NCBI GenBank assembly: GCA_000091205.1 | Contig: AP006491.2 | Origin: Cyanidioschyzon merolae | Lineage: Eukaryota | DNA: 64,000 nt | Strand: one strand, 5' to 3' | Part shown: positions 1 to 64,000 of the stretch, in pieces | Position numbering within the stretch: the stretch's first letter is position 1 | Layout of the letters: the number at the start of each line of letters is the position of its first letter | Position numbers and translations under genes: made by a program | The notes under the pieces: model-generated | The model's input: the letters and a program-made list of their open reading frames with translations, nothing else | Told to the model about the DNA's origin: nothing | The model's database searches: none

Positions 1-964
1 ATGTGACTTGATGTTGCACATTGGAACCAGGTTGAAGCGCTTCCCCATTAGGACAGCCTTCCGTCTCTCCCACTCTTCATTGTTTTCCCCACTCAGCTTC
101 ATCTCCGCTTTGCGTTCGAGTTCACGGTCCAAAAACACGAAGTACCTCAAGATGAGGAGGCAGTATCTTTCCTTATCTTTTTTCAACTCTGATACCTTTT
201 CTGATGGATTCACCAGCCCCAAGACTGCACGGTGCTCTTGTATAACCGCACGGATCACAGAAGCTTCATTCGTGCTCTCGTTTGACGCCTTCTTCTCGAC
301 AAATTCGACCTCATCTTCACGCTTGCGATCTTTCATGATGCCATTGATAATCGCCCATTTTCCATTGCGGGATAGGCCCGGGTAGAGTGCAACCACGGCG
401 CGTATTAAGAAACGTTCGAGGTTCGTTGTCAAATGGTTCTTCAGGTTCGTGATGCACTTCATCGCCCCATAGTCGTAAATATCGCGGTCACCCCTGCATC
501 GAGTACCGTTGAAGCTGTAGAAGGGATGTTTTTCGTGGAGGGCACGCACCAGCTAATGTTCCGTCCGCGCTCTCTCTGTGCCAAGCATCAGGTGACGAAT
601 AAACGTCTTGTCGAGAAACTCGTCCGCAACCTCGACTATTTCCATGTGCGTCACGTCTTCGTACATCTCCCTCGCGCAATGCATCAGTTCTGACGACGCC
701 TTGACAATACTCTTGGAGTACGAATCGAGACGTTTTTTGATAGCGTCTCGCAACTCTTCCCTGTAGGGATCCTTGATATGTCCAAGAAGGAAGGATTTCA
801 CCGCCTTCTCGTTGTACAGCCGTCTTTCTTGCCGCCTTCGACGTAGGGCCTCCCCCCTTCGGTTCCTCTTCTCTTTCTTTTCTTCTGGACTCGGCACTGT
901 TTTTTGTTTTTTTTCTGGCAGCCGGCGACCTTGGGCCCCCAGGATCGTGCACTTTCTTTTCCAT
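1..964 (-). pseudogene. Truncated, frameshifted second copy (N-terminal part) of the TnpB/Fanzor-like gene. It continues beyond the left window edge.
   Basis: Minus-strand ORFs 488..964 and 553..897 encode [11 protein letters not shown]... and ...[41 protein letters not shown]...RTEH. These are near-identical to the N-terminus of the 5739..7913 gene. A 1-nt insertion in a poly-A run shifts the frame relative to the other copy. Plus-strand ORF 8..385 is the antisense of the continuing reading frame, matching ORF 6317..6694(-) of the other copy. Confidence 0.7.
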
Positions 965-1225
965 AACTTTCCTTTTTAGTATTTTTGAGAAAGAACGCTC
1001 TTTGAACCCTTCTGTTATATGCTGCGAAAAAACACTTGACTAGACTTGTTTGAGAGCTGACACAAAAATGAACTGAAAACTATACGTTGCCAAGATCTCA
1101 ACGGGAATCCGACTTTTACAGCTGAACAACACGCTACTGATCTCAATCGAGTTTCCCTTCAACGGCGACATACGCGTCGTGTCTCATGCCTGCCAGATCC
1201 CCCAGGTGCACTCACCGGGCGCGAC
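1..1225. repeat. Left arm of a ~1.2 kb inverted repeat. Its partner is at 5478..6700.
   Basis: The reverse complement of 1021..1225 matches 5478..5690 almost base for base (for example gctgcgaaaaaacacttgactagacttgtttgagagctgacacaaaaatgaactgaaaac). The coding parts match the ORF pairs 8..385(+)/6317..6694(-) and 488..964(-)/5739..6149(+). Confidence 0.85.
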
Positions 1226-4200
1226 TCTTTTTTTCATAGACAAGACGTTTACTTGTGCCCGCATTCTCCGATTGTGCGCTTTTTCTTTTCTTACTTTTTT
1301 TTTCAGTGTGCGGTGACGTATCCATCAACCCCCTACCTCCATGTTACATTACTTGTACTTCGTTTTGGATATTCTGGTCGTTTCATACGTCCTATCGTGT
1401 GCCGAGCCTGCCGAAAGCGACAGCAACGGCGCCTAAAGCGCCGGTGCGGTCGCTGCACGGAGACAGAACGGCTTTTCCATACCACAGAGGGCGTCGGCTC
1501 GAGGCATGGTTCACCCGACGTAGAATCGGGTCTCGTCGTCAGTTTGAGCTCGGATAGTCTGCGGATGCAAGCTTGTCTTCGCTGCACGATACGCTGGAGA
1601 AACTTGGCTGTTAGGATACATCCTAGGAGCCGCCTCTCTCCTTCCTGGTCATGCATGGAATGCGTTGTTGTCGGTTGGCAATGCGAGTTTGTGCTTGACA
1701 CCCACCACTGTGGGTAGGCGCAGAAAGCGCACTGGGCCCGTGTGCGCATCCGATACGCTGGACCTCATGCCTAGAACGTAGCATGTGAGTTTGTTCGCCA
1801 CTAATGAGCGCTGAGGCTCGGTTAGCGGACCATCAGTTACCAGTGCTACACTCCGAGTGAGTGTCCGGCCTTCGACAATCACGGTGATGTCCAGCTGCTG
1901 CTGTCCCCCAAGGAGCTCGCTGCGCTCCTGCTTCCAGCGCGGGCAATGTAGGCCTAAATGTGTCAGCGTCTCGGGTATCTCGTCTCGACAGCAGGGACAG
2001 TGTGATTCCCAGTGCGATTCCAGTGTTCCTATACGGCTTAGAGCCGGTGCTGCCAGCCGGAAGCCACCAACGCGGATTTTGGCGAGCCACTGGGTACCTC
2101 GAGCAAGTCCCGGGAATTCCAGCCTCCTACCAGTACTTGCATGTGTATGCTAGGTTGTAGTTCCGGTATAGAGTCAAGCCGGCGTTACTGGCGCGACTGG
2201 TTCCGTGTATACGTTCCCATATGGTTGTTTGGACCGTTCGCTTGAGGCGGCGGGAGCCTTGTGCATTTCTGGGGAACGATTCGAGCGCATTTTCGCCTAA
2301 GAGGCGCTTCAGCCAAATATGCGTTGATTTCATCCAAGTGTTCTTGCGGTGCGTTGGGGTTTGCATGAAACTCCGACTGAACCAGGTGCGCATGGTGGGC
2401 CCTTTGGCCCATATGCGTGCCCGGCAGCCTGCTGCTATCGCTTCTGTCGAGGGTATTTGGAGTTCAAGTCCGAGTGCCAGCGCGGTGGTTGCTCTGCTCT
2501 GCACTGAGCATCAAACAACGACAACGAGTCGCATTGCCCTGTTGGCGGCTGTCTGCGGACGCGAGGCATTTGTGTGCTTCATGCCGCACCACCCAGCACC
2601 CCAGGTCGCAGGCTGGATGATACACATCCTTCGTGCGCTGGTACGAATTGCTATGCAGATAGAGGGGTCGGATGGGACTGGGCGTGCGATCGCTGTACGT
2701 CTATGCATCTTGGCGATCATCTCGTCAACGTGTGCGTTTTCGTCGAGCGTCGGCGTTAGACAGACCCCCAGGTAGCGATAGTTTTCCCCGATCGGAATTT
2801 CCTGATTCTGCAACCGCCACGAGCGATTGCGAATGCGCTGCGAGTCTCCATGGATGGCCATGACGCCGCACTTCGATGCTCCTACGTTCATCTCCCAGCG
2901 ATCGGCCCAGGCGCTGGCTTGTTGCATGCTACCCGCAAGCGTTTCCGGGGCGGGTGCCAACAGCACTATATCGTCCGCAACTAGACGGCCTGCGAGGCGG
3001 TTCCTATGTGAGGGCTCCTCATCGGGCATCTCCCCAGTCTATCCACGGCACCTCAAGCCCGTATTGTCTGCAGTTTTTCAGCGGATCGTTGATGAAGATG
3101 TTGAAAAGGAGCGGGGATGCGCGCTCGCCCTTTTGTAGTCCACGGCGTATTCTTATACAAGGGGTTCTTGAGCCGTCGCCCAGTCGGATGCGCATCCACG
3201 AGTCTGCATAGAGCGCACGGAAGAACGCTAAGCACTTTCCGGAGACTCCGGCTCGTTCCATCTTCAAAAATAGAGCCTCGTGCGGGACCGTGTCAAAGGC
3301 CTCTTGGAAGTCGATGAAGCATACGTAAGTTGGTTGTTGGCCGCTAATGGAGCGACGTTGCGCCACTTCAATGAGGGTCAGGGCATGGTTCATGCACTCA
3401 TCGCGGCTCCGGAATCCAGCCTGTTCTGGGGCGAAGAACTTGCGTTCCTCGAGGCCTCTCTGGATCCGGTTCGTGAGGTTGGCGCAAAAGTAGCTTCATG
3501 ATTGACGGGATGAGGCCGATAGGCCGGTAGATGTTCATGTCTTTGTGTGTAAGAGTCCTTTTTGAGGATCGGTACGACCTCGGCAGTCCTCCGTACATCT
3601 GGGATGCACGCTTCTTCAAACATGCGTTGAATGAGCTCCAGAAGGCGTTTGCATAAGATTGTGTCAGGTTCATCTGGTATCGATGGTGTCCCTGTTGTCT
3701 CGTATTTTGGGGTCACCAGTTTCATCCACTCCGCAGGGATACCGTCGATGCCAGGTGTTTTGCGGTTGCTTGAGCATAGTAGGGCCCGAACAGATTCAGG
3801 CCAGAAGATTGGCTCGTTCCATTCCGGTACCGGGTCGAGGCGCGGTAGTTCTGCAGCATATTGGTGCCAATAGATTCGGTCTTGGCAGTTCCCAGTTGCG
3901 TCTTCATGCAGCTCTATCCCGTGGTCCGTCCAGGCCTCATTCACTGAGGCACGCTCCGTCCTCAGCGCTTCCTTATAAACGATTGATGTGAGCCGCAAGC
4001 ACTTTTTTGGTGGGTCCAGTCTCGATCGAATGTAGCGCTAGGTCTCATCTTCGTTGGTGCCCTCGAGCATAAATTCCGTCAGGGAGTCGATTTTGCGGTT
4101 TCGATCCTCTCGTTTGTCTTCTCTGGAACGTTTCTTCTTTCTTTTGATAGCGTCCTCATGTTGCGCCTGTAGCGCCGGTAGCGCTGCCTTCGCTTCCTTG

Positions 4201-5477
4201 TCTCCGGCGTTGGCGCGTATGGCGGTGCGGTTGACGATCTTATAGAGTCGGTGGCATTCATCATTCCGAGTTTTGGTACGTCATTCCAGGTACCGCGGTT
4301 TGCAACTGTTGTGTTCTGGTGCAAGCAGTCCCAGTTCTCTGGCAATCTTCTGATTCCCATCTACATACTCGCGTGCCAATTGGTCAAAAGATTTGTATGC
4401 ACGGCTTTTCGGATCTTCAGCGCTGTGAGCAGGTGCCTGGGTTTGGCGACGTTTTTCTTGGGTTCCCGCTGGGGTGCCCTTTCGGGGGATCACTTGCGAT
4501 GGGCTCGTTTGGGGGGGTCTTCTTTCTATTCTTCTGTTTTTTCTTGTCGGTCTTCCTCGTCTTCTTCGGGCTCTTTCCTGAGCTGCTTTCTCTGGATATT
4601 TTGCATCTAAGTGGATCATGAGGTTTCTGTGCCTCCTTCTCCGTATCTGGTTGGGTCTCTTTACCTAATGCAGAGTCCTCCACTTGTATCAGTTCTTCGT
4701 TACAGTACTGGTAATTCGAAATCTCGTCGTCTAGTATCGAGGCCGTCCCACAAATATTCCATGATACGAAACCTATCGAGTCATAGCGCATACGGGAATA
4801 GGAATAGCGCTACGGTACTCCAGAGATACGTTGTCGATTTAGATACACGCTTCACGAGGTGTGTGAACGTACATGCCACCATTGCCCTCTGCATTCCAGT
4901 CGTTCATTGAGTGTCTGCCGCAGCGCTAGCGCGGAATCAGAAGTACATTAGTAAAGGTCGATTCGAATGCGACCTTTATCTTGCCGGACGCGTGTACCTC
5001 TCCTCAACCACAGGGGATACTCTACGAACCAACCTTTCAGCGGCTTCGTATCCGCTCCCCAAATACATAGGCGGGCAAGTCGCTTACTCCACCTTCGACA
5101 GTGAACATACTGGCAGCCGTCTTCAAAAGTATCCGCCGAGATTGTTTCCAAAGTTGAGGTAGGTACGCAAGGTAGGAGGTACAACTGAGCCCGAGTTCGA
5201 GGATAGATCCAGTATTTGCGCCGAAACCTGCAGCGTTGATTCGGGAGGGGCGAATGACTGCTCAGAACTCTCGTCAATATTTTCTGGTGCTACTGCCTCC
5301 GCCCCTCCGTTCGTTGCGGTCAAGGTCCCTGGCGTGGGCTTCCTTCCCCGTCGCTTAAACACCCCGCGTTAACCCATTTTCAGAGCTTCTCTGGAAAATC
5401 TAGACCTCTTAGGCGAGGGTGGTGTGTGGGGCTTTTAAGATAGTGGTTCTTTGATAAATAGTTTGCGACTAGTTTGC
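1226..5477 (-). mobile_element. Degenerate non-LTR (LINE-like) retrotransposon with a frameshifted reverse transcriptase. No intact endonuclease is recognisable.
   Basis: Minus-strand ORFs 3390..3998, 3019..3393 and 2511..3029 carry RT motifs in the expected order: KTPGIDGIPAEWMKL, RRTAEVVPILKK, YVCFIDFQEAFDTVPHEAL, QKGERASPLLFNIFINDPL, LVADDIVLLAP. An A-rich tail lies on the minus strand at ~1226..1300, exactly where the inverted-repeat arm ends. A possible APE-like start (SWNICG) at ~4740 sits in an otherwise unrecognisable segment. The 5' boundary is approximate. Confidence 0.75.
2511..3998 (-). pseudogene. Reverse transcriptase domain of the LINE-like element, split over three frames.
   Basis: RT motifs 0-5 are seen in the order expected on the minus strand. 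Frameshifts fall between ORFs 3390..3998, 3019..3393 and 2511..3029. Confidence 0.75.
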
Positions 5478-6700
5478 ATCACGCTCGGTGAGTGCACCTG
5501 GGGGATCTGGCAGACATGAGACACGACGCGTATGTCGCCGTTGAAGGGAAACTCGATTGGGATCAGTAGCGTGTTGTTCAGCTGTAAAAGTCGGATTCCC
5601 GTTGAGATCTTGGCAACGTATAGTTTTCAGTTCATTTTTGTGTCAGCTCTCAAACAAGTCTAGTCAAGTGTTTTTTCGCAGCATATAACAGAAGGGTTCA
5701 AAGAGCGTTCTTTCTCAAAAATACTAAAAAGGAAAGTTATGGAAAAGAAAGTGCACGATCCCGGAGGCCCAGTGTCGCCGGCTGCCAGAAAAAAACAAAA
5801 AACAGTGCCGAGTCCAGAAGAAAAGGAAGAGAAGAGGAACCGAAGGGGGGAGGTCCTACGTCGAAGGCGGCAAGAAAGACGGCTGTACAACGAGAAGGCG
5901 GTGAAATCCTTCCTTCTTGGACATATCAAGGATCCCTACAGGGAAGAGTTGCGAGACGCTATCAAAAAACGTCTCGATTCGTACTCCAAGAGTATTGTCA
6001 AGGCGTCGTCAGAACTGATGCATTGCGTGAGGGAGATGTACGAAGACGTGACGCACATGGAAATAGTCGAGGTTGCGGACGAGGTTTTCGACAAGACGTT
6101 TATTCGTCACCTGATGCTTGGCACAGAGAGAGCGCGGACGGAACATTAGCTGGTGCGTGCCCTCCACGAAAAACATCCCTTCTACAGCTTCAACGGTACT
6201 CGATGCAGGGGTGACCGCGATATTTACGACTATGGGGCGATGAAGTGCATCACGAACCTGAAGAACCATTTGACAACGAACCTCGAACGTTTCTTAATAC
6301 GCGCCGTGGTTGCACTCTACCCGGGCCTATCCCGCAATGGAAAATGGGCGATTATCAATGGCATCATGAAAGATCGCAAGCGTGAAGATGAGGTCGAATT
6401 TGTCGAGAAGAAGGCGTCAAACGAGAGCACGAATGAAGCTTCTGTGATCCGTGCGGTTATACAAGAGCACCGTGCAGTCTTGGGGCTGGTGAATCCAGCA
6501 GAAAAGGTATCAGAGTTGAAGAAAGATAAGGAAAGATACTGCCTCCTCATCTTGAGGTACTTCGTGTTTTTGGACCGTGAACTCGAACGCAAAGCGGAGA
6601 TGAAGCTGAGTGAAGAAAACAATGAAGAGTGGGAGAGACGGAAGGCTTTCCTAATGGGGAGGCGCTTCAACCTGGTTCCAATGTGCAACATCAAGTCACA
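5478..6700. repeat. Right arm of the ~1.2 kb inverted repeat. It is the 5' flank plus 5' coding region of the Fanzor-like gene.
   Basis: Reverse complement of 1..1225. It includes ~260 bp upstream of the ATG at 5739. Confidence 0.85.
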
Positions 6701-7913
6701 TTTTGTGACTGTCGACTCCAGAATCCTTTACGGCATCATGAAGGGGATCAGTCCGGAGTTCAATGTTAGCAGGGAGGAATTCTCCGGTGAAAACCGGGAG
6801 ACGTCTTGGAAGAGTCTCTTCGATTTCAAACGTCTCAAAGCCAGCAAACAAAAGGTACTTACTGGGTTGATCGAAACCGATGGAGTAGCCTTGTGTATAC
6901 ACTATCGGCGGTTGAAGAGAGATCGTCCAGTCCTGCCCTCGGCTGCGCCCGCGACGAAGGATGAAGATAAGAAGGAAGCGGCTCCTGTAACGCAGGAGGT
7001 GGAGGATAGTGACTTTCTCGTTGACGCGGCGAAGGATGAAGATAAGAAGGAAGCGGCTCCTGCGACGCAGGAGGTGGAGCATAACGACCTTGTCGTTGAC
7101 GCGGACCCTGGAAACACAAATATCATAACCATCGCTTTGCCCAGGCGTGTGGAAGATGATACTGATGGTAACTTACGTCAGAAAGACATGCGAATTTTGA
7201 GCTTCTCGAGAGCGAGATACGATCGAGAATCGGAAATCATGAATGCAAGGAAGAAAACTGAGACATGGAATGCAGGAATGAAGGAGCACCTGGAAGCTTT
7301 GAGCGAGGTGACGAGCCGAGGAGCGGACTTTGAAGCTTTTTGGAAATTCATGGAAGTTCGCATGGCGCATTGGGATGCCCTGTGGAAAGAGTATACAAAG
7401 CCCCGGTGGGCTCGTCTGCGTATGAACTTGTATTGTGGGAAGCAGCGGGCGTTCGCGAATTTGTTCAATGAGTTGAGCGCCTTGAAGGAGGATGGGAGTC
7501 AGAGGCTGGTAGTGGCTTATGGAGCAGGGCGCTGGGCGTCGAAGAAAGGCACTACGCCAGCTCCAACTACGAGGGTGCACAAGGAGTGCGCAAGGCGTTT
7601 TGTTACAATACCTGTAGATGAGTTCCGAACATCGAATACAAACCACGAGCTGGGATGCACACCCCAGAGAGTGGAGATGGAAAAGTGCCAGAGGAGCCCT
7701 GAGGAATTTGCAAATTACGGACCGCTGACGGAGGAGCAAATGGAAAGGAGAGCGAAAGTGCGAGGGCTACTTGCACTATTAAGTACAACGAACGATGGCA
7801 AGAAACGTATGGAGTTCGTGAATCTTGACTTTAATGCCGCTATCAATGTAAGGAGATGTGCGGTGCTGGAAAGTAGACCTCCAGAGTGGACACGAGAGAA
7901 CTTTTTTGGATAA
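5739..7913 (+). CDS. TnpB/Fanzor-like RuvC-domain nuclease (eukaryotic IS605 OrfB homolog), ~724 codons. The frame is interrupted by a single in-frame TAG at 6147..6149. It reads as an N-terminal 136-aa basic/NLS-like ORF 5739..6149 plus a core ORF 6153..7913 whose first ATG is ~6240.
   Basis: A RuvC-I-like motif [17 protein letters not shown] is at ~7086..7135. A RuvC-II-region block [28 protein letters not shown] has Ala where TnpB has the catalytic Glu, as described for Fanzor1. The TS motif plus Zn-finger remnant [15 protein letters not shown]...KC follows. The RuvC-III motif [10 protein letters not shown] is at ~7821..7850. The N-terminus is Lys/Arg-rich (RKKQKT...[17 protein letters not shown]). 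Confidence 0.6.
6956..7105 (+). repeat. 75-bp tandem duplication (x2) inside the Fanzor-like ORF.
   Basis: gaaggatgaagataagaaggaagcggctcctg(t/c)(a/g)acgcaggaggtggag... occurs twice in tandem. It encodes [25 protein letters not shown] then [25 protein letters not shown], and runs into the RuvC-I motif. Confidence 0.85.
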
Positions 7914-8134
7914 CCTCCCAAAGTCGAACTATATGAGAAAAAGTTGGAAGCAGAAGTAGGTGGCCGGTCGAAAAAGGCGCGGAGGCGCCTGCGCGTCGAC
8001 TGGAAACGTTTCGTGTAAGGCGCGGTTTTCCCGCCACTACTGTAAACTGCCGACGTCGTTCGACTTAGAGCGGCGTTGGCGGCTGTCCGTTCAGGGTGGC
8101 CTCCTGTGCGAGCTTGGCGTCGATACTTGCACAT

Positions 8135-11100
8135 ATGGGTCGCATACAGCGCCTAGAGGTAGAAAACTTCAAGTCTTACGGTGGCAAGGTGTGCATCGGA
8201 CCTTTCGTGGAGGGGTTTACGGCTGTCATCGGACCTAACGGCGTTGGTAAGTCGAACTTATTAGATGCCTTGGGGTTTGCGCTAGGCTTGCCCGCCCGCT
8301 TTCTTCGGGCGCAGCGCTTAGCAGAACTTATCTATCGCAAATCTGACCATGATGTTGTTCATGGGCAGGAAGTTGCTGGTGAACATAACGTGGACGGTGC
8401 AAACCAGTCCCACCGTGAAACGGCGGTGGCAGGGCACGCAGACGGCTGCGCTAGCGTTCGTCTCTTTCTGGAGGTTGCGCCCGACCAGGTGCTCATTTTT
8501 GAGCGTTCCATCGAAACGAAAGGTGTTGCGAGCTACCAGGTGAACGGTCAACCGCTGAGCTCCGAGGAATATGCGGATAAGCTGGCAGAACACTCGATCT
8601 TAGTGAAAGCTCGCAACTTCCTCGTGTTCCAAAACGAAGTGGAAGATATAGCGACAAAGTCGGGAAAAGCGTTATCTGCGCTCTTCGAAGAGATATCGGG
8701 ATCGGCCGAGTTACGCAATGAGTACGATTCGGCCTTGGCGGAGGTTCGCAAGGCCGAGCAACGGCTCCATTTGTGCGCCCAGAAAAAGAGGGGCCTCCTG
8801 GCCGAAAAGAAACAGTGTCGCGCGCATTGCGATGAAGCTGAGCGTTACAACCAGCTGCAGCAACAGATCGCGAAGATCAGGAAGCTTCGCGTGCTGTTCC
8901 AGCTGTTTCATTTGAAGAAGGATGATTCCGAAGCTGAAGAAAGCACGCAGGGACTCGAACGCGAGTTGGAAGCTCTGCGAGCACGAAGAGTTACCATCGC
9001 CAGCGACCTGGAAGACCAGAAACGGGCTCTCGCCAGCATGCGCCGCGAACAAGCCGCCCTCGAAAAGCGGCGGCAAGCACTCGAGTTATCCCTCGAGAAG
9101 AATCTGATACAGCAAGCAGCTAAACGAAGCGAAGCTCGCGCTGCGGAGAAGCGGCTCTCGATGGAGCAGAAGGCCCTCGACAACCTTCGCACCAATCGGA
9201 CGCGATCCAGGGAGGAGATTCATGCGCTGGAAAAGGCGCTTGCCGAAGTTGGAGAAGCGCTGCGTGCTTTGAACGAAGAAGAGGAGCAGGCGTTGGCAGA
9301 ATTGCAAGCCGCTCACGGAGTGGATTCCTCTGCAGTTCGCAGGTTACGTGATGAGGCGGTCGCGAGCACTGCGAGCATGCGTGAGATGCTTACCACGGCC
9401 GAGAGAGCAACGGCTGCGCTACGCGCCATGCACAAGACGGAGGCGCAGAAGCTCGCGGCCTTAGAACGACGCTTTCGCGAGCTGGAAATCGATCGTGATC
9501 GTCTTTCCATGCAGATCGAGAAGATTCGGGCAAAAATCCAAGACGCGGAGAGAAATTTGGAAGAGGCCCGCATCGCAGACCAGAAGGCGCGACGGCGGTC
9601 CAGCGAACAGGCACAGAAACGCGAGGCGCTCGAGAGGGCGGCCCAGCAGTATCGCGAGCGTCTGCTAGAACTTCGCTGTGCACGAATGGAGTCCGAAAGA
9701 GAGCGAAGATTCCACGAAACCTTAGATCAAATCATGCGTCTGTTCCCTGGCGCTCGAGGTCGCATCGTGGATATCTGCCGGCCCGTCCAGCGACGCTACG
9801 AAGAAGCCGTATCTGTCATTCTGGGCAAGCTTGGAGATGCGATTGTCGTCGATGACGAACGTACAGCAAGCGAATGCATCGCTTACTTGAAACAGCAACG
9901 TGCGGGCACGGCTACGTTCTTGCCCCTTGCTGAGATTCGTCCCGCGCCCATTGATGAGAGCTTGCGTGGTATTGGTGGCACTGTGCGGCTCGCAATCGAT
10001 GTACTCGAGTTTGACAAGTCATTCTTCCCGGCCATTCAGTATGTTGTCGGAAACGCCTTAGTTTGCGACAGTTTGGATGAAGCACGCCATGTTGCGTACG
10101 GCGGCAGTCAGGTTTCACGCATCTGCACAATCGATGGCACGCTGATCCACCGTTCTGGGTTCATTACCGGCGGCGCGGAATCCGATCAGGGTGCGTCGCG
10201 CACGCTCTGGGAGAATGAACAGGCCGTCTCTCTCAAGCGGGAATTGGATGAAGTTTTGCTGGAGTTAGCGAAACTTGGTCCAGTAGATTCGGCACAAGAG
10301 CGCAATGAAGCTGAGCAAGCCCATGAAGTGCTCCTCAGTACTCAAAGACATCTCGAGTATTTACGACACGAGCTGCAACAAAATGAGGAACGTGCTGTCA
10401 AAGTCAGCTCCCAGCTGAATGCGCTTCACGAACAAGTCTCCAAAGCCAAGGTCAGCGAGGAACAATGCCGGCATCAACTCGAACAAGGCGTCGCAAATGT
10501 ATCCCAGATCAAAGAAAGAATCGAACGCGCAGAGCGAGAAATACTCGGAGATATTTCCCCGCAGAGTATTCACCGAAACGAAGAGTTCCGCGAGCGTCGC
10601 CTGGCGCTGACCTCCCAGCAAGCCAAACTGCGCGCTCGTTTAGAATACGAATACGCCAGAGAAGCAGAAACCAGCGAGCAGGACCTCGTCGAGCGCGTCC
10701 AAAAGGCCACCGCAGCCAGAGCTGAGCTGGACACCCAGATTGAACGCCTAGAGCGTGAGCAGGAAACACTCGAGCACAGTATCCGGGAGGCACTGCAACA
10801 ACAAGAGCATATTCAGCAACAACTGGCAAAAATAGAGGAAGCTCTGGAAAAGATGCGCGAAGAAGAGAAGCAGCTGGCAGAAGACATCAGTTCCAAGGAA
10901 AACGCCCTGAACACGCACCGCGCAAACAAGGAGGATATCGCCGAGCGTCTGCGCGCCCTGGAGACTGCGTGTCGCATCGACCAGATCGATGTGCGTGCGC
11001 CCGCGACAGCAGCAGAGGCGGGTCGGGGTCAGGGCCGCGGCGCTGGGCATTCGAGCGATCGCGCACGCGCTCGGACGCGCACCCGTGGTCCATCTGGTGC

Positions 11101-11938
11101 GCAGTCCGAAGACCCTGTCCTATTTGCAGAGGATCTGGATATGTCGCTCTTGAGCGAAGAGCATAGACATGCGAGAAGCCACTCTGAGCGCATGGCCATA
11201 GAGTCGTCGTTGAATGAACAGGAACAAAGTCTCGTGGCAGAGTTGGAGCGCATGGCCCCAAATCTGCGAATCACGCAACAGCTCGATGATATCCAGCAGA
11301 GGCTCGACCTTGTTGCCACCGAGCAGGAGGTCGCTCGTGGCGCGCTTGCGGAGGCAAATCGTCGATGGTTGAACGCGCGCGATGAGCGTACGCGGCGCTT
11401 TCGGGAGTGCTTCGATCATGTCGCCGTCTCCATCGATGGCGTATTCAAAGAGCTTACACGATCAGAGGTACATCCCGTGGGCGGAAGTGCCTCGATCAGC
11501 CTCGAGTCCGCGTCGGAGCCGTACCTAGGTGGCATTCGCTTCAGCGTCATGCTCCCCGCAAAGCGCTTCCGCGAGGTGGATCAGCTCAGCGGGGGCGAAC
11601 GCAGCCTGGCGGCACTGGCACTTGTCTTTGCACTGCGTGACTTTCAGAAGTGTCCGTTTTTGATTATGGACGAGATTGACGCTGCACTGGACCCCGCAAA
11701 CTTAAGCCGCGTGGCGACTTACATTCGAGGGCGTTCCGTACAGTCCCATCCATTTCAAACGATCGTCATTTCGCTTAAGGACCAGTTCTTTGAGTTCGCC
11801 AATGCCCTGGTTGGTGTTTATCGCAACCCTCTCGAAGGTCACTGCAGTCGCATGCTCACCCTAGATTTGGATGCCACTGTCGCAGCGACGAACACTGCGG
11901 ACGCCAAAGAGACGCCTGCAGACTCGTCGCCCAGTTAG
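8135..11938 (+). CDS. SMC1: Structural maintenance of chromosomes protein 1 (cohesin SMC1), ~1267 aa. The start is reassigned to the ATG at 8135; the ORF track began at a GTG at 8096.
   Basis: N-terminal Walker A MGRIQRLEVENFKSYGG...IGPNGVGKSNLLDALGFALG. Long coiled coils. Hinge RIVDICRPVQRRYEEAVSVILGKLGDAIVVDDERTASECIAYLKQQRAGTATFLPLAEI. C-terminal signature/Walker B LSGGERSLAALALVFAL...PFLIMDEIDAALD. Confidence 0.9.
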   Translation: MGRIQRLEVENFKSYGGKVCIGPFVEGFTAVIGPNGVGKSNLLDALGFALGLPARFLRAQRLAELIYRKSDHDVVHGQEVAGEHNVDGANQSHRETAVAGHADGCASVRLFLEVAPDQVLIFERSIETKGVASYQVNGQPLSSEEYADKLAEHSILVKARNFLVFQNEVEDIATKSGKALSALFEEISGSAELRNEYDSALAEVRKAEQRLHLCAQKKRGLLAEKKQCRAHCDEAERYNQLQQQIAKIRKLRVLFQLFHLKKDDSEAEESTQGLERELEALRARRVTIASDLEDQKRALASMRREQAALEKRRQALELSLEKNLIQQAAKRSEARAAEKRLSMEQKALDNLRTNRTRSREEIHALEKALAEVGEALRALNEEEEQALAELQAAHGVDSSAVRRLRDEAVASTASMREMLTTAERATAALRAMHKTEAQKLAALERRFRELEIDRDRLSMQIEKIRAKIQDAERNLEEARIADQKARRRSSEQAQKREALERAAQQYRERLLELRCARMESERERRFHETLDQIMRLFPGARGRIVDICRPVQRRYEEAVSVILGKLGDAIVVDDERTASECIAYLKQQRAGTATFLPLAEIRPAPIDESLRGIGGTVRLAIDVLEFDKSFFPAIQYVVGNALVCDSLDEARHVAYGGSQVSRICTIDGTLIHRSGFITGGAESDQGASRTLWENEQAVSLKRELDEVLLELAKLGPVDSAQERNEAEQAHEVLLSTQRHLEYLRHELQQNEERAVKVSSQLNALHEQVSKAKVSEEQCRHQLEQGVANVSQIKERIERAEREILGDISPQSIHRNEEFRERRLALTSQQAKLRARLEYEYAREAETSEQDLVERVQKATAARAELDTQIERLEREQETLEHSIREALQQQEHIQQQLAKIEEALEKMREEEKQLAEDISSKENALNTHRANKEDIAERLRALETACRIDQIDVRAPATAAEAGRGQGRGAGHSSDRARARTRTRGPSGAQSEDPVLFAEDLDMSLLSEEHRHARSHSERMAIESSLNEQEQSLVAELERMAPNLRITQQLDDIQQRLDLVATEQEVARGALAEANRRWLNARDERTRRFRECFDHVAVSIDGVFKELTRSEVHPVGGSASISLESASEPYLGGIRFSVMLPAKRFREVDQLSGGERSLAALALVFALRDFQKCPFLIMDEIDAALDPANLSRVATYIRGRSVQSHPFQTIVISLKDQFFEFANALVGVYRNPLEGHCSRMLTLDLDATVAATNTADAKETPADSSPS

Positions 11939-12656
11939 CCGCTGCAGCAGTCTGGTGTCGCACCTGTGACGCTCTAGGGCCCTGCTCGAGTGCACCAGGC
12001 TCCAGGAGAAAGCGTGCACCCGCCTCTGACTTGCGGAGACAATCGCAACCGGCTTGCTAGTCGTTAGACGACTCACGCAAACAGTTCTAAGCTAAAAAAA
12101 TACACCCGCTCCAGAGACTCGCAGAGTTTCCCCAGGTCCATAGAGGTGCCCACGACACGGGGTACCCCCGAGCGCACCTCGGATATTGGCGTGCGGGCAA
12201 GCGCGCACCACTCCGCATCCAACCTGCAAGCTCCACTGGTTGCCACCGAGAGTTGCATACGGAGAAATTGGTTCACTCATATGAAACGCTGCAACGCCAA
12301 GTGCCTACCGTGAGCACCCATACCGACACCTATGCTGTCGCTATGGACGCTCCATGGAGACGACGCGCGGCTTTGCCATATCCGTGCAGCTGTCGACTCG
12401 AGGTGCCTTGCACTAGCAGCAGCCCCAGCTGCAGCAGCAGCAGCACTGGATTGCGTCGAACGCGGATCAGAGCGGATTCGTGCGGCCGTCCACCGAGACC
12501 CGTGTCCGTTTCCGAACGCGCGCCGCCCGGCCGTCGCCGGCGTCGTCCGCCTACCTGCCACCAAAGGCGGGCGCACGTCTCCGTTCCCGAGCACTCCCCG
12601 TGCGAGTGCAGGTGTTGGTTCAGAGTTTTTGCCAGTACACCGGCTCTACTGGGGGT

Positions 12657-14099
12657 ATGTTTGGTTCAAGACCGCACACTGAACGCAGGCAACGCGCTGG
12701 CAGAATAATGTCGGCATCAGTGTCTTTCGTGGAGTCAGTTCAATTTCTGCAGCGTGGCTTTGGCTCGCGTCTGTGTCGCGGGGTAGGGTGTCGGCGTCGC
12801 AGCTGCGGCCGCAGCACGCCCGACTTGCGTTTACCGTTCGAGCGCATGCTTGCGAGCGAAACCCGAGTTCGACCTCGAATAGCTGTTGTCGTGCAGCGGC
12901 AGTACGTTGCCGCTGCAGCGCCAGCGATCGATCCCCGGAGGCCCACCCGTCAGAGCCGAACCAGTGAACCACAGCGTCAGCAACAGAGCTTCGAGGGTTT
13001 CGGTACGGGTACGGTTTCGCGCCCCGTCGGGCGCACCTCGGCGGGTGTAATCATAAGCGTGATCGTCGTGAGCGCTGCACTGGGCACAGCCGGGTACTTC
13101 GGCGTGCAGCGTTTCTTGAAGCAGCGCGAGCAGCTTATCGTTGAGTTTGGCGAGGAAATGGTCCAGGCCCTGCAGTTCGTTGAGCGACGCTCTGCAGATG
13201 ACATCCCTGACGAGGATCGACTGCGGAAGGAGCTCACTCATGTAACCCGCGTCTACAGCGCAAAGGCGCCACTCTGGGGACAGAAACGGCGAATGTACAG
13301 CTCGTTTTTGTACACGCTGATCCGAAACGTGAAATTGACGGTGGGCGGGATTATGGCAGCACGCATTGCGCAGCAAATGCTGGGTGTATCGGAGCGTACT
13401 GCAGAGCAAGTGATGAACGCGCTCACTGAAGAGCGACTCGCATCAGCGCCAAGCTTGCTGAGCAAGCTGCTCTTCCTTAGCGAGCGACTCGGAATGAACA
13501 GCAAATCCCTACGCATTCGCGACAAGCTCTCGTTCAGTGCCGAAGCTGTGAGGAGTTTGCAACAAAACTTATGCGAAAGCTGTTATCGGGACGTTATAGA
13601 GGAAAGAATAAGTCGTCTGAAGGAGGCGCGTGGCGAGCAAACGCTGACCGCGGCGGGCCTGCCGGGCCCCGGTCAGGACGCGGAGCTTGAGCGCTTCCGA
13701 AGGCGTCTAACGCGGCTCTCGCTCGATATCGAACTCGCTAGGGATATGCTGCAATCGAACAACATTCCGAAAGGGTACGAATTGCTCGGACTCGGTGAGC
13801 GCGATGCGCGCACGATCATCGAGAATTTCATCGCGGACAAAGAACGCGCAGTGGACGCCACAGCTCGCGACATTGAGGCTCGCGAACGCTCCATCATGGC
13901 TCGCCAGCGCGAATCCGCCGCTGAGGCATCTGGCAGCGGGGGCGCAAAGCCCGCAACCCACCGCTTCGAGTGCCAGCGGTGCGGTTACACCCTGTTTCCA
14001 GCTGCTGGGAGGGAGTGGAAGTTTTACGGTGATGATTTCAAGTGCCCGCAGTGCGGTGCACCCAAGTCGGACTTTCGGGATACCTCCGAGCAATCGTAA
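12657..14099 (+). CDS. Membrane protein with a C-terminal rubredoxin-like or zinc-ribbon domain. The start is uncertain; the ORF is open from 12480.
   Basis: One hydrophobic helix GVIISVIVVSAALGTAGYFGV. A coiled-coil middle. A C-terminal FECQRCGYTLFPAAGREWKFYGDDFKCPQCGAPKSDF (CxxCG...CPxCG). The N-terminal ~150 aa is R/S/A-rich and presequence-like. Confidence 0.5.
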   Translation: MFGSRPHTERRQRAGRIMSASVSFVESVQFLQRGFGSRLCRGVGCRRRSCGRSTPDLRLPFERMLASETRVRPRIAVVVQRQYVAAAAPAIDPRRPTRQSRTSEPQRQQQSFEGFGTGTVSRPVGRTSAGVIISVIVVSAALGTAGYFGVQRFLKQREQLIVEFGEEMVQALQFVERRSADDIPDEDRLRKELTHVTRVYSAKAPLWGQKRRMYSSFLYTLIRNVKLTVGGIMAARIAQQMLGVSERTAEQVMNALTEERLASAPSLLSKLLFLSERLGMNSKSLRIRDKLSFSAEAVRSLQQNLCESCYRDVIEERISRLKEARGEQTLTAAGLPGPGQDAELERFRRRLTRLSLDIELARDMLQSNNIPKGYELLGLGERDARTIIENFIADKERAVDATARDIEARERSIMARQRESAAEASGSGGAKPATHRFECQRCGYTLFPAAGREWKFYGDDFKCPQCGAPKSDFRDTSEQS

Positions 14100-16205
14100 A
14101 TCCCTGGAATCTCTCTATAAGGGCATCTGCTGAGCGCGCCGCCGCACTTGGAAAGCCTACACCAGAGCCTGATCCGCAGCCGGGGAACCGCATCGCATAC
14201 GACCCGCGCACAAGTGACGCTGCACGCCGCGTGAGTGGCGCGGTTTTCGGAAGGGAAGAAGGGGCAGGTGCGAGGCGTGCCTCATGGACGTCGTTACAAG
14301 TCCAGCGCGTCGTGCATCGCAGCGAAGCGGTGCGTCTGCGAGTGGGCGCTCTGCATGCCAGCCTCTGGGACACTCGGTCTCAGCAGAAACGAACAACCCG
14401 CCTGCGTAGGAGCTTTTCATCGCTGTATCGGTTGCATCTGAGCCTGAAAACAAAAACCCCATTTTAAATGTTGCGGCGTTGGTTTTGGTGACGTCTGCGT
14501 AGCGAGTCCCAACTCGGATCTCGATACCTAGAAACTCGCTCTGAGCTTGCAGATAGCACACACATGCCGAAAACGCGCTCCAGACACGATTGATCACCTG
14601 CTGTGCCATTTCATGTCATCCACAGGTCATCCACCGACGGCTTGGAAAAGTTGCAGTGGCGCGGTAGAGGGTCAAAGTATGGCGTGGACGCAGACGATGT
14701 TGCGCGGCAATGACAAGCGCTGCCCGGGCATTTTTTCGCACGTGTCTGCATTGAGTGGAGCGAGTCGCCGTAGAAAACTCGGACGTGCGCGTGAAAGCTT
14801 TTCTTTTGCTTCCCATGGCCATCAACACCAGTCTCTGCGGGCTTTTCATGCGACTGCCTCTTTATCCGCTCTCTTATCTCCGGATTTGCGTACGGCTATC
14901 GCTGCTCTCCGACAAGCTCCGATATCAACAGTCGAATATTGTTGATGGCAGCGTTATTGTACAGATATCATCGCTTCCGGCTATTGTCGACGCCTATGAT
15001 GCAGATGAGGCAGTTGCGAATTACGTTTCAATAGCCATTTTCATGTTCTTTGGCTGCAGCACCGATGCGTCCGTAGCAGCGGTGGCGCTCGGCTGAACTC
15101 AGGGATTTTCACGTGTCCACTATATATCCTGGTCCGGGGCCTGCACTGTGGCGCGTAAACGCTTGTTGCATTGCTCGGAATGTGCACATAACGGATACGA
15201 AAGGTGCCTCTCGATGCACGCCTCCGTTTCCGAGCCCGGTGCCGTACCCAACGATCTCGGGCCTCTTTTAGGCGATCTCCTCGGCGTGTGCTCTGTCCGC
15301 TCCGAGTACAAACGCACGTTGCTCCGTTCGATAGCGGATTCGAAGAACGCGGTTTGGTTCTTGATGAAATAAGTAGCAGAAGGGGCACCAAGAATGCGGA
15401 ACAACTCGAGAAATATCGATCTCCCTACGCTGCGTTCGTGGAAAGCGTCGACGAACCCTCTATTGGATGCGATCGCTCCGATGATTCAGGTTTGAGTCTA
15501 AGACACTGTTCCATGCAAACAGAACGGACGGGAGCCTCTGGGAGCTCATCTCGCGAGAGGTATAAAGTTAGAATTTTAGTGAACTTTCTGCTTGAGCTTC
15601 TGAACAAGTCGTCATACGATGACATCGAATGTTTCCCCCAAAAAAGAATAAGTCCGACCACTGACAAGCAATTCGATAAAAGTAGCTTTCCAGCTCTATG
15701 TTAAGCATTGAAAGGGAGAAAAGGTTGCCGCATCTTCGAAACTTTAACTTCTAGACGCAAGGTCCCGCGAGCCGGTCGAGTGTGCCGGGCTTGCGCTCCA
15801 TGTGCCTCTGCAGTGGCGGATGCTGCTGTGAGCCTTGAACAACTCGTCCGCAATGCAGTGTACTCTCGGACTCGGAGCGGCCAGGCCGTGTCTGGGCGTT
15901 GCCCTGGTCGCGGTGGACTCTTTGCATATCGCTCCGCGCTGCCGCATGCAGCGCGTCTGTCCGCGCGGCTCGCAGGCTCCCAGAATGAGTACGTTCTCCG
16001 ATTCTGCCACTGGTGAATCACACCTCGAGGTACCACTCTCTAAGGTATGGCAAAGCCGTTCTCTCCCTATGATGCATACGCACCAGCGATATAAGCACTA
16101 GTGCAGGTGCAGCAAGGCAGGTACTCAGCACTCGATAGAACCTAAGAAACGACCAGTCTCTCCGAGAGAAACAAAGGGTAATGGAACCTGAGCGCAGGAT
16201 GCAGC

Positions 16206-17573
16206 ATGATAGACAATTTCCCAACCCCCGATGTACATCCTGCAAGCCAGGGTTCACGGTCAATCTTAACGATTTGTCGAGCAAAAAAAATCGTGTATCC
16301 GGGAAGCAGCGATCCCCAGTTGCGCGCTGATGCTAGGCATCTGGTACAGGCTCCCGCACGGTCATCGTTGCCCCAGGGCGCGATCGTTGCCACTGCGCCG
16401 CGCCCTTGCATTTTGTCGCACTCACTGGAAGCCGCTGGCGCTGTTTCGCCGCAGCGTTTGCGTGGCGCCTGCGCCTTCGCTCGCCACGAGCGCGTGCGCA
16501 CGCATGCGCCTGCGACCTCAGAGGCGCGCGCACGTCCGGCCCTAAAGGGTAACAGTGCTCGCAGATACGCTGCGAACGGTGGGCACGTGAGGATGACTGC
16601 TTTATCCGCGGCCTTTGTAGGGTCTTTGGGACCTGGTACACGAATTCAATTGCGCTGTACGCGTCAGCAGTCAAGAGTCCCTCTGGGGAGCGGTGGAGCG
16701 AGTGCTCGGAGCAGTTTGCGCGCGGGACGTCCACGGCGCCTCGCGTGCTGCGCGCCGGAGGCCAGCGGTCTCTCTGAGCCTATCTTTCAGACGAGGACCT
16801 CAGCTGATGCTGAGCACGCCAGTTTTCCAAACGGTCGCAGTGTTCCGAGGAAAGAGTCTGGAGCCGCGTTGCCGGAAGACACCGGCGAGCACGCTGGGAG
16901 CCTACCAGCTTCGTTGCCTGTCGACGTGCCGTCACTTGGGACCGCCCCAGAGAGAACCAGTTACTCTGTTTGTCCCGAGCTGTTGTCGTCGACCGCAAGC
17001 ACTTTCCGACCGTTTACTCCGACCGAGGCGTTTGGTGGCCTTGGCGTCTCGTGGGACGAGCTGGAGCCCCCGCAGCTCGGGGAACGGCTCTCGATTTTCC
17101 AGCGGGTAGCCGCTGACGTCGGGCCGGAAGCGTGGGCGCGAATTGCCTCTGCTGAGAAAATGGACGGTGACGAGGATGAACAGCTCGCCACGGCGGAGGG
17201 CTTCGACCGACTGCGGAAGCACCAGTTGCTGTTTGATTTCGAAATAAACCCCTGCCGCAAAGAAGAGGCTCGCGAGATGCTCATCCATCGAATGCGCAAA
17301 ACGCGGCAGCGCATACTGTATTTGCAGAAGGAGATTGACAAGCTTCCGGAGCGACTGGAGAAACTCATTGCCGAACTGGATGTATGCACAGAGCGCGGCG
17401 ATCGACGGCGGCGTCAGGACGTGCTAGCGCTCGGGAACCGCCTCTGGGCGCGACATCATGAACTGATCGACATCATCGCACGGGAGGAAGTGCGCATGGA
17501 AGAGTACTTGTATGTCTGGGGGCGTCTGCGTTGTAGCGATGACTCGGCGGATGTAACTCAAATTGGGGTGTGA
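16206..17573 (+). CDS. Hypothetical protein. The N-terminal half is Arg/Ala/Ser-rich low complexity and the C-terminal region is coiled-coil.
   Basis: A long ATG-initiated ORF. The C-terminal ~150 aa (FDRLRKHQLLFDFEINPCRKEEAREMLIHRMRKTRQRILYLQKEIDKLPERLEKLIAEL) looks protein-like. The N-terminal part overlaps several antisense ORFs, so it may not be coding. Confidence 0.35.
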   Translation: MIDNFPTPDVHPASQGSRSILTICRAKKIVYPGSSDPQLRADARHLVQAPARSSLPQGAIVATAPRPCILSHSLEAAGAVSPQRLRGACAFARHERVRTHAPATSEARARPALKGNSARRYAANGGHVRMTALSAAFVGSLGPGTRIQLRCTRQQSRVPLGSGGASARSSLRAGRPRRLACCAPEASGLSEPIFQTRTSADAEHASFPNGRSVPRKESGAALPEDTGEHAGSLPASLPVDVPSLGTAPERTSYSVCPELLSSTASTFRPFTPTEAFGGLGVSWDELEPPQLGERLSIFQRVAADVGPEAWARIASAEKMDGDEDEQLATAEGFDRLRKHQLLFDFEINPCRKEEAREMLIHRMRKTRQRILYLQKEIDKLPERLEKLIAELDVCTERGDRRRRQDVLALGNRLWARHHELIDIIAREEVRMEEYLYVWGRLRCSDDSADVTQIGV

Positions 17574-17979
17574 ATATGGTTTCCTCTGCCGGTGGTTTTG
17601 GTGTGGCACCGAATTGTACCATCGCGGGTACCGTGCGTGTCTAGGCGGCTTTCGGATGGATGCTGACACAGAAGCACGGAGCCATTCCGAAACAAACACG
17701 GCATTGCAGAGCTGCTATCCATAAAAGAGCATGAGCTTTTCAGGAATCGGACGAGTAATGGCGCGGGAATGTTCAGCATTACGATGCACTTGTTGAGGAC
17801 AGGGAACTGGAATGCGACTGAATCGCACAACCCCGGCCGAATACAAAACGAACAGACACATTCCATGGACCATTCTCGATCGATCCCGTGACACTGGGCT
17901 TTCCAGCAAGTTATCGCCGCATGTGCACACGCACACGCAAAGCAATGACGCTGGCAAAGGGCCTCGACTCAGTCGTATT

Positions 17980-19122
17980 TTACTTCATGTAGCGCTTTCC
18001 AACGAATTCATTAAACCTGGCAACCTCTCCTTTGGATCCGTAGCAGACCTGAGACCGGACGTCGGTGCCAGGAATCGGGATGTCCAGTGCACTCCGTTCA
18101 CCGTCACTGGAGGCACCGCCGGCGCGCTCGATTAGGAAGGCAACTGGAGCCACTTCGTAGAGTACACGAAGCTTTGCCGGCGCCGACGGGGATGCCGGGT
18201 TCGCAAACACTCCTTTGCCTTTGATGAGAATTTGATTACAGTCCGGCACCATGCCGCCTGTATAGCGTAGCTGATACTTGTTCTCCATCCAGTACTGGAC
18301 GAGTTTCGCGTACCCGGGGTTATCCTGGGTCGCCTTCAGATTACCTGGCGCGAACAGCTTACCCTCATTAATTGTGTAGAATGATTGCACAAGTACCCAC
18401 ATCCCATGGTTCCCTGAAAAGTTATCGACAAGGAGAAACTCATGCGTTCCGGGGATCCCTCTCACGGAAACCGATATTGAGGTTCTTGGCCCATAGACGG
18501 CCATACCGGCAGCTTCGAGTTCCCGTCCTGTTATACCAGTGAGACGCTTACCTCTCCAGACGCCAAAAATCGTGCCGACGGAAAAATTTGTATCCACGAT
18601 GGAGGACCCGTCGAGCGGATCCCATGCCACGGCAAACGTCGAGCCGCCGAGGTCCTTCTCAATGGGCTGCTCCTCGGAACTTCCGATAGCGACGACACGA
18701 GACGCCCGGAGCGCAGCCTCGATGGTTCGGTCCGCCAGCAAGTCAACTGCCAGCTGCTGGTCGCCGAACGCGTTCACGCACTCTTCCTTGTTGCAGGATG
18801 CAGTACGAACCTCGTAGCCGACGACTTTGCAAGCCATGAAGAGAGCCTCAATCGCTTTTGCCAGCTCCTTGTCCTCCTCCAGGGCTAGAAACTCGTGCAA
18901 ACGCATGCCTTCCACGACGCGGTCGTCAATTTTTGGCATGGACACGATGCGCGAGCCCTCTGCGGACGGTACCACCGACATGCGAACGAGCCGGCATGCT
19001 CGCTTTCCTGTTTGCGGCTGGCTCAAGCGCCGCTGCTCAGTGATGCACTTGCGTGCACTGAACACGAACCTCGACGAATGAGTTAGGAAACTCGACGCAA
19101 ACGCCAAATTAGCAGCCTTCAT
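17980..19122 (-). CDS. Sedoheptulose-1,7-bisphosphatase/fructose-1,6-bisphosphatase family enzyme (SBPase-like), ~381 aa, with a ~50-aa N-terminal presequence.
   Basis: AVAWDPLDGSSIVDTNFSVGTIFGVWRG, GPRTS..., RYTGGMVPDCNQILIKGKGVFANPASPSAPAKLRVLYEVAPVAFLIERAGGASSDGERSALD are near-collinear with plant/algal SBPase. The start is set at the ATG at 19122 (MKAANLAFASSFLTHSSRFV...), not at the 608-aa ORF start at 19806. Confidence 0.85.
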   Translation of the reverse strand: MKAANLAFASSFLTHSSRFVFSARKCITEQRRLSQPQTGKRACRLVRMSVVPSAEGSRIVSMPKIDDRVVEGMRLHEFLALEEDKELAKAIEALFMACKVVGYEVRTASCNKEECVNAFGDQQLAVDLLADRTIEAALRASRVVAIGSSEEQPIEKDLGGSTFAVAWDPLDGSSIVDTNFSVGTIFGVWRGKRLTGITGRELEAAGMAVYGPRTSISVSVRGIPGTHEFLLVDNFSGNHGMWVLVQSFYTINEGKLFAPGNLKATQDNPGYAKLVQYWMENKYQLRYTGGMVPDCNQILIKGKGVFANPASPSAPAKLRVLYEVAPVAFLIERAGGASSDGERSALDIPIPGTDVRSQVCYGSKGEVARFNEFVGKRYMK

Positions 19123-22100
19123 TCTACGTGGCACTGAAACAAGCGTCTGCGCAGAAACTGGAGGAGCGGCGCTTTGCTGCTCGCGTAGATCGCAGTCGTC
19201 GCCCCTGAAGGGGCGCAGCGGCCGCGGCGCGGACCCCGCCCAGCGACTGCCAGTGCCGCACCCATGCCGAAGCGACAGCTGCTGGCGCTCGGTTGCACGG
19301 CGCCCTGGACCGGCAACTGCGTGCGCGCATGGCATTGCGTGACAGTCACGAAGTTCCGCAATTGCCGCGGGTACCCGCAACTGTTTCCGTTTGCGTGCGA
19401 GCACGTTTCCACGCAGACCAGCGATCCGCGGTTGTGCGACGGGTATCAGCGCGCAGTGAAGCATCCGTCGTGCCACCAACATCCAAGCACCATCGACCGT
19501 ACGTGATCTCGGGAGGCGCTGTTGCCTAGCCTCGCAGTTTCTCGGCCGTGTCCGAATACTATAGAACGAGTCCAGTTTTGCTAACTCGGGCGTCAACATG
19601 AGAATTTCGTGACGCTTCGCACTCTCGAGAGTACGAACGTTTGCGGGATTCTGATACGACTGCTTCCTTTGCCCCTCTATTATTCGAGGCTGTCGATGCG
19701 TCTGTCTCTGCTTTCCCTCCAGTCCCGTTATCACCACCTGAACGATAGGCATGACAGCGTTCACGTTCCGTCGTCGCTGCGTTCGGCTGTTTTCTAAGCA
19801 TTTCATGCACAGAAGAAAGTTGATGTCTACGCTTCAAGTGCGATTTTCACCTTATTTGGGTTCGGCCTCGTCGCGTCCTTCGCAGAAGGTAGACCTGGGT
19901 GCGGTCAGATATTCGCATTCGGTCGTCGAACGCTGCTCGTCCAAGGGTCGCCCTGCGCCACGTGAACGCTCACTTCACTTGAAGCGATCGCAGCGATGAC
20001 TCGAGTCCGAGCCGAGGACGTTTTCCATAAAAACGCAACTGACGGGAGCCTCGGGGAGCATACCTCATGAGCGTGCAATCATAGTGCTGGTGTCGCGTGC
20101 AGCTTCGTCGATGGCAAAAAGACAGCTAGATCCATCTTTGAAACGTAGTCGATTATTTCACAAGTTCAGAGAACTTTTGGGCATAAGCTTGTGATCGAGT
20201 CGTTAGAAAAACGACGTCGCGTTTCCTTCGTCGTCGGTCCAGCGGCGCGAATTGCTGCGCGTGTCAGTTGTGTTGAGAAGGTAAGATCCAAAAATTGAAG
20301 GATGCGTTGGTTTAGCATGCTATTCCTGAGGAAAGGAGATGATTGTAGGATTGTACGTGCGCATTGCAATCCAATATGTGTTGTTTTACGTACCCTTATT
20401 CGACGGCGCCGCAAATCAAATTGATTCCGATGACGTAACGGATCCATGGTGTACTGAGTCGAAGGGGCAACTCAGAAAACACGACCGAGACTCCTGAAAC
20501 CACTCATAGATTTGCAACTTGTTATCGCCGTATCTGGAATGTCCAAAATGTATATCTGAAAAATTCGAAACAAATCGCTGTGCAGGAACAAATCGACGAG
20601 TACAGTGTTCCATTTGAGCATCGACGGTTCGTAGAGCAGGCGCTTATGCGGCAACCGACGCGGTGTGCAACGCTTGTCGCAGCGAGAAGCCGCTCGCCCA
20701 TACGGGGCGTGCTCCGGTGCCGCACCAACGCGTCCGTGCCAACGGACAGGCCACAGTCCCACTGGGCTTTCCGCTCCAAAGTCGCAGCGTGCGTGGCTAG
20801 TGTCGAACGCTCTCCGAGGCGCATCCGGGGCAGTCAGAGCTGGCAATCGGGTGTGCTGCGACATTTTCGTATCGCTTGCCGCTGGGTTATCGCAAGCGCC
20901 TCGCGGTGTCAAAGACATGTGCGTACTGCGCACTGCATGCCTGAGGAGCGCGCAACCCCTGCCAGCCTGGACCTAGTGGTTGCATTCCGTATTGGCCGAG
21001 GCTCTGTTCGCGAGAGCAAAGCACGTGTGCGCCCATGGCTCGATAACCTATTGCTTTTCACACTATTGCATTCCGTGAGAGCCGTGTTCGAAATGGTTGT
21101 GGATAGAAGTTCTTGCTGAACGCGTCCAGAACTTCGCTGCGAACAGAGACTCATTTTATCCAAAGGCGGGCATGCAGTGTACTTTTGGCGCCGATGAAGA
21201 CCCCACACACATGCCACGAATGAAAAAGGTCACTGAGCGTAAACAAAAATCGTCACTTGTTTCCATTCACGATCAAGACTCGGAGGGCGTCGCCATCTGG
21301 ACAGCCCAGTTTGGTGCATCGGAGAAACGCTTCAGCATTCGTCCCGTCTACCAGCTCGGGGCGTTGTCCAGTCTCGAAACCAAATCCATGAACAACGATG
21401 GCGTTGCTGAGCGCTCACGAGACAATATCCGGAGGCGCCATTGACGTCCCATGGAGCAGCGCGCGCATTACCTGGAGTGTGCGGCAGCGCATTGAGTGGT
21501 GCGCACGTCTTCGAGCAACTGGCTCGGCCAAAGCATGTTTCTTGATCGGCGGCGTCGGCGTCGATAAGCTGTCTGCCGCTGCCCGCGGCGATATATCGCG
21601 AAACCCGAATGGAGCTCAGAGCGCTGCCTCTCGCATTACAGTACAGACGACCGAAGCACATCGGGCACAGGTCGAGCACATCCCCAAGCGATGAAGCATC
21701 GCGTCCTCCATCGTCGAGAACGCGTCGGAATAACCCTCAAACCAGAACTCGGATCCACGCTCACGAGAATCCAATCGATCGCGCTGGACTTGTGGTCTGC
21801 GAAGTAGTACCTGCAGTCGCTCACCGTGAATAACTCCAATGCACCATTTGGATGTCATGACAATACAGTCCAAAAAGAACATGTGCTGCATCGGTCCATA
21901 CGCTAGCGCGATCAGCCTGGGTGCCTCACTCAGGTCGATGAGATGGAATGACCGATGCGTAGCACATGTATGGGCATCCACGAAAGCTCGCTCCATATCA
22001 GTGAGAACACTGGATCCCAGAAAATGAACGCGATGATCAGTCGGCGGTAGCGCAGTTCCCGGCAAGCACAGCGCCACGATGCGTAGCGATCGCGTTGCCC

Positions 22101-22201
22101 CACCAGGAACGGAACCCTGAGACCTGCCAGGAGGCGCGAGTAGAACACCTTTCGTTTAGACCTAAGACTGCCTGGCGCAGCGTTCACAACCGAACGCGCT
22201 T

Positions 22202-23995
22202 CTAGATGTTGATGTTGAACGACACACCAAGGTTCCCGGGCCCGACTCCGCTCGTGAACCCGTTCGGGCCCAGCAGACCCGCCTGCTCATCGGGTACCAT
22301 GCTCAGCTGGACCTGCGTCCGGCCCTGCTGATGCAGCAGCGACATGTTCACATTCGTATCCGGAGGCCGGTACGCCAGCCCAATGTTCCAGTTGCCGAGC
22401 GCACCACCATACTGCTGCTGCTGAACCGCCTGCAGCTGCGCCTGCTGCAGCTGCATGTACTGCATTGCCTGACGCTGCTGCTCAGCCGCCTGGATCTGCA
22501 CGTGAATAAGCTGCTTCCGCCGTGCAGAGATCTCCGCCATGGTCTGCTGCAGGTCGCTACGCTCATTCGCATAGGACCAGTCGGATCCGGGCCGCACGCT
22601 CTCCTCCGCCTCGCGCTGGAAAAGCGCATCCGCTGTGTAGAACGCAAAGTCGCCAGGAATCTCCTCAGATGAAGACGCAGTCTTAAAGTGCTGCAGCGCG
22701 TTCTCCCGAACTATCTGCAGCTGCTTCAGGAACAGCGACTGCAACGACGCATCGAGCACAGTCTCGAGCTCCGCCAGTTTCCGCTCGCGCACTTCAGTTC
22801 CCGCATACGCCTCCGTAGCCGATTCAAAGCCACTCAGGTACTTTTGCAGAAGCTCCTCCGCCCGGCGTCCAAAACCACTGATCTTCTCGCCCTCGTCCAG
22901 TTGACTCGCAAGCTCCCCGAGCTCCTCGGCGCTGTTCCGAAGCGCCTCGGAGAAAGCGGCATCGCAGTGATACGCTGCAGCCAGTGCCTCTGGCGTGAGC
23001 GCTTCCCCAGCGGCTCCTTCATCCGCCGCCGCCGCCGCCGCCGCCGTAGCGACACGCATGGCCAGCGGCTTCGCAGCACGCATCGCCCCAGCGGGCTGTG
23101 CACGAATGCCCTCCCAGAGGCGTCGACTGAAGGCACCGAATCCATCCGCAGGCAGACCCTTGCTGTATTGCGAGGACAGCAGGCCGCCATCGCCACTGCC
23201 ACTGCCACTGCCGTCTAGGAGGTCCCGCCGCAGACGCTGCACAGCGGCGTCGTAGGCTGAACGCGACGTGCGCGGCGACGGCAGCAGAGCTACGCGCAGC
23301 TCGAGGGCAGCGCGCAGCGCCTCCACCGAGTGACTCGCTGCTGTCGGTGCTGATGCTGCTCCGTCGCCGATTTCGCGCTGCCAGTGCTCCTCGGCGTCCA
23401 GCCAGAGAGACTCCGCGATCAACGATGCAGTGCTCTCGGTGGTATCCGCGTCCGCGCCCGTATCCGCGTCTGCGTCGCGCACCACGAACACAACGCAGGT
23501 GCGCAGGAGAGGGCCCTCCGCGTGAGCCAACTCGCGCACGATCGTGCTCAAGTACCACTGTGGGTCTGCGTCGTAGCGTCCCAGGTCGTGGTACCAGACG
23601 TTGCACAGAACAACATCGGACACACTGGACACGTAGCGGAGGCAGCGCTCCTGCAGCTGCTGCCCCGTCGCACCTCCGTCCCCGCCGTCGATCTCCAGCA
23701 CCAGAAGCGTCTCCTGGTTTGCTGCCAGTGCTGCAGAGACGCCGCGGGTCTTCCAGCGCCGACGCTCAGTCGCCCGCGCGTGCGACACCGCGAAACGCGT
23801 CCCGAAAATGTCATTCAAGAGACTCGACTTGCCTGATAGCGGGCTCCCGATGCACCCGACGACACGATAGCATTCAGCGCCGACATCGAGCTCGCTTGGG
23901 AACCAGGGCGTGCGCTCCAGCATCACGCCATGTTCATCAATGATCTGCAGCACGCCCGCTGGCGCACTGGCAGATTGCGCTGTTCCGTTGCTCAT
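22202..23995 (-). CDS. RHD3/Sey1 (atlastin-like) dynamin-family GTPase, 597 aa. The C-terminus is Gln-rich with no obvious transmembrane hairpin.
   Basis: GCIGSPLSGKSSLLNDIFGTRF (P-loop), VLCNVWYHDLGR and FVVRD match the RHD3/Sey1 GTPase motifs GPQSSGKSTLLN / VLINMWCHDIGR. The C-terminus QQAQLQAVQQQQ... has no hydrophobic segment. Confidence 0.75.
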   Translation of the reverse strand: MSNGTAQSASAPAGVLQIIDEHGVMLERTPWFPSELDVGAECYRVVGCIGSPLSGKSSLLNDIFGTRFAVSHARATERRRWKTRGVSAALAANQETLLVLEIDGGDGGATGQQLQERCLRYVSSVSDVVLCNVWYHDLGRYDADPQWYLSTIVRELAHAEGPLLRTCVVFVVRDADADTGADADTTESTASLIAESLWLDAEEHWQREIGDGAASAPTAASHSVEALRAALELRVALLPSPRTSRSAYDAAVQRLRRDLLDGSGSGSGDGGLLSSQYSKGLPADGFGAFSRRLWEGIRAQPAGAMRAAKPLAMRVATAAAAAAADEGAAGEALTPEALAAAYHCDAAFSEALRNSAEELGELASQLDEGEKISGFGRRAEELLQKYLSGFESATEAYAGTEVRERKLAELETVLDASLQSLFLKQLQIVRENALQHFKTASSSEEIPGDFAFYTADALFQREAEESVRPGSDWSYANERSDLQQTMAEISARRKQLIHVQIQAAEQQRQAMQYMQLQQAQLQAVQQQQYGGALGNWNIGLAYRPPDTNVNMSLLHQQGRTQVQLSMVPDEQAGLLGPNGFTSGVGPGNLGVSFNINI

Positions 23996-25596
23996 GGGCA
24001 GTGTTCAATGCTTCGCTGAAGGCACCTGGTGTCCCCACAGTTCAGCTCTGTACCGTATGAGGCTTTGTAAAGACTTGACTCCGATCCACTGTAAAGTGTA
24101 TTCGGTTGGGTTCCGGGCGCAGCACTGCGTGGAACGCCGTCCGCGTTTCCAGCTGTGTACGCGTGTCTAGCTACAAGAGCGCTGCTCGCCACGGTAGTGA
24201 CTCCGGTTAGGCGCGAGGTGACAGCACGTGCGCACGTTTGGTATTATTTGGGCAGAGTTCCCGTCAGCAGGCTGCTGTGCCTTTAGGGCTGGGCCTTCTG
24301 GCTGCGCTGCACACCCAACAGGAAGCTGAACTGCCGCAGTGCGCTCGAGTACGCCTAGGTCGTTGCGGTGCGCGCCGGCGTGTGCTGCTCGCGCTCAGGG
24401 TAGTTGCCGTAGACCGCGCTGGAAACCAACTAGGCACGCGCCTCGCCGTCCTTCTACTCGCAGGGGCCTCCTACCGCACTGCGCTTCTCGCTCGCGCTGC
24501 AGACTCGGGTAGGCTTCCGCGGCGCCGTGCTCAGGATGCGCACAGGCTATGAAACCTTGGTGCCTGAGAGCACGAACCTGTCTCCAGATGCGGTTGGGGC
24601 TCACCGGCTCAACGCGCTGGTGCTTTCCTCTCTTGTGGGTGCGCGCACGCGTAACTGGTCAATAGTGCTCGCAAGGCGTGTTGGTATGCAGCCCCTTCAA
24701 ACTCCCCGTTTCACCAGGCAGAGACTCGGACTCGCTCACGCGTTTATGATCTGCGTACCACGGGCAAAGCGTCGAGTTGCACGCGCACCTAGCGCTCGAA
24801 GCTATCTATAAGAAAAGAATGTTCACGACACGGCGCGACGCTAACGGCGACGTCCTGCAGCCTGGATTCGTCTGCGCGCAGCCAGCGGTCATTTGGCGAC
24901 GGCGGGGCGGGCGACGCGGCGGCTGCGCGCTGGTGCAGCGCCCTGCTGGTGTCCGTATTGTCGCAGAGCGCAATCGCCGCACCAGCGCAAGGCGCGCGCA
25001 TCCCAGCGGCAGTGCACGCCATCACTCAGGCAGGCAACCTGGCGCATCGTGCAGCGCACCCAGCGGCAGCGCACGTCTGTTGCCCATCCAGCTCGCTGAG
25101 CCTGGGAACGGCCAGGCCGCACGCCGGACGCTTCGGGCGCGCGCCTCTCGCGATTCGCACGAGCGTTCCGTTTCGACGCGAGACGTCGACACTCGCGTCA
25201 GCACACGGTGAATTCCGCGTACTGGACAGCATAAGGAGACGCTCGCTCTCGCTTGCTGGAGCCGTGTGCAGCGCACAAGTTGCGCAGCAGAAGAGCTGCC
25301 TTGTACAGACCGAGACAGTATCCGACACGTCGAGCAAGCCACAGAGCTGTCGGAAATACACAACGAGGAAGCAGTGTCGCGAGCTGTTATAGCGCTACAC
25401 CTGACACGTCGAGCCTTGGGGGTGCTACGACCTGCACGAGGGCAACGACGGCGCACGGCATAACAAGCACGGGTAGACGCGTGCTGGGCACGTTCGGCTT
25501 GCTGCGACGCTGGTAGGAACCGAACGGGGTGCTCGTACTCGCACCGCTCGCCACTCAGGGTCGCGATCGACACGAGAAGCGCCCACAGGGGAAACG

Positions 25597-26850
25597 ATGG
25601 CACCACGAGCGCTGGACGCATCGTCGGTGATCTCGGAACCGCTGACACCGCCGCTGACGGGCCGCGCCGCACGAGACCGGGACGCGCTCTTTGGAGCAAG
25701 CGCGGGCACTGCGCCTAACCCTGCGCCTGTGTCGAGGCGCAAGCAACCAGTCGCTGGTGCGGAGAAGCGCCCGCGGCCCGGCCGACCGTTGAACGGAGCC
25801 GCTGATGCGGCCGTTCGCGGGCTGGAAGTCGCAGGGGAAGCGGCTCCACCTTCCACATTCGCAGCAAGCACCAGTGCGCCGGACGCCGAGCTGTTGCAGA
25901 GCCGCCAAACTCAGGTTGAGCAGCTGCGGCGCCAGGCTACGGACGCTGCGCTGCGGGGGCGTCAGTCATCGCGCCGGGCGCTGCAGCTTGCACGAGAGGC
26001 GCGAGCGATAGGCGTCGACGTTACCATGAGGCTGGGCGAGCAGGACGAACAGCTGGATCGCGTGCAAAACGATCTGGACGAGATTCACGGCCACCTGACG
26101 CACAGCGACGAAATCATTCACGACATGCAGAGTTTCTGGAAGAAGATGTGGCCTTGGGCGCGCGATCGGAATCGGCGGCACGAGCGCTACGCCCCGGTGC
26201 TGGGGGCAGACGGGCCCTCGACGTCAGCGACGCGGCACGAGATTGCATGCCTGCAGCGCCAGCGCGAGGCGGGGACACTGAACCTGCGGGAACGGCCGCC
26301 AGCTGCTTGCTCGTCTGAGCGTTCGGCGGATGAAGCGCGAGCAGCTGACGATGCGCAGGTCGGGTCATCGCCAGGGTCGGTACCGGCGCACGCGCTTCTA
26401 CAGGACGCGGTGGATGGCGAGGCGGCGTCGCTCGATGGCGACAGCGAGCGTCGGCGGGGTCTGCTCTCGTCGCTGCGGCGCGTAACGCGGCGGGTACGCG
26501 GCGTCGACGAGCCCGAGGACCGTGTGCGGCGCGAGCGGGCTGCGCTGCTCGCAGAGGGTACCGCTCCGACGGCTGCTGCTGGTGCTGCGGCAGCGTCGCC
26601 TGCGGACGCAACCGAATGCGCGGATGCGTCTGCGCAGGCCTCGGCGGCGCCGTGGGAAGAGCACGTTCAGGCACAGGATCGGGACCTCGACGAGCTGAGC
26701 GTTGTGGTGTCGGACCTGCGGACGCTTGCAGTTGGCATCGGAGAGCAGGTGCGCCACCAGAGCACCAAGATCGACGTGATTTCGAAGGACGTGGACTATG
26801 GGCGCGAGCGCATCCACGAGAATAACCGTCGCATTCGACGCATGCTCTAG
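25597..26850 (+). CDS. SNAP-25-like Qbc-SNARE: two SNARE motifs and no C-terminal transmembrane segment.
   Basis: First heptad-repeat SNARE motif VEQLRRQATDAALRGRQSSRRALQLAREARAIGVDVTMRLGEQDEQLDRVQNDLDEIHGHL. Second at the C-terminus QDRDLDELSVVVSDLRTLAVGIGEQVRHQSTKIDVISKDVDYGRERIHENNRRIRRML. Confidence 0.6.
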   Translation: MAPRALDASSVISEPLTPPLTGRAARDRDALFGASAGTAPNPAPVSRRKQPVAGAEKRPRPGRPLNGAADAAVRGLEVAGEAAPPSTFAASTSAPDAELLQSRQTQVEQLRRQATDAALRGRQSSRRALQLAREARAIGVDVTMRLGEQDEQLDRVQNDLDEIHGHLTHSDEIIHDMQSFWKKMWPWARDRNRRHERYAPVLGADGPSTSATRHEIACLQRQREAGTLNLRERPPAACSSERSADEARAADDAQVGSSPGSVPAHALLQDAVDGEAASLDGDSERRRGLLSSLRRVTRRVRGVDEPEDRVRRERAALLAEGTAPTAAAGAAAASPADATECADASAQASAAPWEEHVQAQDRDLDELSVVVSDLRTLAVGIGEQVRHQSTKIDVISKDVDYGRERIHENNRRIRRML

Positions 26851-27608
26851 AGCTACGGGTGTGGCGGCAGCGAATGCCGCCGCCGCCGCCTGGACGCACG
26901 CACGCATGCAGGTGTCTGTTCGTGTGCGCGGTGCGTGCGATCGAGGCCTGTATGTGAGGCCGGCGAGCGCTGCTGTTGTGTTTGGCGGGAAGCGCGAAGC
27001 GCTGCATGCGCGCAGCGCCTCATCGATCTCATCGAACGATGGACAGGCGCGCTTGCGCACTGTACGCCAATGCGGGAGATGGAGGATGAGCGGTGAGGCC
27101 AGGGGCGCCTCGGTGTCTTCGGGGTGCGTCTGGGGTGCAGAGCTGCGAGGCAAGCGGCTGGCGCGTCCAACGCGAGATCGTTGTGTGTCAGTGTCGGGCG
27201 TTTCGTGGCGTGACTTGGCGGTGCTTCAGGGAGTTATCCACGTGCGAGGTATCCGTTGTCGATCGGCGGAGGACGCTGGTTCTGGTTCGCGCTTCTCTCT
27301 GTGCAATACGCCGATGAATCCGAGGTGTCTGCACCGGGATACAACCAGTGCCTGCAACATCCACGAATACGAATACATCGCTCGCGACGCCTGTCGTCGT
27401 CAACAAGCACTCGAGCCACTGCCTGTATCCACTGCGGACATCATCGTCAATCGCCTGCGATGGGCACGTTCACGTTGCGTGAAAGCGCACCCGAGGTTGT
27501 ACAGCGCTCGCGACTGCGCATGCCAGTGGTAAGCGCAAGCACTCATTGGTGATCACGACCAGGCCTGGTCTCGTCGGTTCCCTTCTTCGGCATTCGTTTC
27601 TTTACCAT

Positions 27609-30600
27609 TCAGGAGAGATCAAACGAATTTTGTCCTTCTCGTATCGTATACAGTAAACGATCCAAAAGTATCTCGAAAGAGCTATATTCGGGTAGCTTGA
27701 CGTAGTTGGTGCAGGTCATGACCGTGGGCAGACACTCGTCCGGCGTCAGGCCTGCTTCGGGGGTACGTTTCACCACAGTCATTGGTGGCAGGAGGGCGTG
27801 GAATCCACCCATTGGCAGACGCGGTGAACCAGTGGCGAAGAGCAGGAAATGACGACGGTCGTCCTCGTTGAGGCTGCACAAAGCACGTACAAAGTTCCGT
27901 GCCGCCACATTTTCGCTCGTATATCCGTGGTCGAAACGCAGCGCAGACAGCAGCTCCTGTTCCGTCCACGGATGCAAGTCGGGTCCACAGAGCACCACAT
28001 TGACTTCTTCGTTCGGGTTGAAGATACCCAACAGCGCCCAAATCGAGCAGATGCTCTGGAACCCTTCGAGAAACGCGTAAGCTGGTCGTGCCGCACAATC
28101 AAAGAGCACGTGCTCTTTGACTTGTCTAACGTAGTCTGCAAGATTATCCTTCGACACCGTCATAGAGCGTCCCCGAGGCCGCATTTCAATATGCGGTTGC
28201 CCAGGCAACGTCCAGTCGAGGCAGAGCGCGGCGATATCGCATGCATCGGCGTCGCGCATGCATGCAATCGAGTGCAGGGAGCGTGCGAGTTCCGCATCCA
28301 CTTCTCCGAGTCGGCGGAGCGAAAAATCGAGGCGCTTCTTTGCGGCTCGGAATATAGCTCTATGCCCGTTCAGTCCTTCAGAAACGAGGAACCGCGCCTC
28401 TGCTAGCGCCCGCACCAACCGCCAAAACGCTGGGGAGAAGCGCAAATCCAAAAGGCGCCCGTCTAAGAACGCCTTGGCACAAAAGCGACCAATGAACTGG
28501 AAACGCTGCAGGCGCTCCTGGACGGGGGCTCCGCGCTCTCTGGGACCGATCGGTGCGGGATATAGGCCAGCGCCCGCGGAGACAACATAGCAAAGTCGCT
28601 CACGCAGCTCAGGTGGAAGCGCCTTGCCCGAACGGAGCAAGCGCTCCCTTTCGGCGGCCTTCGACGAGTCCTCCCACCAGAGTTTCAGATCCACGCGCTG
28701 CAGCTCCCGGGAGACCATGGAATAGAATTCTAGCGTTGGACCCAAACCCGTTCCTGCTTCATTAAAGTATTCAACTTCAATTAGCGCTTTCTGGTCGGCA
28801 AAGTTCTCCATAATCAGTTCGGCAGACTCGAGCAGACGTGCCCGGTGCACACGCACTTTCTGGCGCTGAATACGCCCGATACGGGCCTCTTGCTCAGCAC
28901 CCGATGTGTGCGCTCCCAGGTCCGAGCGGCCCGTCGATGAACTCGCAGTGGCATGCTGCTGCCGTTGCGTGTCAGCACGCGTCTGCACCGCGCTCAACGC
29001 TCGAGCAATCCCAAAGCTGGATACTTGCACGAGCAGCCGTCGCGTCTGCAGCGAGAACAGCCCCGGACAGACACGCGGTACAATGAAACACCATGGCGGG
29101 AGCGCGGCTGCTGCTACCGCCAGTGGATCACTAAGCTGGGCGCCCAGCTTGTTCTCTAAGCTGGACGAGGCGAAAATATCTGCTTCTGGCACGAGCGGGT
29201 CATCGGCAGGCGGCCAGTGCACATTGTGGCTCCAGGCGGCGTCCAAGGTCGAACCGCTCTGGGTACGCGAAGCCTGGATCCAGGCGTGCAGTTCGGCATG
29301 GTGGTTATTCATCCAGTACAGCTTACCTAGGAGTGAGAGATACGAGCTCACATCCTGCGCTACGGTAACCTCATTCAAATGAAAGCTCCGTGGTACTTGG
29401 AACTGTAATTCTGCCACTTGGACGAGCTCGAATTCCGCAAAAGGCCCCTCAAACTGGTGCCCGCCAGGCTTACCGTCTCCGTTGGAGATTGGCTGGCTCG
29501 AGACCTGCCCCATTCGTGATGACTGGCAATCTGCATACGTGAGTGCATGGGTTTCGGACCAGAGACGAGGGCCCAGTGCTTGTCCCCCGAGTGTGGTTAC
29601 GAGCGCGTGCAAGATTGTCTCCTGCGGAAGTAGCGTGTGTCCTCGAATACATAGAGAGAGTCTGGCTCGCCGGCGTTCCCCGTCGCGCTTCAGCCTGATG
29701 CCTCTCGAACGACGACCGCGGTCGATTTCCGAGCTAGGACATGGTGCGCCTGCACAGCGCCCAGCTCGTGCTGCATACGTTTCTGAAGCTGAGCGCCTCG
29801 AGTCGCGCCCGCTGTGCTCCTGTTCGCGCACAGGGCTCCCAGTCCCAGATACCTCGTCCGAGAATTCAATATCTACCGCCGGTAATGAACCGGAGAGGTT
29901 TGGATTTTCCAGACCATGCTCCGGACCAAGTTCATCAAAAGTCTCACCGAGATCGGAAAACTCGTCTGAGTCCTCCTCAGAGCCTGATGCGGTTTCTTCG
30001 GCTGCAGCTAATGCCGTTTCACCTGCGAGCGACGGGCGGGAACCAGCCTGTCGGCGACGGGTGCGATGCTCACCGGGTTCGTCCGACTCGACGGAGCCGC
30101 TCAACGCATCCTCATCAAAGAAGATCGCATGCTCGTCGTCGCTGGTGTCCGCTGTGGACTCCGTTGCGACCTCGAACGCTCCACTATCGTCGGAGCCATT
30201 TTCATCAGTTCCGGTCTCGAATACGGGTTCATCGCTTAGCTCATTGAGTTCCGCAGCGTCGCCTGTTACGCGTTCGTACAAAAACTCCTCAATAGTCTGC
30301 GCGGATGCGAGAGGCTCCACGAGCACCAAACTAGCCGGAAAGTCACGTAGCCGCGAGCCACTGCATCCACCTCCGCGCTGGAGCTGCAAGCGGAAAGGCT
30401 GCGATAGTAGACGTATGCCCGCAGATACGCTTCCATTTGCTGCCATATTCCGGACAACCTGGAAGCGCTCCGTATTCGTGAAAATCGCCACCAAACTGCG
30501 CACCAGACGACGCAACGCCCCAGGGGCTCTTATCGCAGCAACCAGGAGGTGACTGTATCGCGTTGCAAGCTCAGACGCAGCGCCCGGCTGAACGGAAAGG

Positions 30601-32963
30601 TACGCGTCCAGTGCCCCGGCCAGACCACACATCTGGACCTCGAAAACAGAGCAGTGCTCGAGCTCTGGAAACAGCGCTATGAGCGACTCGTGGTCGCCCT
30701 TTTTGATGCGCTCGACGAGCTCACAGAGCTTCCGTATCCGCTGCCGTCCTGAACTACGCAACGTATCCCCGAACCTGTCGAGAATTTTCTGCGCTGCATC
30801 CGTTTCAACGGCACTTTGCTCTAGCACGTGCAGCACGCCCTCTTTCACAAATAGTTCTCCAAGCGGTCCAAGGTCCTGTACGCGCTCGAGCATATGCTCA
30901 ATCATACACATCACGGAAGCCCGTTCATCCTCATCAATAGGGTCATAGAGCACGTAGCCCAGCGTTGGCACAAGCTGCATAGAGAAACTCTGTATCTCTT
31001 GCTCGGATTCAAGAGCAAAAAGTGTCTTTTTCATTGCAGATATGGCGCGACGGCGGCCTTCCCTGGAGGTCTGATCATGCATCGGTGCACGAACGTTCAA
31101 CTCAAGAACCGTTTGGAGGCGCTGTACCAGCAAACGATCCGGGGCGAGAGCATCCACGAGCATCAGTGCACTGCCAATCAGCGTTTCTGTCTGCGTAGCA
31201 CGGTTCAATGGCACTGCATGGACATCAGCAGCGCCCAGTAGCTGCCCAGTCGAAGTAGATTCCTCTGCGTCCGATGCCACTCCAAGCAGATTTGCCAGGA
31301 TGGCGCCAATACCCAGGCCGCCCTGAGCTGGCGACGTGAGCATTCGCGTTCCCAAACCCTCATCCGCTGAAGCTAAACTCGAGAGCGTGCTCAGTACGAG
31401 TCCTCTGTGCCGTTTGTCAAGCGATGCTTCACCAGCAGCGAGAACAGCGACAAGTTTCTCCATGGCGCCTCCGTCGTTTGCAATTCGCCTGAGAACCTCC
31501 TGTGCGTTACTCGATGCGCTAAAGTTGGCTACTAAGCGCGCATATGCGGTCACTCCATGCTCCCGAATGCGCGTATCATCACTGTCCAACAGATGACTGA
31601 GAAGCTCAAGGGCATCCTCTACCTGTGAGAGCGCCGAATCGTTCACTCGTGCGCAGCAGTTTGCGGCAGCCGAAGAAGCCATGCGCTGTATACTGGTCGG
31701 AAAGAAGTCGAGATGCTGCAGAATCGCGCGAAGGCCTCCGCTGCGCACAATGTGATTTGGAAAATTGTAGCTAAGGCGCTCGAGTGCCTGAAGGCACTGC
31801 TCCGCTAAATCAATGTATTCAACATGGAGGAGGAAGCCGCAGAGCGCCGGTACGGCCCTGCTCTGCGCGATACTCGCACCAACGCTCGGGCTAATTTCAA
31901 CCATGTACGCTAGCGCCCGAGCTGCTAAAATCAGGAGCTCCGGCAGCTCTGGACAGTTCTGCAGGATCCAAACTAATGGACTCACCAGCTGCTCAAAGGA
32001 AAAGTTCAGGATAACATCCTCGACGCCGATTGAGAGCACCTCGCACAGCTCGTTCAACAACGCCATTAACGCGACGGTATCCGTTTCCGTGTTGCCCTCC
32101 GTGGTCAAGCTGCGCAGCTCGCTCGCGATGCGGCGCAGTCTTGCGGGGACGCTCGAGCCGCCAAAGCCCCCATGGCCAAACGATGGCAAAATCTCGCTCA
32201 GACCGGCTCCTAGATGCCGTAGGAGGCCTTGAAGTGTTCCGCCAGTCTCGGGCGGAAGCGACGAAGGCCCCCGCGGTGATGCCCCGCGACGGCGCCCGCT
32301 TTGGTGCTCTAGGGGAAAGCCCAGCGACGAGGCCTCGGGTATATCGTCGTTCGTTTCGAGCGGCAGCGAAGCGCTCGTATTAGGCTCTGTGTGCCGTCGG
32401 TACCTCGAGTGGTAGCGCCGGCGGCTCCGGCTCTCGCTTGAGTTGATAGAGCTCAGGCCGTCGTTATCCGCTCCTGTACTATCTGAGCCGCCCAGCATTC
32501 CGGCCGTGGCCTCGCGCAACGCCCGCTGACGTGAACGGCTCCGACGCATTCGCTTGGATCCTTGGCGCGTTGTTGCCGCGTGTGGTTCTTCCGCAGCGAT
32601 TTTCGACTCACTTCTCGTTTCCAGCACTCTACCTACAGGTTCCTTCTCTAAACAAGCACTCCTGCGTTTCCGGTAGCGATGCCCGTCCAACGCCTGACTC
32701 TCCACCGCGCGTTGAGTGTTCCGCGCAACCTCCGTTTTCTCGAGTGCAGCACTCTCTACAGCTCCTGCGTGCTGTCCACTCTCTACAGTTGTGGTCTCTG
32801 CCTCTTGCCTTGCGAGTCCTGCTGCTCTCTTGGCCACGTTCGCACCCTCAGTGACGGTCTCTTCCCGTGCTCCTGTGTTCCGCTCCACGTGCTGCTGCGC
32901 TCTGCTCAAGGCCGACCTTCTGCGACCCCGTGCCATCGACGCAGGGGCCCTTCTCGCCCTCAA
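27609..32963 (-). CDS. HECT-domain E3 ubiquitin ligase (UPL3/TRIP12-like, armadillo-repeat N-terminal region), 1784 aa.
   Basis: C-terminal HECT domain ending ...[40 protein letters not shown] with the catalytic Cys in TCTNY. ARM/HEAT-like repeats after a low-complexity N-terminus. Confidence 0.9.
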   Translation of the reverse strand: [1784 protein letters not shown]

Positions 32964-33192
32964 GTCCTGACACGGAGAGTTCCTCGACTAAGCGCCGCTG
33001 GAACGCACCACAGCTCCTGTCCAGCGTCTCGTGGTTGTTCCCAACCGCACCCGCCGTAGAACAGCTACAGCGCTAAACGTCACAAACAGAATAGTCACAG
33101 CGAGCGCCGCCGCTGCTCCGAGAATAAAGCCGAGTTGAGCGTGCTTTTCGATCCCAGAAACGAAAGCGATCCGGAGGTGGCGCCGCACCCGC

Positions 33193-33400
33193 ACACATAC
33201 ATACACGCATACACACATACACACATACACACATACACACATACACACATACATACATACACACATACATACACACATACACACATACATACATACACAC
33301 ATACACACATACACACATACACACATGCACACATACACATATACACACGTACACGCATACACACATACACACATACACACATACACACATACACATACAG
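33193..33400. repeat. (ACACATAC)n/(CATACACA)n microsatellite, ~200 bp.
   Basis: Direct reading of the sequence. It yields the artefactual ORFs 33095..33787(-), 32988..33485(-) and 33135..33581(+). Confidence 0.95.
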
Positions 33401-34753
33401 ATTGATAGAGACAGATAGATGGAGTCCGAGAGAACTGCCAGTGCCGCAGCAGGCACAGGCGTTCATGCTGCTGCCTTCTGGACACGTGTGGATACAGGGC
33501 CTCTCATCAGCATCGTTCTGGGGTCCAGGAAGCCTCCGCATGGCGTATTCAAGTGCGAAAACGAGAGAGGTGGTGTTCTGAGGATGAGGAAGCGTTTTTG
33601 CGCTTTCAGCGAAGGCGATGTGTGGCGCCCAGTCCTGTGATTTCCCGCATGGAGCACAGCGGCGCACGGACGCCCCAGTGCCTGGGGAGCGCTCCATGCA
33701 TGCCGTACTTTCGGTACAAGGGCGGCGCTGCGGATAGCGTCGTTCGCGCATCCGCGATTGCCTTGAACTCCATAGAAAAGAGGCCAAACTCCTCCAGCCT
33801 TGGCGAGGTCTCGACGAAAGCGGCTACAGCGCCGTGGACATGCGGACACTGGAGCTGTGCAGGGGTTACCATGAACGCTGCGCTGACCTGCAGATTGGGA
33901 GCGGACGCTTTGCACCAGGGCCTCGCCAAATTCTATGCAGTGCAGCATCGATGTATCGATCCGGACTTGTAGGGGTGTGGGATTGCTGTCCGTATCCGGG
34001 GAAGCGACCGTCGTGCGGCTCCGCGCTTTACCGTTTCCCTTTCGTATCTTTGCCTCGGGGTTGAGGGCGAGATCGATCGAACAGTATGGCTCCACCCGAT
34101 GCCGAGTTTGCTGTGCGCGTGCATTGCACTCCTGGATGCGTTGCCCTAGACGCCATCACGCAGAGAAAGAACAGCTCTCCGCAGCCTCAATAGGCGTCGT
34201 CTCTAGACGGGTCATGAGCGGTACCCATTTCCCGATACGTCGCGCTCGCTTGTGCATACTGGGCGAAGTCGTCATCGGGCAGACGGTGCTCGCTGACTCG
34301 CGTTGCTATCGCGTTCTTCGGACCGTTCTGCATGCGCACTGAAAAGGCAGGCTCCCGAACAATCGCGTCTTTCATGTTTAAGCTTGGAATCGAGGATAGG
34401 TCTCTTGTCTGCCGATGCTCGCTGAAAAGTGGTCAAATCCGCAGCGTATTACAATGCCATTGCCCATGAGTGCATGCCTCTCACACGCGACACCCTGAAC
34501 GTATGCAGACAGCATGTTATCCTGCGCTTTGCCATAGTCTTTGTATTCCGTGCATATGCGGAACCAATGAAAATGACTGCCAAAATGCTCTCCATGAACG
34601 AACCGCATGCCACGGCACGTGAGGGGATCACAGGCTATCTTCGCCCCCGGTGCCTGTCATCCGATGCGGATGCATATCTTCAGAACGCTGGTGCGCAGGG
34701 AGGCTATGCTGCAGCTTCTCCAAAGGGGCGATCTTTCAACCTATTTCGCAAGT

Positions 34754-36148
34754 TTACCTCTTTTTCGAGGAGGATTTTTTCTCTGCTAGTTCGCGCAGCA
34801 TTGAAGCGCGTTTTCGCCGAGACTGCAGCGTATTCTCGGCAACTGCCGAGCCCCGCGTTTCGCTGAAGGGCTTCTCGAGAACAACTTTTGCTGCAGCGAA
34901 ATCCTGTGCTGGAGCGGCACCTGAGGTTTGCACGTCGAGTGCCTGTTCAGTGCCCAAGGTACCCTCCGCGGCCGCCGCGAGCGCTCCCTCTGCAAGTGTG
35001 TTGACTCGCGGCATGGTTCGGGTGACGTGGAACCGACGAACGTGATGATTCCGGCTCCATATGACCCGCGCCAGCAGCCGCAAATAGGCGAGACGCTCAT
35101 CCGGCGAGAGGCTGTACTTTTCTGCGTTGCGCACAAGCTCGACAAGGATGTAGAGAAAGCTCGCATAATTCGATACGACGGGCAACACGCGAACTCGTTT
35201 CGTCCCATATGCCGAGAGACTCGGTCTACCGCCTGGGCCTGGAACGAGCCCCGAGGGCGAAGCGGCGGAAGGCGCCGGGCTAGCACCTTCGACGAAAAAA
35301 TTCGTGGATAAGAGCACGAACGGCATATAGCTACCAATGAATGGGTTCGCACTCGACGCATCGTCTCTGCGGACAAGAATCAGACTTTGTTTCCGCGGTA
35401 AGAATGCTTCGATCCCTAAAATTTTGGCATTGAATCCGCCTCGCTTGAGCGATGCCACGCGTCCGAACAGGAACCGTGGCTTGCCTTCATCAAGCTCCTT
35501 TTCTTGGTCAGCATCTGGCGGCGGCTCCCAAAGGCGATATCGCTCCGCCACCAGCAGTGGCTTGTAATACTGTCCAGAATAGTCTAGCACGGGTTCCTGG
35601 AAGTCGTCCTCTGTGGCGATGAGAGGCATAATCACTTCGTCCCCAACTCGACCCTCACCGAGCACCTCCGCAGGCAGAAACGGCACTTCACGTTTCAAAC
35701 CAAAGTCAACGCGAATGTAAGGTAGTTCCGCAGCCACAATCCGCCCCCGCAGAAGCGTCCCGCTTTTGATCTCTGCGGCCATTGGAGAGCCCTCGAACGC
35801 GGTTCCAAAGTCAGTGGCGTCCGCCGCGTCATCGACAAACGACAGCGCGTTTTCGGAGGCGGCGCTCGACTCCGCCGCGGTGTCAGACAACCGACCTGAA
35901 GACGGAAACGTTCGCTCTGAGGGCTTCACCTCTTGAGCGGGCTCCGATGTAGCCTCCGAGCCTTGTTCGATCGATGAGCTGCGCTTGCTACCGTGGCCCC
36001 CAGCGGACTTCCCACTGTCGCTGTTGCTACTGCTACTACAGCGAAATCGGAACCAGGTATCGTACACGCGCCTCGATCCCAGACTTGTGGCAGCACAGCG
36101 GGTTCCAGTTCTCAAGTAAAGCGATGTGATAACCTTGCCGAGTACCAT
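34754..36148 (-). CDS. Hypothetical protein with an S1/OB-like RNA-binding region. The S/A-rich N-terminus may be a presequence.
   Basis: A 464-aa ATG-initiated ORF. Segments GRIVAAELPYIRVDFGLKREVPFLPAEV and GGFNAKILGIEAFLPRKQ resemble S1-domain strands. The C-terminus is K-rich. Confidence 0.4.
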   Translation of the reverse strand: MVLGKVITSLYLRTGTRCAATSLGSRRVYDTWFRFRCSSSSNSDSGKSAGGHGSKRSSSIEQGSEATSEPAQEVKPSERTFPSSGRLSDTAAESSAASENALSFVDDAADATDFGTAFEGSPMAAEIKSGTLLRGRIVAAELPYIRVDFGLKREVPFLPAEVLGEGRVGDEVIMPLIATEDDFQEPVLDYSGQYYKPLLVAERYRLWEPPPDADQEKELDEGKPRFLFGRVASLKRGGFNAKILGIEAFLPRKQSLILVRRDDASSANPFIGSYMPFVLLSTNFFVEGASPAPSAASPSGLVPGPGGRPSLSAYGTKRVRVLPVVSNYASFLYILVELVRNAEKYSLSPDERLAYLRLLARVIWSRNHHVRRFHVTRTMPRVNTLAEGALAAAAEGTLGTEQALDVQTSGAAPAQDFAAAKVVLEKPFSETRGSAVAENTLQSRRKRASMLRELAEKKSSSKKR

Positions 36149-38196
36149 GCCTCATCGTTCTTTGTGGAGCAGGCGTTCGCACACGTCGCCACGCAGCAAC
36201 ACGCGATCGTTGAATTCGGCGCATGATCGACGCGCTGGTGGTGCTGTTGACGACCCCCGACTTGAAGTTCGCACAACTCCTGGGGTACGAAGCGGATTTC
36301 TGGTCACTTGTCTCGAAGCAGATAGCATTCACATACTCTGCAGATCCCAAGTAGGGCTCGTATGGTCTGCATCATGAAGAACTAGGCACGGGATTGTGAT
36401 GCTACTCGCGCATACATACGTAAACCATCGGAACTTTTTTTGCAAAAGGTTGTGGAATCTCTTCATCGGGCTGGAAAGCCTGTGTTGCACCCGGACATGT
36501 GAATGACCGATCGGAGCTCGGTTTGCAATCGTAGTGTGGCCTTTTCAGTGCGACGAGTAACATCCCCGATCGCTGGAGCGCGTTGTTCACGCTGCTATCA
36601 GAACGGTGCTATCGAAAACGATAGAGCAACAAAATGGTGACCTGTGGCGCCAATCGCCTGCGTGTTCAAGGCACAAACGCTATACTCGTGCAGACTGAAA
36701 TGAAGTACTGTAGCGGTCGCTCTGTTCTTGCATTGAAATCTTTTCCGATTTTCCTCATGCACGACCTCGACAATCGTGGTGCAGCAATAAAGGCGCACGG
36801 ATTCATTGACAATTTTATGAATCTCGGTCGTTTTTGGCGGGCCTTGTGCGACGCGTTGCCGTTCGAATTCGTTAGGTCACCAAAATTGATATGATTCGGG
36901 AAGTACTCGAAAAAGGATTCATGAAAGAACCGACATCAATATCGAATTCATGCGCGTACGCGTCCAACCTTCTCGTTTCGTTCCGTATGGCATCCTGAAG
37001 TTCAGCATGCTTCAAATCTTCGTTCTTTCGTTTTGAAGGCAACTCGTGCACTGATCAATTCGCGCAGCTGAGTAGACAAGGGAACGAATTCGACGTCGTC
37101 CCTTGACAACTATTTCACAAGCTTATGCCGAAAGTTCACTAGAATTTCACCTCAAACAGTCAAATTCGCTTGAAAGACAAATGCTGCTCTCTCTGCGGCC
37201 ATCGACGTATTGCCATTCGACGGCAGCATGATACCCTTCATGGGATATTCTCCCAGGGGCAAATGTCTCCCCTGTTTGCATACGAGATGGCGTTGGAATC
37301 GAACTTGAGTCCTTGCTGTAATCGCTTCTGGTGGAGCGCGCGTCGTCATTTTCCATGAATGGAACGTCGATCGATCGAAATTTCTCGATCTCTTCTCTAG
37401 CCTGAATTTTGTCTACCTGAACTCGACTCGTCATGGACGAACTACTGTTCCTCTTATCCTCGGTCGAATGGAAGAGCGTCCATTGGCGCCTGGGGCGGAG
37501 CGCGCACTCGCCGACGGGATCGCCCAGACGAGACCCGTGATCGCTGGCAACAGCACCGGGCGCAGCACCGGAGAAATGCATCGAAGCAAGCCCCCGTCCA
37601 GGTCATGGGCGTGTCGCGAGCGATGAGGCCCGCGTTCACACGCATGAGGGCGATCCTCGCTGGAGCAGAACGAGGACAGCGAGTGTTGGATACATAGAAG
37701 CACCGGGCCAAAAGCCAGTGACACCTCTGGAAAAGGCGCACCTCGGCTGTACGCAACGAAGATTCCCTGATCGCAACTGGCAACTGCGCATCAACGGTGC
37801 TGACAGCAACCGAAAGCTGCGAAATAGGGGCTTTAACGCTCCCGTGAACATCCTTCGACTACTGACATTGACGCTACACGCACAGGACACACACTGGTAT
37901 GGAGAATTCCAGAGAAAAGAGAACGGAAAAGGAATCAGGTGCAGAAGAAACCGAAATGGTCGCGGGTACGTCCGAGTTAGCTGATGTGTCCAGTTTTATC
38001 CGAAAATGATTAGAGTTACAGGCAGGCGCAGCGCCATACACCGTTCCGAGGGCGACGCGCGATCGCATTGCCGCTGTGTTCCGCTACGGTGGGCGAGTCT
38101 CGCCCCAGTGCGATCGCTGGCCTGAGCGAGTGCTTCGGAGCGTACGCGCCAGGTTCTCTTCTGAGCGGGGTTTGCGTCGGGCAATCGCAGGAGACC

Positions 38197-38529
38197 ATGG
38201 CTTGGGTAGCTCGTCTTTCGCACGTATTTCACGAGTTGCGAGTCGTTTACAACGCGCGCGATGCAGCCTCGGCAGGCGTGCGGCAGTTCCTGGAGGAATA
38301 CTATTCATTTGTCAAGGAGCTCAATCCGGGACTCCCTGTGTACGTGCGTCCGTTCGATGGCGTTCGAGAACCTTACGTGGCGGTGCGGCGTAGCGACGGG
38401 AGCTACGCGACGCGTCAGCTCACGAACTTGAGCGCGCGCGCAGTACTGCGCCAGATCAAGGAGCTCACAGACGTAGCGTTGCCGCTGGACCCCGTTGTGC
38501 GTCGACGCCAGCTAGCAGATATTGTATAG
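38197..38529 (+). CDS. Mitochondrial ribosomal protein L43-like (L51/S25/CI-B8 thioredoxin-like domain), ~111 aa.
   Basis: LSHVFHELRVVYNARDAASAGVRQFLEEYYSFVKELNPGLPVYVRPFDGVREPYVAVRRSDGSY fits the MRPL43/NDUFA2 family pattern. The start is set at the internal ATG (MAWVARL...). Confidence 0.5.
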   Translation: MAWVARLSHVFHELRVVYNARDAASAGVRQFLEEYYSFVKELNPGLPVYVRPFDGVREPYVAVRRSDGSYATRQLTNLSARAVLRQIKELTDVALPLDPVVRRRQLADIV

Positions 38530-38668
38530 CGCTGTGAGGGCGGGCTTGCGTCTTGTTTACCCAAGGCCAGAGAGGAGTGGTGTTTCCCCCAACCTGAAAC
38601 TTACCGCAGAAAGTATCCGCTGAGGGCGTGGGACGAGATAATCTCCGGCGAGCGGGTGCCTCGAGCCT

Positions 38669-38698
38669 CTCGTCGCTCGCTCGCTCGCTCGCTCGCTG
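38669..38698. repeat. (CTCG)n microsatellite.
   Basis: tcgctcgctcgctcgctcgctcgctg. Confidence 0.9.
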
Positions 38699-39513
38699 AG
38701 ACTGGCCGTCGGCTTGCTCTCGCGCTAGTTCGGGGGCGAGGAGGCTACATACACGTAGGGTTCCGCGTAAACATTCCGCTGTCGCACTTTTGCAGCTAGA
38801 ACCCCTAGGTGGGCAACTCGGATTGCACTGCCTCAATCAGTATCGAAGATACATGCGCGCGTGGAATAGAAACGACGCATACGAGCGACAGCCGCGCATC
38901 AAACACCATGGCCGGGTACCGGCCTCAACTTTTGCGCGTAGACTACGAAGCAGGCGGACTGCGCTCCTCTGCCAGTGAACAGGGAACACATTGGTGTAGC
39001 ACCGGTCAGTGCGGCATTCGCAGAGCTCATGGATGCCTCTGAAAACGCTTGCACAATGCCCAACTGCAGGCTGTAATCTGATCGAAGTTTCTAGGGGAAA
39101 GCCACAGTTGTACAGGCCACAGCAAATGTGCAGAGTGCATTGAGCAAGTTGTCGCGGCGGTCAGAGTGCCCATGCTACAGATATTTTCGATGTTTGCGAA
39201 TGCAGACGCTGTTCACGGGTATCAAAGCGATCGCTCGCCTGAACGCGCCAACGCGGAAGACACGTGCTGCCACGCTAGTATGATCGATGGCAAGAGCGGG
39301 TATCGCGCCACCCGCTTCCATTCTATCGTGACTACCTTGCTCGCCCATGCCCGCTACACGAAGAAACCTTGATAGGATCCCAGCGATGGCAAGCCTTGTG
39401 CATCCTAACGTCCATCGCAATCAAAGACCGCATGAAATCCGCGTGCGGATTATGAACGCAAAATGGCGCGCGCTGTGTCGACGACGTCGCACGGCGAGCG
39501 GGCCGATCGGATT

Positions 39514-40626
39514 CTAGTCAGCAGGCGATGCAGATGAACCTGCCGAATGGGGCCGCTTTGGTGGTGCTTTCGCTTGCTGTACTGCCTGTCTCATTTCAAG
39601 CAGATTCTGCATATCCTGTTCAATGTAGCAATATCCGCTCGCACGATCGATGTGCTCCAAAACTTGTAAAATCGAGTACGGGTCACGTGCACTGGCAGTC
39701 TCGAAGCGAACTAGACCGTAGTCGCCGAGAAGCTCTGCGATCGCTCGACTCAGTTTGGTACCTGGGTCATCGCCCTCTGCAATGAACATCAACGGGTCCT
39801 CGCTGTCTGCGTAGATGTCCAACTGGTACAAAAGTTGGGACGGTACGAGATTATCGCCTTCTGGACCACTGGCAGCGTCGTCGCGCAAGGTCCCGTCACG
39901 GGCGCACATCTCCGTTTCGCTCTCCAGTTCAACCAATCTTCGTTCGTACTCCGCCTGAAATAAATCCGATTTCATGAGCACGTTCACATGCGGTAGACCG
40001 AAATTCATCATTGTCATCAGGGAGATTACGGATGCCGACATGAATTTATGAGGATCCGTGCAGGTTTGAGCATCAACGATATTCACCACCACAGCTCGCA
40101 GATCAGACCAGCGCCGCTTTGGATCGTGCATCGTTAGGTAATGAATAACCTTTCGCGTTGCATTGTGATGCACAAACAGTTCGACCTGGCCCGGCATATC
40201 AACGATAACATAGTTTGCGCTGGCGTCTTTCTCGCGACGAGGCTGCGCGTCCATCTCTGGAGTGGTGCTGCGGGCGGTGTCCGACCCGTGATCGCTGCCC
40301 TGGCCATCATATATGTCTCGCAGTGCACCTTCCAGCCAATCAATGTTTTCCCAGAGATAATCCATGCAGTAGAGGAGTGCTCCGTTCGGGCCGAGCTGGA
40401 AGCGTTTCATCACGTTCTCGCAGACCACCAGCTCGCGAATGTCTATATCTGGTTGATAGGGTAGCACTTCCGTACTGCCGACACCGGGATCGAGATTGAC
40501 GAGCGCGTGCGCCCGCCCGATGCCAAGCAGAACGCGAGAAACTGCGGCACAAAAGGTGGTCTTCCCGCTGCCTGGCGGCCCCGTGACGAGTTGCACGAAA
40601 AGCGGTCGCTTGCCTGAGGGTTCCAT
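39514..40626 (-). CDS. GPN-loop GTPase (GPN2/3-like, XAB1 family), ~370 aa.
   Basis: MEPSGKRPLFVQLVTGPPGSGKTTFC (P-loop), the GPN motif in QLGPNGALLYCMDYL, and an acidic C-terminus. The start is set at the ATG at 40626; the ORF track began at a GTG at 40665. Confidence 0.85.
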   Translation of the reverse strand: MEPSGKRPLFVQLVTGPPGSGKTTFCAAVSRVLLGIGRAHALVNLDPGVGSTEVLPYQPDIDIRELVVCENVMKRFQLGPNGALLYCMDYLWENIDWLEGALRDIYDGQGSDHGSDTARSTTPEMDAQPRREKDASANYVIVDMPGQVELFVHHNATRKVIHYLTMHDPKRRWSDLRAVVVNIVDAQTCTDPHKFMSASVISLMTMMNFGLPHVNVLMKSDLFQAEYERRLVELESETEMCARDGTLRDDAASGPEGDNLVPSQLLYQLDIYADSEDPLMFIAEGDDPGTKLSRAIAELLGDYGLVRFETASARDPYSILQVLEHIDRASGYCYIEQDMQNLLEMRQAVQQAKAPPKRPHSAGSSASPAD

Positions 40627-41149
40627 TACCTCAAGCAACTCTCGGTACACTCGCGTCTCCAGCACCGGTCTTTCGGAAACAAGTCCAGCGAGTCTTCGCT
40701 CGGATTCCCGAGAACCGTAAGGCGACAGCTTCCGGTTCCGAAGCAGCGTTCATAAACTTGAAGGACTCGGGAGTCCCCTGCGGAACCAATGGACGTTTCA
40801 GACGCCCTCCAACAGTTCCGTTATCTGGCGCTTCCAACGCGTACGCAACGAGTCACTACTGCACCATGGCAGTCATACGTTTGCTGCGCGTTTCACTGAA
40901 GCGGCAGATATCGTGCGCTCGTAGCAGGCGCCCGAAGCGCACGTTCATGGAGCCTGGCGTTTCGCTGTCCTGCTGGGCGCGTACGATCAAGTACAAAATT
41001 AACCAATAAAAGAACTAAAATTAAACGTTTCTCCCCAGATGGGTGGAAACTTGGAGAAGCGCCGGCGAGGTCCCGCGCGCCGCCCTCCATTCCGCGACTC
41101 GTTTCATTGAGCATTTTCTGAAACACTCGTTACGACCGAGCGCTGAACC

Positions 41150-41542
41150 ATGACTCGTGTGAACGTCTTGTCTGATGCCCTCAAGAGTATTACGAACGCT
41201 GAGAAAAGGGGAAAGCGCCAAGTCATGATACGCCCAGCGAGCAAGGTAATCATCCGAGTGCTGCGGCTGTTGCAACGCGAAGGGTACATCGGCGACTTCA
41301 CCTTCATCGACGATCACCGCTCAGGGAAGATCGTGGTTCAGCTAATTGGTCGCTTGAATAAAGTGGCAGTCATTTCTCCGAGATATGACGTCGCGATAAG
41401 AGACTTGCAGAAGTGGTGCGACGCTCTGCTCCCGTCAAAGCTGTTTGGGGGTCTGATCTGCACGACCAGCTCGGGAATCATGAACGACGCAGAGATGCGA
41501 CGCCGCCACGTCGGCGGTAAACTGATTGGTTTCTATTACTGA
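41150..41542 (+). CDS. RPS15A: 40S ribosomal protein S15a (uS8), 130 aa.
   Basis: [50 protein letters not shown]...[23 protein letters not shown]...[11 protein letters not shown] is collinear with eukaryotic S15a over its full length. Confidence 0.95.
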
Positions 41543-41865
41543 GCATATCTGCCTGCAAGGTTCATCGTCGACTTTGTTTTATCGGCGTCTTGTTAGGACC
41601 AATACAGCCGGTGCCGAGAAGCATGCTGGACCACAGCGAAGCCTCGACGGTCGCAGACTAGCCTGAGCCTTCCAGTGGGCGTCGGTTTTTGAGGCGGGTG
41701 CGTGTTTCGCAGGAGCTGCCCCATCGTTCTTCAGATGGGACCAAAGGCCATCATTCCAGAAGCGGGGAAAAGTTTTTGACGGAAACTGGTCGATTTAAGT
41801 CAAATTGCACGATACAGAGGAAACTCGAGCGCGTAAACGAATCCCACACACGTTCAAGTTATCGT

Positions 41866-43350
41866 TCAGCGCCCGAAAGGGTTTTCGCTCAGCATGAACG
41901 CGACGTCGGCCGGTGGCGTACGAGCAACTGTGCACCACGCCTCGCTACCGTACTTCTCAACAATGCTCCTGAGCTGAAGAGCGTCGTTAGGAACGGGGTC
42001 AATTTCCAGGCGATCGGCAGTAAGAGCTTTCTGCCAGAGTTTGATCATTCTTGCCGCTGCGAACTGGATTTCGCTGCTTTGCCGGGGATCTTGGATGCCA
42101 TGCAATGCCTGGGAGAGGCTTTCAGGCCATGACATCCTTGACGCAATCCAGACCGCGGCTGCTGCGCGAAAACTTGGCAAAATGCGGACACATAAAGGGT
42201 AGTCGACGAGGGCCAGTTCACACAGAAACAGCGCTAAACTGGCATGTTCCCGGTCAAGGCCGGCAAGGCCTGCATAACGACGCCAAAATGGGAGCGCAGT
42301 CACATCACAGAGCTCGAAATTCAAGCCCTGCAACAGCTGCGTCTCCATGACCTTCACCTGTGCTCTCGAGTAAGTTTCAGCACTGATAAACACAAAATCA
42401 TCAAGAAGCGGAACGGTGATTTCTTCCACTTTGGCTGCAACGAGCATGCACGTCATTCCGACCAATTGCAGAACCTCGCGTGATACAGGTTGCAAGGAGA
42501 GGTACCGATCAAGGTAGCAGACAGAGAGATGAAGCGTCTCGGTACTCAACTGGAATTCACTCGCAACCTCTGCGAGCCAGTCAACGAGGATCGCTCGCAT
42601 TCGAGCGTTGATGTGCGGCTCCTGAATGGCTTCGATATAGTCAAGGCGCGGTCGCCGCCTCGACTCCAGCTCATGGAGCGTCTCGTAAATTTCATCCGTC
42701 TCCTCTGCGCAGCAATGGATTGCCATGTTGGTCAAGTGCAACTCGGCTGGATCCGAGAGCGGGTCCGATGCCGCTTTCTCCGCTGCGAAAAGAGCATTGA
42801 TCATCGGTGAATACGAGCCCTGGCGAAGGCGAGCGCACGCAGCATGCGGACAACTTGTTGAAAGCGATCTTCTTGGACACCGAACCTGGCTCAGAACTGT
42901 GCTCGGTTGCGACACCTCAAGGTCAGCTCGCTCGGCCACGCGTGTTTCGCAGGTCGCCTGCATCGCGAGCTCGGTTCCTGCGCCGAGGCGAACGGATCCA
43001 TCCTTCTCGCACGAGACATATTCCTGAGTGGATATCCGAATGGCCTCCGTGCGCTTGCGCCATCGAGCGTATGGTGCGTCCGGCTGCGGCAAAAGCGACG
43101 GAATTCCCGACCAAGATGCGTTCGGCTCTGTGCCAGTGCATTCGGTTTTCGAGGCCTCAATGGAGACGCGACTGCCATGGCTGAGCGATGGCGCGCGTGC
43201 GCTTGCACTAGGCGGGCAAGTGCTCTCAACTCCGCCCCGTCTCGGTGGCTGGTTAGTCGACGCGATATCTCGACGCGGAACTGGTGGATCAATGGCTCGT
43301 CGACTGGCTCTCCCACGCCGCGGCTCCCGTCCACTACGAAGAGATTGCAT
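41866..43350 (-). CDS. A/B-type cyclin with a C-terminal cyclin box and a low-complexity N-terminal region.
   Basis: RMRAILVDWLAEVASEFQLSTETLHLSVCYLDRYLS...LQLVGMTCMLVAAKVEEITVPLLDDFVFI is the cyclin-box signature. Confidence 0.8.
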   Translation of the reverse strand: MQSLRSGREPRRGRASRRAIDPPVPRRDIASTNQPPRRGGVESTCPPSASARAPSLSHGSRVSIEASKTECTGTEPNASWSGIPSLLPQPDAPYARWRKRTEAIRISTQEYVSCEKDGSVRLGAGTELAMQATCETRVAERADLEVSQPSTVLSQVRCPRRSLSTSCPHAACARLRQGSYSPMINALFAAEKAASDPLSDPAELHLTNMAIHCCAEETDEIYETLHELESRRRPRLDYIEAIQEPHINARMRAILVDWLAEVASEFQLSTETLHLSVCYLDRYLSLQPVSREVLQLVGMTCMLVAAKVEEITVPLLDDFVFISAETYSRAQVKVMETQLLQGLNFELCDVTALPFWRRYAGLAGLDREHASLALFLCELALVDYPLCVRILPSFRAAAAVWIASRMSWPESLSQALHGIQDPRQSSEIQFAAARMIKLWQKALTADRLEIDPVPNDALQLRSIVEKYGSEAWCTVARTPPADVAFMLSENPFGR

Positions 43351-43973
43351 CCGGGCTAATATATAGTTAGCCTACCTCGGGTATAAACTTGGCAAAGGGG
43401 CAAAGCAGCGGCTGCTCTGTGGCGTTCAGTTGCGGTATACCGCAAAGCCCAGCCGAGGCAAGCCACTGCAACGCCCGCGGCGTGCAAGCCACCACGAAGC
43501 CGCCAAAAGCCAATAGCTCCTCTGTTAACCCACCGATATCTTTTCGCAGCCACAAGCTCGTGATACCACGCTAGATCTAGCTCAGACTTGAAAAAGAAAC
43601 AACGAATAGCGGCAGCTGAAGTGCAACGCCGCCCCAGCTCGCGGAATACGCGGGATGCACACACGAGCCATGGCGGACGCATCATGGCGCCTTCGGCTTT
43701 GGCGCGCCTTCTGGCTCCGCAGCCAAGCGGATTTGCGCCGCTGCGCCGCTGCACCTGGCGGCGATCGGCTGTGCAGGCGCGTTGCCGCCAGCGCTACCGT
43801 TCGATTTGCGGATCGCCGACCGCTGGTGCGCTGTGCTGCGGTGAAACGCGCACTGCGTCCATCGCTCTGCGCGACGTACAACGCCGGGGCAACGGCGAGT
43901 GCATACATGCGTGCGTGTGCGCTTTACAGTTGCCCGGTAGACTAAACAAGTACACTGTAGCGCAGCTGCGTTC

Positions 43974-44783
43974 ATGTTCGTCAATGTTGCCTTGTTTGGG
44001 CAGTGTGTTGAAAACAGGTCCACTTTCGAGAACCGAATAACGCGTGGGCCGGCGCGAGCGCTACCGCGAAACAGTGCGCAGTCGCGAGGCAGGGATCACG
44101 CACGTCGCTGGCGCGCCTGTTCCACGCTGCACTGGACGCAACGCCTACCAGACCGAGGTGTGGTGTCGGCGCGGTATACGCTGCCAACTTTGGTGTTTGT
44201 GCTCGGCGGTCCAGGTTCGGGTAAAGGCACACAGTGCAGACGCCTTGCGGAGGAGCTGAACTGGGCGACGGTTTGCGTTGGGCAGTTGCTTCGGGAGGAG
44301 GCCACACTTCGTCGAAAAGAACCTCGCGGTGCATACCTTGAACACCTCCTGAGCCGCGGTGAAATAGTGCCGGGGCATATAACCATTGAGCTGCTGCTGG
44401 ATCGCTGCGCCGCTTTTTCCGGGAAGAGTGGCGGCATTCTTGTGGACGGGTTTCCGCGGGCCCTGGAGCAGGCCGAGGCCTTCGAGCGAGCCGCTGGCGC
44501 GTCGTGCGCGTTTGCCGTTTTCTTTGCGTGTAGTGAAGATGTAATGATCTCACGTTTACTAGAGCGTGGGAGAACAAGCAACAGAACCGACGATAACCTC
44601 GAAACCATTCAACGACGACTGATAACCTTCCGACATACCAGCATGCCGGTGATTGAAAAGTACCGGCAGCTCGGAAAACTGGTCGAAATCAACGCCGACG
44701 CCGACGTCGACTCGGTTGCAGCAGCAGTACGCCGAGAATTTGCGATACGCGGTTTTACACGAAATGTAAATGTAGAGATTTGA
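43974..44783 (+). CDS. UMP-CMP kinase/adenylate kinase family protein with a ~78-aa N-terminal extension. Possibly organelle-targeted.
   Basis: VFVLGGPGSGKGTQC, ILVDGFPR, FFACSEDVMISRLLERGRTSNRTDDNLETIQRRLITF match UMP-CMP kinase motifs. Confidence 0.85.
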   Translation: MFVNVALFGQCVENRSTFENRITRGPARALPRNSAQSRGRDHARRWRACSTLHWTQRLPDRGVVSARYTLPTLVFVLGGPGSGKGTQCRRLAEELNWATVCVGQLLREEATLRRKEPRGAYLEHLLSRGEIVPGHITIELLLDRCAAFSGKSGGILVDGFPRALEQAEAFERAAGASCAFAVFFACSEDVMISRLLERGRTSNRTDDNLETIQRRLITFRHTSMPVIEKYRQLGKLVEINADADVDSVAAAVRREFAIRGFTRNVNVEI

Positions 44784-45018
44784 AAAGGGATTCGCGGGCG
44801 TGTGCCGCTGCCGTCCAGCTGATCCACAGCACCGCTGCGTTCCCTACCCGCACGTCGATCCACGGGGCTCCCAGTGCGGGCGTAGAACGCCATACGAGGC
44901 CTGTCGCTAGCCACGCGATAGCGCAGGACGCGCCCGCACACACCAAGGACGCTCCATAGGCCATAACCGGTCAAACTGGTTCGCCGCTCGCAGTCGCAGC
45001 GGCATCGCGCAGAACTGT

Positions 45019-45441
45019 CTATTTTTTGGGTTTTGCTCCGGCCCCGCTGCTGTTGCCGCTGCCAGCACCACCACTACCTTGCTGTCGAGCCTTGATTTCC
45101 TTGAGTGCTGCAGCTCGCGCTGCTGTTTTCACTTGCGCCCGCGGGGCTTGTCGTTTCGCTCGAAGCACTTCAATAGACGCACCCTCGACCGGCTTTTGCA
45201 CCGTCTTTACAGCGCGCCTCCTAGTACGCCTCTTCTCCTGCTCCTCCTGGCCCTTGCGGTGCAACCGCCTGTAGATGTACGTCCAGTTCAGAGACGCAGG
45301 TTTGCGACGCATGTGGAACGACGACTTGCACTTGGAGTTGGCGAAAACAAACACTTTGCCGTCAGACCGGACGAACGTAGAGCCGTGGCCAGGGTAAATA
45401 CGGAAACCCGAAAAGTTGCAGATTTGTGTACGTACCACCAT
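45019..45441 (-). CDS. RPL24: 60S ribosomal protein L24 (eL24), ~140 aa.
   Basis: MVVRTQICNFSGFRIYPGHGSTFVRSDGKVFVFANSKCKSSFHMRRKPASLNWTYIYRRLHRKG..., followed by a K/A-rich tail. The start is set at the internal ATG. Confidence 0.9.
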   Translation of the reverse strand: MVVRTQICNFSGFRIYPGHGSTFVRSDGKVFVFANSKCKSSFHMRRKPASLNWTYIYRRLHRKGQEEQEKRRTRRRAVKTVQKPVEGASIEVLRAKRQAPRAQVKTAARAAALKEIKARQQGSGGAGSGNSSGAGAKPKK

Positions 45442-45771
45442 GGCTGGGTTTCTGCACAGAAGAGAGCCGGTTGTTGGCGCATAGCCGATGGTACGCCTGC
45501 ACCAAATGACGCCGTGCCGCGCCACCGCCGCGCGTTCGATGAAGAAACGGAACTATATGGGTTATTTCTATATTTTTAGGGAAAATATGAACAGGCCTGC
45601 GAGCGCGCGCATCAGTGCGAAAATCAGCGCCTGAGCATGGGTCTAGGATTCCGAGATTCCCGCTGGACCTCCTGATCCCGAGTGCGCGTGGACGCTTATC
45701 AGCGTTCAGCTGAGGCAGTTCCTGATCGAAACCCTCTTCCCGGAACGCTTCCGTGTGAGAAAAGCGCCTTC

Positions 45772-47916
45772 TTAGGCAGGGGGGGTTTGTGCAGGGACCG
45801 CTTCCGTGGCGTCCAGCTTCTTCGCTGTTGCCGCGGCGTAGTGCAAGGCGGCAACGAAGAGGCGACAAACTTCCCACGAGCTCTGGTTTGCGCAAACTCT
45901 CCCGAGCGGTATGATGTCTTCGTTGCACCTAGCGTCGTGCACGAGTTTTGTGACGCGCTCGACGTATGTGGGGATAGAAAAGTTGGGCCGCTGCTCCGCA
46001 GCCGCCAGACGGGGTTGCAGCTCGGCTTGCCAGGTTGCTACTCGCTGATGGAGAGCGTTTTCTTCTTCAAGCCGTCGCCAGGCTGCGGCTGTTTCGTTCA
46101 GGTAGCGCCGACAGATCTGTTCAAAACTTTCGACAAGAGCTTGGGAATCGACGCCGGTCGCTTCGTGCTCCCCAAACAAAAACGCTCCTTGTTCCTCAAA
46201 CGGGTCAGGGCCGAGTGCGTCCAATGCACCCAGCATTGCGTGACTTGCGTCACCGGCATGATAGGGGGTTCCCGTCTCAGTGACCGGCCCGATAGAGGCG
46301 TTTGTATTCAAATCGCCCGGGATGCGCTCCAACGATGAGCTGGGATACTCCACAGAGCTAGAGTCATCTTCGTCGCTGTCATCATCGATGGATTCGTACG
46401 CATCATTAGCGATGGCCTTTTTCTTTCCGCTGGAACACACTGAGCACCGAACGCGCTCGCATGCGCGCAGTGCGCGAATGCTGGCATCCAATGGTGGGAA
46501 CAACGACCCTCGAAAAATGATGTGCATCCAGGCACGCGCCCATTCGCTGCCTCCCGAACTTGTGACGAATGACGCATCGCCCAAATGCGTTTGAGTGTTC
46601 ACAAGATCGGAGGGCACCCCAGGAATGCGCTTCCGATAAAGGACCCAGTTTTGATACGCTTCAAAGGCAGAAACATTTGGTACGGCTCGACATGAGGTGT
46701 GTCGGCGGCCTTTTCGAAAGGGTCGCTCTCGGTCCACGACTTGTTGATCTGCAGGATCTCTCGTGTCATCCTTGTCGGGGAACATTTCCAGAAATTTCCA
46801 TTGCCTCTCTGGAGACCCGCCGTGGACCCGGTTCTTCCGTCGCTGTCGCCGTCGCTCTCTCTGCTGTATGCTCGTATCGCGCAAGGTAATCTCTAGGGTT
46901 GGCATCAGCGCCTCCTGGGAGAGGTTCAATGGCTCTGCACCAAAGCCCCACTCTACATACTGAGCATCTGCGTCCTCCATCGCATTCGGCGTTGCGTCTC
47001 TGATCTCCACAGCGGGCTCGAAATCGCCCAGTGTTTGCGCCGTTTCCTCGTAAATTAAATCTTCAGGAGCAATACCCAGAAGGAGAGCACCACTGCGCCC
47101 ATGGATCTGGGACCACCTCACCCACAGACGGTCCAAATCGAGTAGGTCTACGTCTTGTACCGGAATCGAAAAACCCGGCAGATTCCAAGGCGCCGTCGCA
47201 ACGGAGTTGGAGGCCGACACGCTAGCATTGCTCGCAGTCCGCGAAGCTGGCGTCCGCCAGCCAGGCGTTCCTGGCGTTGCAACCGTGATCGTACGTGTCT
47301 CCTGGCCGTTGAGCCCTAACCGATAACTACTTTCATCCGCGCATGCGCTCAAGTATTCTGAATCGGATTCGGCGGCTTCTGGATATTGGAATCCGGGCTC
47401 ATCCAAGTCCAGCGTTTCGAGTCGGGCGTAGGGCACGAGTTCGGCGATGTCCTCGAAGGCTCGCTCAGCCGCCACATATCTGCGATATGCCGCCATCGTG
47501 AGTGCCCCGCGCACAGCGCCACTGGCTGGGTTCAGCCCCCGAGCAGTGGGCAACGGCTCCGTTGCGGACGCAGCACTGTCACCTTCTTCGGTGCCGTCGA
47601 CAGATCTGCGCTTTCCGCGCTGCTTGTTCTGAGTCTCTGCACGCTCAGCAGACTCCGAGACGAAAGCTTCTAGAGCCTGGTACACAAGCTGGTAAAGATG
47701 CTCCACTTTGCGCCCGTAAATATCAGCCGAATGCTGCACAAGAACAGCAGCGTCAGCAAAGCGCAGTCGAGCCTCCTCTGGGAGAAGCTCGAGACTTTCC
47801 ACGAACTTTTCCAACTCTGCGGCAACATCAACCGACCAGTTCTCTGAAAGCTCCTTAAGCGGTTTCAGGAGTTGGCACCAGCGTGTCTCCAGCGAAGCGT
47901 CTCCCATGGGAGACAT
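45772..47916 (-). CDS. NCAPH2: Condensin-II complex subunit H2 (kleisin-beta, NCAPH2-like), 714 aa.
   Basis: The N-terminus WCQLLKPLKELSENWSVDVAAELEKFVESLE...AAVLVQHSADIYGRKVEHLYQLVYQALEAF matches the conserved NCAPH2 N-terminal domain. Confidence 0.7.
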   Translation of the reverse strand: MSPMGDASLETRWCQLLKPLKELSENWSVDVAAELEKFVESLELLPEEARLRFADAAVLVQHSADIYGRKVEHLYQLVYQALEAFVSESAERAETQNKQRGKRRSVDGTEEGDSAASATEPLPTARGLNPASGAVRGALTMAAYRRYVAAERAFEDIAELVPYARLETLDLDEPGFQYPEAAESDSEYLSACADESSYRLGLNGQETRTITVATPGTPGWRTPASRTASNASVSASNSVATAPWNLPGFSIPVQDVDLLDLDRLWVRWSQIHGRSGALLLGIAPEDLIYEETAQTLGDFEPAVEIRDATPNAMEDADAQYVEWGFGAEPLNLSQEALMPTLEITLRDTSIQQRERRRQRRKNRVHGGSPERQWKFLEMFPDKDDTRDPADQQVVDRERPFRKGRRHTSCRAVPNVSAFEAYQNWVLYRKRIPGVPSDLVNTQTHLGDASFVTSSGGSEWARAWMHIIFRGSLFPPLDASIRALRACERVRCSVCSSGKKKAIANDAYESIDDDSDEDDSSSVEYPSSSLERIPGDLNTNASIGPVTETGTPYHAGDASHAMLGALDALGPDPFEEQGAFLFGEHEATGVDSQALVESFEQICRRYLNETAAAWRRLEEENALHQRVATWQAELQPRLAAAEQRPNFSIPTYVERVTKLVHDARCNEDIIPLGRVCANQSSWEVCRLFVAALHYAAATAKKLDATEAVPAQTPPA

Positions 47917-48039
47917 CGGCTTTAACGTCCGCTCCCACCGAGTAACACAGACGCTGTGCTTTGTTAGGGGCTTTCAAAAATTGCGCCACAGCGATCCGCA
48001 GGCGCGATGGGTACAGCACCTCTCGCGCCTGCGTGCGTG

Positions 48040-48079
48040 CGTGCGTGCGTGCGTGCCTGCCTGCCTGCCGATTCGTATT
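48040..48079. repeat. (GCGT)n(GCCT)n microsatellite.
   Basis: gcgtgcgtgcgtgcgtgcgtgcgtgcctgcctgcctgcc. Confidence 0.9.
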
Positions 48080-49737
48080 GCGCAGGAATCGAGGGGAAGC
48101 CTCGGAAATGCCACTTCTCCGACGGCAAGGGTGCTTTATGGATTCTATCAGCCAGAGGAATGATTTTCCGCGTTTTCCGGTTGCTCGAGATCATGCATAA
48201 GCCGCAAAGTTCGCTCTGCAGGGATCCGTGTCCTGCAGCAACACCTTTGGCCTCGTTGTGTTCCTCAGTGATGACAGATGTTGTTTGAACATGCTGCGTT
48301 GTGCTGGGCGAGTGCGATCAGGCACCCCGCAGCTAGTGAGTTGCCCAGAAAGCGCTTTGATTCGTGCAATCTTTTCAGCGAAGCTGCTCGGCTCTAGAAA
48401 TGGTAAGGACATAGCGGGTCTTAGAGCTACATACCCGCTCGACCCTGGTGGAAGCACCAGGAGCAGAAGCGTGGGTTGTAAGCAGGTGTGTGTTTTCTCT
48501 TGCCAAAGGGACGATCGGCGCGAAACGAAACCTTTAGATGGTGGCCCGCTTCGCGGCCTTCACACGCGCTTCCTGATGGGGCGAAGCTGCTGTTCCAGCA
48601 TCTGGTATCACAGGAAAACGCAGTGATGAAGACCCGACAACTGCCCTGAACATTGTCGATTCCCAGAGACGAGGTACGCGCCCTCATTCGAGTGCGGACC
48701 GCTTGGCATAGAGTCGGTTACGCGTTGCTGGTACGCATATGACCAGTACACGCACTGCGAACGCTGCTGCACAATAAAATAGCGGCACCTAGCGCCTTAA
48801 CAGCGCTCGCGGCCGCGTACTGTACCAACGAGTTTCACGAGACCGTGCAAACGTCCCTGGAAGCTGGATGGCAACGACAGTCTGGCATCACGGGGCTGTG
48901 GACGGTTGGGCGCTCAAGGATGCTGGACGTAGGCGCTATCGAATGTAGAAAGCCTTCACGGATACTGGTTCCGCGTGTATCGTACGTGCCATATTAGTGC
49001 CGACGCACCGGCTTCAACGCGAATCCACCGGTACCAAGAGGCATGATTTTGCCGGGAGCATTTTTGTGGCAACCACACCACTTTTCATGGACTAAGATAC
49101 TGTCACCACGCCGCGCTGGACCTCATTCTAAAGTTACCCTCAGCAGTGCAGCAGACAGCTTGTCGGCCAACAACACGCTCTGATTCGAGCGTGCCTTGTC
49201 AATTTACTCGGATAGTGCCCTTTGTCGGTCAACTCCCCAGCAAAACTAATCCAACAACCCGGTGAACAGAGTCGTCGAAGACGCTCCTGTGCCCACAGAG
49301 CTGCTCCTGGAACTGGACTCGCGGCGCTGTCCGAGCGGGTGCGGTAAAGGTCGTCGCGTTCTGCCGCAGTAGCTTGAAACCTCACTCGCAACGCACTGCT
49401 AATGCGCTACGGCACACTCTACTCGAGCAGAGACACTGCATACGTTCTGTAAACCCGCGACCCCAGAACAGGCTTCCAGCTTCACGGAGGCAGGGCTTTG
49501 GAGGAACAGCGTTTCCATCAGCACAGCGTCGAGCGGAACGCAAGTGCGCCTCGGACGCAGGGCGCCTCGGACGCAGGCAACTCGTTTCATGGTCTTCGTA
49601 CCGCGGCGCTGCACAACGGACGACATACATACTGCGGTTCTGTTCCAGTGCGGGTATCGCAAAGACGATCGACGTCTTCATTGTGTGCCTCCTGCACTAC
49701 TCTCGAGAGTCATTAGCACTTCTTGGTGCTGCGGGCA

Positions 49738-51774
49738 ATGAGTGGCGCCGAGCAAGCAGCCAGCGAGCTGCTTCGGAGCCGTGGCGTCGATGTCGACGGC
49801 CAGCGAAGAGGAAGGCAAAACGGAGACGATTCTGCGAGAAACATCTTCTTTTTCATCGAGAACCAGGGACATCGTGCTGATCCAGTAGCAGTTAGTGAAC
49901 AGTATCGGTCGCTTCGCAGCTGGGTGGAGAACGCACTGGACATGTACAAGGGCGAGCTCGTAAGTGTCTTGTATCCGCTGCTGGTGCATAGCTTCCTGGA
50001 CCTGGTCGAGCAAGGACACCAGGAAGCTGCGGAGAGTTTTCTTAGGCGCTTCGGCAGTGAGTTTCAGGATCGTGGACATCGTGACGAGCTTATTGCGCTC
50101 TCCAGCGTCTCCCTACCGGAGCATATCGGCCAGAATGAAGTGGCTCGCCTGTTTCGGGAGAACAGGTATCAGCTGCAGTTTTCTGCCTATGGATGGCAGC
50201 TCTTGGTGTCTTTCCTACGAGACTCGGGAGGCTTCTTTTTCCTGCGCATACTCAACGAGCACACCCGCGTTCAGATCGAAACCGTCGGCACAGATCCACT
50301 AGCGGATGCTGCCGGGGTCACGGTGGATGCCAAAGCAACGGACGGCTTTGTGGGGGCAAACGAGCGCACGTCACTGCTGCGCATTCCCGTGCAATGGGGC
50401 CTCCTCCGTGAATCAGACTACGTCACTGAGGATACCGAAATTGACATCGATCGCGCCTACTTGGAGCGAATGGCTCGCGAGCGCGATGCGGAGCGTGCGG
50501 TGGCGGATACAACCGGCTCCACGGCGGCCGCCGAAACCAAACCGGGCCCTGCGCCTTCGGGGAAGACTCCCGGAAGCGAACGAGACAAAGCATCGACCGG
50601 CCGCAAGAGCGGTGCTAGAGCAGCCGCGATGTCCAGCCGCGGAGCGGACGGCACCGGAAAGACCTCCGACGCGAGCGGCGGATTTCTAGACATGTCGCAG
50701 TCGATACCGGTGCCTAGAATTTGGCGCTCCTCTGGGATGTTACCGTCACTGGAGGACCTGCGAAAGCGTGTTCAAGTGTCAGCAAACGCGCTCCCATCGG
50801 TGCTCTTCTACACGCTCCTGAACTCCCATGGGTTGGTGAATGCGATGGATATTTCGAACGATGGCTCTCTGCTCGTCACTGGCTGCGATGACTCCGTTCT
50901 GAGACTCTACAAGGTTCGACAGGAGCTTCAGAATACAAGCGAGTCGGACAAGGACCGCGGAACCAATCTTTCTGGAGAGATTCCCTCGCTTTCCGTTTCG
51001 CAGGTCCTGGTGGGCCACGCTGGCCCTGTCTACGCGGTCCATACCTCCGCTGACGGGCGCTACTGCATATCGAGCTCCGAGGACGGCACCGTTCGCCTAT
51101 GGGATCTTCAGCTCGGCACAGACCTCGTAGCGTACCCCTGCCACGAATCACCGATATGGGATGTTCGGTTCGCGCCTCTGGGAAGATATTTTGTGACTGC
51201 CTCACACGATCGCACTGCGCGTCTGTTTTGTACGGATCGACTGTCACCGCTTCGTTTGTTTGCCGGGCATATGACCGATGTAGACTGCGTCAGCTGGCAT
51301 CCTAACTGTAACTATGTGGCAACAGGTTCAAGTGATCGTAGTTGTCGTTTATGGGACTGTCGAACGGGCGACTGCACGCGGATCTTCTTGGGCCATAGGG
51401 CGCCGCTGACGGCGTTGGCGTTCTCTCCAAACGGTCGTCTTCTGGCGACAGCGGATTTCAATGGCACGATTTTGCTCAACGATATCGCTGAGGGTCGCCT
51501 TCTTAAGCGATTCTCTGAGCATACCGATGCCGTTTGGTGCTTAGACTTTTCGCAAGGCGATGGTTCGATACTGGCCAGTGGCGCTGGTGATAACTCCATT
51601 CGGCTGTGGCCGGTGCTTACAAATACGCTGGACGCTTCGGGTTCTTCCGTAGATGCTGTGCATGATTCAAGTTCGTTGCGCGTGATGCGAACAAAGAGCA
51701 CGCCGGTGTTGGGTCTGCGCTTTTCATGGCGCAATTTGTTGCTTGCAGGTGGCTCGTTTCGTGCGTTGACCTAG
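49738..51774 (+). CDS. TAF5: TAF5-like protein (TFIID subunit 5 / TAF5L-type): NTD2 domain plus C-terminal WD40 repeats, ~679 aa.
   Basis: NTD2-like YRSLRSWVENALDMYKGELVSVLYPLLVHSFLDLVEQGHQEAAESFLRRFGSEF...QFSAYGWQLLVSFL. It is followed by at least 6 WD repeats (GHAGPVYAVHTSADGRYCISSSEDGTVRLWDL, GHMTDVDCVSWHPNCNYVATGSSDRSCRLWD ...). Confidence 0.8.
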   Translation: MSGAEQAASELLRSRGVDVDGQRRGRQNGDDSARNIFFFIENQGHRADPVAVSEQYRSLRSWVENALDMYKGELVSVLYPLLVHSFLDLVEQGHQEAAESFLRRFGSEFQDRGHRDELIALSSVSLPEHIGQNEVARLFRENRYQLQFSAYGWQLLVSFLRDSGGFFFLRILNEHTRVQIETVGTDPLADAAGVTVDAKATDGFVGANERTSLLRIPVQWGLLRESDYVTEDTEIDIDRAYLERMARERDAERAVADTTGSTAAAETKPGPAPSGKTPGSERDKASTGRKSGARAAAMSSRGADGTGKTSDASGGFLDMSQSIPVPRIWRSSGMLPSLEDLRKRVQVSANALPSVLFYTLLNSHGLVNAMDISNDGSLLVTGCDDSVLRLYKVRQELQNTSESDKDRGTNLSGEIPSLSVSQVLVGHAGPVYAVHTSADGRYCISSSEDGTVRLWDLQLGTDLVAYPCHESPIWDVRFAPLGRYFVTASHDRTARLFCTDRLSPLRLFAGHMTDVDCVSWHPNCNYVATGSSDRSCRLWDCRTGDCTRIFLGHRAPLTALAFSPNGRLLATADFNGTILLNDIAEGRLLKRFSEHTDAVWCLDFSQGDGSILASGAGDNSIRLWPVLTNTLDASGSSVDAVHDSSSLRVMRTKSTPVLGLRFSWRNLLLAGGSFRALT

Positions 51775-53047
51775 GTTTCCGGTACAACAAGGCAGTCGTA
51801 CCAGTGCGTTAAAGTATAGTGCACCAACTTGTTTTGTCGTCATCGCCAATGCGATACCGTTTTAGCATTGCGTTGGCGATCGGGAAGAGGTATAGAAACA
51901 AGAGGAAGCGTATGCGGATGTTGCTCATGGTAGAGGTTCTGTCACATGGACAGGTGTCGCACTATTTCGAGGGCGCGAGATCCACGTTTTCGATCAAGAA
52001 TGCGATGGATTCAATTTCTTGCGTCGTGCGCGGGGTTTGAGGAACAGCAGAGATCCCTCTCTCTTGGTACGTATGCCTTTCCGGAATCCACTCGATGAAC
52101 CCAGCTTGATGATGGGTTTCACGGGGCGAAATTGCTCCACGAAGCATCATCTCTTCCCTGGCTGGCTGTTGACCAAGTTGACAGCGAATAATTCCAGGAT
52201 AGGAGGTCTCATTTCGTCGACGCAGCCGAGAAGAGCGCGTCTTGAGGAAACGCGGGCGCTCGGGTTGCATGCGCATGCGACGGGACACCAAGATGCCGCT
52301 ATACTCAGGCAGCTTCAATACGTCATCCCATGATACTCGGGGATGTGCCTAGTCAGGGTCTCTTGCATGCTGCGGATACATGCGCGACTTCCGCAACGAG
52401 GCGCTGGATGACGCTCGTCTTTGTTTTGCTTCGCTTTTGGCAGGAGACGCGTCAGTCTCGCATCGACGGACCGCTGGGCGTGCATCCCCATGAACCGGAC
52501 GGGCGCATGCGAGCCAACGTGGACATCAGCCCGCGAGATAGACGGCGTGCATCGACGAGCGGAATAAAGCCTGCAAGTACACCAGCACACTTGTTCATGA
52601 AGAAGCGTATACGTGCGTATACGCGTGAGCGACGGCCTGTTGACGCGCACTGGTGCACACCCGTGGGCCCCATACACGCTGACACGAGCGTACAGCGATA
52701 CACCTCTGGTGTGTGTGTTTGTATGTGTGACACTGGGTACACGTCTCTGTTGGCCTCGACGTCTCCTAGTGTCCGTTCCCGCACGCACAAGCACGATCGC
52801 AGCGTTTCGACTCGTGAACACACATATCGCTAGCACGACATGCTTGCCTAGAACACAGTTCATAGCTGCCCATTCCCTGATCGTTGGCGTATGTTTGCAA
52901 AGCGGCGCATCGCATGACATTGCATCATAACGCACAGGGCGTTGCGCGATGATAATGACACGTCTCCGACCGAGACAACCCGGTACGCTGTACTGCGTCG
53001 CGCCTGCAAAGCGATGAATACTGAATCCTGAGTCATGAGTCATGAAC

Positions 53048-53215
53048 GATGCGACGCCACCATCAGCGATCGATCGATTGATTTGACATAGTGTGGCGCT
53101 GCGTGCGCGCGATGCGGCGCCACCATCACCGATCGATCGATTGATTTGACGTAGTGTGGCGCTGCGTGCGCGCGATGCGACGCCACCATCAGCGATCGAT
53201 CGATTGATCTTTGAT
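53048..53215. repeat. 63-bp tandem repeat, ~2.7 copies.
   Basis: The unit gatgcgacgccaccatcagcgatcgatcgattgatttgacatagtgtggcgctgcgtgcgcgc is repeated head to tail. Each unit contains a near-inverted repeat gcgacgccac...gtggcgctgc. Confidence 0.9.
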
Positions 53216-53839
53216 ACTGAGCGCTGTCCTGCAGGTGCACACCGGCGCTGGTGATAGCCTTCTACTTGTGGTCGGTGTAGGTCTTCTTGTCGCCCGTTCG
53301 GAACAGTGTTGAAACTCATAAAAGGTGCACTGTGTTGGTGAGGCAAGTTACTGGGCAGCGCGACTCGGAAAGGTCCTTTGCGATGTGCCGTCTGCAGCTG
53401 CGGGGTGCCGGCTGACGAGAAGCGCTGCGCTCGCAGGATCGAGGCTGGCTACCTGGCCTTGTTTGCTGTTGACAGCTAGCCCTGCGGAACAGGCCTCTCG
53501 CGAGCGTGTGGGCGAGAGCTGTACCGGTGGTCGCGATACCGCGCTTGACAGTTCGAGGGCGCGTCTTGAGCGTGAGCGAGTGATCGAGTCAACGGGTCAA
53601 TCAGGGCACACACCGCTATTGTCTGCTGCGCGGGACGCCTATTGAGTTGCAGGGGTAACCCGGAGTCGAACGGCATCAGACAGTCGTCAACCTTTCCCCA
53701 GCAGCAGCGGGCGTGCGAGCAGCACCGTGTCCCGGCACTCTGTCGGATTCCTCGCTCGGGAGGCGTTCGAAACGCACGCACCGCGCTTTGCCCCTGAGCG
53801 GCGTTTCCGCGCACATCCACAGACGCAGCGTGAAGCGCA

Positions 53840-54877
53840 ATGGACGAACGCGACGTTCTTCGGGTAGGCGTCTGCGCAATGCCGAAGAAAGTCGAGTCTG
53901 AGCCGATGCAGCGGATCCTCGCTGCGCTCACCTCGAGCCGCGTTGCGCACTTCGAGCCGATGATCTTCGATGCGAAGACGCTGTTTGAGCGGCCGATCCA
54001 CGGGTGGCCTGTGTGCGATGCGTTAATTGCGTTCCACTCGGAGGGCTTCCCGCTGGAGCGTGCCATAGCGTACGCGGAACTACGGCGCCCGTACTGCTTG
54101 AACGGCCTGCGCGAGCAGCGGATGCTGCTGGACCGGTCCAAGGTGTACGAGGTGCTGGCACGTGAGCGGGTGCCAGTCCCGCGGCACATTGTTGTGCGCC
54201 ACGACGGAGCCGATGTTGGCCGGACGGATACGCGATTTGTCGAGCACGACGACTACATTGAGTACTGCGGAGAGCGGCTGTTCAAGCCGTTTGTGGAGAA
54301 GCCGATTGACGCGGAGGACCACCGCGTATGCATCTACTACGCACGGCCCTTGTACGGGCGCCGGCGGCTATTTCGGAAGACGGCGAATCAGAGCTCTGTG
54401 TTTGAGCCCGGGTGGCGCCGTGTCCGTCGCGAGGGCGCCTTCATATACGAGGAGTTTATCCCGAGCGAGCACCAGAGCGACATCAAGGTTTACGCTGTTG
54501 GGCCGGAGTACGCGTACGCGGAGCGGCGAAAGTCACCCGTGGTGGACGGTATCGTTGAGCGGAACGCGCACGGCAAGGAGCTGCGATTCCCTGTTGAACT
54601 GAGCACCGCGGAGCGCTGCGTGGCGGCGACGATCACGGCGGCTTTCCGGCAGTTTGTGTGCGGCTTTGATCTCATTCGGCACGCCGACGGCAATGCTTTC
54701 TATGTGAACGACGTGAATGGCTTCAGCTTTGTGAAGGGATCCCAGTCCTACTATGAGTCTTGCGGGCGTATTCTGGCGGAGCATCTAGCCCGCGAGTGTG
54801 CGCGAAGCGCTGCGGTGGATGGCGAGCGACCTCGCAGTGCCCAGCGCTGCAGCGCATCGGACGGGAGCACGCCCTAA
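53840..54877 (+). CDS. Diphosphoinositol-pentakisphosphate kinase (PPIP5K/Vip1-type) ATP-grasp kinase domain protein, 345 aa. There is no histidine-acid-phosphatase domain.
   Basis: RVGVCAMPKKVESEPMQRILAAL, WPVCDALIAFHSEGFPLERAIAYAELRRPYCLNGL, GERLFKPFVEKPIDAEDHRVCIYY, RLFRKTANQSSVFEP, YIYEEFIPSEHQSDIKVYAVGPEYAYAERRKSPVVDGIVERNAHGKELRFPV, CGFDLIRHADGNAFYVNDVNGFSFVKGSQSYYESC are collinear with the human/yeast PPIP5K kinase domain. Confidence 0.85.
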   Translation: MDERDVLRVGVCAMPKKVESEPMQRILAALTSSRVAHFEPMIFDAKTLFERPIHGWPVCDALIAFHSEGFPLERAIAYAELRRPYCLNGLREQRMLLDRSKVYEVLARERVPVPRHIVVRHDGADVGRTDTRFVEHDDYIEYCGERLFKPFVEKPIDAEDHRVCIYYARPLYGRRRLFRKTANQSSVFEPGWRRVRREGAFIYEEFIPSEHQSDIKVYAVGPEYAYAERRKSPVVDGIVERNAHGKELRFPVELSTAERCVAATITAAFRQFVCGFDLIRHADGNAFYVNDVNGFSFVKGSQSYYESCGRILAEHLARECARSAAVDGERPRSAQRCSASDGSTP

Positions 54878-56210
54878 CGGCGTGTAAGTTCGGGTTGGAT
54901 GGAGTACGCGCTGCATCCGGCAGACAAGAATCCTGTAAAGGAACATGTTTATGGGAGCGTAACTCGGAGCCCGTTGCGCTGAAATGCCGCTAGCATCACT
55001 CGGGATTCATTGATACCTAATGCGGGATATCGTGCAAACGCCTTTCGCGGCAGACGAGAGTACGCATGAGCACTGGGTAAATGGATCATAGAATCGGAGA
55101 GACCGCCTTGTGCCGTCGTGTGTTCAAGAGATCGCCGTCTGGTTTCCTGTAGCCAACGGCAATTGCAGCTGATGCGCCCGCCGCTGATGTATGGCACGAA
55201 CATCGTCGCATAGGCGCTCGGCGAAAATAACTGCTTACTGTTTTCCGATTTAGTCGCCAGTTCCGCGCACTTTGCTGAGCAAAAAAACGTTCAGCAATGC
55301 GTCGGCGATTCCAGCACCTCCTCAAATGTAAAAGCGAAGCGCTTGCGCACATAAAAGCATCGATGATGTGTTCCACGTATGCGATAGATGGGCCTTACGC
55401 ATACCAAGCGGCGTCAAAGCAAGGATCGTTCGCGTTTACGACTAAACACAGTGGTAAAGTGTCGTAGCCATGAGGCGCAGCTGTCGCCTCCGTGCGCATT
55501 CGTTCCCGCAACGCAACGATGGCGACAGCACACCTACGATAGCAATGCAGGTCTCCATTATCACAGCGCATGGGCTTGTGCAAACTTCACGCCTGCCCCA
55601 TGCCGACCTCAGATAGCGCCTGTCTCCTAAGCAGAGCGCTCCACCGAAGCAGCGCACGCTGAACAACACAACAAAGTAGCAGCAACCAGTTCGCGCCTCA
55701 GATACAGTGCCTACCCTACTTTGGCGATATCAACGCAAACGAAGATGCCTGCGCGCGCAAATGCACGGACACACGCACACGGATGCGCCGCAACGTGTGC
55801 CCTCACGCGTGCGCATTGCCGTGCAGCGATGGTGCGTGTCCGATGAGCGCGTGAACGCCGCACGATCCGCGATTCGAATCTACCGGAATGACGTGCACGC
55901 AGCGGTGCGCATGCGTGCCGGCTCGATGCGCCTTATTTCTTGGTGATTCGCGAGCGCCCTCGTTCGAGCAGTCGGCACGATGCTCGCCCAGCTGCACGCC
56001 GATCACTCAAACGAACAGCCAGCGGGGGTTCTGCGCGCGCGCTGCGGCTGCGGCCCCCGAGCGCCATCTCCGAGGCGCAAAGCGCGGCGATCGCTGCATG
56101 CCCGTCCGAGCACCGTGCCGTGTCACGCACATGCGGCGACTGCTGCGCCAACGACATTCAAGAAGCGACTGGAGCAACTGTTCCAGCAGCAGCAGTAGTT
56201 GCAATGCCTA

Positions 56211-56966
56211 TCACTTGTTGCACGCAAAGGTCATATCCGCCTCGACGGCAAGTTCGCCATCGACGTAGCCTCGCCCGCGGCACTTAGCGATGCCAAAGCG
56301 CTTGCGTAGCGCCATCACCTGGCACTCCATCACGAGCACGTCACCCGGACGCACCGGCCGCCGCCAGCGCAGATTCTCCACCGAGGCAAACAGAAACAGC
56401 CTCCCAGGCTCGCTGTCTGGACCGCTCAACAGCATAAGGCCGCAGCACTGCGCGAGCGCCTCGAGCTGCAGCACACCAGGCATAATCTTGGCAGACGGGA
56501 AGTGGCCCTCGAAGAACTGCTCGTTGTACGTGACGTTCTTCACCGCCACGATCCGCTGCTCGGCCGCACACTCCAAAACCTTGTCCACCAGTAGAAACGG
56601 GTAGCGGTGCGGGAGCACGCGCTCAATGGCCTCGGCGTCCAGCACCGCTGCAGGCAGCGCAGAGCGCCGCGACAGCTCCGCTACGTCCGTGGGCGTCGAC
56701 GGCGCCGGCACTGCACTCGTCGCGCTGGGCGCTCCGCCGTTCGCAGCCACCTGCTCGGCGCTGGCGCGTGGCCCGCACCACCGCCGCTGGCGCGGCTGTG
56801 TGCGTACACCGCAGTCAGCCTGGGCAGCGCTCGTCCTCTGGCACGGTCGCAGCAGCAGCAGCGGCGGCGGCTGCAGCCTCGCAGTGGGGCCGAGGCAGAC
56901 CTCTCGGCAGTTGCGCCTACGAGCGAGCAATACGCTGTCTGCTCGTCCAGTTGAACAGAGAAACAT
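56211..56966 (-). CDS. fabZ: 3-hydroxyacyl-ACP dehydratase FabZ (type II FAS) with a ~110-aa N-terminal presequence.
   Basis: HRYPFLLVDKVLECAAEQRIVAVKNVTYNEQFFEGHFPSAKIMPGVLQLEALAQ...GDVLVMECQV is the FabZ hot-dog fold signature. The N-terminus is R/S/A/P-rich. Confidence 0.85.
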   Translation of the reverse strand: MFLCSTGRADSVLLARRRNCREVCLGPTARLQPPPLLLLRPCQRTSAAQADCGVRTQPRQRRWCGPRASAEQVAANGGAPSATSAVPAPSTPTDVAELSRRSALPAAVLDAEAIERVLPHRYPFLLVDKVLECAAEQRIVAVKNVTYNEQFFEGHFPSAKIMPGVLQLEALAQCCGLMLLSGPDSEPGRLFLFASVENLRWRRPVRPGDVLVMECQVMALRKRFGIAKCRGRGYVDGELAVEADMTFACNK

Positions 56967-57116
56967 GTACGAGGCCTATGTTGGAGCAACACACTGTATA
57001 ATCGAGGGTGTTGCGCACAAGCCTAGCGGCGCTCAAATACTGAATACGTGTGCATACCCAAAATCGCAGGCGATAAGTGTCGGTCGATGCGCGTCACGCA
57101 ATACGCGTCATGCGAT

Positions 57117-57265
57117 CTGCGCAGTGCGATGTGCGTAGGTCGATACGCATAGTGCGATGCGTGTAGTGCGATGCGTGTAGGTCGTTACGCGCAGTGCGAT
57201 GCGTGTAGTGCGATGCGTGTAGGTCGATACGCGCAGTGCGATGCGTGTAGTGCGATGCGCTCATG
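57117..57265. repeat. Minisatellite: a ~42-bp higher-order unit (x~3.7) built from ~14-bp subunits agtgcgatgcgtgt.
   Basis: gcgcagtgcgatgcgtgtagtgcgatgcgtgtaggtcgatac is repeated head to tail. It translates as the repeated HYTHRTARIDLHAS peptide in the artefactual ORF 57094..58059(-). Confidence 0.9.
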
Positions 57266-60200
57266 CAGCCTCGACAGCAGAGGCGCTGAACACTGGCAGC
57301 GGTGCTGATACTAGCCTTCGCAATCAACTGCATACCAATGCTGGTCATCAGGAACGATGCGCTGGCTGCTCGCAGCGTCAAGTGCTCCTGGCCGGCACCG
57401 AGCTGCTGGCGAGCATCCGTGCGCGCGCGCAGTCGACCGCCGCGACGCCACCGAGGCCTGCCAGTGTCCAAGTTCCAGACGCGCCGCTCAGGCGACCGCG
57501 GCCTCCTGCAACGTCCGAACCTCCCCTGGGGGCACAGATACGGGACCCCGCGGCACACGCGCCTCGCCGGAAGGCAGGTCCATAGGAGCGCCCACCGCGC
57601 CACCTCTGGTGACGGATACCGCTCCAGGTACAGGAGGCAATGGGGTTGCGGCACGCGTAGCAGCGCAGCGGATCCATTTTTAGGCTCGTGCTTGTGAATG
57701 CGCTCCCGAGACGCCGACGAGTGCCTCTGAACTGCATGCAGTCGATGTGCTTGCGCGCTCCCGACCTGCTCCCGAGTCGACAGCAACGCCAATCCTCTGG
57801 CTGGAAAGCAGCGCACTCGGGGCGAGGTATTCCAGCGGCAGAAGTGTGTGCCTGCATAGCGCCGTTGCTGCAGGCGCGACACCGCTGCGCCGAATCGCCC
57901 ACTGTGCTGATGCCGGTCCCGCTGCAGTCCTGCGCTTCGGAAAAGGCGCCCAGCCTCATCTTTGATGCCGTTCCTCATGAGCGAGTGCGACCAGAGATAG
58001 CACTGCACGTCACCGCAAGAAACATCACTGCATTGGCCTGCTGCACGAAAATCAGCCAAAATCGCGCACAGTCCGCGTCGCTACACCATTTGCGGACTCC
58101 ACGCGTGCCTTGGGTTCTGGAAATGTGCATGCTACGCGCCGAGGCATCCAGGTCAGCGCTGGCAAAGGCCTGCGAACCAACCGACAGCCGGTGCTACAAA
58201 CGTGGGCGCAGGTCGCTCATGGGCATGCGCTCGCGTTCGTGACGCTTCTCCAGTCGGTGTCGCGCGCTGCTCGTCATCGCGCACACGTTCTCGCGTAACC
58301 GCTGGAGGCGTGGATCGCAGCTCGCCATCACCGTAGTCGACAGCGAACAGCTCCCGCTCCACGAGTGTCGCCCGCCAGGGCATCGGCGCATTCATACGAT
58401 CGCAAAGCGCCGCGAACCCGCACAGCCATGTCAAAGAAACGGATCGCCTCCACTTGCCGAACTCGGGCGTGCAAATTAAGGTTTAGGTCTCTGCCCAGTG
58501 TCACGAACAGCAGCTTCTGCAGGCTTTCTCTGCGACTGCCTCCTTTTCCCATTTCTTTTCCGGATTCACATACGCCAATATCTCCGTTGCTTGTAACTCC
58601 GTTTACGCTGTCGAAGGATGTTGATGGCAGCGTTCAAGCTCGATTTCGACGCTCCGGATTGTTCTTGACGCATTTCGTGTACAGGCAGAAGTTGCGAACG
58701 ACAGCCGGCTTTGCCATTTTCATCTTCCTTGCATACATACTCGATGCCCTTGGACGCAGCGGTGTATCTTGACTGTGGCCAGATGGTCGCGAAGGTACCC
58801 CAAACTTCGCATTCCGGGTGCTGCTGTGTATCGGCGAAGCGATCGCTGCGTCGCTCGGGAAATGCCGGTGACAGGCAGAGAAAGCTTTCACCGATGCCGA
58901 CCGCGTTTCAGCTGCCGCTGTCGTATGCGGCGATCACGTCTTTCTGCTGCATGATTCTTTTGAAGAGCTATCTGTCTGCTGCATACGCAAGCGCAAACTG
59001 TTCCATATGATGGACAATCTGTGGAAGCTGATTTTGTCCATGACGAAGTAACCATCAGAAGGATACCTCAGACCGGAGTACAAATCGATAAATCTTGATC
59101 CGTCTACGTTCTCTTCGTTCAGCGCTACGACGCACTCTGCACTGGAAGCGATCGCTGCGGTGACTGGTCTCCAAGTCCAATAGTCTTTTCTACTGTGAGC
59201 AGAACAGACGGGAGCCCTGTGGCAGCATGCACCGCGACGAGTATGAAACTGTTCGTGAATGCCGTTTCTTTGATGACCATAGAGAGGGGCGGATTTCTCC
59301 TTCGAACCAAGTCGATACTTTTTCTTGATAAGTGCTCTGTACTTTCGACATGTTGTTATGAACAAGTCGTCAGGGGCCCAAGTCCTATAGTTTACGTCGT
59401 TCATCCAGCGCCGCGAATCGCTGCGCGCATGAGTTGCATGGAAACAGAAAGATCGAACAGTTGAAGAACGCGTGACTTGAGCGTATTGCGCTTGAGGAAA
59501 ACAGAAGAATAGAGGCTTGTATTTATGAATCGAATAATGATTTAGGTCATTTTTACCAATCCTCATTCGATGTTTTCCTGAATCATCTTGTTCCCGATGA
59601 CGTTCCAAATTCCAACCGCCAAGTGTCAAAAGAGTCACCCCGAGAACACGACCGGGAATCCCTAAACGAAATATGAATCCATAAGCCCATATTGCTGCAC
59701 TTTCATGTCAAGGCTATCCCTGGAGAGCATGCTCGGAACAAAAAATCTCGTGGTACGAACAGAGCGATCAGTGCTGTGCCACTTTAATCTCATATGCGCT
59801 GATAGACTTTCACATGCATTGCGTTCCACACCCAGGGGAATGGCATCAAATGCTTCTTCACGGTTGATAGTGGATGCGTTCGAAGTGCGCTCAGTTGAGG
59901 AAACAAAAATTCAAGGGAAACTTATGGACATGAAAGTCGGGGATCCTGGAGCCCGATCATCGCCGAGCGCCGACTAAAAACGAGAAAACCCTCTCCTCGC
60001 CGATCGTCGAGTGAAAAAGGGCAAGCGACAAAGAAGAAGAGAAGGAGAGCTTGACGAGAAAAGTGCTTTGCCCGAGGAGACAATGACGAGAATGCAGTGG
60101 CCATGAGGGCACCAGCTTGAGGACGCCTTGCACTGGTGAGTTCAAACAGCGACAATGAACGCAAGGAGTTCGTGAACCGAGACTTCACCGCCGCTATCTA

Positions 60201-60556
60201 TCTCAGAAGATGTGTGGAGCTGACCACGAGACCCGAGGAGCTGACGCCATCCAACTTCCTGGGTTACACTCTAATGCCCGCAGCGCACAAGGAAAAGCTG
60301 AAACCGTTCGCAGCGGGCCAGTCAAACAAGTCTAGGAGGCGTCCGTGATTACATATGTATGTAATCACCATGGTCGTGGAGATTTTTTCGTTTTACTGAT
60401 CACCCGTACCCGCCCGCGCCTTGCGGAGCTCTCGCCCAAATCGCTGTCGTTTGCGCTGTGGTCCACGTACCGACGGTTCCAAGAACTGTCGCTCTACGGA
60501 GCGGGCGTTTTCGCGCTCCCTGGCACAGTGAATACGCTTCTTTGTTGAGAAGGCTG

Positions 60557-61138
60557 ATGGAGCGGCACCTGGGTCGCTCGCAACCGTGCTGGGTTCCAGC
60601 ACCTGGATATCTCCTGCGCTGGCACGCGCAGTTCGGCAGTTTCCAGTCTACTGTACGCCAACGAACCGCTATCGTTCCGACAAAACGTCTGCAGCGGCAG
60701 TTTCTCATGCTGCACGAGTTCCTACCGAGCACCGTCGGCACGTCGTCACGCGCCACAGGCGAAGCGAAAGGAGCTGCGTTCGACTGGTTGAACGCAGCGA
60801 TGCAGGCTCAGGAGGCATGCCACGTGTTCGCCGAGTCACCGACGATTTGCCGCTACATGAACGAAAACCGCCAGGATCACCTGATATCTTACTTACGTCG
60901 CTTTGGCTCGGGGGATCTCGCAGCAAGCCTTGATGAACTGGAGCGCGTTGAAATGACCCAGGTCGACGAATACGGGTTTGAGCTTGACCTGATCATGTGC
61001 AGTCAAGCCCGCAACAATTGTGTGTGCGTTCACGAGCGCCTCTCGTGGCCAGATGGGGGTCACTGCGACACCGTTGAGCAGTGTGTCGAGAAGCTGTCGG
61101 ACATGTCTCAGAGGTGCGGTCTTGGTGAGCTGAAGTGA
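60557..61138 (+). CDS. Hypothetical protein. The start is uncertain; the ORF is open from 60458.
   Basis: A 226-codon ORF with non-repetitive sequence. No recognisable domain. Confidence 0.3.
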   Translation: MERHLGRSQPCWVPAPGYLLRWHAQFGSFQSTVRQRTAIVPTKRLQRQFLMLHEFLPSTVGTSSRATGEAKGAAFDWLNAAMQAQEACHVFAESPTICRYMNENRQDHLISYLRRFGSGDLAASLDELERVEMTQVDEYGFELDLIMCSQARNNCVCVHERLSWPDGGHCDTVEQCVEKLSDMSQRCGLGELK

Positions 61139-61556
61139 AGCAGAGCTTGGCTCAGGGCCTGGTGAACGCCCAGCACCACATTCGGTTAATGACGAGCGCA
61201 TCCTAGTGACATCGGTTGCCGTTCCGTGCACATCGCAGTGAACTCCATCCTGCACCATTGCAGTCGCAACGGCAGCATGCGTCTACAGGGGCGTTGGGCA
61301 GCGCTGGGCCTCTACTCGGTACAGGGGTATTCTATCACGGGCATTTAGACGCTTGGGAAGTTTAAAGCGTTTCACACGAGTTTTTTTTCAGGACGTAACA
61401 TTTTCGTCTGCATATGCGGGATAACGCCGACAAGCGGGGTTCTTGTGTGCAGGCGCGAGCTACGCGCAAGAAAACTTCCAGGGCGCTGGCGCGAGTAGCG
61501 CATTACGAGGTACGCTCGCCGTTCTGCTCCCGTTGAACGGAACGTGCCGTTGTCAT

Positions 61557-62195
61557 ATGTGGGTTCCAGCTGCGGTTCCAGGCAGGACTCGGAGGCTAAT
61601 GCCGGCTGGCAACAGCACCACAACCACTACCGCCAACAACAACAACAACAACAATACCAACAGAAACAACCGGGTTCGGCTCAGCGCGCGGAGCAACGAG
61701 GAGCAGGGTGCGGGCTTTCGGCCTGCTGAACGCGGGCGGCAGCGCTGGCGACGACCTCGCCTCAGCTGGGAGCAGCTCGAGTCGGAGGCACGCACAAACC
61801 CGTCGGAGTTTCGCGTTGGAACGGTCAAGTTCATCAAACCATATGGCTTTTTAGTGGACATAGGCGCAGAGCGGCTCGGTCTCGTACCGCTTCGCGAGGT
61901 TGCGGACCACTTTGTGCGCGACCTGTCCGCGGAGGCCGCTCCCGGGGACCGCGTGCTTGTTCGCATTCTCAGCGTCGATCGAGATCGGGGCCGCATTGCG
62001 CTCAGCATGCGTGACCCGTCGCGTACCAGAGAGCGCCGACCGACTCCAGCGGAAAAGTACGCAAGCGCACTGCGAACCTTGGGCGAGTGGGGTACACCAG
62101 CCTGGGCAACAGAACCCGTACCTTGTGCGGGGCTGGTAGAGGCGCAACGTCCACTCGACCAGGGTGCAAGTCCTCGGGATACCATGGAGTCGTGA
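61557..62195 (+). CDS. S1-domain RNA-binding protein with a poly-Asn/low-complexity N-terminus. The start is uncertain; the ORF is open from 61443.
   Basis: EFRVGTVKFIKPYGFLVDIGAERLGLVPLREVADHFVRDLSAEAAPGDRVLVRILSVDRDRGRIALSMRD is a canonical S1 domain. Confidence 0.6.
   Translation: MWVPAAVPGRTRRLMPAGNSTTTTTANNNNNNNTNRNNRVRLSARSNEEQGAGFRPAERGRQRWRRPRLSWEQLESEARTNPSEFRVGTVKFIKPYGFLVDIGAERLGLVPLREVADHFVRDLSAEAAPGDRVLVRILSVDRDRGRIALSMRDPSRTRERRPTPAEKYASALRTLGEWGTPAWATEPVPCAGLVEAQRPLDQGASPRDTMES
61634..61655. repeat. (CAA)n trinucleotide repeat, encoding poly-Asn.
   Basis: caacaacaacaacaacaacaata. Confidence 0.85.
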
Positions 62196-62201
62196 TGGGC
62201 T

Positions 62202-64000
62202 TTACTCGTCTGCCTTCCGTGTACGGGATGTGCGTTTGCGAAGCGTGCCGCTGCCAGCGCCCGATGAGGAAACGTCGGCATCGTCGTCCGCGTCCGCATC
62301 CATGACCTCTTCCGAGCCCTTCCCGGGCGCACTTTCTTTCTGCGATGTTGATGCTGGGCGAGTCGCGTTGTCGTTTGATGTTGACCGAGAGGTAGCGGCA
62401 CCAGCTGCTTGGTCGTCTTCCTCGGTTTCATCGCGCTTCTTGCGATGCGCAGCGGAAGCACGGCTCGACAGGCGCTTCCTCCCCAGGGCATTACTAACCA
62501 CTAGCATGATGCTCACAATCACCGGTGGTATGAGTGCAGCCAAGATCATCGGCTGCCGCTGGAAGAGTTCGATCATTCTATGGACCGGCTCTTGGACGCC
62601 GGCGCGCGCCAGGAACTGGTCGATGACGTCCACTAACGACTCGATCTTGCCGAGCACCACCTCAACACCGTCGAGGAGTTTCATGCGCAGCGGCCCGAGC
62701 TCGTTTCGATCATCCGTTGCCTTTGGCTTGCGCGATTCCTCACGCTCCTTTTCCACTTTGACCTTCTTTGCCCAGGTCTGAACAGCGAATTCGTCAGCAA
62801 CCTGCGCGGCCTCTGAACCCGACAGGAAAAGGATGTTATCAAACGCGATGCCCTGATCCATCGTCCAAATTTCGATACCCACCGCTGTCACAGGCTGCAG
62901 CTGAATTTTCTCAACCCGGTAATACTCTGGATTTGGGATTTTCCGTGGTTGCCATTGCCCCTTGTAGGCGGGATTCGGTATCAGCGGCGCCTTCCATTTG
63001 CCGCGATACGACGGATTGGGGATCATCGGTGGCTTCCAGGCACCGCATCCGGGCGCGGTTGCGCATTTTGGATTGGGGATCATCGGTGGCTTCCATTCAC
63101 CGTCCTCTTCATCGTTCCAGGCTGCAGGCTTCACCGCGTCCGGATCGGGTATGAGTTTCGGCTCATCGTCAAGCCACCCAGGTGGTTTCGTGACATTCGG
63201 ATCCGGAATCTCGCGGGGAGCGTTCTCGTCCCAGTCGGCCGGTTTGGTAGCCGCCGGGTCGGGTATCATCTTTTCATCCACCCAGTCTGAAGGCTTCTTG
63301 TCTTCCGGATCATCGATCTCTTTGGGCGGCTCGATGGGTGGATCAAAATCTTCCCGCAACGACCCGCTGCGTTTCAGCTCCTTGTCCACGAAAACTTTGT
63401 AGATCTCTGAAGTCGGATCGACAACCAGTGTGTACAGGTGCGTGTTTCCTGTAGTGTACGGCATCGTTGGCGGACTACGCAAATGATGCTCGACGCTTTT
63501 GCCGGACTTCGGATTCACCGTCTTGATAATAAAGTGGACCTTGTTCGTTTCACCGCACTTGTCCGGACCGAACATGATAGAATACGGAGAGGTGTTATCG
63601 AGCTTTTCGAGTGGAATCTCTGTACCGAAGGGCTGCGTCAGGAGCTTGAGGTACGCTCCGCCGCAGGTGTGGCCATCCTCGTGCCGCACCTCGTACTGAA
63701 CAACAAAGGGTTTGCTACTCAGGTCAACATTCTGCGTTTTTCGCGCGATCCCGTACCTATGGGCTTTTCGGGTTACGAGCAGCGCTTTGTCACCGGCAAG
63801 CGGCGCGTTCTTTCCTCCGCCAACCGCCCAAACGCCAGTAAACTCCGATGACGTAGATCGCACCCAGCGTTCGAAAACGGATGCCTCGTCGTCCTGGAAC
63901 GATTCGGCGATGTGCACGACAAGTTTCTCCTCATCAAAAGTCTGTGGCAACTGACACGCATAACTGCCTCCTCTTGCCGCGGGATCGACAGTGGCGCTTG
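62202..64000 (-). CDS. Calnexin, 5'-partial. The N-terminus and signal peptide lie beyond the right window edge. Transmembrane plus acidic cytosolic tail.
   Basis: Globular lectin domain (CGGAYLKLL, YSIMFGPDKCG). P-domain proline-rich repeats PDPDAVKPAAWNDEEDGEWKPPMIPNPKC...PSYRGKWKAPLIPNPAYKGQWQPRKIPNPEY. TM helix MILAALIPPVIVSIMLVV and acidic tail. The reading frame is open to position 64000 with no in-frame ATG. Confidence 0.85.
   Translation of the reverse strand, partial: SATVDPAARGGSYACQLPQTFDEEKLVVHIAESFQDDEASVFERWVRSTSSEFTGVWAVGGGKNAPLAGDKALLVTRKAHRYGIARKTQNVDLSSKPFVVQYEVRHEDGHTCGGAYLKLLTQPFGTEIPLEKLDNTSPYSIMFGPDKCGETNKVHFIIKTVNPKSGKSVEHHLRSPPTMPYTTGNTHLYTLVVDPTSEIYKVFVDKELKRSGSLREDFDPPIEPPKEIDDPEDKKPSDWVDEKMIPDPAATKPADWDENAPREIPDPNVTKPPGWLDDEPKLIPDPDAVKPAAWNDEEDGEWKPPMIPNPKCATAPGCGAWKPPMIPNPSYRGKWKAPLIPNPAYKGQWQPRKIPNPEYYRVEKIQLQPVTAVGIEIWTMDQGIAFDNILFLSGSEAAQVADEFAVQTWAKKVKVEKEREESRKPKATDDRNELGPLRMKLLDGVEVVLGKIESLVDVIDQFLARAGVQEPVHRMIELFQRQPMILAALIPPVIVSIMLVVSNALGRKRLSSRASAAHRKKRDETEEDDQAAGAATSRSTSNDNATRPASTSQKESAPGKGSEEVMDADADDDADVSSSGAGSGTLRKRTSRTRKADE

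Follow-up and report, generated by a model that had tools for sequence, protein, structure and literature searches.

A LINE between head-to-head Fanzor1 copies in Cyanidioschyzon merolae, and recurrent joints between LINEs and Fanzor1 5' ends

The stretch of 64,000 nucleotides analysed here (the window) belongs to chromosome 9 of Cyanidioschyzon merolae 10D and begins inside a quasi-palindrome located between the Rpr2/CcmE side and SMC1, in which two head-to-head Fanzor1 copies enclose a LINE and the 5' terminus of each copy lies within a few nucleotides of a LINE terminus. LINE-family elements were found directly upstream of the Fanzor 5' terminus, in both orientations, at ~20 other independent loci, although the loci were mostly retrieved by Fanzor content, which inflates the apparent frequency of the pairing. 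This end-to-end pairing, recurrent at many loci of related genomes, looks like an insertion hot spot and not like a coincidence. The recurrence is new, and so are the exceptional identity of the two arms and the rearranged versions of the locus in related strains. To our knowledge, LINEs have so far only been noted as "nearby" Fanzors. The recurrent exact joints offer a testable handle on the mobility of Fanzor1 elements of the CMe-1A type, with an element-end hot spot, break capture and RNA-level copying as the candidate mechanisms. The locus itself is a compact natural transposon palindrome with signs of gene conversion and rearrangement, the latter seen between closely related strains of a eukaryote whose genome is very small and gene-dense. 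If the association reflected only safe-haven nesting, it would be an ordinary cluster of nested repeats.

Geometry of the inverted repeat

The arms are the following:
1-1224, minus strand: left arm, comprising the first 1.22 kb (5' part) of the left Fanzor1 copy, a CMe-1A core
5479-6701, plus strand: right arm, comprising the first 1.22 kb (5' part) of the right Fanzor1 copy

Both arms are mutually reverse-complementary, with 98.4% identity over 1224 alignment columns; the differences are 19 substitutions and a single indel of 1 nt, where a T-run is one T longer (extra T at 907). The inverted repeat is genuine and beyond chance. A preliminary description of this DNA had reported it at ~97% identity; the repeat itself stands and the figure is higher. 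Its estimate of ~260 bp of 5' flank and ~320 codons per arm agrees with the 260 bp upstream of the ATG (5479-5738) and 321 codons (5739-6701) that were measured in right-arm coordinates. The spacer occupies 4254 bp (1225-5478). Aligning the arms, as had been proposed there, set the breakpoints at 1224 and 5479, and target-site duplications (TSDs) were looked for and not found. The claim that the arms end exactly at the LINE boundaries was also confirmed, since each arm stops at the Fanzor 5' terminus and the spacer at LINE termini known from other copies.

Identity of the Fanzor1 gene

As a single sequence, the window protein gave no Pfam or PDB match. A profile of 45 family members, on the other hand, matched the solved Fanzor1 proteins PpFz (9cf0-3; E = 3.6e-19), SpuFz (8gkh/9ce*; 2.2e-13) and GtFz (9cer; 4.4e-6), with a sequence identity to the C. 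merolae family of only 12-15%. PF07282 (Cas12f1-like TNB domain) was matched by 12 of the 45 members and is retained in more distant ones. The fold was assessed on an AlphaFold (AF2) model of P0004, a protein 71-76% identical to the window ORF (pLDDT 82, pTM 0.78). The top seven PDB matches of this model with Foldseek were all Fanzor1 (E = 1e-16 to 1e-13, TM up to 0.72), and the model is predicted to have the Fanzor1 fold with its WED/REC/RuvC architecture. The initial "Fanzor-like" label was correct, as both family profile and fold match solved Fanzor1 proteins.

The RuvC D-E-D motifs, which align with those of the solved proteins, are near-invariant in the family (DPG, DEFRTS and (R/L)DFNAAIN). 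The window copy keeps all three acidic residues, in motifs that include DPGNTN and DEFRTS. The differences from the solved proteins are that the window copies show a change of NRD to NLD beside the RuvC-III aspartate and a premature TAG, and that the C. merolae clade lacks the zinc-finger cysteines: no CxxC pair was found six residues past the RuvC-II glutamate in the window or its close relatives (DEFRTSYTHHELGC).

A C. merolae Fanzor1 element, CMe-1A, was described in 2013 (Bao & Jurka, PMC3627910), with its 5' 635 bp reported as TE-N2_CMe (PMC3627910). The window gene belongs to the Fanzor1 family and matches CMe-1A: it comes from the same organism, it is part of an element of ~3 kb that codes for a Fanzor1 protein of ~700 aa, neither terminal inverted repeats (TIRs) nor TSDs were detected, and the copies are ~80% (80-87%) alike. 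Moreover, a ~635-bp module upstream of the core in many related copies fits the report on TE-N2_CMe. In this comparison with the published description, the window copies differ from CMe-1A in having no such module, their 5' termini abutting a LINE instead, and in being pseudogenes within a 98.4% identical inverted repeat.

Termini and decay of the Fanzor1 copies

The following features were assigned to the two copies:
5479-8082, plus strand: right Fanzor1 element core, complete, of CMe-1A type, from the termini of family copies and its Fanzor1 identity
5479-5738, plus strand: 5' UTR of the right copy
5739-7913, plus strand: ORF of the right copy, interrupted by a TAG at 6147-6149
6950-7099, plus strand: 75-bp coding tandem repeat of the right copy
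7914-8082, plus strand: 3' UTR of the right copy
8047-8082, plus strand: 3'-terminal stem-loop, with two compensatory versions within the family
965-1224, minus strand: 5' UTR of the left copy
962-964, minus strand: ATG of the left copy, whose coding sequence continues past the window start

The homology of more than 13 independent Fanzor copies begins at 5475-5478, marking the 5' terminus of the element, and the 3' ends of copies fall at 8077-8082. Each of the two copies at the window locus has a core of 2.6 kb. The arms end at the 5' terminus that belongs to the element itself. The left copy was described as leaving the window; in L075, a contig of a related strain, it is a full-length 2.6-kb copy adjoining Rpr2/CcmE/LAP/GAR1, the left-flank genes of this locus in 10D. 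An identical in-frame TAG is present in both arms (right 6147-6149, left 553-555) and the left arm additionally has a +1 frameshift (the extra T at 907). Both copies are pseudogenes.

The element has a hairpin at its 5' end (GCGCTCggtGAGCGC) and another at its 3' end (CGTTCGActtTCGAACG). The terminal stem-loop has a mean MFE of -14.7 versus -10.7 for shuffles, its alternative stem still pairs via G.U, and it is a candidate for the final stem of an omega-RNA scaffold. Fanzor copies share a conserved 3' UTR; RNAalifold gave no usable consensus for the Fanzor 3' end and Rfam no match. No poly(A) or A-rich tail followed any Fanzor 3' end examined. With regard to Helitron and IS200-IS605-like criteria, the element begins with TC and lacks a 3' CTRR terminus. 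A transposase was detected neither within the Fanzor copies nor close to them.

At ~11 related loci a module of 628-643 bp directly precedes the Fanzor core; it is absent throughout the window, both copies of which are core-only. This module, the commonest upstream neighbour of Fanzor cores, ends GC-rich (...GGTGCACGCA). The flanks upstream of Fanzor 5' ends are A-rich in the class facing a LINE tail and T-rich in the head-to-head class, and the unique ones share no motif. Downstream of the Fanzor 3' ends the flanks differ at every locus.

The LINE spacer

The spacer contains the following features:
1228-5468, minus strand: defective L1-like non-LTR retrotransposon, from RVT_1, PDB and protein matches, with termini common to other copies
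1228-1234, minus strand: A7 tail of the LINE, separated by 3 nt from the left arm
within 1652-2149, minus strand: C-terminal ORF of the LINE with the CCHC motif HCPCCRDEIPETLTHLGLHCP
~2514-3700, minus strand: reverse transcriptase (RT) motifs, scattered over several frames
near 4750, minus strand: AP-endonuclease remnant "SWNICG", the start of the domain only

Pfam RVT_1 was matched twice in the spacer (E = 1.7e-10 and 0.002) and by an orthologous copy (7.8e-15), and the best PDB matches of the RT were R2 and L1 ORF2p. The named proteins closest to the LINE are those of C. merolae annotated "retroelement, alive" (82-84% identity), followed by Galdieria and plant RTs. Beyond the "SWNICG" remnant no endonuclease domain was detected in it, and this copy is defective, broken by frameshifts and with its endonuclease lost. 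Its 3' terminus (1228) and 5' terminus (5468) match those of other copies, a run of A7-A9 being the shared 3' end of more than 20 of them; the LINE's own termini bound the spacer. The preliminary description was accurate here too, both as to a degenerate LINE (fragmented minus-strand RT with RVT_1 matches) and as to the A-rich tail at the end of the left arm. No TSD of the LINE was found at either junction, nor around any Fanzor or LINE composite.

The search for solo copies that had been suggested recovered both LINEs without Fanzor flanks and Fanzors without a LINE; the arms are therefore not LINE sequence. Solo copies of the LINE and of R, a short LINE derivative, have diverse flanks. Strict site specificity of the R2/Tx1 kind was considered for the LINE and rejected, given these flanks and the occurrence of both orientations relative to Fanzor.

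Junctions at this and other loci

Two short segments separate the LINE from the Fanzor termini:
1225-1227, minus strand: 3-nt filler, GAG on the minus strand, from the LINE A-tail to the left Fanzor 5' terminus
5469-5478, minus strand: 10 nt, TGCAAACTAG on the minus strand, from the LINE 5' end to the right Fanzor 5' terminus

Tail-to-Fanzor junctions have the form A-run + GAA/GAG + TCGCGC, with GAA in place of GAG at four other loci. They occur at the left side of the window locus, L015, L021, L032, L024, L017/18 and L054/57, with LINE lengths, in the same order, of 4254, at least 1690, at least 1030, 855, 555 (plus a 5' piece), ~290 and ~280 bp; that is, the 3' junction of the LINE is constant and its 5' truncation variable. 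The 5' end of the LINE faces the Fanzor 5' end at the right side of the window locus, L048, L005/9/10, L038/49 and L001/4, and the 5' end of R does so at L007, L016/19, L039, L040/42, L047, L050, L054/57 and L072. The 10 nt of the right junction nearly repeat the LINE's first bases and recur at the equivalent junction of L048 and partly in L005/9/10. The Fanzor 5' terminus comes in variants, one associated with each junction class (AGCGCGGTCGA... in the R head-to-head class). The loci are independent because their downstream flanks all differ.

L054/57 repeats the three-part layout, Fanzor(-), R and Fanzor(+), with an R of 650 bp and arms 70-88% alike, from which it follows that head-to-head pairs arise from distinct copies. 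A LINE retrieved through its RT and not through Fanzor (L078) likewise adjoins an antisense Fanzor fragment. Among the loci seen there was no intact abutting head-to-head pair without a spacer; those of L044, the L058 group and L076 are truncated.

Some observations run counter to a hot spot, namely the lack of TSDs and the diversity of solo LINE and R flanks. Separately, the GAA filler shared by four tail junctions and the 10-nt segment could stem from a single ancestral junction that spread by copying as part of a composite.

Arm identity and variation between strains

All pairs of Fanzor copies from different loci are 80-87% identical, and 98.4% is reached by the window arms only. The left-copy ortholog in L075 diverges from the right copy by at most 2% up to ~7395 and by 11-18% in the last 700 bp; this 3' part is 89% identical to the right copies of L002/L076 versus ~83-85% to other copies. 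Compared with the orthologous contig, 10D also diverges in patches (19% in 7500-7750, less than 0.5% in the flanks). The arms were probably homogenised by gene conversion, rather than produced by a simple recent duplication.

The instability suspected for a palindrome of this size gains support from related strains. Neither the LINE nor the left arm is present in L076, which has a 5-nt microhomology junction, and in L075 the LINE points the other way with respect to the left flank. The left junction of the window locus is supported by the 10D sequence alone, and L075, the sole contig over the left copy, places the other end of the LINE beside it.

Large palindromes of the human Y chromosome are kept by arm-to-arm gene conversion. 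The window locus resembles them in an arm identity far above the family level, in mosaic divergence and in structural variation between strains. However, its arms are much smaller, with probably ~1.9 kb homogenised, and consist of transposon pseudogenes around a LINE spacer.

Origin of the arrangement

In the account we prefer, which we consider to have an even chance of being right, a head-to-head Fanzor pair existed first, the LINE then entered it at a hot spot at its centre, the arms were converted, and the palindrome promotes rearrangement. The Fanzor 5' boundary would be a hot spot for target-primed insertion by the LINE family, possibly through a retained AT-rich target beside the element or through breaks at the element end. 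Insertion with the tail facing Fanzor would give a fixed 3' junction and variable 5' truncation; insertion with the LINE 5' end facing it would give a full-length or truncated junction with small target deletions. The arm identity would have been made or kept by conversion between the inverted copies and not by recent transposition. The preliminary description had offered as alternatives an insertion into a pair and an association between both elements; the evidence suggests that the two hold together, the association because LINE-family elements repeatedly occupy the position upstream of Fanzor 5' ends elsewhere.

Non-LTR retrotransposons that nest or prefer a target are represented by Tx1 in Tx1D and by Zepp-type self-nesting, and LINEs can also insert at DNA breaks independently of endonuclease. 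The window LINE family is similar in its repeated occurrence at one position relative to another mobile element, with a fixed 3' junction and variable 5' truncation, and the lack of an endonuclease in the window copy recalls insertion at breaks. The preference here, in contrast, is not strict (diverse solo flanks), occurs in both orientations and leaves no TSDs.

An origin at the RNA level, in which the LINE reverse transcriptase would copy Fanzor transcripts and one event drawing on a single transcript pool could yield the triple, is rather unlikely in our opinion. A template jump from the Fanzor RNA 5' end to the LINE/R poly(A) would create the tail-to-head form, and twin priming or snap-back the head-to-head form. 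This would agree with the sharp Fanzor 5' end, the 0-10 nt fillers at both junctions, the same TAG in both arms, the lack of TIRs, TSDs and transposase (also PMC3627910), and the truncated head-to-head dimers of L044 (6863/6809), the L058 group (7048/6937) and L076. Many 5'-truncated copies (starts 6863, 6873, 6937, 7145) still end at 8077-8082 with no clear 3'-truncated counterpart away from contig ends, and the 635-bp upstream module is also variably 5'-truncated (full, 159, 125, 52 or 38 bp), but the truncation count comes from crude copy-chaining, on which the variable tandem repeat and contig ends have a confounding effect. Furthermore, Fanzor 3' ends carry no poly(A) or A-rich tail and are unlike the LINE 3' end, TSDs were not found, and the arms of L057 (70-88% alike) argue that the triple there did not come from one transcript pool. 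There is a small chance that CMe-1A-type Fanzor1 elements are retroposed by LINE machinery with formation of chimeras, or that breaks at their 5' ends capture LINE cDNA; either reading, if true, would be the first mechanistic link between Fanzor and retrotransposition. As far as we know, current reviews consider such a link unsupported.

The shared fillers (GAA in four tail junctions, TGCAAACTAG in L048) and the 5'-terminus variants of each junction class, as lineages predict, would also be expected if pre-formed units, tandem LINE+Fanzor and head-to-head Fanzor/LINE, had spread as composites. Together with an inverted duplication of the right copy across the LINE, which would make the arms young duplicates, we hold this to be unlikely. 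The two copies of the window locus are mutually closest even in their 3' part (89% vs ~83-85%); nevertheless, a single recent duplication does not predict a last 700 bp diverged by 11-18% next to an inner 1.9 kb diverged by at most 2%, the variable LINE lengths require an extra process, and there is no known mechanism for moving such composites. Very unlikely, in our view, is that the targeted partner was Fanzor, which would insert or home beside LINE/R termini, for instance where the A/T-rich LINE/R ends supply an AT-rich TAM or target within a GC-rich genome, or through RNA-guided cleavage and repair. The A-rich or T-rich flanks directly upstream of Fanzor 5' ends would suit it, as AT-rich TAMs of 4-5 nt, located 5' of the element, are reported for Fanzor1 (PMC13565253), but the commonest neighbour ends GC-rich, the unique flanks have no common motif, the omega-RNA guide lies past the 3' end, where all flanks differ, and the variable 5' truncation fits better with LINE insertion. 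Finally, an assembly error in the source genome, with a repeat folded back or mis-joined, is extremely improbable. The left junction lacks an independent contig, metagenome contigs break within the LINE, and in L075 the left copy is connected to the opposite end of the LINE; against this, the 20 arm differences are spread lengthwise and are nearly all substitutions, unlike a fold-back, the independent assemblies L002/L003 show the same right junction and the same LINE from 2082 on, a separate Fanzor copy lies beside the left-flank genes in the expected orientation, and the same junction types occur at other loci.

The inverted repeat and its arms

Six ORFs of the window were identical to annotated Cyanidioschyzon merolae 10D proteins (BAM80068 to BAM80081) and, as a consequence, the window belongs to chromosome 9 of this red alga. 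Over the 1224 columns in which 1-1224 pairs with 5479-6701, 19 substitutions were counted along with a single 1-nt indel (98.4% identity), so the inverted repeat announced in the preliminary description is real. The features of the region are the following:

1-1224 and 5479-6701: arms, each with 260 bp upstream of the ATG and 321 codons
5739-7913, plus strand: right-hand Fanzor gene, a single frame broken by the TAG of 6147-6149
1225-5478, minus strand: LINE-type reverse transcriptase (RT), split over several frames, with Pfam RVT_1 matches
1228-1234: A7 run ending the LINE

The left arm contained the same TAG (553-555) plus a +1 frameshift at 907, and both Fanzor copies are pseudogenes. Fanzor pairs taken between loci were all 80–87% identical, and identity above 97% was limited to orthologous contigs and the two window arms. 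A 582-aa ORF at the far end of the window, considered as a second Fanzor copy, turned out to be calreticulin.

Identity of the Fanzor gene

As a single query, the 586-aa ORF gave no match in Pfam or in PDB, and a 14-sequence profile missed the PDB Fanzors as well. DUF8286 is the precomputed family of its 83 homologues, the majority of which come from hot-spring metagenomes, and a literature search on DUF8286/PF26935 found nothing. A second profile search retrieved more distant members, one of them also with PF07282. Among the profiles tried, only that of 45 sequences reached solved Fanzor1 proteins (Parasitella, E = 3.6e-19; Spizellomyces, 2.2e-13; Guillardia, 4.4e-6), PF07282 being matched by 12 of these 45 family members. 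In addition, the seven best PDB matches of the AlphaFold model of the intact relative P0004 (pLDDT 82) were all Fanzor1 structures. The gene had been called Fanzor-like, and the 45-sequence profile, the PF07282 matches and the predicted fold all point to Fanzor1. The RuvC motifs DPG, DEFRTS and RDFNAAIN are conserved in the family, and the C. merolae clade lacks the zinc-finger cysteines.

The same family was described earlier by Bao and Jurka as CMe-1A, an unclassified element of ~3 kb with about 150 copies, each ~80% identical to the consensus, that lacks TIRs and TSDs and whose first 635 bp at the 5' end equal TE-N2_CMe (PMC3627910); gene family and element have been known since 2013. A 75-bp tandem repeat was observed in the coding sequence at 6950-7099, just before the RuvC-I motif, with 2 units in the window, 4 in P0004 and more in the homologue P0010; it falls in the disordered region of the model (residues 378–470). 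Among distant homologues of the family, P0082 and P0083 of Haematococcus lacustris alone were named, and one of them carries a fused hAT dimerisation domain (PF05699).

The LINE spacer

The spacer had been described as a degenerate non-LTR retrotransposon with an A-rich 3' tail, and both the RT broken across frames and the A7 run at 1228-1234 agree with this. The best PDB matches of the RT were R2 and L1 ORF2p. The closest named proteins were two C. merolae proteins annotated as 'retroelement, alive' on other chromosomes (82–84% identity), followed by Galdieria and plant LINE RTs. A C-terminal CCHC motif is present; no endonuclease domain was detected in the spacer, the first motif alone of the AP endonuclease surviving. 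This LINE family is already annotated in the C. merolae genome.

Element termini and junctions

The comparison set consisted of 71 related metagenome loci, with several more added through exact proteins. At more than 13 independent loci, homology among Fanzor copies starts at window positions 5475-5478, and it stops at 8077-8082. This delimits a mobile core at 5479-8082, and the inner arm ends correspond to the 5' terminus of this core. A palindrome, GCGCTCggtGAGCGC, is found at the 5' end of the core, and its 3' end is not followed by poly(A). The LINE 3' end (1228) and 5' end (5468) are likewise common to other LINE copies, and the elements are separated only by short fillers, GAG (3 nt) at one junction and TGCAAACTAG (10 nt) at the other. 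That the arms stop at the LINE boundaries holds up to these fillers, the termini of each element being defined by other copies. Target-site duplications, which it had been proposed to look for, were not found, since a search at about 20 composite boundaries gave no convincing direct repeats.

At the Fanzor 3' terminus a stem-loop was identified (8047-8082 and its equivalents in 46 copies), with the compensatory versions CGUCGUUCGA/UCGAACGGCG and AACGUUUUUC/GAAAGGCGUU. The latter stays paired only when G.U pairs are counted, which hints at a structure at RNA level. RNAalifold gave no usable consensus over the 46 ends, and these were folded sequence by sequence. Rfam and tRNA searches gave no match in the window or in a related element.

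Recurrence of the LINE/Fanzor joints

The DNA directly upstream of the Fanzor 5' termini sorts into a few classes, in which R denotes a ~650-bp LINE derivative and L-numbers the related loci:

Class A: 3' tail of the LINE or R, tandem orientation; joint made of an A-run, GAA or GAG, and TCGCGC; window's left junction, L015, L021, L032, L024, L017/18 and L054/57; LINE parts of 4254, at least 1690, at least 1030, 855, 555 (plus a 5' piece), about 290 and about 280 bp
Class B: unrelated module of 628–643 bp, complete or 5'-truncated
Class C: 5' end of the LINE or R, inverted orientation; with LINE at the window's right junction, L048, L005/9/10, L038/49 and L001/4; with R at L007, L016/19, L039, L040/42, L047, L050, L054/57 and L072; LINE 5' ends full-length or truncated, with small target deletions

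Each of these copies is followed by different downstream DNA, and they therefore represent separate loci. Exact end-to-end joints thus recur at many loci and in both orientations, in keeping with the suspected association of Fanzor with the LINE. The complete layout, Fanzor(-), R and Fanzor(+), was present at L054/57 with arms just 70–88% alike. Of two LINEs fetched through their RT rather than through Fanzor, that of L078 abuts an antisense Fanzor fragment and that of L077 ends in unique DNA. The latter and the diverse flanks of solo LINE and R 3' ends indicate that the LINE is not strictly site-specific, and that Fanzor and LINE are distinct elements.

The class B module is probably TE-N2_CMe. 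It is absent from the whole window, showed no relation to either the LINE or R, and what looked like a remnant of it upstream of L018 proved to be a chance similarity. A solo R copy lies at 15645-16290 (plus strand; ~650 bp, A8 tail), overlapping the start of an ORF (16206-17573); this copy has ends similar to those of the LINE and an interior with 70% similarity to positions 1374-1529 of the LINE. R copies are present at many related loci, often in contact with Fanzor 5' ends. A fragment of a DDE_3 (Tc1/mariner-type) transposase was found at L078 (1578-2069), a few kb from the LINE/Fanzor joint of that related genome.

The left copy and variation at the locus

For 10D, the left flank was deduced from the order of accessions together with contig L075 (Ga0080006_1153697), a version of the window locus. 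By accession the 10D genes are GAR1, LAP, CcmE, two unidentified genes and SMC1, and on L075 a full-length Fanzor copy precedes Rpr2, CcmE, LAP and GAR1. This copy has the orientation expected for the left copy, shares two left-arm-specific variants with it and is its ortholog, so that on this contig the left copy, as anticipated, continues beyond the point of the window edge as a Fanzor copy. It diverges from the window's right copy by at most 2% up to about 7395 and by about 18% over the last 700 bp, this 3' part being 89% identical to orthologous right copies. The orthologous contig L002 likewise diverges from 10D in a patchy manner (about 5% in the LINE, 19% at 7500-7750, below 0.5% in flanking genes). 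Arm identity and patchy divergence probably reflect gene conversion. The 250-bp tract at 7500-7750, compared with L002, L003 and L076, diverges by 19% between strains otherwise 99.5% identical and is probably an ectopic conversion tract from another Fanzor copy.

In L075 (1-1090) the LINE 5' part, not the tail, adjoins the left-copy ortholog. In L076 (Ga0506597_000052), which is a rearranged haplotype of the window locus, the right copy (98% to 10D) begins at position 5608 and is joined, at contig positions 3925-3940, to another, antisense Fanzor copy (85%), which is cut off at 5871. No LINE is present at this fusion, where 5 nt only (TCTTG) are shared; an M24 peptidase gene lies beside the antisense copy and SMC1 beyond the right copy. 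That L075 and L076 are two sides of one haplotype was considered and rejected, as their outer flanks do not match. Head-to-head pairs of 5'-truncated Fanzors joined almost directly were found at L044 (8784-11284, core 6863/6809) and at L058 (15-2049, core 7048-7063/6937; also L060, L045, L046 and L062), with arms about 81% alike.

Origin of the composite

The best-supported explanation places an insertion hot spot of the LINE family, in either orientation, immediately upstream of the Fanzor 5' terminus. The fixed 3' junction and variable 5' truncation of class A are a target-primed signature. Insertion of a LINE into the centre of a head-to-head Fanzor pair would give exactly the structure of the window, and subsequent gene conversion would account for the TAG common to both arms as well as for their identity. 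Arm-to-arm conversion would have homogenised roughly the inner 1.9 kb, and conversion with ectopic Fanzor copies would have produced the remaining divergent patches. The hot-spot explanation is weakened by the lack of TSDs at the composite boundaries, by a sampling biased to loci containing Fanzor, and because no intact unfilled head-to-head pair was seen among the loci examined. Moreover, the shared filler bases could mean that the composite was copied, which counts against a hot spot and would fit the spread of the composite or a recent inverted duplication.

Among less likely rivals, co-retroposition of Fanzor and LINE at RNA level has two observations in its support, namely that 5'-truncated copies are in excess and that head-to-head dimers exist; however, poly(A) is absent at Fanzor 3' ends. 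The joints could also have arisen if Fanzor targeted LINE ends. An assembly artefact is a further rival. The LINE arrangement of L075 reflects either an inversion through the arms or a path choice of the assembler. The overlap at the L076 fusion is typical of end joining and shorter than a k-mer chimera would need.

A 2026 review reports LINEs near Fanzors and no evidence that retrotransposons carry them (PMC13565253). In the literature we found no description of exact, recurrent end-to-end Fanzor/LINE joints, nor of the palindromic layout or its conversion and rearrangement history.

Other repeats of the window

A relic of a third Fanzor copy, strongly degraded and internally deleted, was located at 59823-60369 (plus strand), matching core positions about 190-325 and 2284-2527 with about 70–78% identity. 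Dispersed repeats at 36867-37256 and 58481-59702 are shared with 6–10 related loci and are unrelated to the Fanzor core, the LINE, R and the 635-bp module. Finally, the Sey1/RHD3-like BAM80068 (22202-23995, minus strand) clusters at 90% identity or more with BAM80050, a protein encoded 18 genes away on this chromosome, which suggests a segmental duplication.

Follow-up and report, generated by a model that had tools for sequence, protein, structure and literature searches.

This locus raises the question of whether a reading frame next to SMC1 in Cyanidioschyzon merolae, resembling TnpB and Fanzor nucleases, encodes a working RNA-guided endonuclease. The window, which is the whole stretch of 64,000 nucleotides analysed here, belongs to a red alga. 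Its eukaryotic origin is evident from a calnexin 74% identical to that of Cyanidiococcus, and SMC1, a cyclin, a HECT ligase and CAP-H2 are among the neighbouring genes. The original prediction had described a TnpB/Fanzor-like RuvC nuclease gene with a frame of ~724 codons, and the identity of the protein, the element that carries it and the state of this particular copy were analysed accordingly.

Assignment of the frame to Fanzor1

All of the peptide motifs quoted in the original prediction are located in the frame (Table 1), and the family it named is borne out by profile and by fold. A profile of 93 sequences, composed of an earlier set and representatives from a search of 1.84 billion proteins, matched the solved Fanzor1 chains in the PDB, with E values of 1.2e-23 for PpFz1, 6.5e-17 for SpuFz1 and 4.6e-12 for GtFz1, all collinear. 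The link to Fanzor1 was seen only with this profile, while phmmer with the single protein and hmmsearch with a 13-sequence profile returned only noise against the PDB sequences. Identity between the family and these three proteins is just 12-16%. The AlphaFold2 model of the 586-codon body (pLDDT 86.3, pTM 0.82) was best matched by Foldseek to SpuFz (E 1e-13, TM 0.60), and ranks 1-7 in the PDB were all occupied by Fanzor1 chains of SpuFz, PpFz and GtFz (E 1e-13 to 1e-9). Next in rank came Cas12, TnpB and Fanzor2, with Cas12f among the weaker matches. The profile and fold matches both lie far beyond what chance would give. The frame is a Fanzor1-type RuvC nuclease, derived in eukaryotes from bacterial TnpB, with a relocated glutamate and a basic N-terminus. 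The latter had been likened to the NLS of Fanzors; the basic stretch is present, and we only infer an NLS function for it.

In SpuFz1, D383, E541 and D606 are the metal-binding (Mg) residues (PMC10432273). Judged by alignment, the window copy appears to keep the corresponding triad D318/E490/D559, in which E490 of the VDEFRTS motif would be the alternative Glu whose packing into the active site the original prediction had left to be checked. The canonical RuvC-II Glu of Fanzors has been reported to be replaced by Gly or Pro, with a rearrangement of the active site (PMC10530073). Its replacement in this frame had been recognized correctly, with Ala named at the position; the residue there is most likely not Ala and aligns, as invariant Gly457 of “AYGAG”, to a Gly of SpuFz1. 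Past selection on the family is visible in its RuvC half, where the third codon position is less conserved than the first two.

The cysteine-poor segment, previously read as a zinc-finger remnant, is not peculiar to this copy. The C4 zinc finger of the Fanzor/TnpB motif definition is absent across the clade, with 0-2 Cys in the span for 80 of the 93 sequences, and the published CMe-1 protein, counted as Fanzor1 by its authors, has an equally Cys-poor segment (PMC3627910). The Bao & Jurka motif D-X(125,275)-[TS][TS]-X-X-[C4 zinc finger]-X(5,50)-RD is found here only in part: the TS pair is present and the D...TS spacing is 175 aa, but the zinc finger is absent and “RD” reads “LD”.

Pfam gave a different picture. 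PF01385 and PF07282, the models named for checking the prediction, had zero matches to the window protein at E values up to 10, and neither OrfB_IS605 nor Cas12f1-like_TNB matched it directly. When seven homologues were scanned together with it, TnpB/Fanzor models were again absent, PF07282 reaching just E 0.23 in the intact relative P0004. The only precomputed Pfam label of the homologues is that of a DUF (PF26935, DUF8286). The Fanzor1 assignment nevertheless holds; treating the lack of such a hit as refutation, as the original prediction did, would wrongly reject it, since the relationship is visible only by the deep family profile and fold comparison. Clustered at 50% identity, the proteins that match the family profile form 3,388 clusters; standard Pfam scans miss this clade, and deep profiles or motif reading are therefore needed to recognize it.

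Table 1. Positions of the element, its coding pieces, its motifs and its flanking sequences in the window.
Feature	Position	Strand	Basis
Inverted, head-to-head second copy of the element, cut by the window edge, frameshifted	1-1227	-	98.4% identical to 5479-6701
Retroelement with reverse transcriptase, exactly between two left ends	1228-5475	-	RVT_1 matches
Core repeat unit, CMe-1A-type Fanzor1 element (left end, ORF, right end)	5476-8077	+	Homology limits
Fanzor1-type frame as read in the original prediction	5739-7913	+	Quoted peptide motifs all in frame
N-terminal piece, 136 codons, basic NLS-like stretch and conserved N-terminal region	5739-6146	+	Collinear with CMe-1 protein residues 1-136 and intact relative P0004
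Premature stop TAG; consensus GAG (Glu)	6147-6149	+	Same TAG in orthologous loci L002 and L003
Frame body, 586 codons: helical N-terminal half, disordered linker, split RuvC domain	6153-7910	+	AlphaFold2 and Foldseek
75-bp tandem repeat x2 (25-aa acidic/lysine unit), disordered linker before RuvC-I	6950-7099	+	
Asp of RuvC-I (D318, numbered within the 586-aa piece; DADPGNTN motif)	7104-7106	+	Invariant in the 93-sequence alignment; aligns to SpuFz1 D383
Gly457 (VVAYGAG motif), most likely in the place of the canonical RuvC-II glutamate	7521-7523	+	Invariant; aligns to Gly of SpuFz1 “VVMGDW”
Putative relocated catalytic Glu, E490, motif VDEFRTS	7620-7622	+	Invariant; aligns to SpuFz1 E541
RuvC-III motif Leu558-Asp559; Arg-Asp in the family	7824-7829	+	D559 invariant; aligns to SpuFz1 D606
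Second premature stop TAA; consensus CAA (Gln)	7911-7913	+	Comparison with family consensus
Leftover in-frame tail (PPKVELYEKKLEAEVGGRSKKARRRLRVDWKRFV) and ancestral stop codon	7914-8018	+	Matches CMe-1 C-terminus ...PLKVELYEKKLEAVVGGRSKKTGRRLHVSWRRFV
Candidate scaffold region for an omega RNA; overlaps the 3' end of the ancestral coding frame and has the near-invariant CGCCACTACTGTA motif	7897-8077	+	Alignment of 55 distinct copies
Terminal hairpin, right end, 12-bp stem	8050-8079	+	dG -19.6 kcal/mol, z -4.1

The CMe-1A unit, its ends and its neighbours

The element is not new. It belongs to a family already known as CMe-1/CMe-1A, the Fanzor1 element of Cyanidioschyzon merolae published by Bao & Jurka in 2013 (Mobile DNA 4:12, PMC3627910). 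When compared with the sequences taken from the supplements of that paper, the window copy is 84.9% identical in DNA to the CMe-1A consensus over consensus positions 670-2196 and 87.0% over 2117-3140, while the CMe-1 protein shares 76% identity with the window frame over 724 aa. Related loci are 79-87% identical to the CMe-1A consensus (median 84%), and the window copy is within the family similarity range (~80%) for CMe-1A membership. Further copies and termini, for which a survey had been proposed, were found in metagenome contigs as at least 386 related stretches with sharp common boundaries, and two more fragments of the family are present in the window itself. Compared by blastn with 83 related loci, the window shows homology limits that cluster at 5475-5478 and 8077-8079; comparison of these two element ends found no terminal inverted repeats. 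The family consensus runs 34-35 codons beyond the site at which CAA has become TAA, and the last 35 residues are lost in the window copy, where the frame stays open past this stop to the TAA at 8016-8018. The 25-aa linker repeat differs in copy number among paralogues, with one unit in the CMe-1 consensus, and in the AlphaFold2 model residues 260-301, in this linker, have pLDDT below 50.

At the left end, the 635-bp TE-N2_CMe 5' module is missing from the window copy, which is preceded instead by the element bearing a reverse transcriptase. The A7 tail of this retroelement, which reads as a T-run at 1228-1234 of the + strand, lies directly against the inverted copy, and its junctions with the CMe-1 left end recur in other loci. 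Typing of the 4.2-kb retroelement found RVT_1 alone, together with a 474-aa ORF without a PDB match; a “FVSWNICG” start in the retroelement resembles that of apurinic endonucleases. Of 46 left ends from related loci, 15 carry TE-N2. A solo TE-N2-like copy is also observed at 15640-16278. Moreover, two thirds of CMe-1 left ends adjoin, at the same nucleotide, one or other end of TE-N2 or of the RT-bearing retroelement, and retroelements of differing lengths fit exactly between two inverted CMe-1 copies. Such junctions suggest a site-specific retroelement targeting the CMe-1 left end, CMe-1 insertion into retroelement termini, or a composite with Fanzor-bearing arms. It is conceivable, though rather improbable in our estimate, that the CMe-1 units and the TE-N2 or RT-bearing retroelements are mechanistically coupled and not merely nested, and that the rare intact copies (P0004, 752 aa) are possibly active, zinc-finger-less Fanzor1 enzymes of a thermoacidophilic alga.

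At the right end, the candidate guide RNA region (7897-8077) folds with an MFE of -65.8 kcal/mol (z -2.4), and in each of the other copies the hairpin is one of two variants, CGTTCGA...TCGAACG or CGTTTTTC...GAAAGGCG, with its register shifted. A consensus structure was not predicted by RNAalifold at default settings from 55 right ends. With ribosum scoring, 87.7% of cells were paired versus 34-56% when slid, and the covariation is weak, barely above shuffles. Rfam at the gathering threshold gave zero matches over the whole window. A Helitron-type 3' hairpin was considered for the terminal hairpin; neither a Helitron protein nor Helitron ends were seen. The omega RNAs of Fanzor1 lie at the element 3' end (PMC10432273), as does the candidate region. 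Judged by its homology to Fanzor1 enzymes of known structure and activity, an intact family member would bind a structured RNA transcribed from the element 3' end, take the 15-20 nt just past the right end as its guide, and cut matching DNA beside a short transposon-adjacent motif. Its active site would be formed by the Asp of RuvC-I, the relocated Glu of VDEFRTS and the Asp of NRD in one split RuvC domain. The window copy could at most supply guide RNA in trans to the protein of a rare intact copy. A search of the literature found no published test of RNA-guided cleavage by the CMe-1 protein.

Comparison with known systems defines the element further. The window copy shares with CMe-1/CMe-1A the start, the ancestral C-terminus and a matching right end (…CGCCACTACTGTACACCGCTGGCG…), and its family likewise has no TIRs and many copies ~80% alike, most of them decayed. 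It differs in that it lacks the TE-N2_CMe module and abuts a 4.2-kb RT-bearing element; its linker is longer by one 25-aa repeat, and it carries R558L as well as the two nonsense codons. The biochemically and structurally characterized SpuFz1, PpFz1 and GtFz1 (PDB 8gkh, 9ceu-9cf3) have the same fold (TM ~0.6), collinear motifs, the same Asp/relocated Glu/Asp site with Gly at the old RuvC-II Glu position, and a conserved non-coding region at the element 3' end, whereas the CxxC...CxxxxC zinc finger is absent from the present family, as are the 30-nt terminal inverted repeats of Spu-1. The split RuvC fold is also that of TnpB of IS200/IS605 (ISDra2) and of the “TnpB2” subset, with its relocated glutamate, and the guide RNA of IS200/IS605 TnpB follows the same logic, being located at the element right end (PMC10530073). 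In contrast to TnpB, the protein here has about double the length, its N-terminal half being large and helical; it is encoded in a eukaryote, a TnpA partner is absent and Pfam PF01385/PF07282 are unmatched. The Helitron2-borne Fanzor1 elements CRe-1/2/3 of Chlamydomonas resemble the present one in the absence of TIRs, a sharp hairpin-bearing 3' end, heterogeneous 5' sides and hundreds of copies. However, a Helitron Rep/helicase and Helitron ends were not identified here, introns are absent, and the 5' neighbours are retroelement sequences.

Decay of the window copy and competing readings

The window copy is very probably a decayed copy, or pseudogene, of the known CMe-1A Fanzor1 family. The ~724-codon frame is not continuous: the in-frame TAG at 6147-6149 cuts it into pieces of 136 and 586 aa, and the TAA at which it seems to end, at 7911-7913, is a premature stop as well. 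That the TAG might be a sequencing error was rejected, since two independent assemblies of the same locus carry the same codon, and an intron spanning it was likewise rejected, since the CMe-1 alignment crosses the site without a gap and pairs the stop with Glu. At positions conserved to at least 85% in the family, the window copy has seven changes of its own. One of them, R558L in the NRD motif, replaces an Arg shared by all of the other 91 sequences. Stopped by TAG (codon 137) and again by TAA (codon 725), and with Leu in place of the invariant Arg beside the RuvC-III Asp, the copy cannot make a Fanzor1 protein. A functional Fanzor1 gene of the host, from which an active RNA-guided endonuclease would be made, would be in keeping with the retained catalytic triad, the high-confidence model fold, the complete lack of frameshifts over the 760-codon ancestral frame and a dN/dS of 0.31, not ~1, against the orthologue. 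It is nonetheless highly unlikely. The first of the two stops splits the conserved N-terminal region and is confirmed in the other assemblies, R558L alters a fully conserved position, and the sister copies are broken as well, an open frame being retained in only 2 of 63 full-coverage copies (related metagenome contigs) and lost in 61. The dN/dS was rejected as a sign of function because the sites that differ from the orthologue cluster in patches resembling paralogues, with 48 of them in 7500-7750, for instance; these patches, imported from other copies or reflecting assembly mixing, probably account for the low value. The expectation of a functional, noteworthy RNA-guided endonuclease is thus unsupported in view of the nonsense codons, the R>L change in NRD, a mostly decayed family and prior publication. 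As for whether this is a Fanzor at all, coincidental motif similarity, or membership of another RNase-H-like transposase family outside Fanzor/TnpB, could draw on the missing Pfam match and the DUF8286 label of the homologues, but is refuted by the profile, fold and published-consensus matches, which are all Fanzor1, and its probability is negligible.

The proximity of SMC1 introduces a further reading, that the copy is dead as a gene and matters in cis, its right end providing the SMC1 promoter or 5'-UTR and/or a guide RNA in trans for intact copies. The neighbour that had been placed ~220 bp downstream is indeed SMC1, its best PDB matches being SMC1 (E 5e-161, versus 6e-56 for SMC4), with the ATG at 8135, 222 bp past the stop at 7913. 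The element lies upstream, and its right end (~8077) is separated from this start codon by just 57 bp. The insertion and SMC1 are both kept in orthologous loci, where SMC1 is 99.7% identical (dN/dS 0.19), and the window copy has an undamaged 3' hairpin of unusual stability. Against this, the element 3' end is conserved no better than third codon positions, that is, no more than neutral sites, and tight gene spacing is usual in the compact genomes of Cyanidiophyceae. Such a role, in cis or in trans, is regarded as unlikely. The preferred interpretation of the copy is a pseudogene of intermediate age, in which the catalytic triad and the RNA-like 3' end have been retained.

Implications for the family

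For annotation, masking the frame as a pseudogene of the CMe-1A repeat is appropriate, in place of listing it as a host gene or a new nuclease. Beyond this locus, a large Fanzor1 clade is missed by standard Pfam scans. Any of the options for coupling between CMe-1 and the retroelements, if true, would classify two repeat families that were left “unknown” in 2013. Furthermore, those seeking compact genome editors tolerant of heat or acid could find a lead, and no more than a lead, in the small number of intact copies from red algae of hot springs.

Assignment of the reading frame to Fanzor1

No Pfam family was returned at E up to 10 for the 136- or 586-codon piece of the frame at 5739..7913 (+), the scanned set being one without PF26935, and the OrfB_IS605 and TNB models, which the original prediction had proposed as a check, gave no match in seven homologues. 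Nothing was found among PDB sequences, either by phmmer with the window protein or with a 13-relative profile. When 5.8 billion proteins were searched by word index, 83 relatives were recovered, nearly all unnamed JGI metagenome proteins of 55-94% identity, with a few distant ones that include two from the green alga Haematococcus. These two (P0082 and P0083, Haematococcus lacustris, NCBI) comprise one protein fused to, or called jointly with, a hAT-transposase dimerisation domain (PF05699). The precomputed label PF26935 (DUF8286) is carried by many homologues (P0001-P0076) and by the related locus L001, and this family is apparently classified among domains of unknown function rather than under TnpB/Fanzor.

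When the 13-sequence profile was run exhaustively in HMMER, 3,388 cluster representatives scored E 1e-3 or better, and 493 of them 1e-30 or better. The window protein and 92 of these representatives form the family alignment A2, in which P176, D188, D318, G320, G457, P471, E490, D559, and N565 (numbered along the 586-residue piece) are invariant. Against the PDB, the A2 profile matched collinearly Parasitella PpFz1 (E 1.2e-23), Spizellomyces SpuFz1 (6.5e-17), and Guillardia GtFz1 (4.6e-12), the alignment with Fanzor1 spanning TDGvs, DPGr, vvaYG, vDEFRTS, RGLl.c, and nRD.NAA.NI. In the profile alignment, D318, E490, and D559 lie opposite D383, E541, and D606 of SpuFz1, counted through the alignment, as the PDB chain bears a 394-residue MBP tag; these SpuFz1 residues coordinate two Mg ions (Saito et al., PMC10432273). 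The canonical RuvC-II glutamate is replaced, as had been proposed, but most likely not by alanine: its position probably corresponds to the invariant G457, opposite the Gly of SpuFz1 'VVMGDW'. Replacement of this glutamate by Gly/Pro, with a compensating glutamate further along, was reported by Jiang et al. (PMC10530073). An AlphaFold2 model built on A2 displayed a mean pLDDT of 86.3 and a pTM of 0.82, with residues 260-301 as the sole disordered stretch. Its closest folds in a Foldseek search of the PDB were Fanzor1 chains, which took the top seven places (E 1.4e-13 to 9.8e-10, TM up to 0.60 across ~600 columns), followed by Cas12 variants, ISDra2 TnpB, and Fanzor2. The profile matches, the aligned catalytic residues, and the fold match therefore demonstrate that the predicted family assignment was right.

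It should be noted that SpuFz1, PpFz1, GtFz1, and TnpB possess a CxxC...CxxC zinc finger, whereas the window clade does not. The finger is missing clade-wide in A2 (residues 484-562; window 7602-7838), where cysteine is found at a single shared position (71%). A C4 zinc finger is included in the motif of Bao and Jurka (2013, PMC3627910), and their own CMe-1 sequence likewise lacks it. Relatives at 22-27% identity were also observed on contigs binned as giant-virus genomes (L084-L086; IMG/VR, three bins).

Decay of the window copy

All peptide motifs quoted in the original prediction are present, but the ~724 codons are not one open frame, being split into 136 + 586 codons by a TAG at 6147-6149, opposite which the CMe-1 consensus has Glu. 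The identical TAG occurs in L002 and L003, two independent metagenome assemblies identified as the window locus by the same RT element upstream and the same SMC1 downstream, and a read error is thus ruled out. At 7911-7913 the window has TAA, compared with CAA (Gln) in the consensus, whose protein runs 35 residues further; the reading frame of the window tail is preserved as far as the ancestral stop at 8016-8018, so that the ancestral frame of 760 codons contains two nonsense codons and zero frameshifts. At 28 of the 74 A2 columns conserved to at least 85% the window deviates, 11 of these deviations being just the absent N-terminal piece. Compared with the intact paralogue P0004, seven changes are exclusive to the window (F236L, Y357D, G361E, F437L, L504P, R558L, I566V), and R558, adjoining the RuvC-III Asp, is 100% conserved elsewhere in A2. 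With two nonsense codons and R558L, the proposal of a functional nuclease gene at this locus is not supported. Among the 83 related loci, 2 of the 63 copies covering the full protein are uninterrupted. In the disordered linker preceding RuvC-I, a 25-residue unit rich in Lys, Glu, and Asp is encoded by a 75-bp tandem duplication at 6950-7099; there is one such unit in the CMe-1 consensus, two in the window, and more in the copies P0004 and P0010.

In the RuvC half of 34 non-redundant copies, codon positions 1+2 are conserved at 0.85-0.93 versus 0.71-0.78 for position 3, in agreement with the long-kept coding capacity described by Bao and Jurka (PMC3627910). For the window copy itself, the element differs from its orthologue at 4.1% of sites, SMC1 at 0.34%, and dN/dS is 0.31. 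This ratio was rejected as a sign of selection, since the differences are clustered in tract-like patches (48 within 7500-7750) and are uninformative in this respect. Patches differing by 5-19% from L002 were observed in the repeats at 2500-4500 and 6750-7750, with ~0.3% in the flanking unique genes. The clustered patches look like gene conversion from other family members, or repeat mixing in one assembly.

Element ends and neighbouring sequences

The homology shared by the copies extends from 5475-5478 to 8077-8079, and no terminal inverted repeats were found between the two ends. The right end is sharp, with unrelated sequence beyond it that differs from locus to locus, and bears a near-invariant CGCCACTACTGTA motif followed by a hairpin in two variants, CGTTCGA..TCGAACG and CGTTTTTC..GAAAGGCG, each of which folds, in differing registers. 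The window hairpin (8050-8079) has a dG of -19.6 kcal/mol (z -4.1), and folding of the 181 nt that begin at 7897 gave a z of -2.4. RNAalifold (ribosum) on 55 copies gave 87.7% paired versus 34-56% in slid controls, the structure being derived from the same alignment. Covariation was weak, with 15 double changes versus 8.9 +/- 2.7 expected and a score matched by 37 of 500 shuffles. Fanzor1 guide RNAs consist of a right-end scaffold and a 14-15 nt guide beyond (PMC10432273), and by analogy we infer a candidate guide RNA at the right end, matching that position.

Repeats surrounding the element in the window
Feature	Position	Strand	Description
Second CMe-1-type copy	1-1227	-	Inverted, head-to-head, cut by window edge; 98.4% identical to 5479-6701
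4.2-kb RT element	1228-5475	-	Exactly between the two left ends; RVT_1 fragments
Solo TE-N2_CMe-like repeat	15640-16278	-	76% identical to CMe-1A consensus positions 5-639
Two short CMe-1A matches	59846-60233	+	Match positions 832-969 and 2840-2971 of the consensus; probably what remains of a further, heavily deleted copy

The inverted copy is frameshifted, and its left end is touched by the A7 tail (1228-1234) of the RT element. Of 46 left ends in related loci, 31 directly adjoin this RT element or TE-N2_CMe, the junction falling at the same nucleotide and the neighbour lying in either orientation; L035 and L054 each have a complete TE-N2 placed exactly between two inverted copies. Loci with RT/TE-N2 neighbours include L001, L007, L018, L035, L054, L060, and L080, and inverted copies also flank shorter versions of the element (1.25 kb, 0.64 kb). 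Over its first 200-300 bp, TE-N2 is similar to the tail region of the RT element. The solo TE-N2_CMe-like repeat has no adjoining Fanzor part. A LINE association was noted for the Fanzor1c clade by Jiang et al. (PMC10530073).

Naming of the downstream gene as SMC1 was confirmed by its best PDB matches, SMC1/SMC1A at E 5e-161 to 1e-136 versus 6e-56 for SMC4. Its ATG is located at 8135, and 57 bp (8078-8134) separate it from the element right end. Given this spacing, transcription of SMC1 may begin within the element or at its border.

Relationship to CMe-1A

Calnexin encoded in the window shares 74% identity with the Cyanidiococcus yangmingshanensis protein, 53% with its Cyanidium caldarium counterpart, and 48% with that of Galdieria, and the remaining long ORFs are intronless eukaryotic housekeeping genes. 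Such comparisons place the host among the Cyanidiophyceae red algae. One Fanzor1 family, CMe-1A, is listed for Cyanidioschyzon merolae, with ~150 copies, of which only some are intact, each ~80% identical to a ~3 kb consensus, the 5' 635 bp of which is the TE-N2_CMe repeat; it is without TIRs, and its target-site duplication was not determinable (Bao and Jurka 2013, PMC3627910). In their supplements, the CMe-1 consensus protein has 734 aa and the DNA 3,169 bp. Over all 724 residues, the window frame shares 76% identity with this protein, the sole gap being one extra 25-residue linker repeat in the window. At the DNA level, identity to CMe-1A is 84.9% (consensus 670-2196) and 87.0% (2117-3140), compared with 79-87% (median 84%) for related metagenome copies. 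The window frame is a real Fanzor1 relative belonging to an already described family, of which this copy is a decayed member.

What the first reader, a model, noticed from the sequence alone, without database searches (positions are those of the whole stretch)
6144..6155. Single in-frame TAG shared by both Fanzor-like copies splits an NLS-like N-terminal ORF from the nuclease core
In the intact copy, the frame 5739..7913 is continuous except for one TAG (6147..6149; ...[17 protein letters not shown]...). The divergent left copy has the same stop after RTEH. A stop shared by two copies that have since diverged by substitutions and indels suggests one of three things: it is functional (two separate ORFs, or programmed readthrough or recoding), it is removed as part of a small non-canonical intron, or both copies descend from an already inactivated master. 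The first ATG after the stop (MKCITN..., ~6240) would give a ~557-aa TnpB-like core lacking the basic N-terminal region.
Basis: seen in the sequence. Interest (0 to 1): 0.5.

Follow-up and report, generated by a model that had tools for sequence, protein, structure and literature searches.

The report
Premature stop in decaying Fanzor1 copies
The in-frame TAG is real, but it is an ordinary G-to-T nonsense mutation (Glu to stop) carried by one young lineage of a mostly decayed Fanzor1 transposon family in a cyanidiophyte red alga; related copies have a sense codon there, so it marks gene death rather than recoding, an intron or a designed two-gene split.

Summary
The TAG at 6147-6149 exists and is the only stop in frame 5739-7913. 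The same stop is in the inverted left copy (minus strand, 553-555). The two copies are 98.4% identical, so they are recent duplicates and not long-separated lineages.

The protein is a genuine Fanzor1. A family profile hits solved Fanzor1 structures (E = 1e-20 to 1e-7). An AlphaFold model of a close relative matches them over its full length.

Across 83 related copies the homologous codon is GAG (57), GTG (15) or another sense codon (7). TAG occurs only in the window's own lineage. The region upstream of the stop is conserved in relatives at about 30% identity and folds confidently (WED strand plus REC helices), so the stop cuts a folded domain.

TAG ends normal host genes. No RNA structure follows the stop, and homologs are collinear across the site, so there is no intron.

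The family is largely dead: 2 of 73 near-full copies are intact. The window's "terminal" TAA (7911) is a second derived stop (CAA in 48 of 70 copies).

The TAG sits on a ~0.6-kb near-identical tract shared among copies, which fits duplication or gene conversion.

Verdict: ordinary pseudogenisation, low interest.

The parts
5476..8078 (+). Right copy of a ~2.6-kb Fanzor1 transposable element. It carries a single ORF, no transposase and no terminal inverted repeats.
   Evidence: The homology boundaries of dozens of copies converge on 5475-5478 (left) and 8066-8079 (right).
1..1224 (-). Left, inverted copy of the same element. Only its 5' 1.2 kb is present because the window edge cuts it. It is 98.4% identical to 5479-6701.
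   Evidence: Inverted repeats I1/I2; alignment.
553..555 (-). The same TAG in the left copy.
   Evidence: CTA on the + strand; alignment.
907..914 (-). A8 homopolymer in the left copy (A7 in the right copy at 5789-5795). The extra base frameshifts the N-terminus of the left copy.
   Evidence: The run is A6, A7 or A8 among relatives.
5739..6146 (+). ORF1, the N-terminal 136 codons of the ancestral Fanzor1. It holds a basic NLS-like stretch ([14 protein letters not shown]), a predicted WED beta-strand (AVKSFLLG) and the first REC helices, including the conserved F-I-R-H-L-M-L-G block.
   Evidence: Translation. Conservation in relatives at ~30% identity: 15 of 91 near-invariant columns lie here. 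Confident fold in the model of relative P0002.
6147..6149 (+). Derived nonsense codon TAG. The ancestral codon was GAG (Glu), one G-to-T change away.
   Evidence: Codon states in 83 copies: GAG 57, GTG 15, ATG 2, AAG 2, GAT 2, CAG 1, TAG 4, with all TAG in the window's own lineage.
6150..7910 (+). Remainder of the Fanzor1 frame (587 codons): the rest of REC, WED, and RuvC with ADPG (7098-7121), AYGAG (7515-7529; Gly at the canonical RuvC-II position), VDEFRTS (7614-7634; alternative Glu) and [10 protein letters not shown] (7821-7850; RuvC-III Asp).
   Evidence: Profile hits to PDB Fanzor1 structures.
6240..6242 (+). First ATG after the stop. This Met is conserved across the family, but in the model it lies inside a helix (M146 within helix 140-171 of P0002). 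It is not a domain boundary.
5800..6400 (+). TAG-bearing haplotype tract. It shows 0-4 mismatches per 100 nt among all TAG copies, even where the rest of the element differs by 12-30%.
   Evidence: Binned mismatch profiles.
6950..7099 (+). In-frame 75-nt tandem repeat, two units here and variable in number among copies. It is a predicted disordered linker before RuvC-I.
7911..7913 (+). TAA, a second derived premature stop. The ancestral codon was CAA (Gln).
   Evidence: CAA in 48 of 70 copies, TAA in 10.
7914..8018 (+). Ancestral C-terminal tail (34 codons, basic, then the shared stop TAA at 8016-8018). The TAA at 7911 cuts it off in this copy.
   Evidence: Tail peptides are conserved in many copies. 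pN/pS is 0.53 in frame against 0.76 and 1.10 out of frame.

Best explanation
The TAG is a simple inactivating nonsense mutation. A GAG (Glu) codon in a loop of the N-terminal REC region of a Fanzor1 gene became TAG through one G-to-T change. This happened recently, on one sequence lineage of an old and mostly degenerate Fanzor1 transposon family in a cyanidiophyte red alga.

Both copies in the window carry the stop, as do the orthologous copies in sister strains. They all derive from that one mutated sequence, either by local duplication or insertion, or by gene conversion between paralogous copies.

Expected consequences (inferred, not shown): translation from ATG 5739 ends after 136 residues. 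The downstream 587 codons are not expected to yield a working nuclease. A product started at ATG 6240 would lack the first WED strand and several REC helices. A second derived stop at 7911 also removes the C-terminal tail.

The copies may still be carried along or mobilised in trans, like other non-autonomous members of such families.
For: Shown:
(1) The stop is derived and lineage-restricted. 79 of 83 homologous copies have a sense codon, and TAG occurs only in the window's lineage. The DNA reads CAT TAG CTG against AAT GAG CGG/CTG in relatives.
(2) All ORF1 relatives at >=89% identity stop at the same residue. All relatives at <=79% identity read through.
(3) The TAG-bearing copies are very young. 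The window copies are 98.4% identical. The sister strains differ at the adjacent SMC gene by dS 0.004-0.009.
(4) The upstream region is part of the protein. It is conserved in relatives at ~30% identity and is confidently folded in the model, where the TAG-equivalent residue lies at the start of a helix in a region with pLDDT above 90.
(5) The family is Fanzor1 by profile and by fold. In Fanzor1 the N-terminal REC region carries residues essential for TAM and DNA binding (PMC11423790).
(6) Decay is the norm in this family. Only 2 of 73 near-full copies lack stops and frameshifts; the rest have 1-11.
(7) This copy has a second derived stop at 7911, and the left copy has a frameshift.
(8) TAG is a normal stop in this genome, used by SMC and four other long ORFs.
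Against: The window's right copy is among the best-preserved members of the family, with only the TAG inside 725 codons. Its catalytic D/E/D residues are intact.

ORF2 gives dN/dS of 0.27-0.7 between TAG-bearing copies. Those differences fall in conversion tracts and not as scattered point changes, so they do not measure selection on these copies.

The TAG tract appears in several mosaic contexts (L087, L089, L090). That could mean the stop-bearing sequence is spreading. Short-read assembly chimeras across the identical tract cannot be excluded.

No expression data were available.
Confidence: 0.87

Rival explanations
1. Functional split. The stop is tolerated because a 557-aa (ATG 6240) or 586-aa (GTG 6153) N-terminally truncated Fanzor is made and works, perhaps together with the 136-aa ORF1 peptide.
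For: ORF2 is open for 586 codons with the catalytic residues intact. The Met at 6240 is conserved across the family. The upstream 114 codons evolve under weaker constraint (omega ~0.5-1.4) than the downstream part (~0.3-0.6).
Against: The Met lies inside a predicted helix. The missing part includes a conserved beta-strand, several helices and 15 near-invariant positions. REC residues in this region are essential in solved Fanzor1s. In a eukaryote, a 136-codon upstream ORF makes downstream initiation inefficient (general knowledge). No other family member shows such a split. The C-terminus is also truncated.
Confidence: 0.05
2. Programmed or leaky readthrough of UAG gives low levels of full-length Fanzor, acting as a dosage throttle on a genotoxic nuclease.
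For: The stop is followed by C (UAG-C), a context generally regarded as relatively leaky (own knowledge). The frame is open on both sides.
Against: The stop is not conserved: relatives that read through this site have sense codons. The downstream 120 nt fold less stably than shuffled controls, z = +2.0. TAG terminates ordinary host genes. The mutation is too recent for a readthrough signal to have evolved.
Confidence: 0.04
3. The TAG lies in a small intron that is spliced out.
For: Many GT/GC...AG pairs span the site and would keep the frame (152 candidates). A GTGCGT...CTACAG pair lies just downstream, but it does not include the TAG.
Against: Homologs with a sense codon are collinear, residue for residue, across the site, with conserved blocks on both sides. 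Any in-frame intron would delete conserved coding sequence. All host genes in the window are long uninterrupted ORFs. The nearest named relatives are cyanidiophytes, which are known to be extremely intron-poor (own knowledge). The candidate count is what dinucleotide chance gives.
Confidence: 0.02
4. The TAG is a sequencing or assembly error.
For: None specific.
Against: The same base is present in both window copies and in independent assemblies from several samples.
Confidence: 0.01

Closest known systems
Fanzor1 RNA-guided endonucleases (SpuFz1 8GKH/9CEU-9CEZ, PpFz1 9CF0-9CF3, GtFz1 9CER-9CET)
   Same: The family profile matches them (E = 9.9e-21, 3.6e-13, 1.2e-7). The model of the close relative P0002 aligns with them over its full length (Foldseek E ~1e-15, TM 0.60/0.75). 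Shared features are the RuvC-I DPG motif, Gly at the canonical RuvC-II position with a downstream conserved Glu, the RuvC-III D-x-N-A-A-x-N motif, and a basic N-terminus.
   Different: Only 12-14% sequence identity. No CxxC...CxxC zinc ribbon in the TNB region. A variable in-frame tandem-repeat linker lies before RuvC-I. The window copy is interrupted by two derived stops. The omega-RNA was not demonstrated.
CMe-1A, the Fanzor1 element family of Cyanidioschyzon merolae (Bao & Jurka 2013, PMC3627910)
   Same: Related host group (cyanidiophyte red algae). Elements of ~2.6-3 kb that carry only a Fanzor1 ORF, without TIRs or a transposase. An old, multi-copy family (~80% identity to consensus) in which only a few copies keep an intact ORF.
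   Different: Direct sequence homology to CMe-1A could not be tested because the Repbase consensus was not available. The host here is a different lineage that is unsequenced as an isolate: its GPN2 protein is only 56% identical to Cyanidiococcus.
Ordinary transposable-element pseudogenes and non-autonomous copies
   Same: Lineage-specific nonsense and frameshift mutations, inheritance of a defect by daughter copies, and mosaicism from gene conversion between paralogs.
   Different: Nothing material. This is the category the finding belongs to.

Membership tests
Fanzor1 (eukaryotic TnpB homologs) | Significant sequence homology to characterised Fanzor1 proteins | tested here: met
   Profile A4 against PDB sequences gives PpFz1 E = 9.9e-21, SpuFz1 3.6e-13 and GtFz1 1.2e-7. 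The single sequence and the shallow family profile found nothing. Pfam gave only a sub-threshold TNB hit.
Fanzor1 (eukaryotic TnpB homologs) | Fanzor1 fold (REC, WED, RuvC and TNB arrangement) | tested here: met
   AF2 model of relative P0002 (72-77% identical to the window ORFs): pLDDT 82, pTM 0.80. The top 7 Foldseek PDB hits are all Fanzor1, aligned over the full length. The window protein itself was not modelled.
Fanzor1 (eukaryotic TnpB homologs) | RuvC catalytic triad with rearranged RuvC-II (canonical Glu replaced by Gly or Pro, alternative Glu downstream; PMC10530073) | tested here: met
   The window has ADPG (Asp), AYGAG (Gly at the canonical site), VDEFRTS (Glu, conserved in 100% of 59 distant relatives) and DFNAAIN (Asp). 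The assignment of the alternative Glu rests on alignment and was not checked in 3D.
Fanzor1 (eukaryotic TnpB homologs) | Zinc-ribbon TNB domain (CxxC...CxxC) | tested here: not met
   0 of 61 aligned members have two CxxC motifs between the alternative Glu and the RuvC-III Asp. The window has only 2 Cys there. This is a property of the whole clade and not decay of this copy.
Fanzor1 (eukaryotic TnpB homologs) | N-terminal nuclear localisation signal | tested here: inconclusive
   17 Lys+Arg in the first 50 residues, including ARKKQK and RRRRQERR. Distant relatives share RKRPDR..KL..RK. No NLS predictor or localisation assay was run.
Fanzor1 (eukaryotic TnpB homologs) | omega-RNA encoded at the 3' end of the element | tested here: inconclusive
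   The 3' 160 nt are conserved up to the right end. RNAalifold on 25 copies found only three short helices at -4.7 kcal/mol.
Fanzor1 (eukaryotic TnpB homologs) | Intact, translatable ORF (needed to call this copy an active member) | tested here: not met
   TAG at 6147 and derived TAA at 7911 in the right copy. TAG plus a frameshift in the left copy.
Programmed stop-codon readthrough or recoding | Stop conserved among functional homologs, with a stimulatory context or downstream RNA structure | tested here: not met
   Sense codon in 79 of 83 copies. The downstream fold has z = +2.0. TAG is used as a normal stop.
Spliceosomal intron | An insertion relative to intron-less homologs, bounded by splice sites | tested here: not met
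   Homologs are collinear across the site with no gap. The GT..AG candidates are at chance level. Splicing itself cannot be tested here.

The most novel reading that the evidence does not exclude
The stop-bearing ~0.6-kb tract is being copied into other family members by gene conversion because inactivating the nuclease is favoured, or because low-level UAG-C readthrough gives a tolerable dose. Under this reading the TAG would be a spreading 'off or throttle switch' for a genotoxic RNA-guided nuclease, not a neutral lesion.
Probability: 0.04. Interest if true: 0.55.

Novelty: new member of a known kind. Interest (0 to 1): 0.1.

Why it matters
It matters little for biology at large. The result shows that an eye-catching 'shared in-frame stop' in a Fanzor gene is routine transposon decay.

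There are useful by-products. The work documents a multi-copy Fanzor1 family in a cyanidiophyte red-alga lineage known only from metagenomes. It identifies the few copies that remain open (the P0002 lineage). It shows that the Fanzor1 N-terminal region upstream of the stop is a conserved, folded part of the protein. It also shows that this clade lacks the usual zinc ribbon. Anyone mining these genomes for active Fanzors should skip the window's lineage.

Tried and rejected
Searches that found nothing:
- Single-sequence Pfam and PDB searches.
- The shallow family profile against the PDB.
- Rfam and tRNA scans of the window.
- A literature search for DUF8286.

Analyses that could not be used:
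- The first AlphaFold run, with only close homologs, was unusable (pLDDT 38). No fold search was run on it.
- dN/dS between TAG-bearing copies looked like purifying selection on ORF2 (0.27-0.7). I rejected it as evidence because the differences fall in conversion tracts, while the host strains differ by less than 1%.

Biases and unreliable contigs:
- The metagenome scan used peptide patterns that exclude the window's own subfamily. Its 'no TAG elsewhere' result was therefore biased. I corrected this with direct look-ups and an ORF1-only search.
- L085, L087, L089 and L090 at first looked like independent TAG-bearing insertions. Each is a mosaic that switches subfamily at the edge of the identical tract. 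L087's flank belongs to a locus whose copy has GAG in longer contigs. These are conversions or chimeric contigs and cannot be counted as transpositions.

Other negative or uninformative results:
- Intron enumeration was uninformative (152 chance candidates).
- The window copy has not lost more near-invariant residues than the open P0002 copy (25 against 24 of 91). 'Extra decay' of the protein sequence could not be claimed.

Full report
OBSERVATION

The sequence shows TAG at 6147-6149. Translation of 5739-7913 gives 725 codons with that single internal stop (...[17 protein letters not shown]...). The first ATG after the stop is at 6240 and opens a 557-aa ORF; a GTG at 6153 opens 586 aa.

The 'left copy' is an inverted repeat of 5479-6701. 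It lies at window 1-1224 on the minus strand, head-to-head with the right copy, 4.25 kb away, and is cut by the window edge. It carries the same stop at 553-555.

The two copies differ by 19 substitutions and one 1-nt indel, i.e. 98.4% identity. The indel lengthens an A7 run to A8 and frameshifts the left copy's N-terminus.

HOST AND GENETIC CODE

The window is gene-dense with long uninterrupted eukaryotic ORFs: SMC, cyclin, condensin II CAP-H2, a TAF5-like protein, FBPase, RHD3/Sey1 and a GPN GTPase. The GPN-loop GTPase is 100% identical only to JGI metagenome proteins. Its nearest named relatives are Cyanidiococcus yangmingshanensis (56% and 53%) and Cyanidium caldarium (42%). The host is therefore a cyanidiophyte red alga with no isolate genome.

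TAG ends the adjacent SMC gene and four other long ORFs, so the code is standard with respect to TAG. No tRNA or Rfam family was found in the window.

WHAT THE GENE IS

Pfam and single-sequence PDB searches found nothing. The big protein database returned 40 close homologs, all from JGI metagenomes and tagged DUF8286. An exhaustive profile search found 1,487 more distant relatives. One of them is named, a hypothetical protein of the green alga Tetrabaena socialis.

A profile including ~40 of these relatives hits the solved Fanzor1 proteins: PpFz1 (E = 9.9e-21), SpuFz1 (3.6e-13) and GtFz1 (1.2e-7). With the deeper alignment, AlphaFold modelled the full-length relative P0002 (72-77% identical to the window ORFs) at pLDDT 82 and pTM 0.80. 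Its seven best PDB matches are all Fanzor1 structures aligned end to end (E ~1e-15, TM 0.60/0.75).

The window protein keeps the following motifs:
- the RuvC-I Asp (ADPG);
- Gly at the canonical RuvC-II site (AYGAG), with the conserved downstream Glu (VDEFRTS), the arrangement described for Fanzors (PMC10530073);
- the RuvC-III Asp (DFNAAIN).

The clade lacks the CxxC...CxxC zinc ribbon.

The element spans ~5476-8078. It has one ORF and no transposase. This resembles the CMe-1A Fanzor1 family that Bao & Jurka described in Cyanidioschyzon merolae (PMC3627910).

STATE OF THE CODON IN RELATIVES

P0002, P0035 and P0039 read ...NERV... where the window reads ...H*LV.... At the DNA level the window has CAT TAG CTG and L001 has AAT GAG CGG.

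Across 83 copies in the fetched loci the codon is GAG in 57, GTG in 15, ATG, AAG or GAT in 2 each, and CAG in 1. It is TAG in 4, and all four belong to the window's own lineage.

The metagenome scan used peptide patterns that do not match the window's subfamily. I therefore also fetched that subfamily directly and searched with ORF1 alone. Every ORF1 relative at >=89% identity ends at the same residue. Every relative at <=79% identity reads through. One contig (P0365/L092) combines window-type upstream sequence with ...RKNELVHAFHEKH.... The ancestral state was therefore GAG, and TAG is one G-to-T step away.

IS THE UPSTREAM ORF REALLY PART OF THE PROTEIN?

Yes. In the 64-sequence alignment the distant full-length relatives share several blocks upstream of the stop position: a basic N-terminus, ETVVK, AI..RV...S.R...AS and F.RQL.LGT. 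Downstream of it they share HP...R..GDRNIYS.GA.KY.TN.KNHL. Of the 91 near-invariant columns, 15 lie upstream.

In the model, residues upstream of the stop form a beta-strand (28-36) and helices (46-78, 92-105) with pLDDT above 90. The TAG-equivalent residue (E115) starts helix 115-123. The Met equivalent to ATG 6240 is inside helix 140-171.

In solved Fanzor1s the N-terminal REC region carries an Arg and alpha-4 residues essential for TAM and DNA binding (PMC11423790). I infer, but did not show, that the near-invariant Arg in F-I-R-H-L corresponds to that Arg.

Constraint on the upstream 114 codons is weaker (omega mostly 0.75-1.0) than on the downstream part (~0.3-0.6). This fits a less constrained N-terminal region and does not point to non-coding DNA.

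AGE AND SPREAD OF THE STOP

The SMC-adjacent copy is present with the TAG in several sister strains. Their SMC genes differ from the window's by dS 0.004-0.009.

Differences between these orthologous Fanzor copies are not scattered. They fall in tracts, for example ~60 mismatches in 7379-7779 of the window copy. The low dN/dS between TAG-bearing copies is therefore imported by conversion and does not measure selection on them.

All TAG-bearing contigs share a near-identical tract at ~5800-6400, while the sequence on either side can differ by 12-30% (L087, L089, L090). L092 shares the left copy's flank and 5' part exactly, then switches to a GAG-bearing sequence at ~6100. L087's flank belongs to a locus whose copy has GAG in longer contigs.

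These mosaics mean either frequent gene conversion between paralogs or chimeric short-read contigs across the identical tract. Either way they are not reliable evidence that a TAG-bearing element transposed on its own. Within the window, the homology between the two copies starts at the family-wide left boundary. That fits either a separate insertion or conversion limited to the element.

OTHER SIGNS OF DECAY

Of 73 near-full-length copies, only 2 have no stop or frameshift. Nine have one, including this lineage. The rest have 2-11.

The window's terminal TAA (7911) is CAA in 48 of 70 copies. Those copies read on for 34 codons to a shared stop at 8016-8018, and the tail shows frame-specific constraint.

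The window copy has not lost more near-invariant residues than the open P0002 copy (25 against 24 of 91). This is consistent with very recent inactivation.

RIVAL READINGS

- Intron. Homologs are collinear across the site. The 152 in-frame GT/GC..AG pairs are what chance gives. Host genes here have no introns.
- Readthrough. The stop is not conserved. The downstream RNA is less stable than shuffled controls (z = +2.0). TAG is a normal stop in this genome.
- Functional truncated protein. This would start inside a helix and lack conserved WED/REC elements.
- Error. Excluded by independent assemblies.

CONCLUSION

The TAG is a recent GAG-to-TAG nonsense mutation in a Fanzor1 element, inherited by both window copies from one already inactivated sequence.

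It is a new member of a known kind (a Fanzor1 transposon pseudogene) and of low general interest.

Noticed in passing
window 7911-8018: The apparent natural stop of the Fanzor ORF (TAA 7911-7913) is itself derived. 48 of 70 copies have CAA and continue for 34 codons (basic tail ...GGRSKKARRRLRVDWKRFV) to a shared stop at 8016-8018. The tail shows frame-specific constraint.
   Followed up: partly
window 7379-7779: The right copy differs from its orthologs in sister strains by ~60 mismatches clustered in this 400-nt tract, while the flanks are about 99% identical. This looks like a gene-conversion tract imported from another family member.
   Followed up: partly
window 6950-7099: An in-frame 75-nt (25-aa) tandem repeat lies between WED and RuvC-I. 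The window has two units, and relatives appear to carry more (about 4 in P0002 and 5-6 in P0010, by reading their sequences). It is predicted to be disordered.
   Followed up: partly
window 7614-7850 and alignment A5: This whole Fanzor1 clade, including a Tetrabaena socialis relative, lacks the CxxC...CxxC zinc ribbon in the TNB region that SpuFz1 and PpFz1 have (0 of 61 sequences have two CxxC motifs).
   Followed up: partly
window 5789-5795 (and 907-914 on the left copy): The length of this A homopolymer varies (A6, A7, A8) among copies and strains. A second A-run just downstream also varies. Each change shifts the N-terminal reading frame. Some of this variation may be sequencing error.
   Followed up: partly
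window 1228-2480: Another repeat family is found directly next to the 5' ends of several Fanzor copies elsewhere (L001, L005, L073, L055, L009), in varying orientation. This may reflect nested insertion or a target-site preference.
   Followed up: no
window ~2895-4791 (minus strand): A degraded reverse-transcriptase (RVT_1) element lies between the two inverted Fanzor copies. Part of it (3878-5478) also flanks a Fanzor copy in L046 and L085.
   Followed up: no
window 7928-8078: The 3' non-coding end of the element is conserved up to a sharp right boundary (blocks such as CTATATGAG, GGCCGGTC, GAGGCGTCTGC, GCCACTACTGTA). This is where an omega-RNA would be expected. A quick RNAalifold gave only weak support.
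   Followed up: partly
L084 ~1434-3935 and the junction at ~3931: In one sister-strain contig the right copy is 5'-truncated and abuts a different, 85%-identical inverted Fanzor copy that has CAG at the stop position. This is either a rearrangement or a misassembly.
   Followed up: no
window 33151-33461, 53047-53235, 57056-57279: Tandem arrays with periods of 8, 63 and 14 nt, unrelated to the finding.
   Followed up: no
whole window: The host appears to be a cyanidiophyte lineage without an isolate genome. Its GPN2 protein is only 56% identical to Cyanidiococcus, and exact matches occur only in JGI metagenomes.
   Followed up: partly

Follow-up and report, generated by a model that had tools for sequence, protein, structure and literature searches.

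The window analysed here, a stretch of 64,000 nucleotides from Cyanidioschyzon merolae, carried on its plus strand a gene for a PPIP5K-type kinase (53840..54877). In the ORF list its coding sequence began at an ATG and specified 345 amino acids before a TAA stop codon (54875..54877). The product matched BAM80081.1 / XP_005536367.1 of C. merolae 10D at 100%. Naming it as a PPIP5K represents a small practical gain, because the gene was labelled only "hypothetical protein, conserved" or, in UniRef and UniProt, "ATP-grasp domain-containing protein". An in-frame TGA (53831-53833), three codons 5' of the ATG, makes an N-terminal extension impossible and thus fixes the N-terminus. Alignments obtained with tblastn 5' of the ATG crossed two stop codons and displayed no real similarity, and a longer N-terminal reading of the ORF was rejected.

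On the 3' side, a spacer of 1.33 kb (54878..56210) separated the kinase gene from a convergent gene on the minus strand (56211..56966), assigned by Pfam to a FabZ/FabA-type dehydratase of 251 aa. This convergent neighbour was also found in Cyanidiococcus, in Cyanidium and in an independent JGI metagenome contig (L003) sharing 98.9% nucleotide identity with the window. The ORFs of the spacer did not exceed 126 aa, and neither a tRNA nor an Rfam match nor phosphatase-domain similarity was found in it. The first-pass annotation of this DNA had placed short ORFs and the FabZ gene within 54878..56210; the short ORFs are as described, and FabZ lies just beyond the interval. The N-terminal extension of the FabZ product (about 115 aa) was not conserved with Cyanidium and may be organelle-targeting.

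The gene order 3' of the kinase gene in Cyanidiococcus, Cyanidium and L003 comprised a convergent DMRL (lumazine) synthase gene and then FabZ. The DMRL synthase gene was missing from the window, in which 401 unrelated bp (54886-55286) took the place of the 1766-bp segment 2523-4288 of L003. DMRL-synthase (riboflavin pathway) similarity was detected nowhere in the 64 kb, and the 401 bp held no remnant of the gene. Further 3', collinearity with L003 broke abruptly at 58389, inside a gene coding for an S41 (C-terminal processing) peptidase, of which only the last 78 codons were kept in the window (58156-58389, 98.7% identity to L003). Such a break within a gene points to a site where 10D has undergone a rearrangement or a deletion compared to its relatives. 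Two repeat arrays flanked the kinase and FabZ genes. The first, 5' of the kinase gene (53047-53235), consisted of three copies of a 63-nt unit, was also present in L003 and accounts for a repetitive "ORF" at 52315..53346; the second, just past FabZ (57056-57279), displayed a 14-nt spacing.

The other large ORFs of the window encoded eukaryotic housekeeping functions, including SMC, fructose-bisphosphatase (FBPase), RHD3/Sey1 GTPase, HECT ligase, GPN-type ATPase, cyclin, adenylate kinase, CAP-H2, a TAF5-like WD40 protein, an S1-domain protein and calreticulin; none of the large ORFs coded for a histidine phosphatase. The FBPase ORF (17980-19806, minus strand) specified 608 aa with FBPase domains beginning at residue 311 only, indicating either a long N-terminal extension or a mechanical ORF start upstream of the real one.

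The 345-aa protein harbored a complete PPIP5K/Vip1 ATP-grasp kinase domain in which every catalytic and substrate-binding residue examined was kept. The PPIP5K2_N domain (PF18086) covered residues 8-98 (53861..54133) and scored 108.2 bits against a cut-off of 35, over profile positions 2-90 of 90; it includes K16 and K17, equivalent to human K53 and K54. The RimK-like ATP-grasp core was placed by Pfam and by alignment at residues 200-300 (54437..54739), the RimK profile (PF08443) scoring 24.4 bits against a cut-off of 21. Apart from these two domains Pfam reported nothing in the protein, and PF00328 was absent; a Pfam run had been suggested as a check in the first-pass annotation. The best PDB match obtained with phmmer was the human PPIP5K2 kinase domain (3T7A, E=1e-92), followed by those of yeast Vip1 and Schizosaccharomyces pombe Asp1. 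The alignment ran from query residues 4-324 against chain residues 6-318, with 47% identity over 312 aligned residues, which bears out the collinearity of ORF 53840..54877 with the PPIP5K kinase domain proposed earlier.

The AlphaFold2 model, computed from 36 sequences, reached a mean pLDDT of 92 and a pTM of 0.88. Its top Foldseek matches were the PPIP5K2, Vip1 and Asp1 kinase domains, with TM scores of 0.87/0.94 and an rmsd of 1.6 Å on PPIP5K2, while RimK and ITPK1 ranked far lower (TM 0.53-0.60). The last structured element of the model was a helix spanning residues 302-328. The remaining C-terminal tail (residues 329-345, 54824..54874) was modelled with low confidence and was not conserved in the alignment, and tails differed in length and sequence among the Cyanidiales, whose proteins ranged from 329 to 374 aa. 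With the fold ending at residue 328, the protein stops about 17 residues past the kinase fold, slightly more than the about 10 residues first proposed.

Human residue numbers were obtained as the PPIP5K2 chain index plus 36. This offset was considered valid since every residue that we take to be a key one in human PPIP5K2 (K53, K54, R213, K214, K248, R262, R273, R281, D309, D321, N323 and K329) fell on the expected amino acid. In the pairwise alignment, K53, K54, R134, K187, H194, R213, K214, E237, E238 and D246, as well as K248, R262, K263, R273, R281, D309, D321, N323 and K329, were identical between the human and the algal protein. Within the ATP-grasp core, K216, R230, R241, R249, D277, D291, N293 and K299 of C. 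merolae correspond to human K248, R262, R273, R281, D309, D321, N323 and K329. Among 14 and among 36 aligned relatives, most of the catalytic and substrate-binding residues checked did not vary. Two deviations were observed. Human K103 was replaced by E68, and the Gly-rich stretch preceding R179/K180, which reads GGGSQ in human and GGGC in most short forms, was L-Y-G-R with a one-residue deletion in C. merolae. The altered stretch was specific to the Cyanidiales, and both deviations may weigh against a functional kinase.

The PF00328/RHxDRTPK domain required of a canonical bifunctional PPIP5K was not part of this polypeptide, and searches for it along the DNA were negative. With the N-terminal parts of 29 PPIP5K phosphatase domains as tblastn queries, the best E reached in any of the six frames of the window was 0.054, while the kinase parts of those proteins all matched 53.8-54.8 kb, at 1e-81 to 1e-94. 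Twelve phosphatase segments of 308 residues, taken from full-length proteins, had no match in the 64-kb window; these segments matched a positive-control locus with E values down to 1e-140, and kinase and phosphatase positive controls together ranged from 1e-80 to 1e-140. The RHxDR[TS] motif occurred in none of the six frames of the window. Phosphatase similarity was likewise not found within about 10 kb of the PPIP5K gene at five related loci (L001-L004, L087), each searched over about 20 kb. A phosphatase remnant or exon 3' of the kinase gene was accordingly discarded, being absent from all frames of the window and from the five related loci. The earlier statement that no phosphatase domain follows in any frame thus held with 41 queries (best E 0.054), and a downstream phosphatase exon, raised with it as a way in which the reading could fail, was excluded for this locus in the window frames and at four orthologous loci.

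The short gene was conserved beyond the 10D strain. L003 contained the same 345-codon ORF ending at the same stop, with seven nucleotide differences affecting three amino-acid positions, and the 90% cluster of BAM80081.1 comprised 38 proteins, 329-345 aa in length, from numerous samples and metagenomes. Orthologues of 331 aa in Cyanidiococcus, 374 aa in Cyanidium caldarium and 330 aa in Rhodosorus each had a convergent gene 13-950 bp 3' (140 bp in Cyanidium). Values of dN/dS between genera ranged from 0.11 to 0.25, which implies purifying selection on the gene. The kinase-only state is therefore inherited in a lineage including Cyanidioschyzon, Cyanidiococcus, Cyanidium and the distant red alga Rhodosorus, and is not a local accident. 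Cyanidiococcus yangmingshanensis possessed two kinase-only copies on one chromosome (CCYA11G3040 and CCYA11G3064); one annotated Cyanidiococcus copy was 362 aa long, with a tail running beyond the end point of the 331-aa copy.

Domain, sequence, structure, synteny and selection evidence together uphold the stand-alone PPIP5K/Vip1 kinase, lacking a phosphatase-like domain at its locus, that was first proposed from this DNA. The accompanying statement that such a form is uncommon also agreed with the family at large. When 1.84 billion representatives were searched exhaustively with HMMER, 2684 relatives were retrieved, and among the best 150 of them, 95 were at least 850 aa long and 101 carried the phosphatase motif. 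The Cyanidiales cluster stood alone at 559 bits, all others scoring at most 325 bits. Ten of the next-best relatives were looked up: nine were at least 900 aa long, and seven could be attributed by source name or accession, all to unrelated taxa, e.g., Platysulcus, Capsaspora, flatworms and oomycetes. A word-indexed protein search with the 345-aa query displayed nothing longer than about 600-680 aa among the matches listed, whereas most relatives in the exhaustive search were 900-2100 aa long; conclusions on domain architecture should therefore not rest on a word-indexed search alone.

Further kinase-only proteins were recovered using a profile built from short forms. They included, besides the 330-aa protein of Rhodosorus marinus (a red alga of another class, with the convergent gene 13 bp 3'), a gene model of 373 aa in the glaucophyte Cyanophora paradoxa and complete transcript ORFs in the glaucophyte Gloeochaete wittrockiana (316-325 aa) and in Heterolobosea sp. 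BB2, a heterolobosean (360 aa). Dictyostelids were represented by Cavenderia (388 aa), Acytostelium (348 aa) and D. discoideum (475 aa).

PPIP5K bifunctionality has been described as kept throughout eukaryotes, Mycetozoa (slime moulds) being the sole exception (PMC13573052), and the species table of a eukaryote-wide survey of inositol kinases included no red alga or glaucophyte (PMC8024741). Our literature search found no paper tying Cyanidioschyzon, rhodophytes or glaucophytes to PPIP5K architecture. The kinase-only architecture is already known from Dictyostelium, and the red-algal case adds to that type. The kinase-only proteins of red algae are clean and conserved, so that at least one further major lineage, a photosynthetic one, appears to do without the pairing of kinase and phosphatase; two glaucophytes likewise have ORFs or gene models of the kinase-only type.

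The short forms displayed some signs of relatedness. In a neighbor-joining distance tree, the Cyanidiales sat in a group of 15 proteins that were all short. Their sister group contained short forms only in 152 of 200 bootstraps, short forms making up 15% of the other taxa, but bootstrap support for exact clades did not exceed 24%, and a leave-one-lineage-out HMM comparison gave no clear preference. The short forms that clustered came from red algae, glaucophytes, dictyostelids, a heterolobosean and metagenomes (P0005, P0290, P0023, P0095, P0301, P0302, P0319, P0071, P0110, P0229 and P0255). Three columns (C. merolae numbering) distinguished the short group from 91 full-length proteins: T181 was found in 10 of 12 short proteins and in 0 of 91 full-length ones, Y226 in 67% against 4%, and F272 in 75% against 5%. 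Full-length proteins had V or I at 181, H at 226 and T or N at 272, and Rhodosorus had all three residues of the short group.

The short PPIP5Ks of Cyanidiophyceae, Rhodosorus, Cyanophora, Gloeochaete, dictyostelids and the heterolobosean might represent one old kinase-only lineage, either an unfused ancestral form or an ancient paralogue, rather than several independent losses. This scenario is doubtful. The same clustering would also arise from long-branch attraction, or if the proteins had converged once the domain was lost. A common origin, suggested by the distance tree and the signature columns and confirmed neither by the bootstraps nor by the HMM test, was held possible but unproven because of the low clade support and the undecided HMM comparison. 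If there were one such lineage, the bifunctional design would not be ancestral to all eukaryotic PPIP5Ks.

The gene is best read as a functional, free-standing PPIP5K/Vip1-type ATP-grasp kinase making 1-InsP7 and 1,5-InsP8, with the phosphatase role fulfilled in trans, as an inherited state; we give this reading a probability of about 0.8. By analogy with Dictyostelium, and given the intact active site, the enzyme would most likely transfer the ATP gamma-phosphate in vivo to the 1-phosphate of InsP6 and of 5-InsP7, yielding 1-InsP7 and 1,5-InsP8, respectively. The C-terminal histidine-acid-phosphatase-like domain, which opposes the kinase in canonical PPIP5Ks, would at no point be carried by this protein, and the 1-beta-phosphate would thus have to disappear through dilution or through other pyrophosphatases acting in trans. 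Pyrophosphatases of the NUDIX/DIPP and PFA-DSP families also act on these inositol pyrophosphates (PMC13573052), and in C. merolae a DIPP-family Nudix hydrolase is fused to PPK1 (PMC12526157). The unidirectional inositol pyrophosphate flux proposed in the first-pass annotation was too strong a claim, since such families act on these molecules. The DIPP-family Nudix domain of the PPK1-Nudix fusion CMM026C is a plausible candidate for the phosphatase substitute. Polyphosphate in C. merolae is made by this bacterial-type PPK1 fusion (PMC12526157, PMC3680246), and the alga possesses two SPX-domain proteins, the usual receptors of inositol pyrophosphates (PMC8717665).

Alternatively, the ancestral gene could have been split, the phosphatase half being a separate C. 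merolae gene elsewhere and both activities residing on two polypeptides. The sequence searched amounted to 64 kb of the genome, which leaves room for such a gene. A scan of metagenomes with a phosphatase profile returned, among the best 80 of more than 512 loci, none from the four samples with a Cyanidiales PPIP5K, which by itself does not amount to a negative; these loci came mostly from marine and other environmental samples. The surroundings of the gene at the five related loci were devoid of phosphatase similarity, and Mycetozoa, in which the kinase-only form was already known, yielded no related phosphatase gene (PMC13573052). We consider a split gene unlikely.

It is even less probable that C. 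merolae also has a full-length PPIP5K, the short gene being an additional kinase-only copy. The word-indexed search would hide such a paralogue, as nothing above 600 aa was among its matches listed, and it was dropped as evidence on this point. In the exhaustive search, though, the Cyanidiales cluster was isolated from next-best proteins belonging to unrelated taxa in the seven of ten looked up that could be attributed, and UniProt names the protein only generically, by its ATP-grasp domain. The C. merolae genome is moreover small and has few paralogues.

A change of function, by which the ATP-grasp domain, freed of its phosphatase domain, would act on a different substrate, could be invoked from the altered Gly-rich loop and from the distinctive T181, Y226 and F272, at positions where full-length proteins carry V/I, H and T/N. 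It appears highly improbable, as all PPIP5K2 residues binding inositol phosphate and Mg-ATP were identical and the short form of Dictyostelium complements vip1-delta (PMC8885430).

Finally, although canonical members of the family are 900-2100 aa long, an artefactual shortening of the ORF, whether through faulty assembly, a frameshift, an overlooked intron or a nonsense mutation as the gene decays, can be practically dismissed, given the very few introns of C. merolae, the stop reproduced in L003 and in other genera (which excludes for this locus the assembly error or frameshift envisaged at first), the 38 clustered proteins from many metagenomes, the similar-size proteins with convergent 3' genes in three further genera, the dN/dS values, and a phosphatase remnant in no frame.

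A free-standing kinase with its phosphatase counterpart in trans would make C. merolae a tractable system for studying how InsP8 levels are set without a built-in phosphatase and which enzyme substitutes for it, since the alga is nearly intron-free, haploid and easily modified by homologous recombination, and makes polyphosphate through the PPK1-Nudix fusion.

Compared to known systems, the C. merolae protein shares the ATP-grasp fold with ITPK1 and RimK-type enzymes, but these belong to a different family, with TM scores of 0.53-0.60 in Foldseek, identities of 13-18%, and neither the PPIP5K2_N signature nor the PPIP5K substrate-binding residues. Human PPIP5K2, yeast Vip1, S. pombe Asp1 and plant VIH1-2 have kinase domains 41-47% identical to it, which adopt its fold and agree with it in the catalytic and substrate-binding residues. 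In these canonical PPIP5Ks the kinase domain makes 1,5-InsP8, a molecule of phosphate signalling, and the phosphatase domain destroys it. They differ from the C. merolae protein, which stops 17 residues past the kinase fold, by regulatory regions and by a His_Phos_2 domain with the RHxDRTPK motif at the C-terminus, for a total of 900-2100 aa. Dictyostelium discoideum Ppip5k (DDB_G0284617) consists, as in C. merolae, of a kinase domain only, and restores vip1-delta phenotypes in yeast despite lacking a phosphatase domain (PMC8885430); it is thereby established as a Vip1-type kinase in yeast, whereas the C. merolae protein is known from sequence and a structural model. Dictyostelids belong to another supergroup, the Amoebozoa, and their proteins (348-475 aa) have long low-complexity C-terminal tails, unlike C. 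merolae, and V instead of T at position 181. Distance trees nonetheless place them together with the Cyanidiales protein, and Y226 and F272 are common to both.
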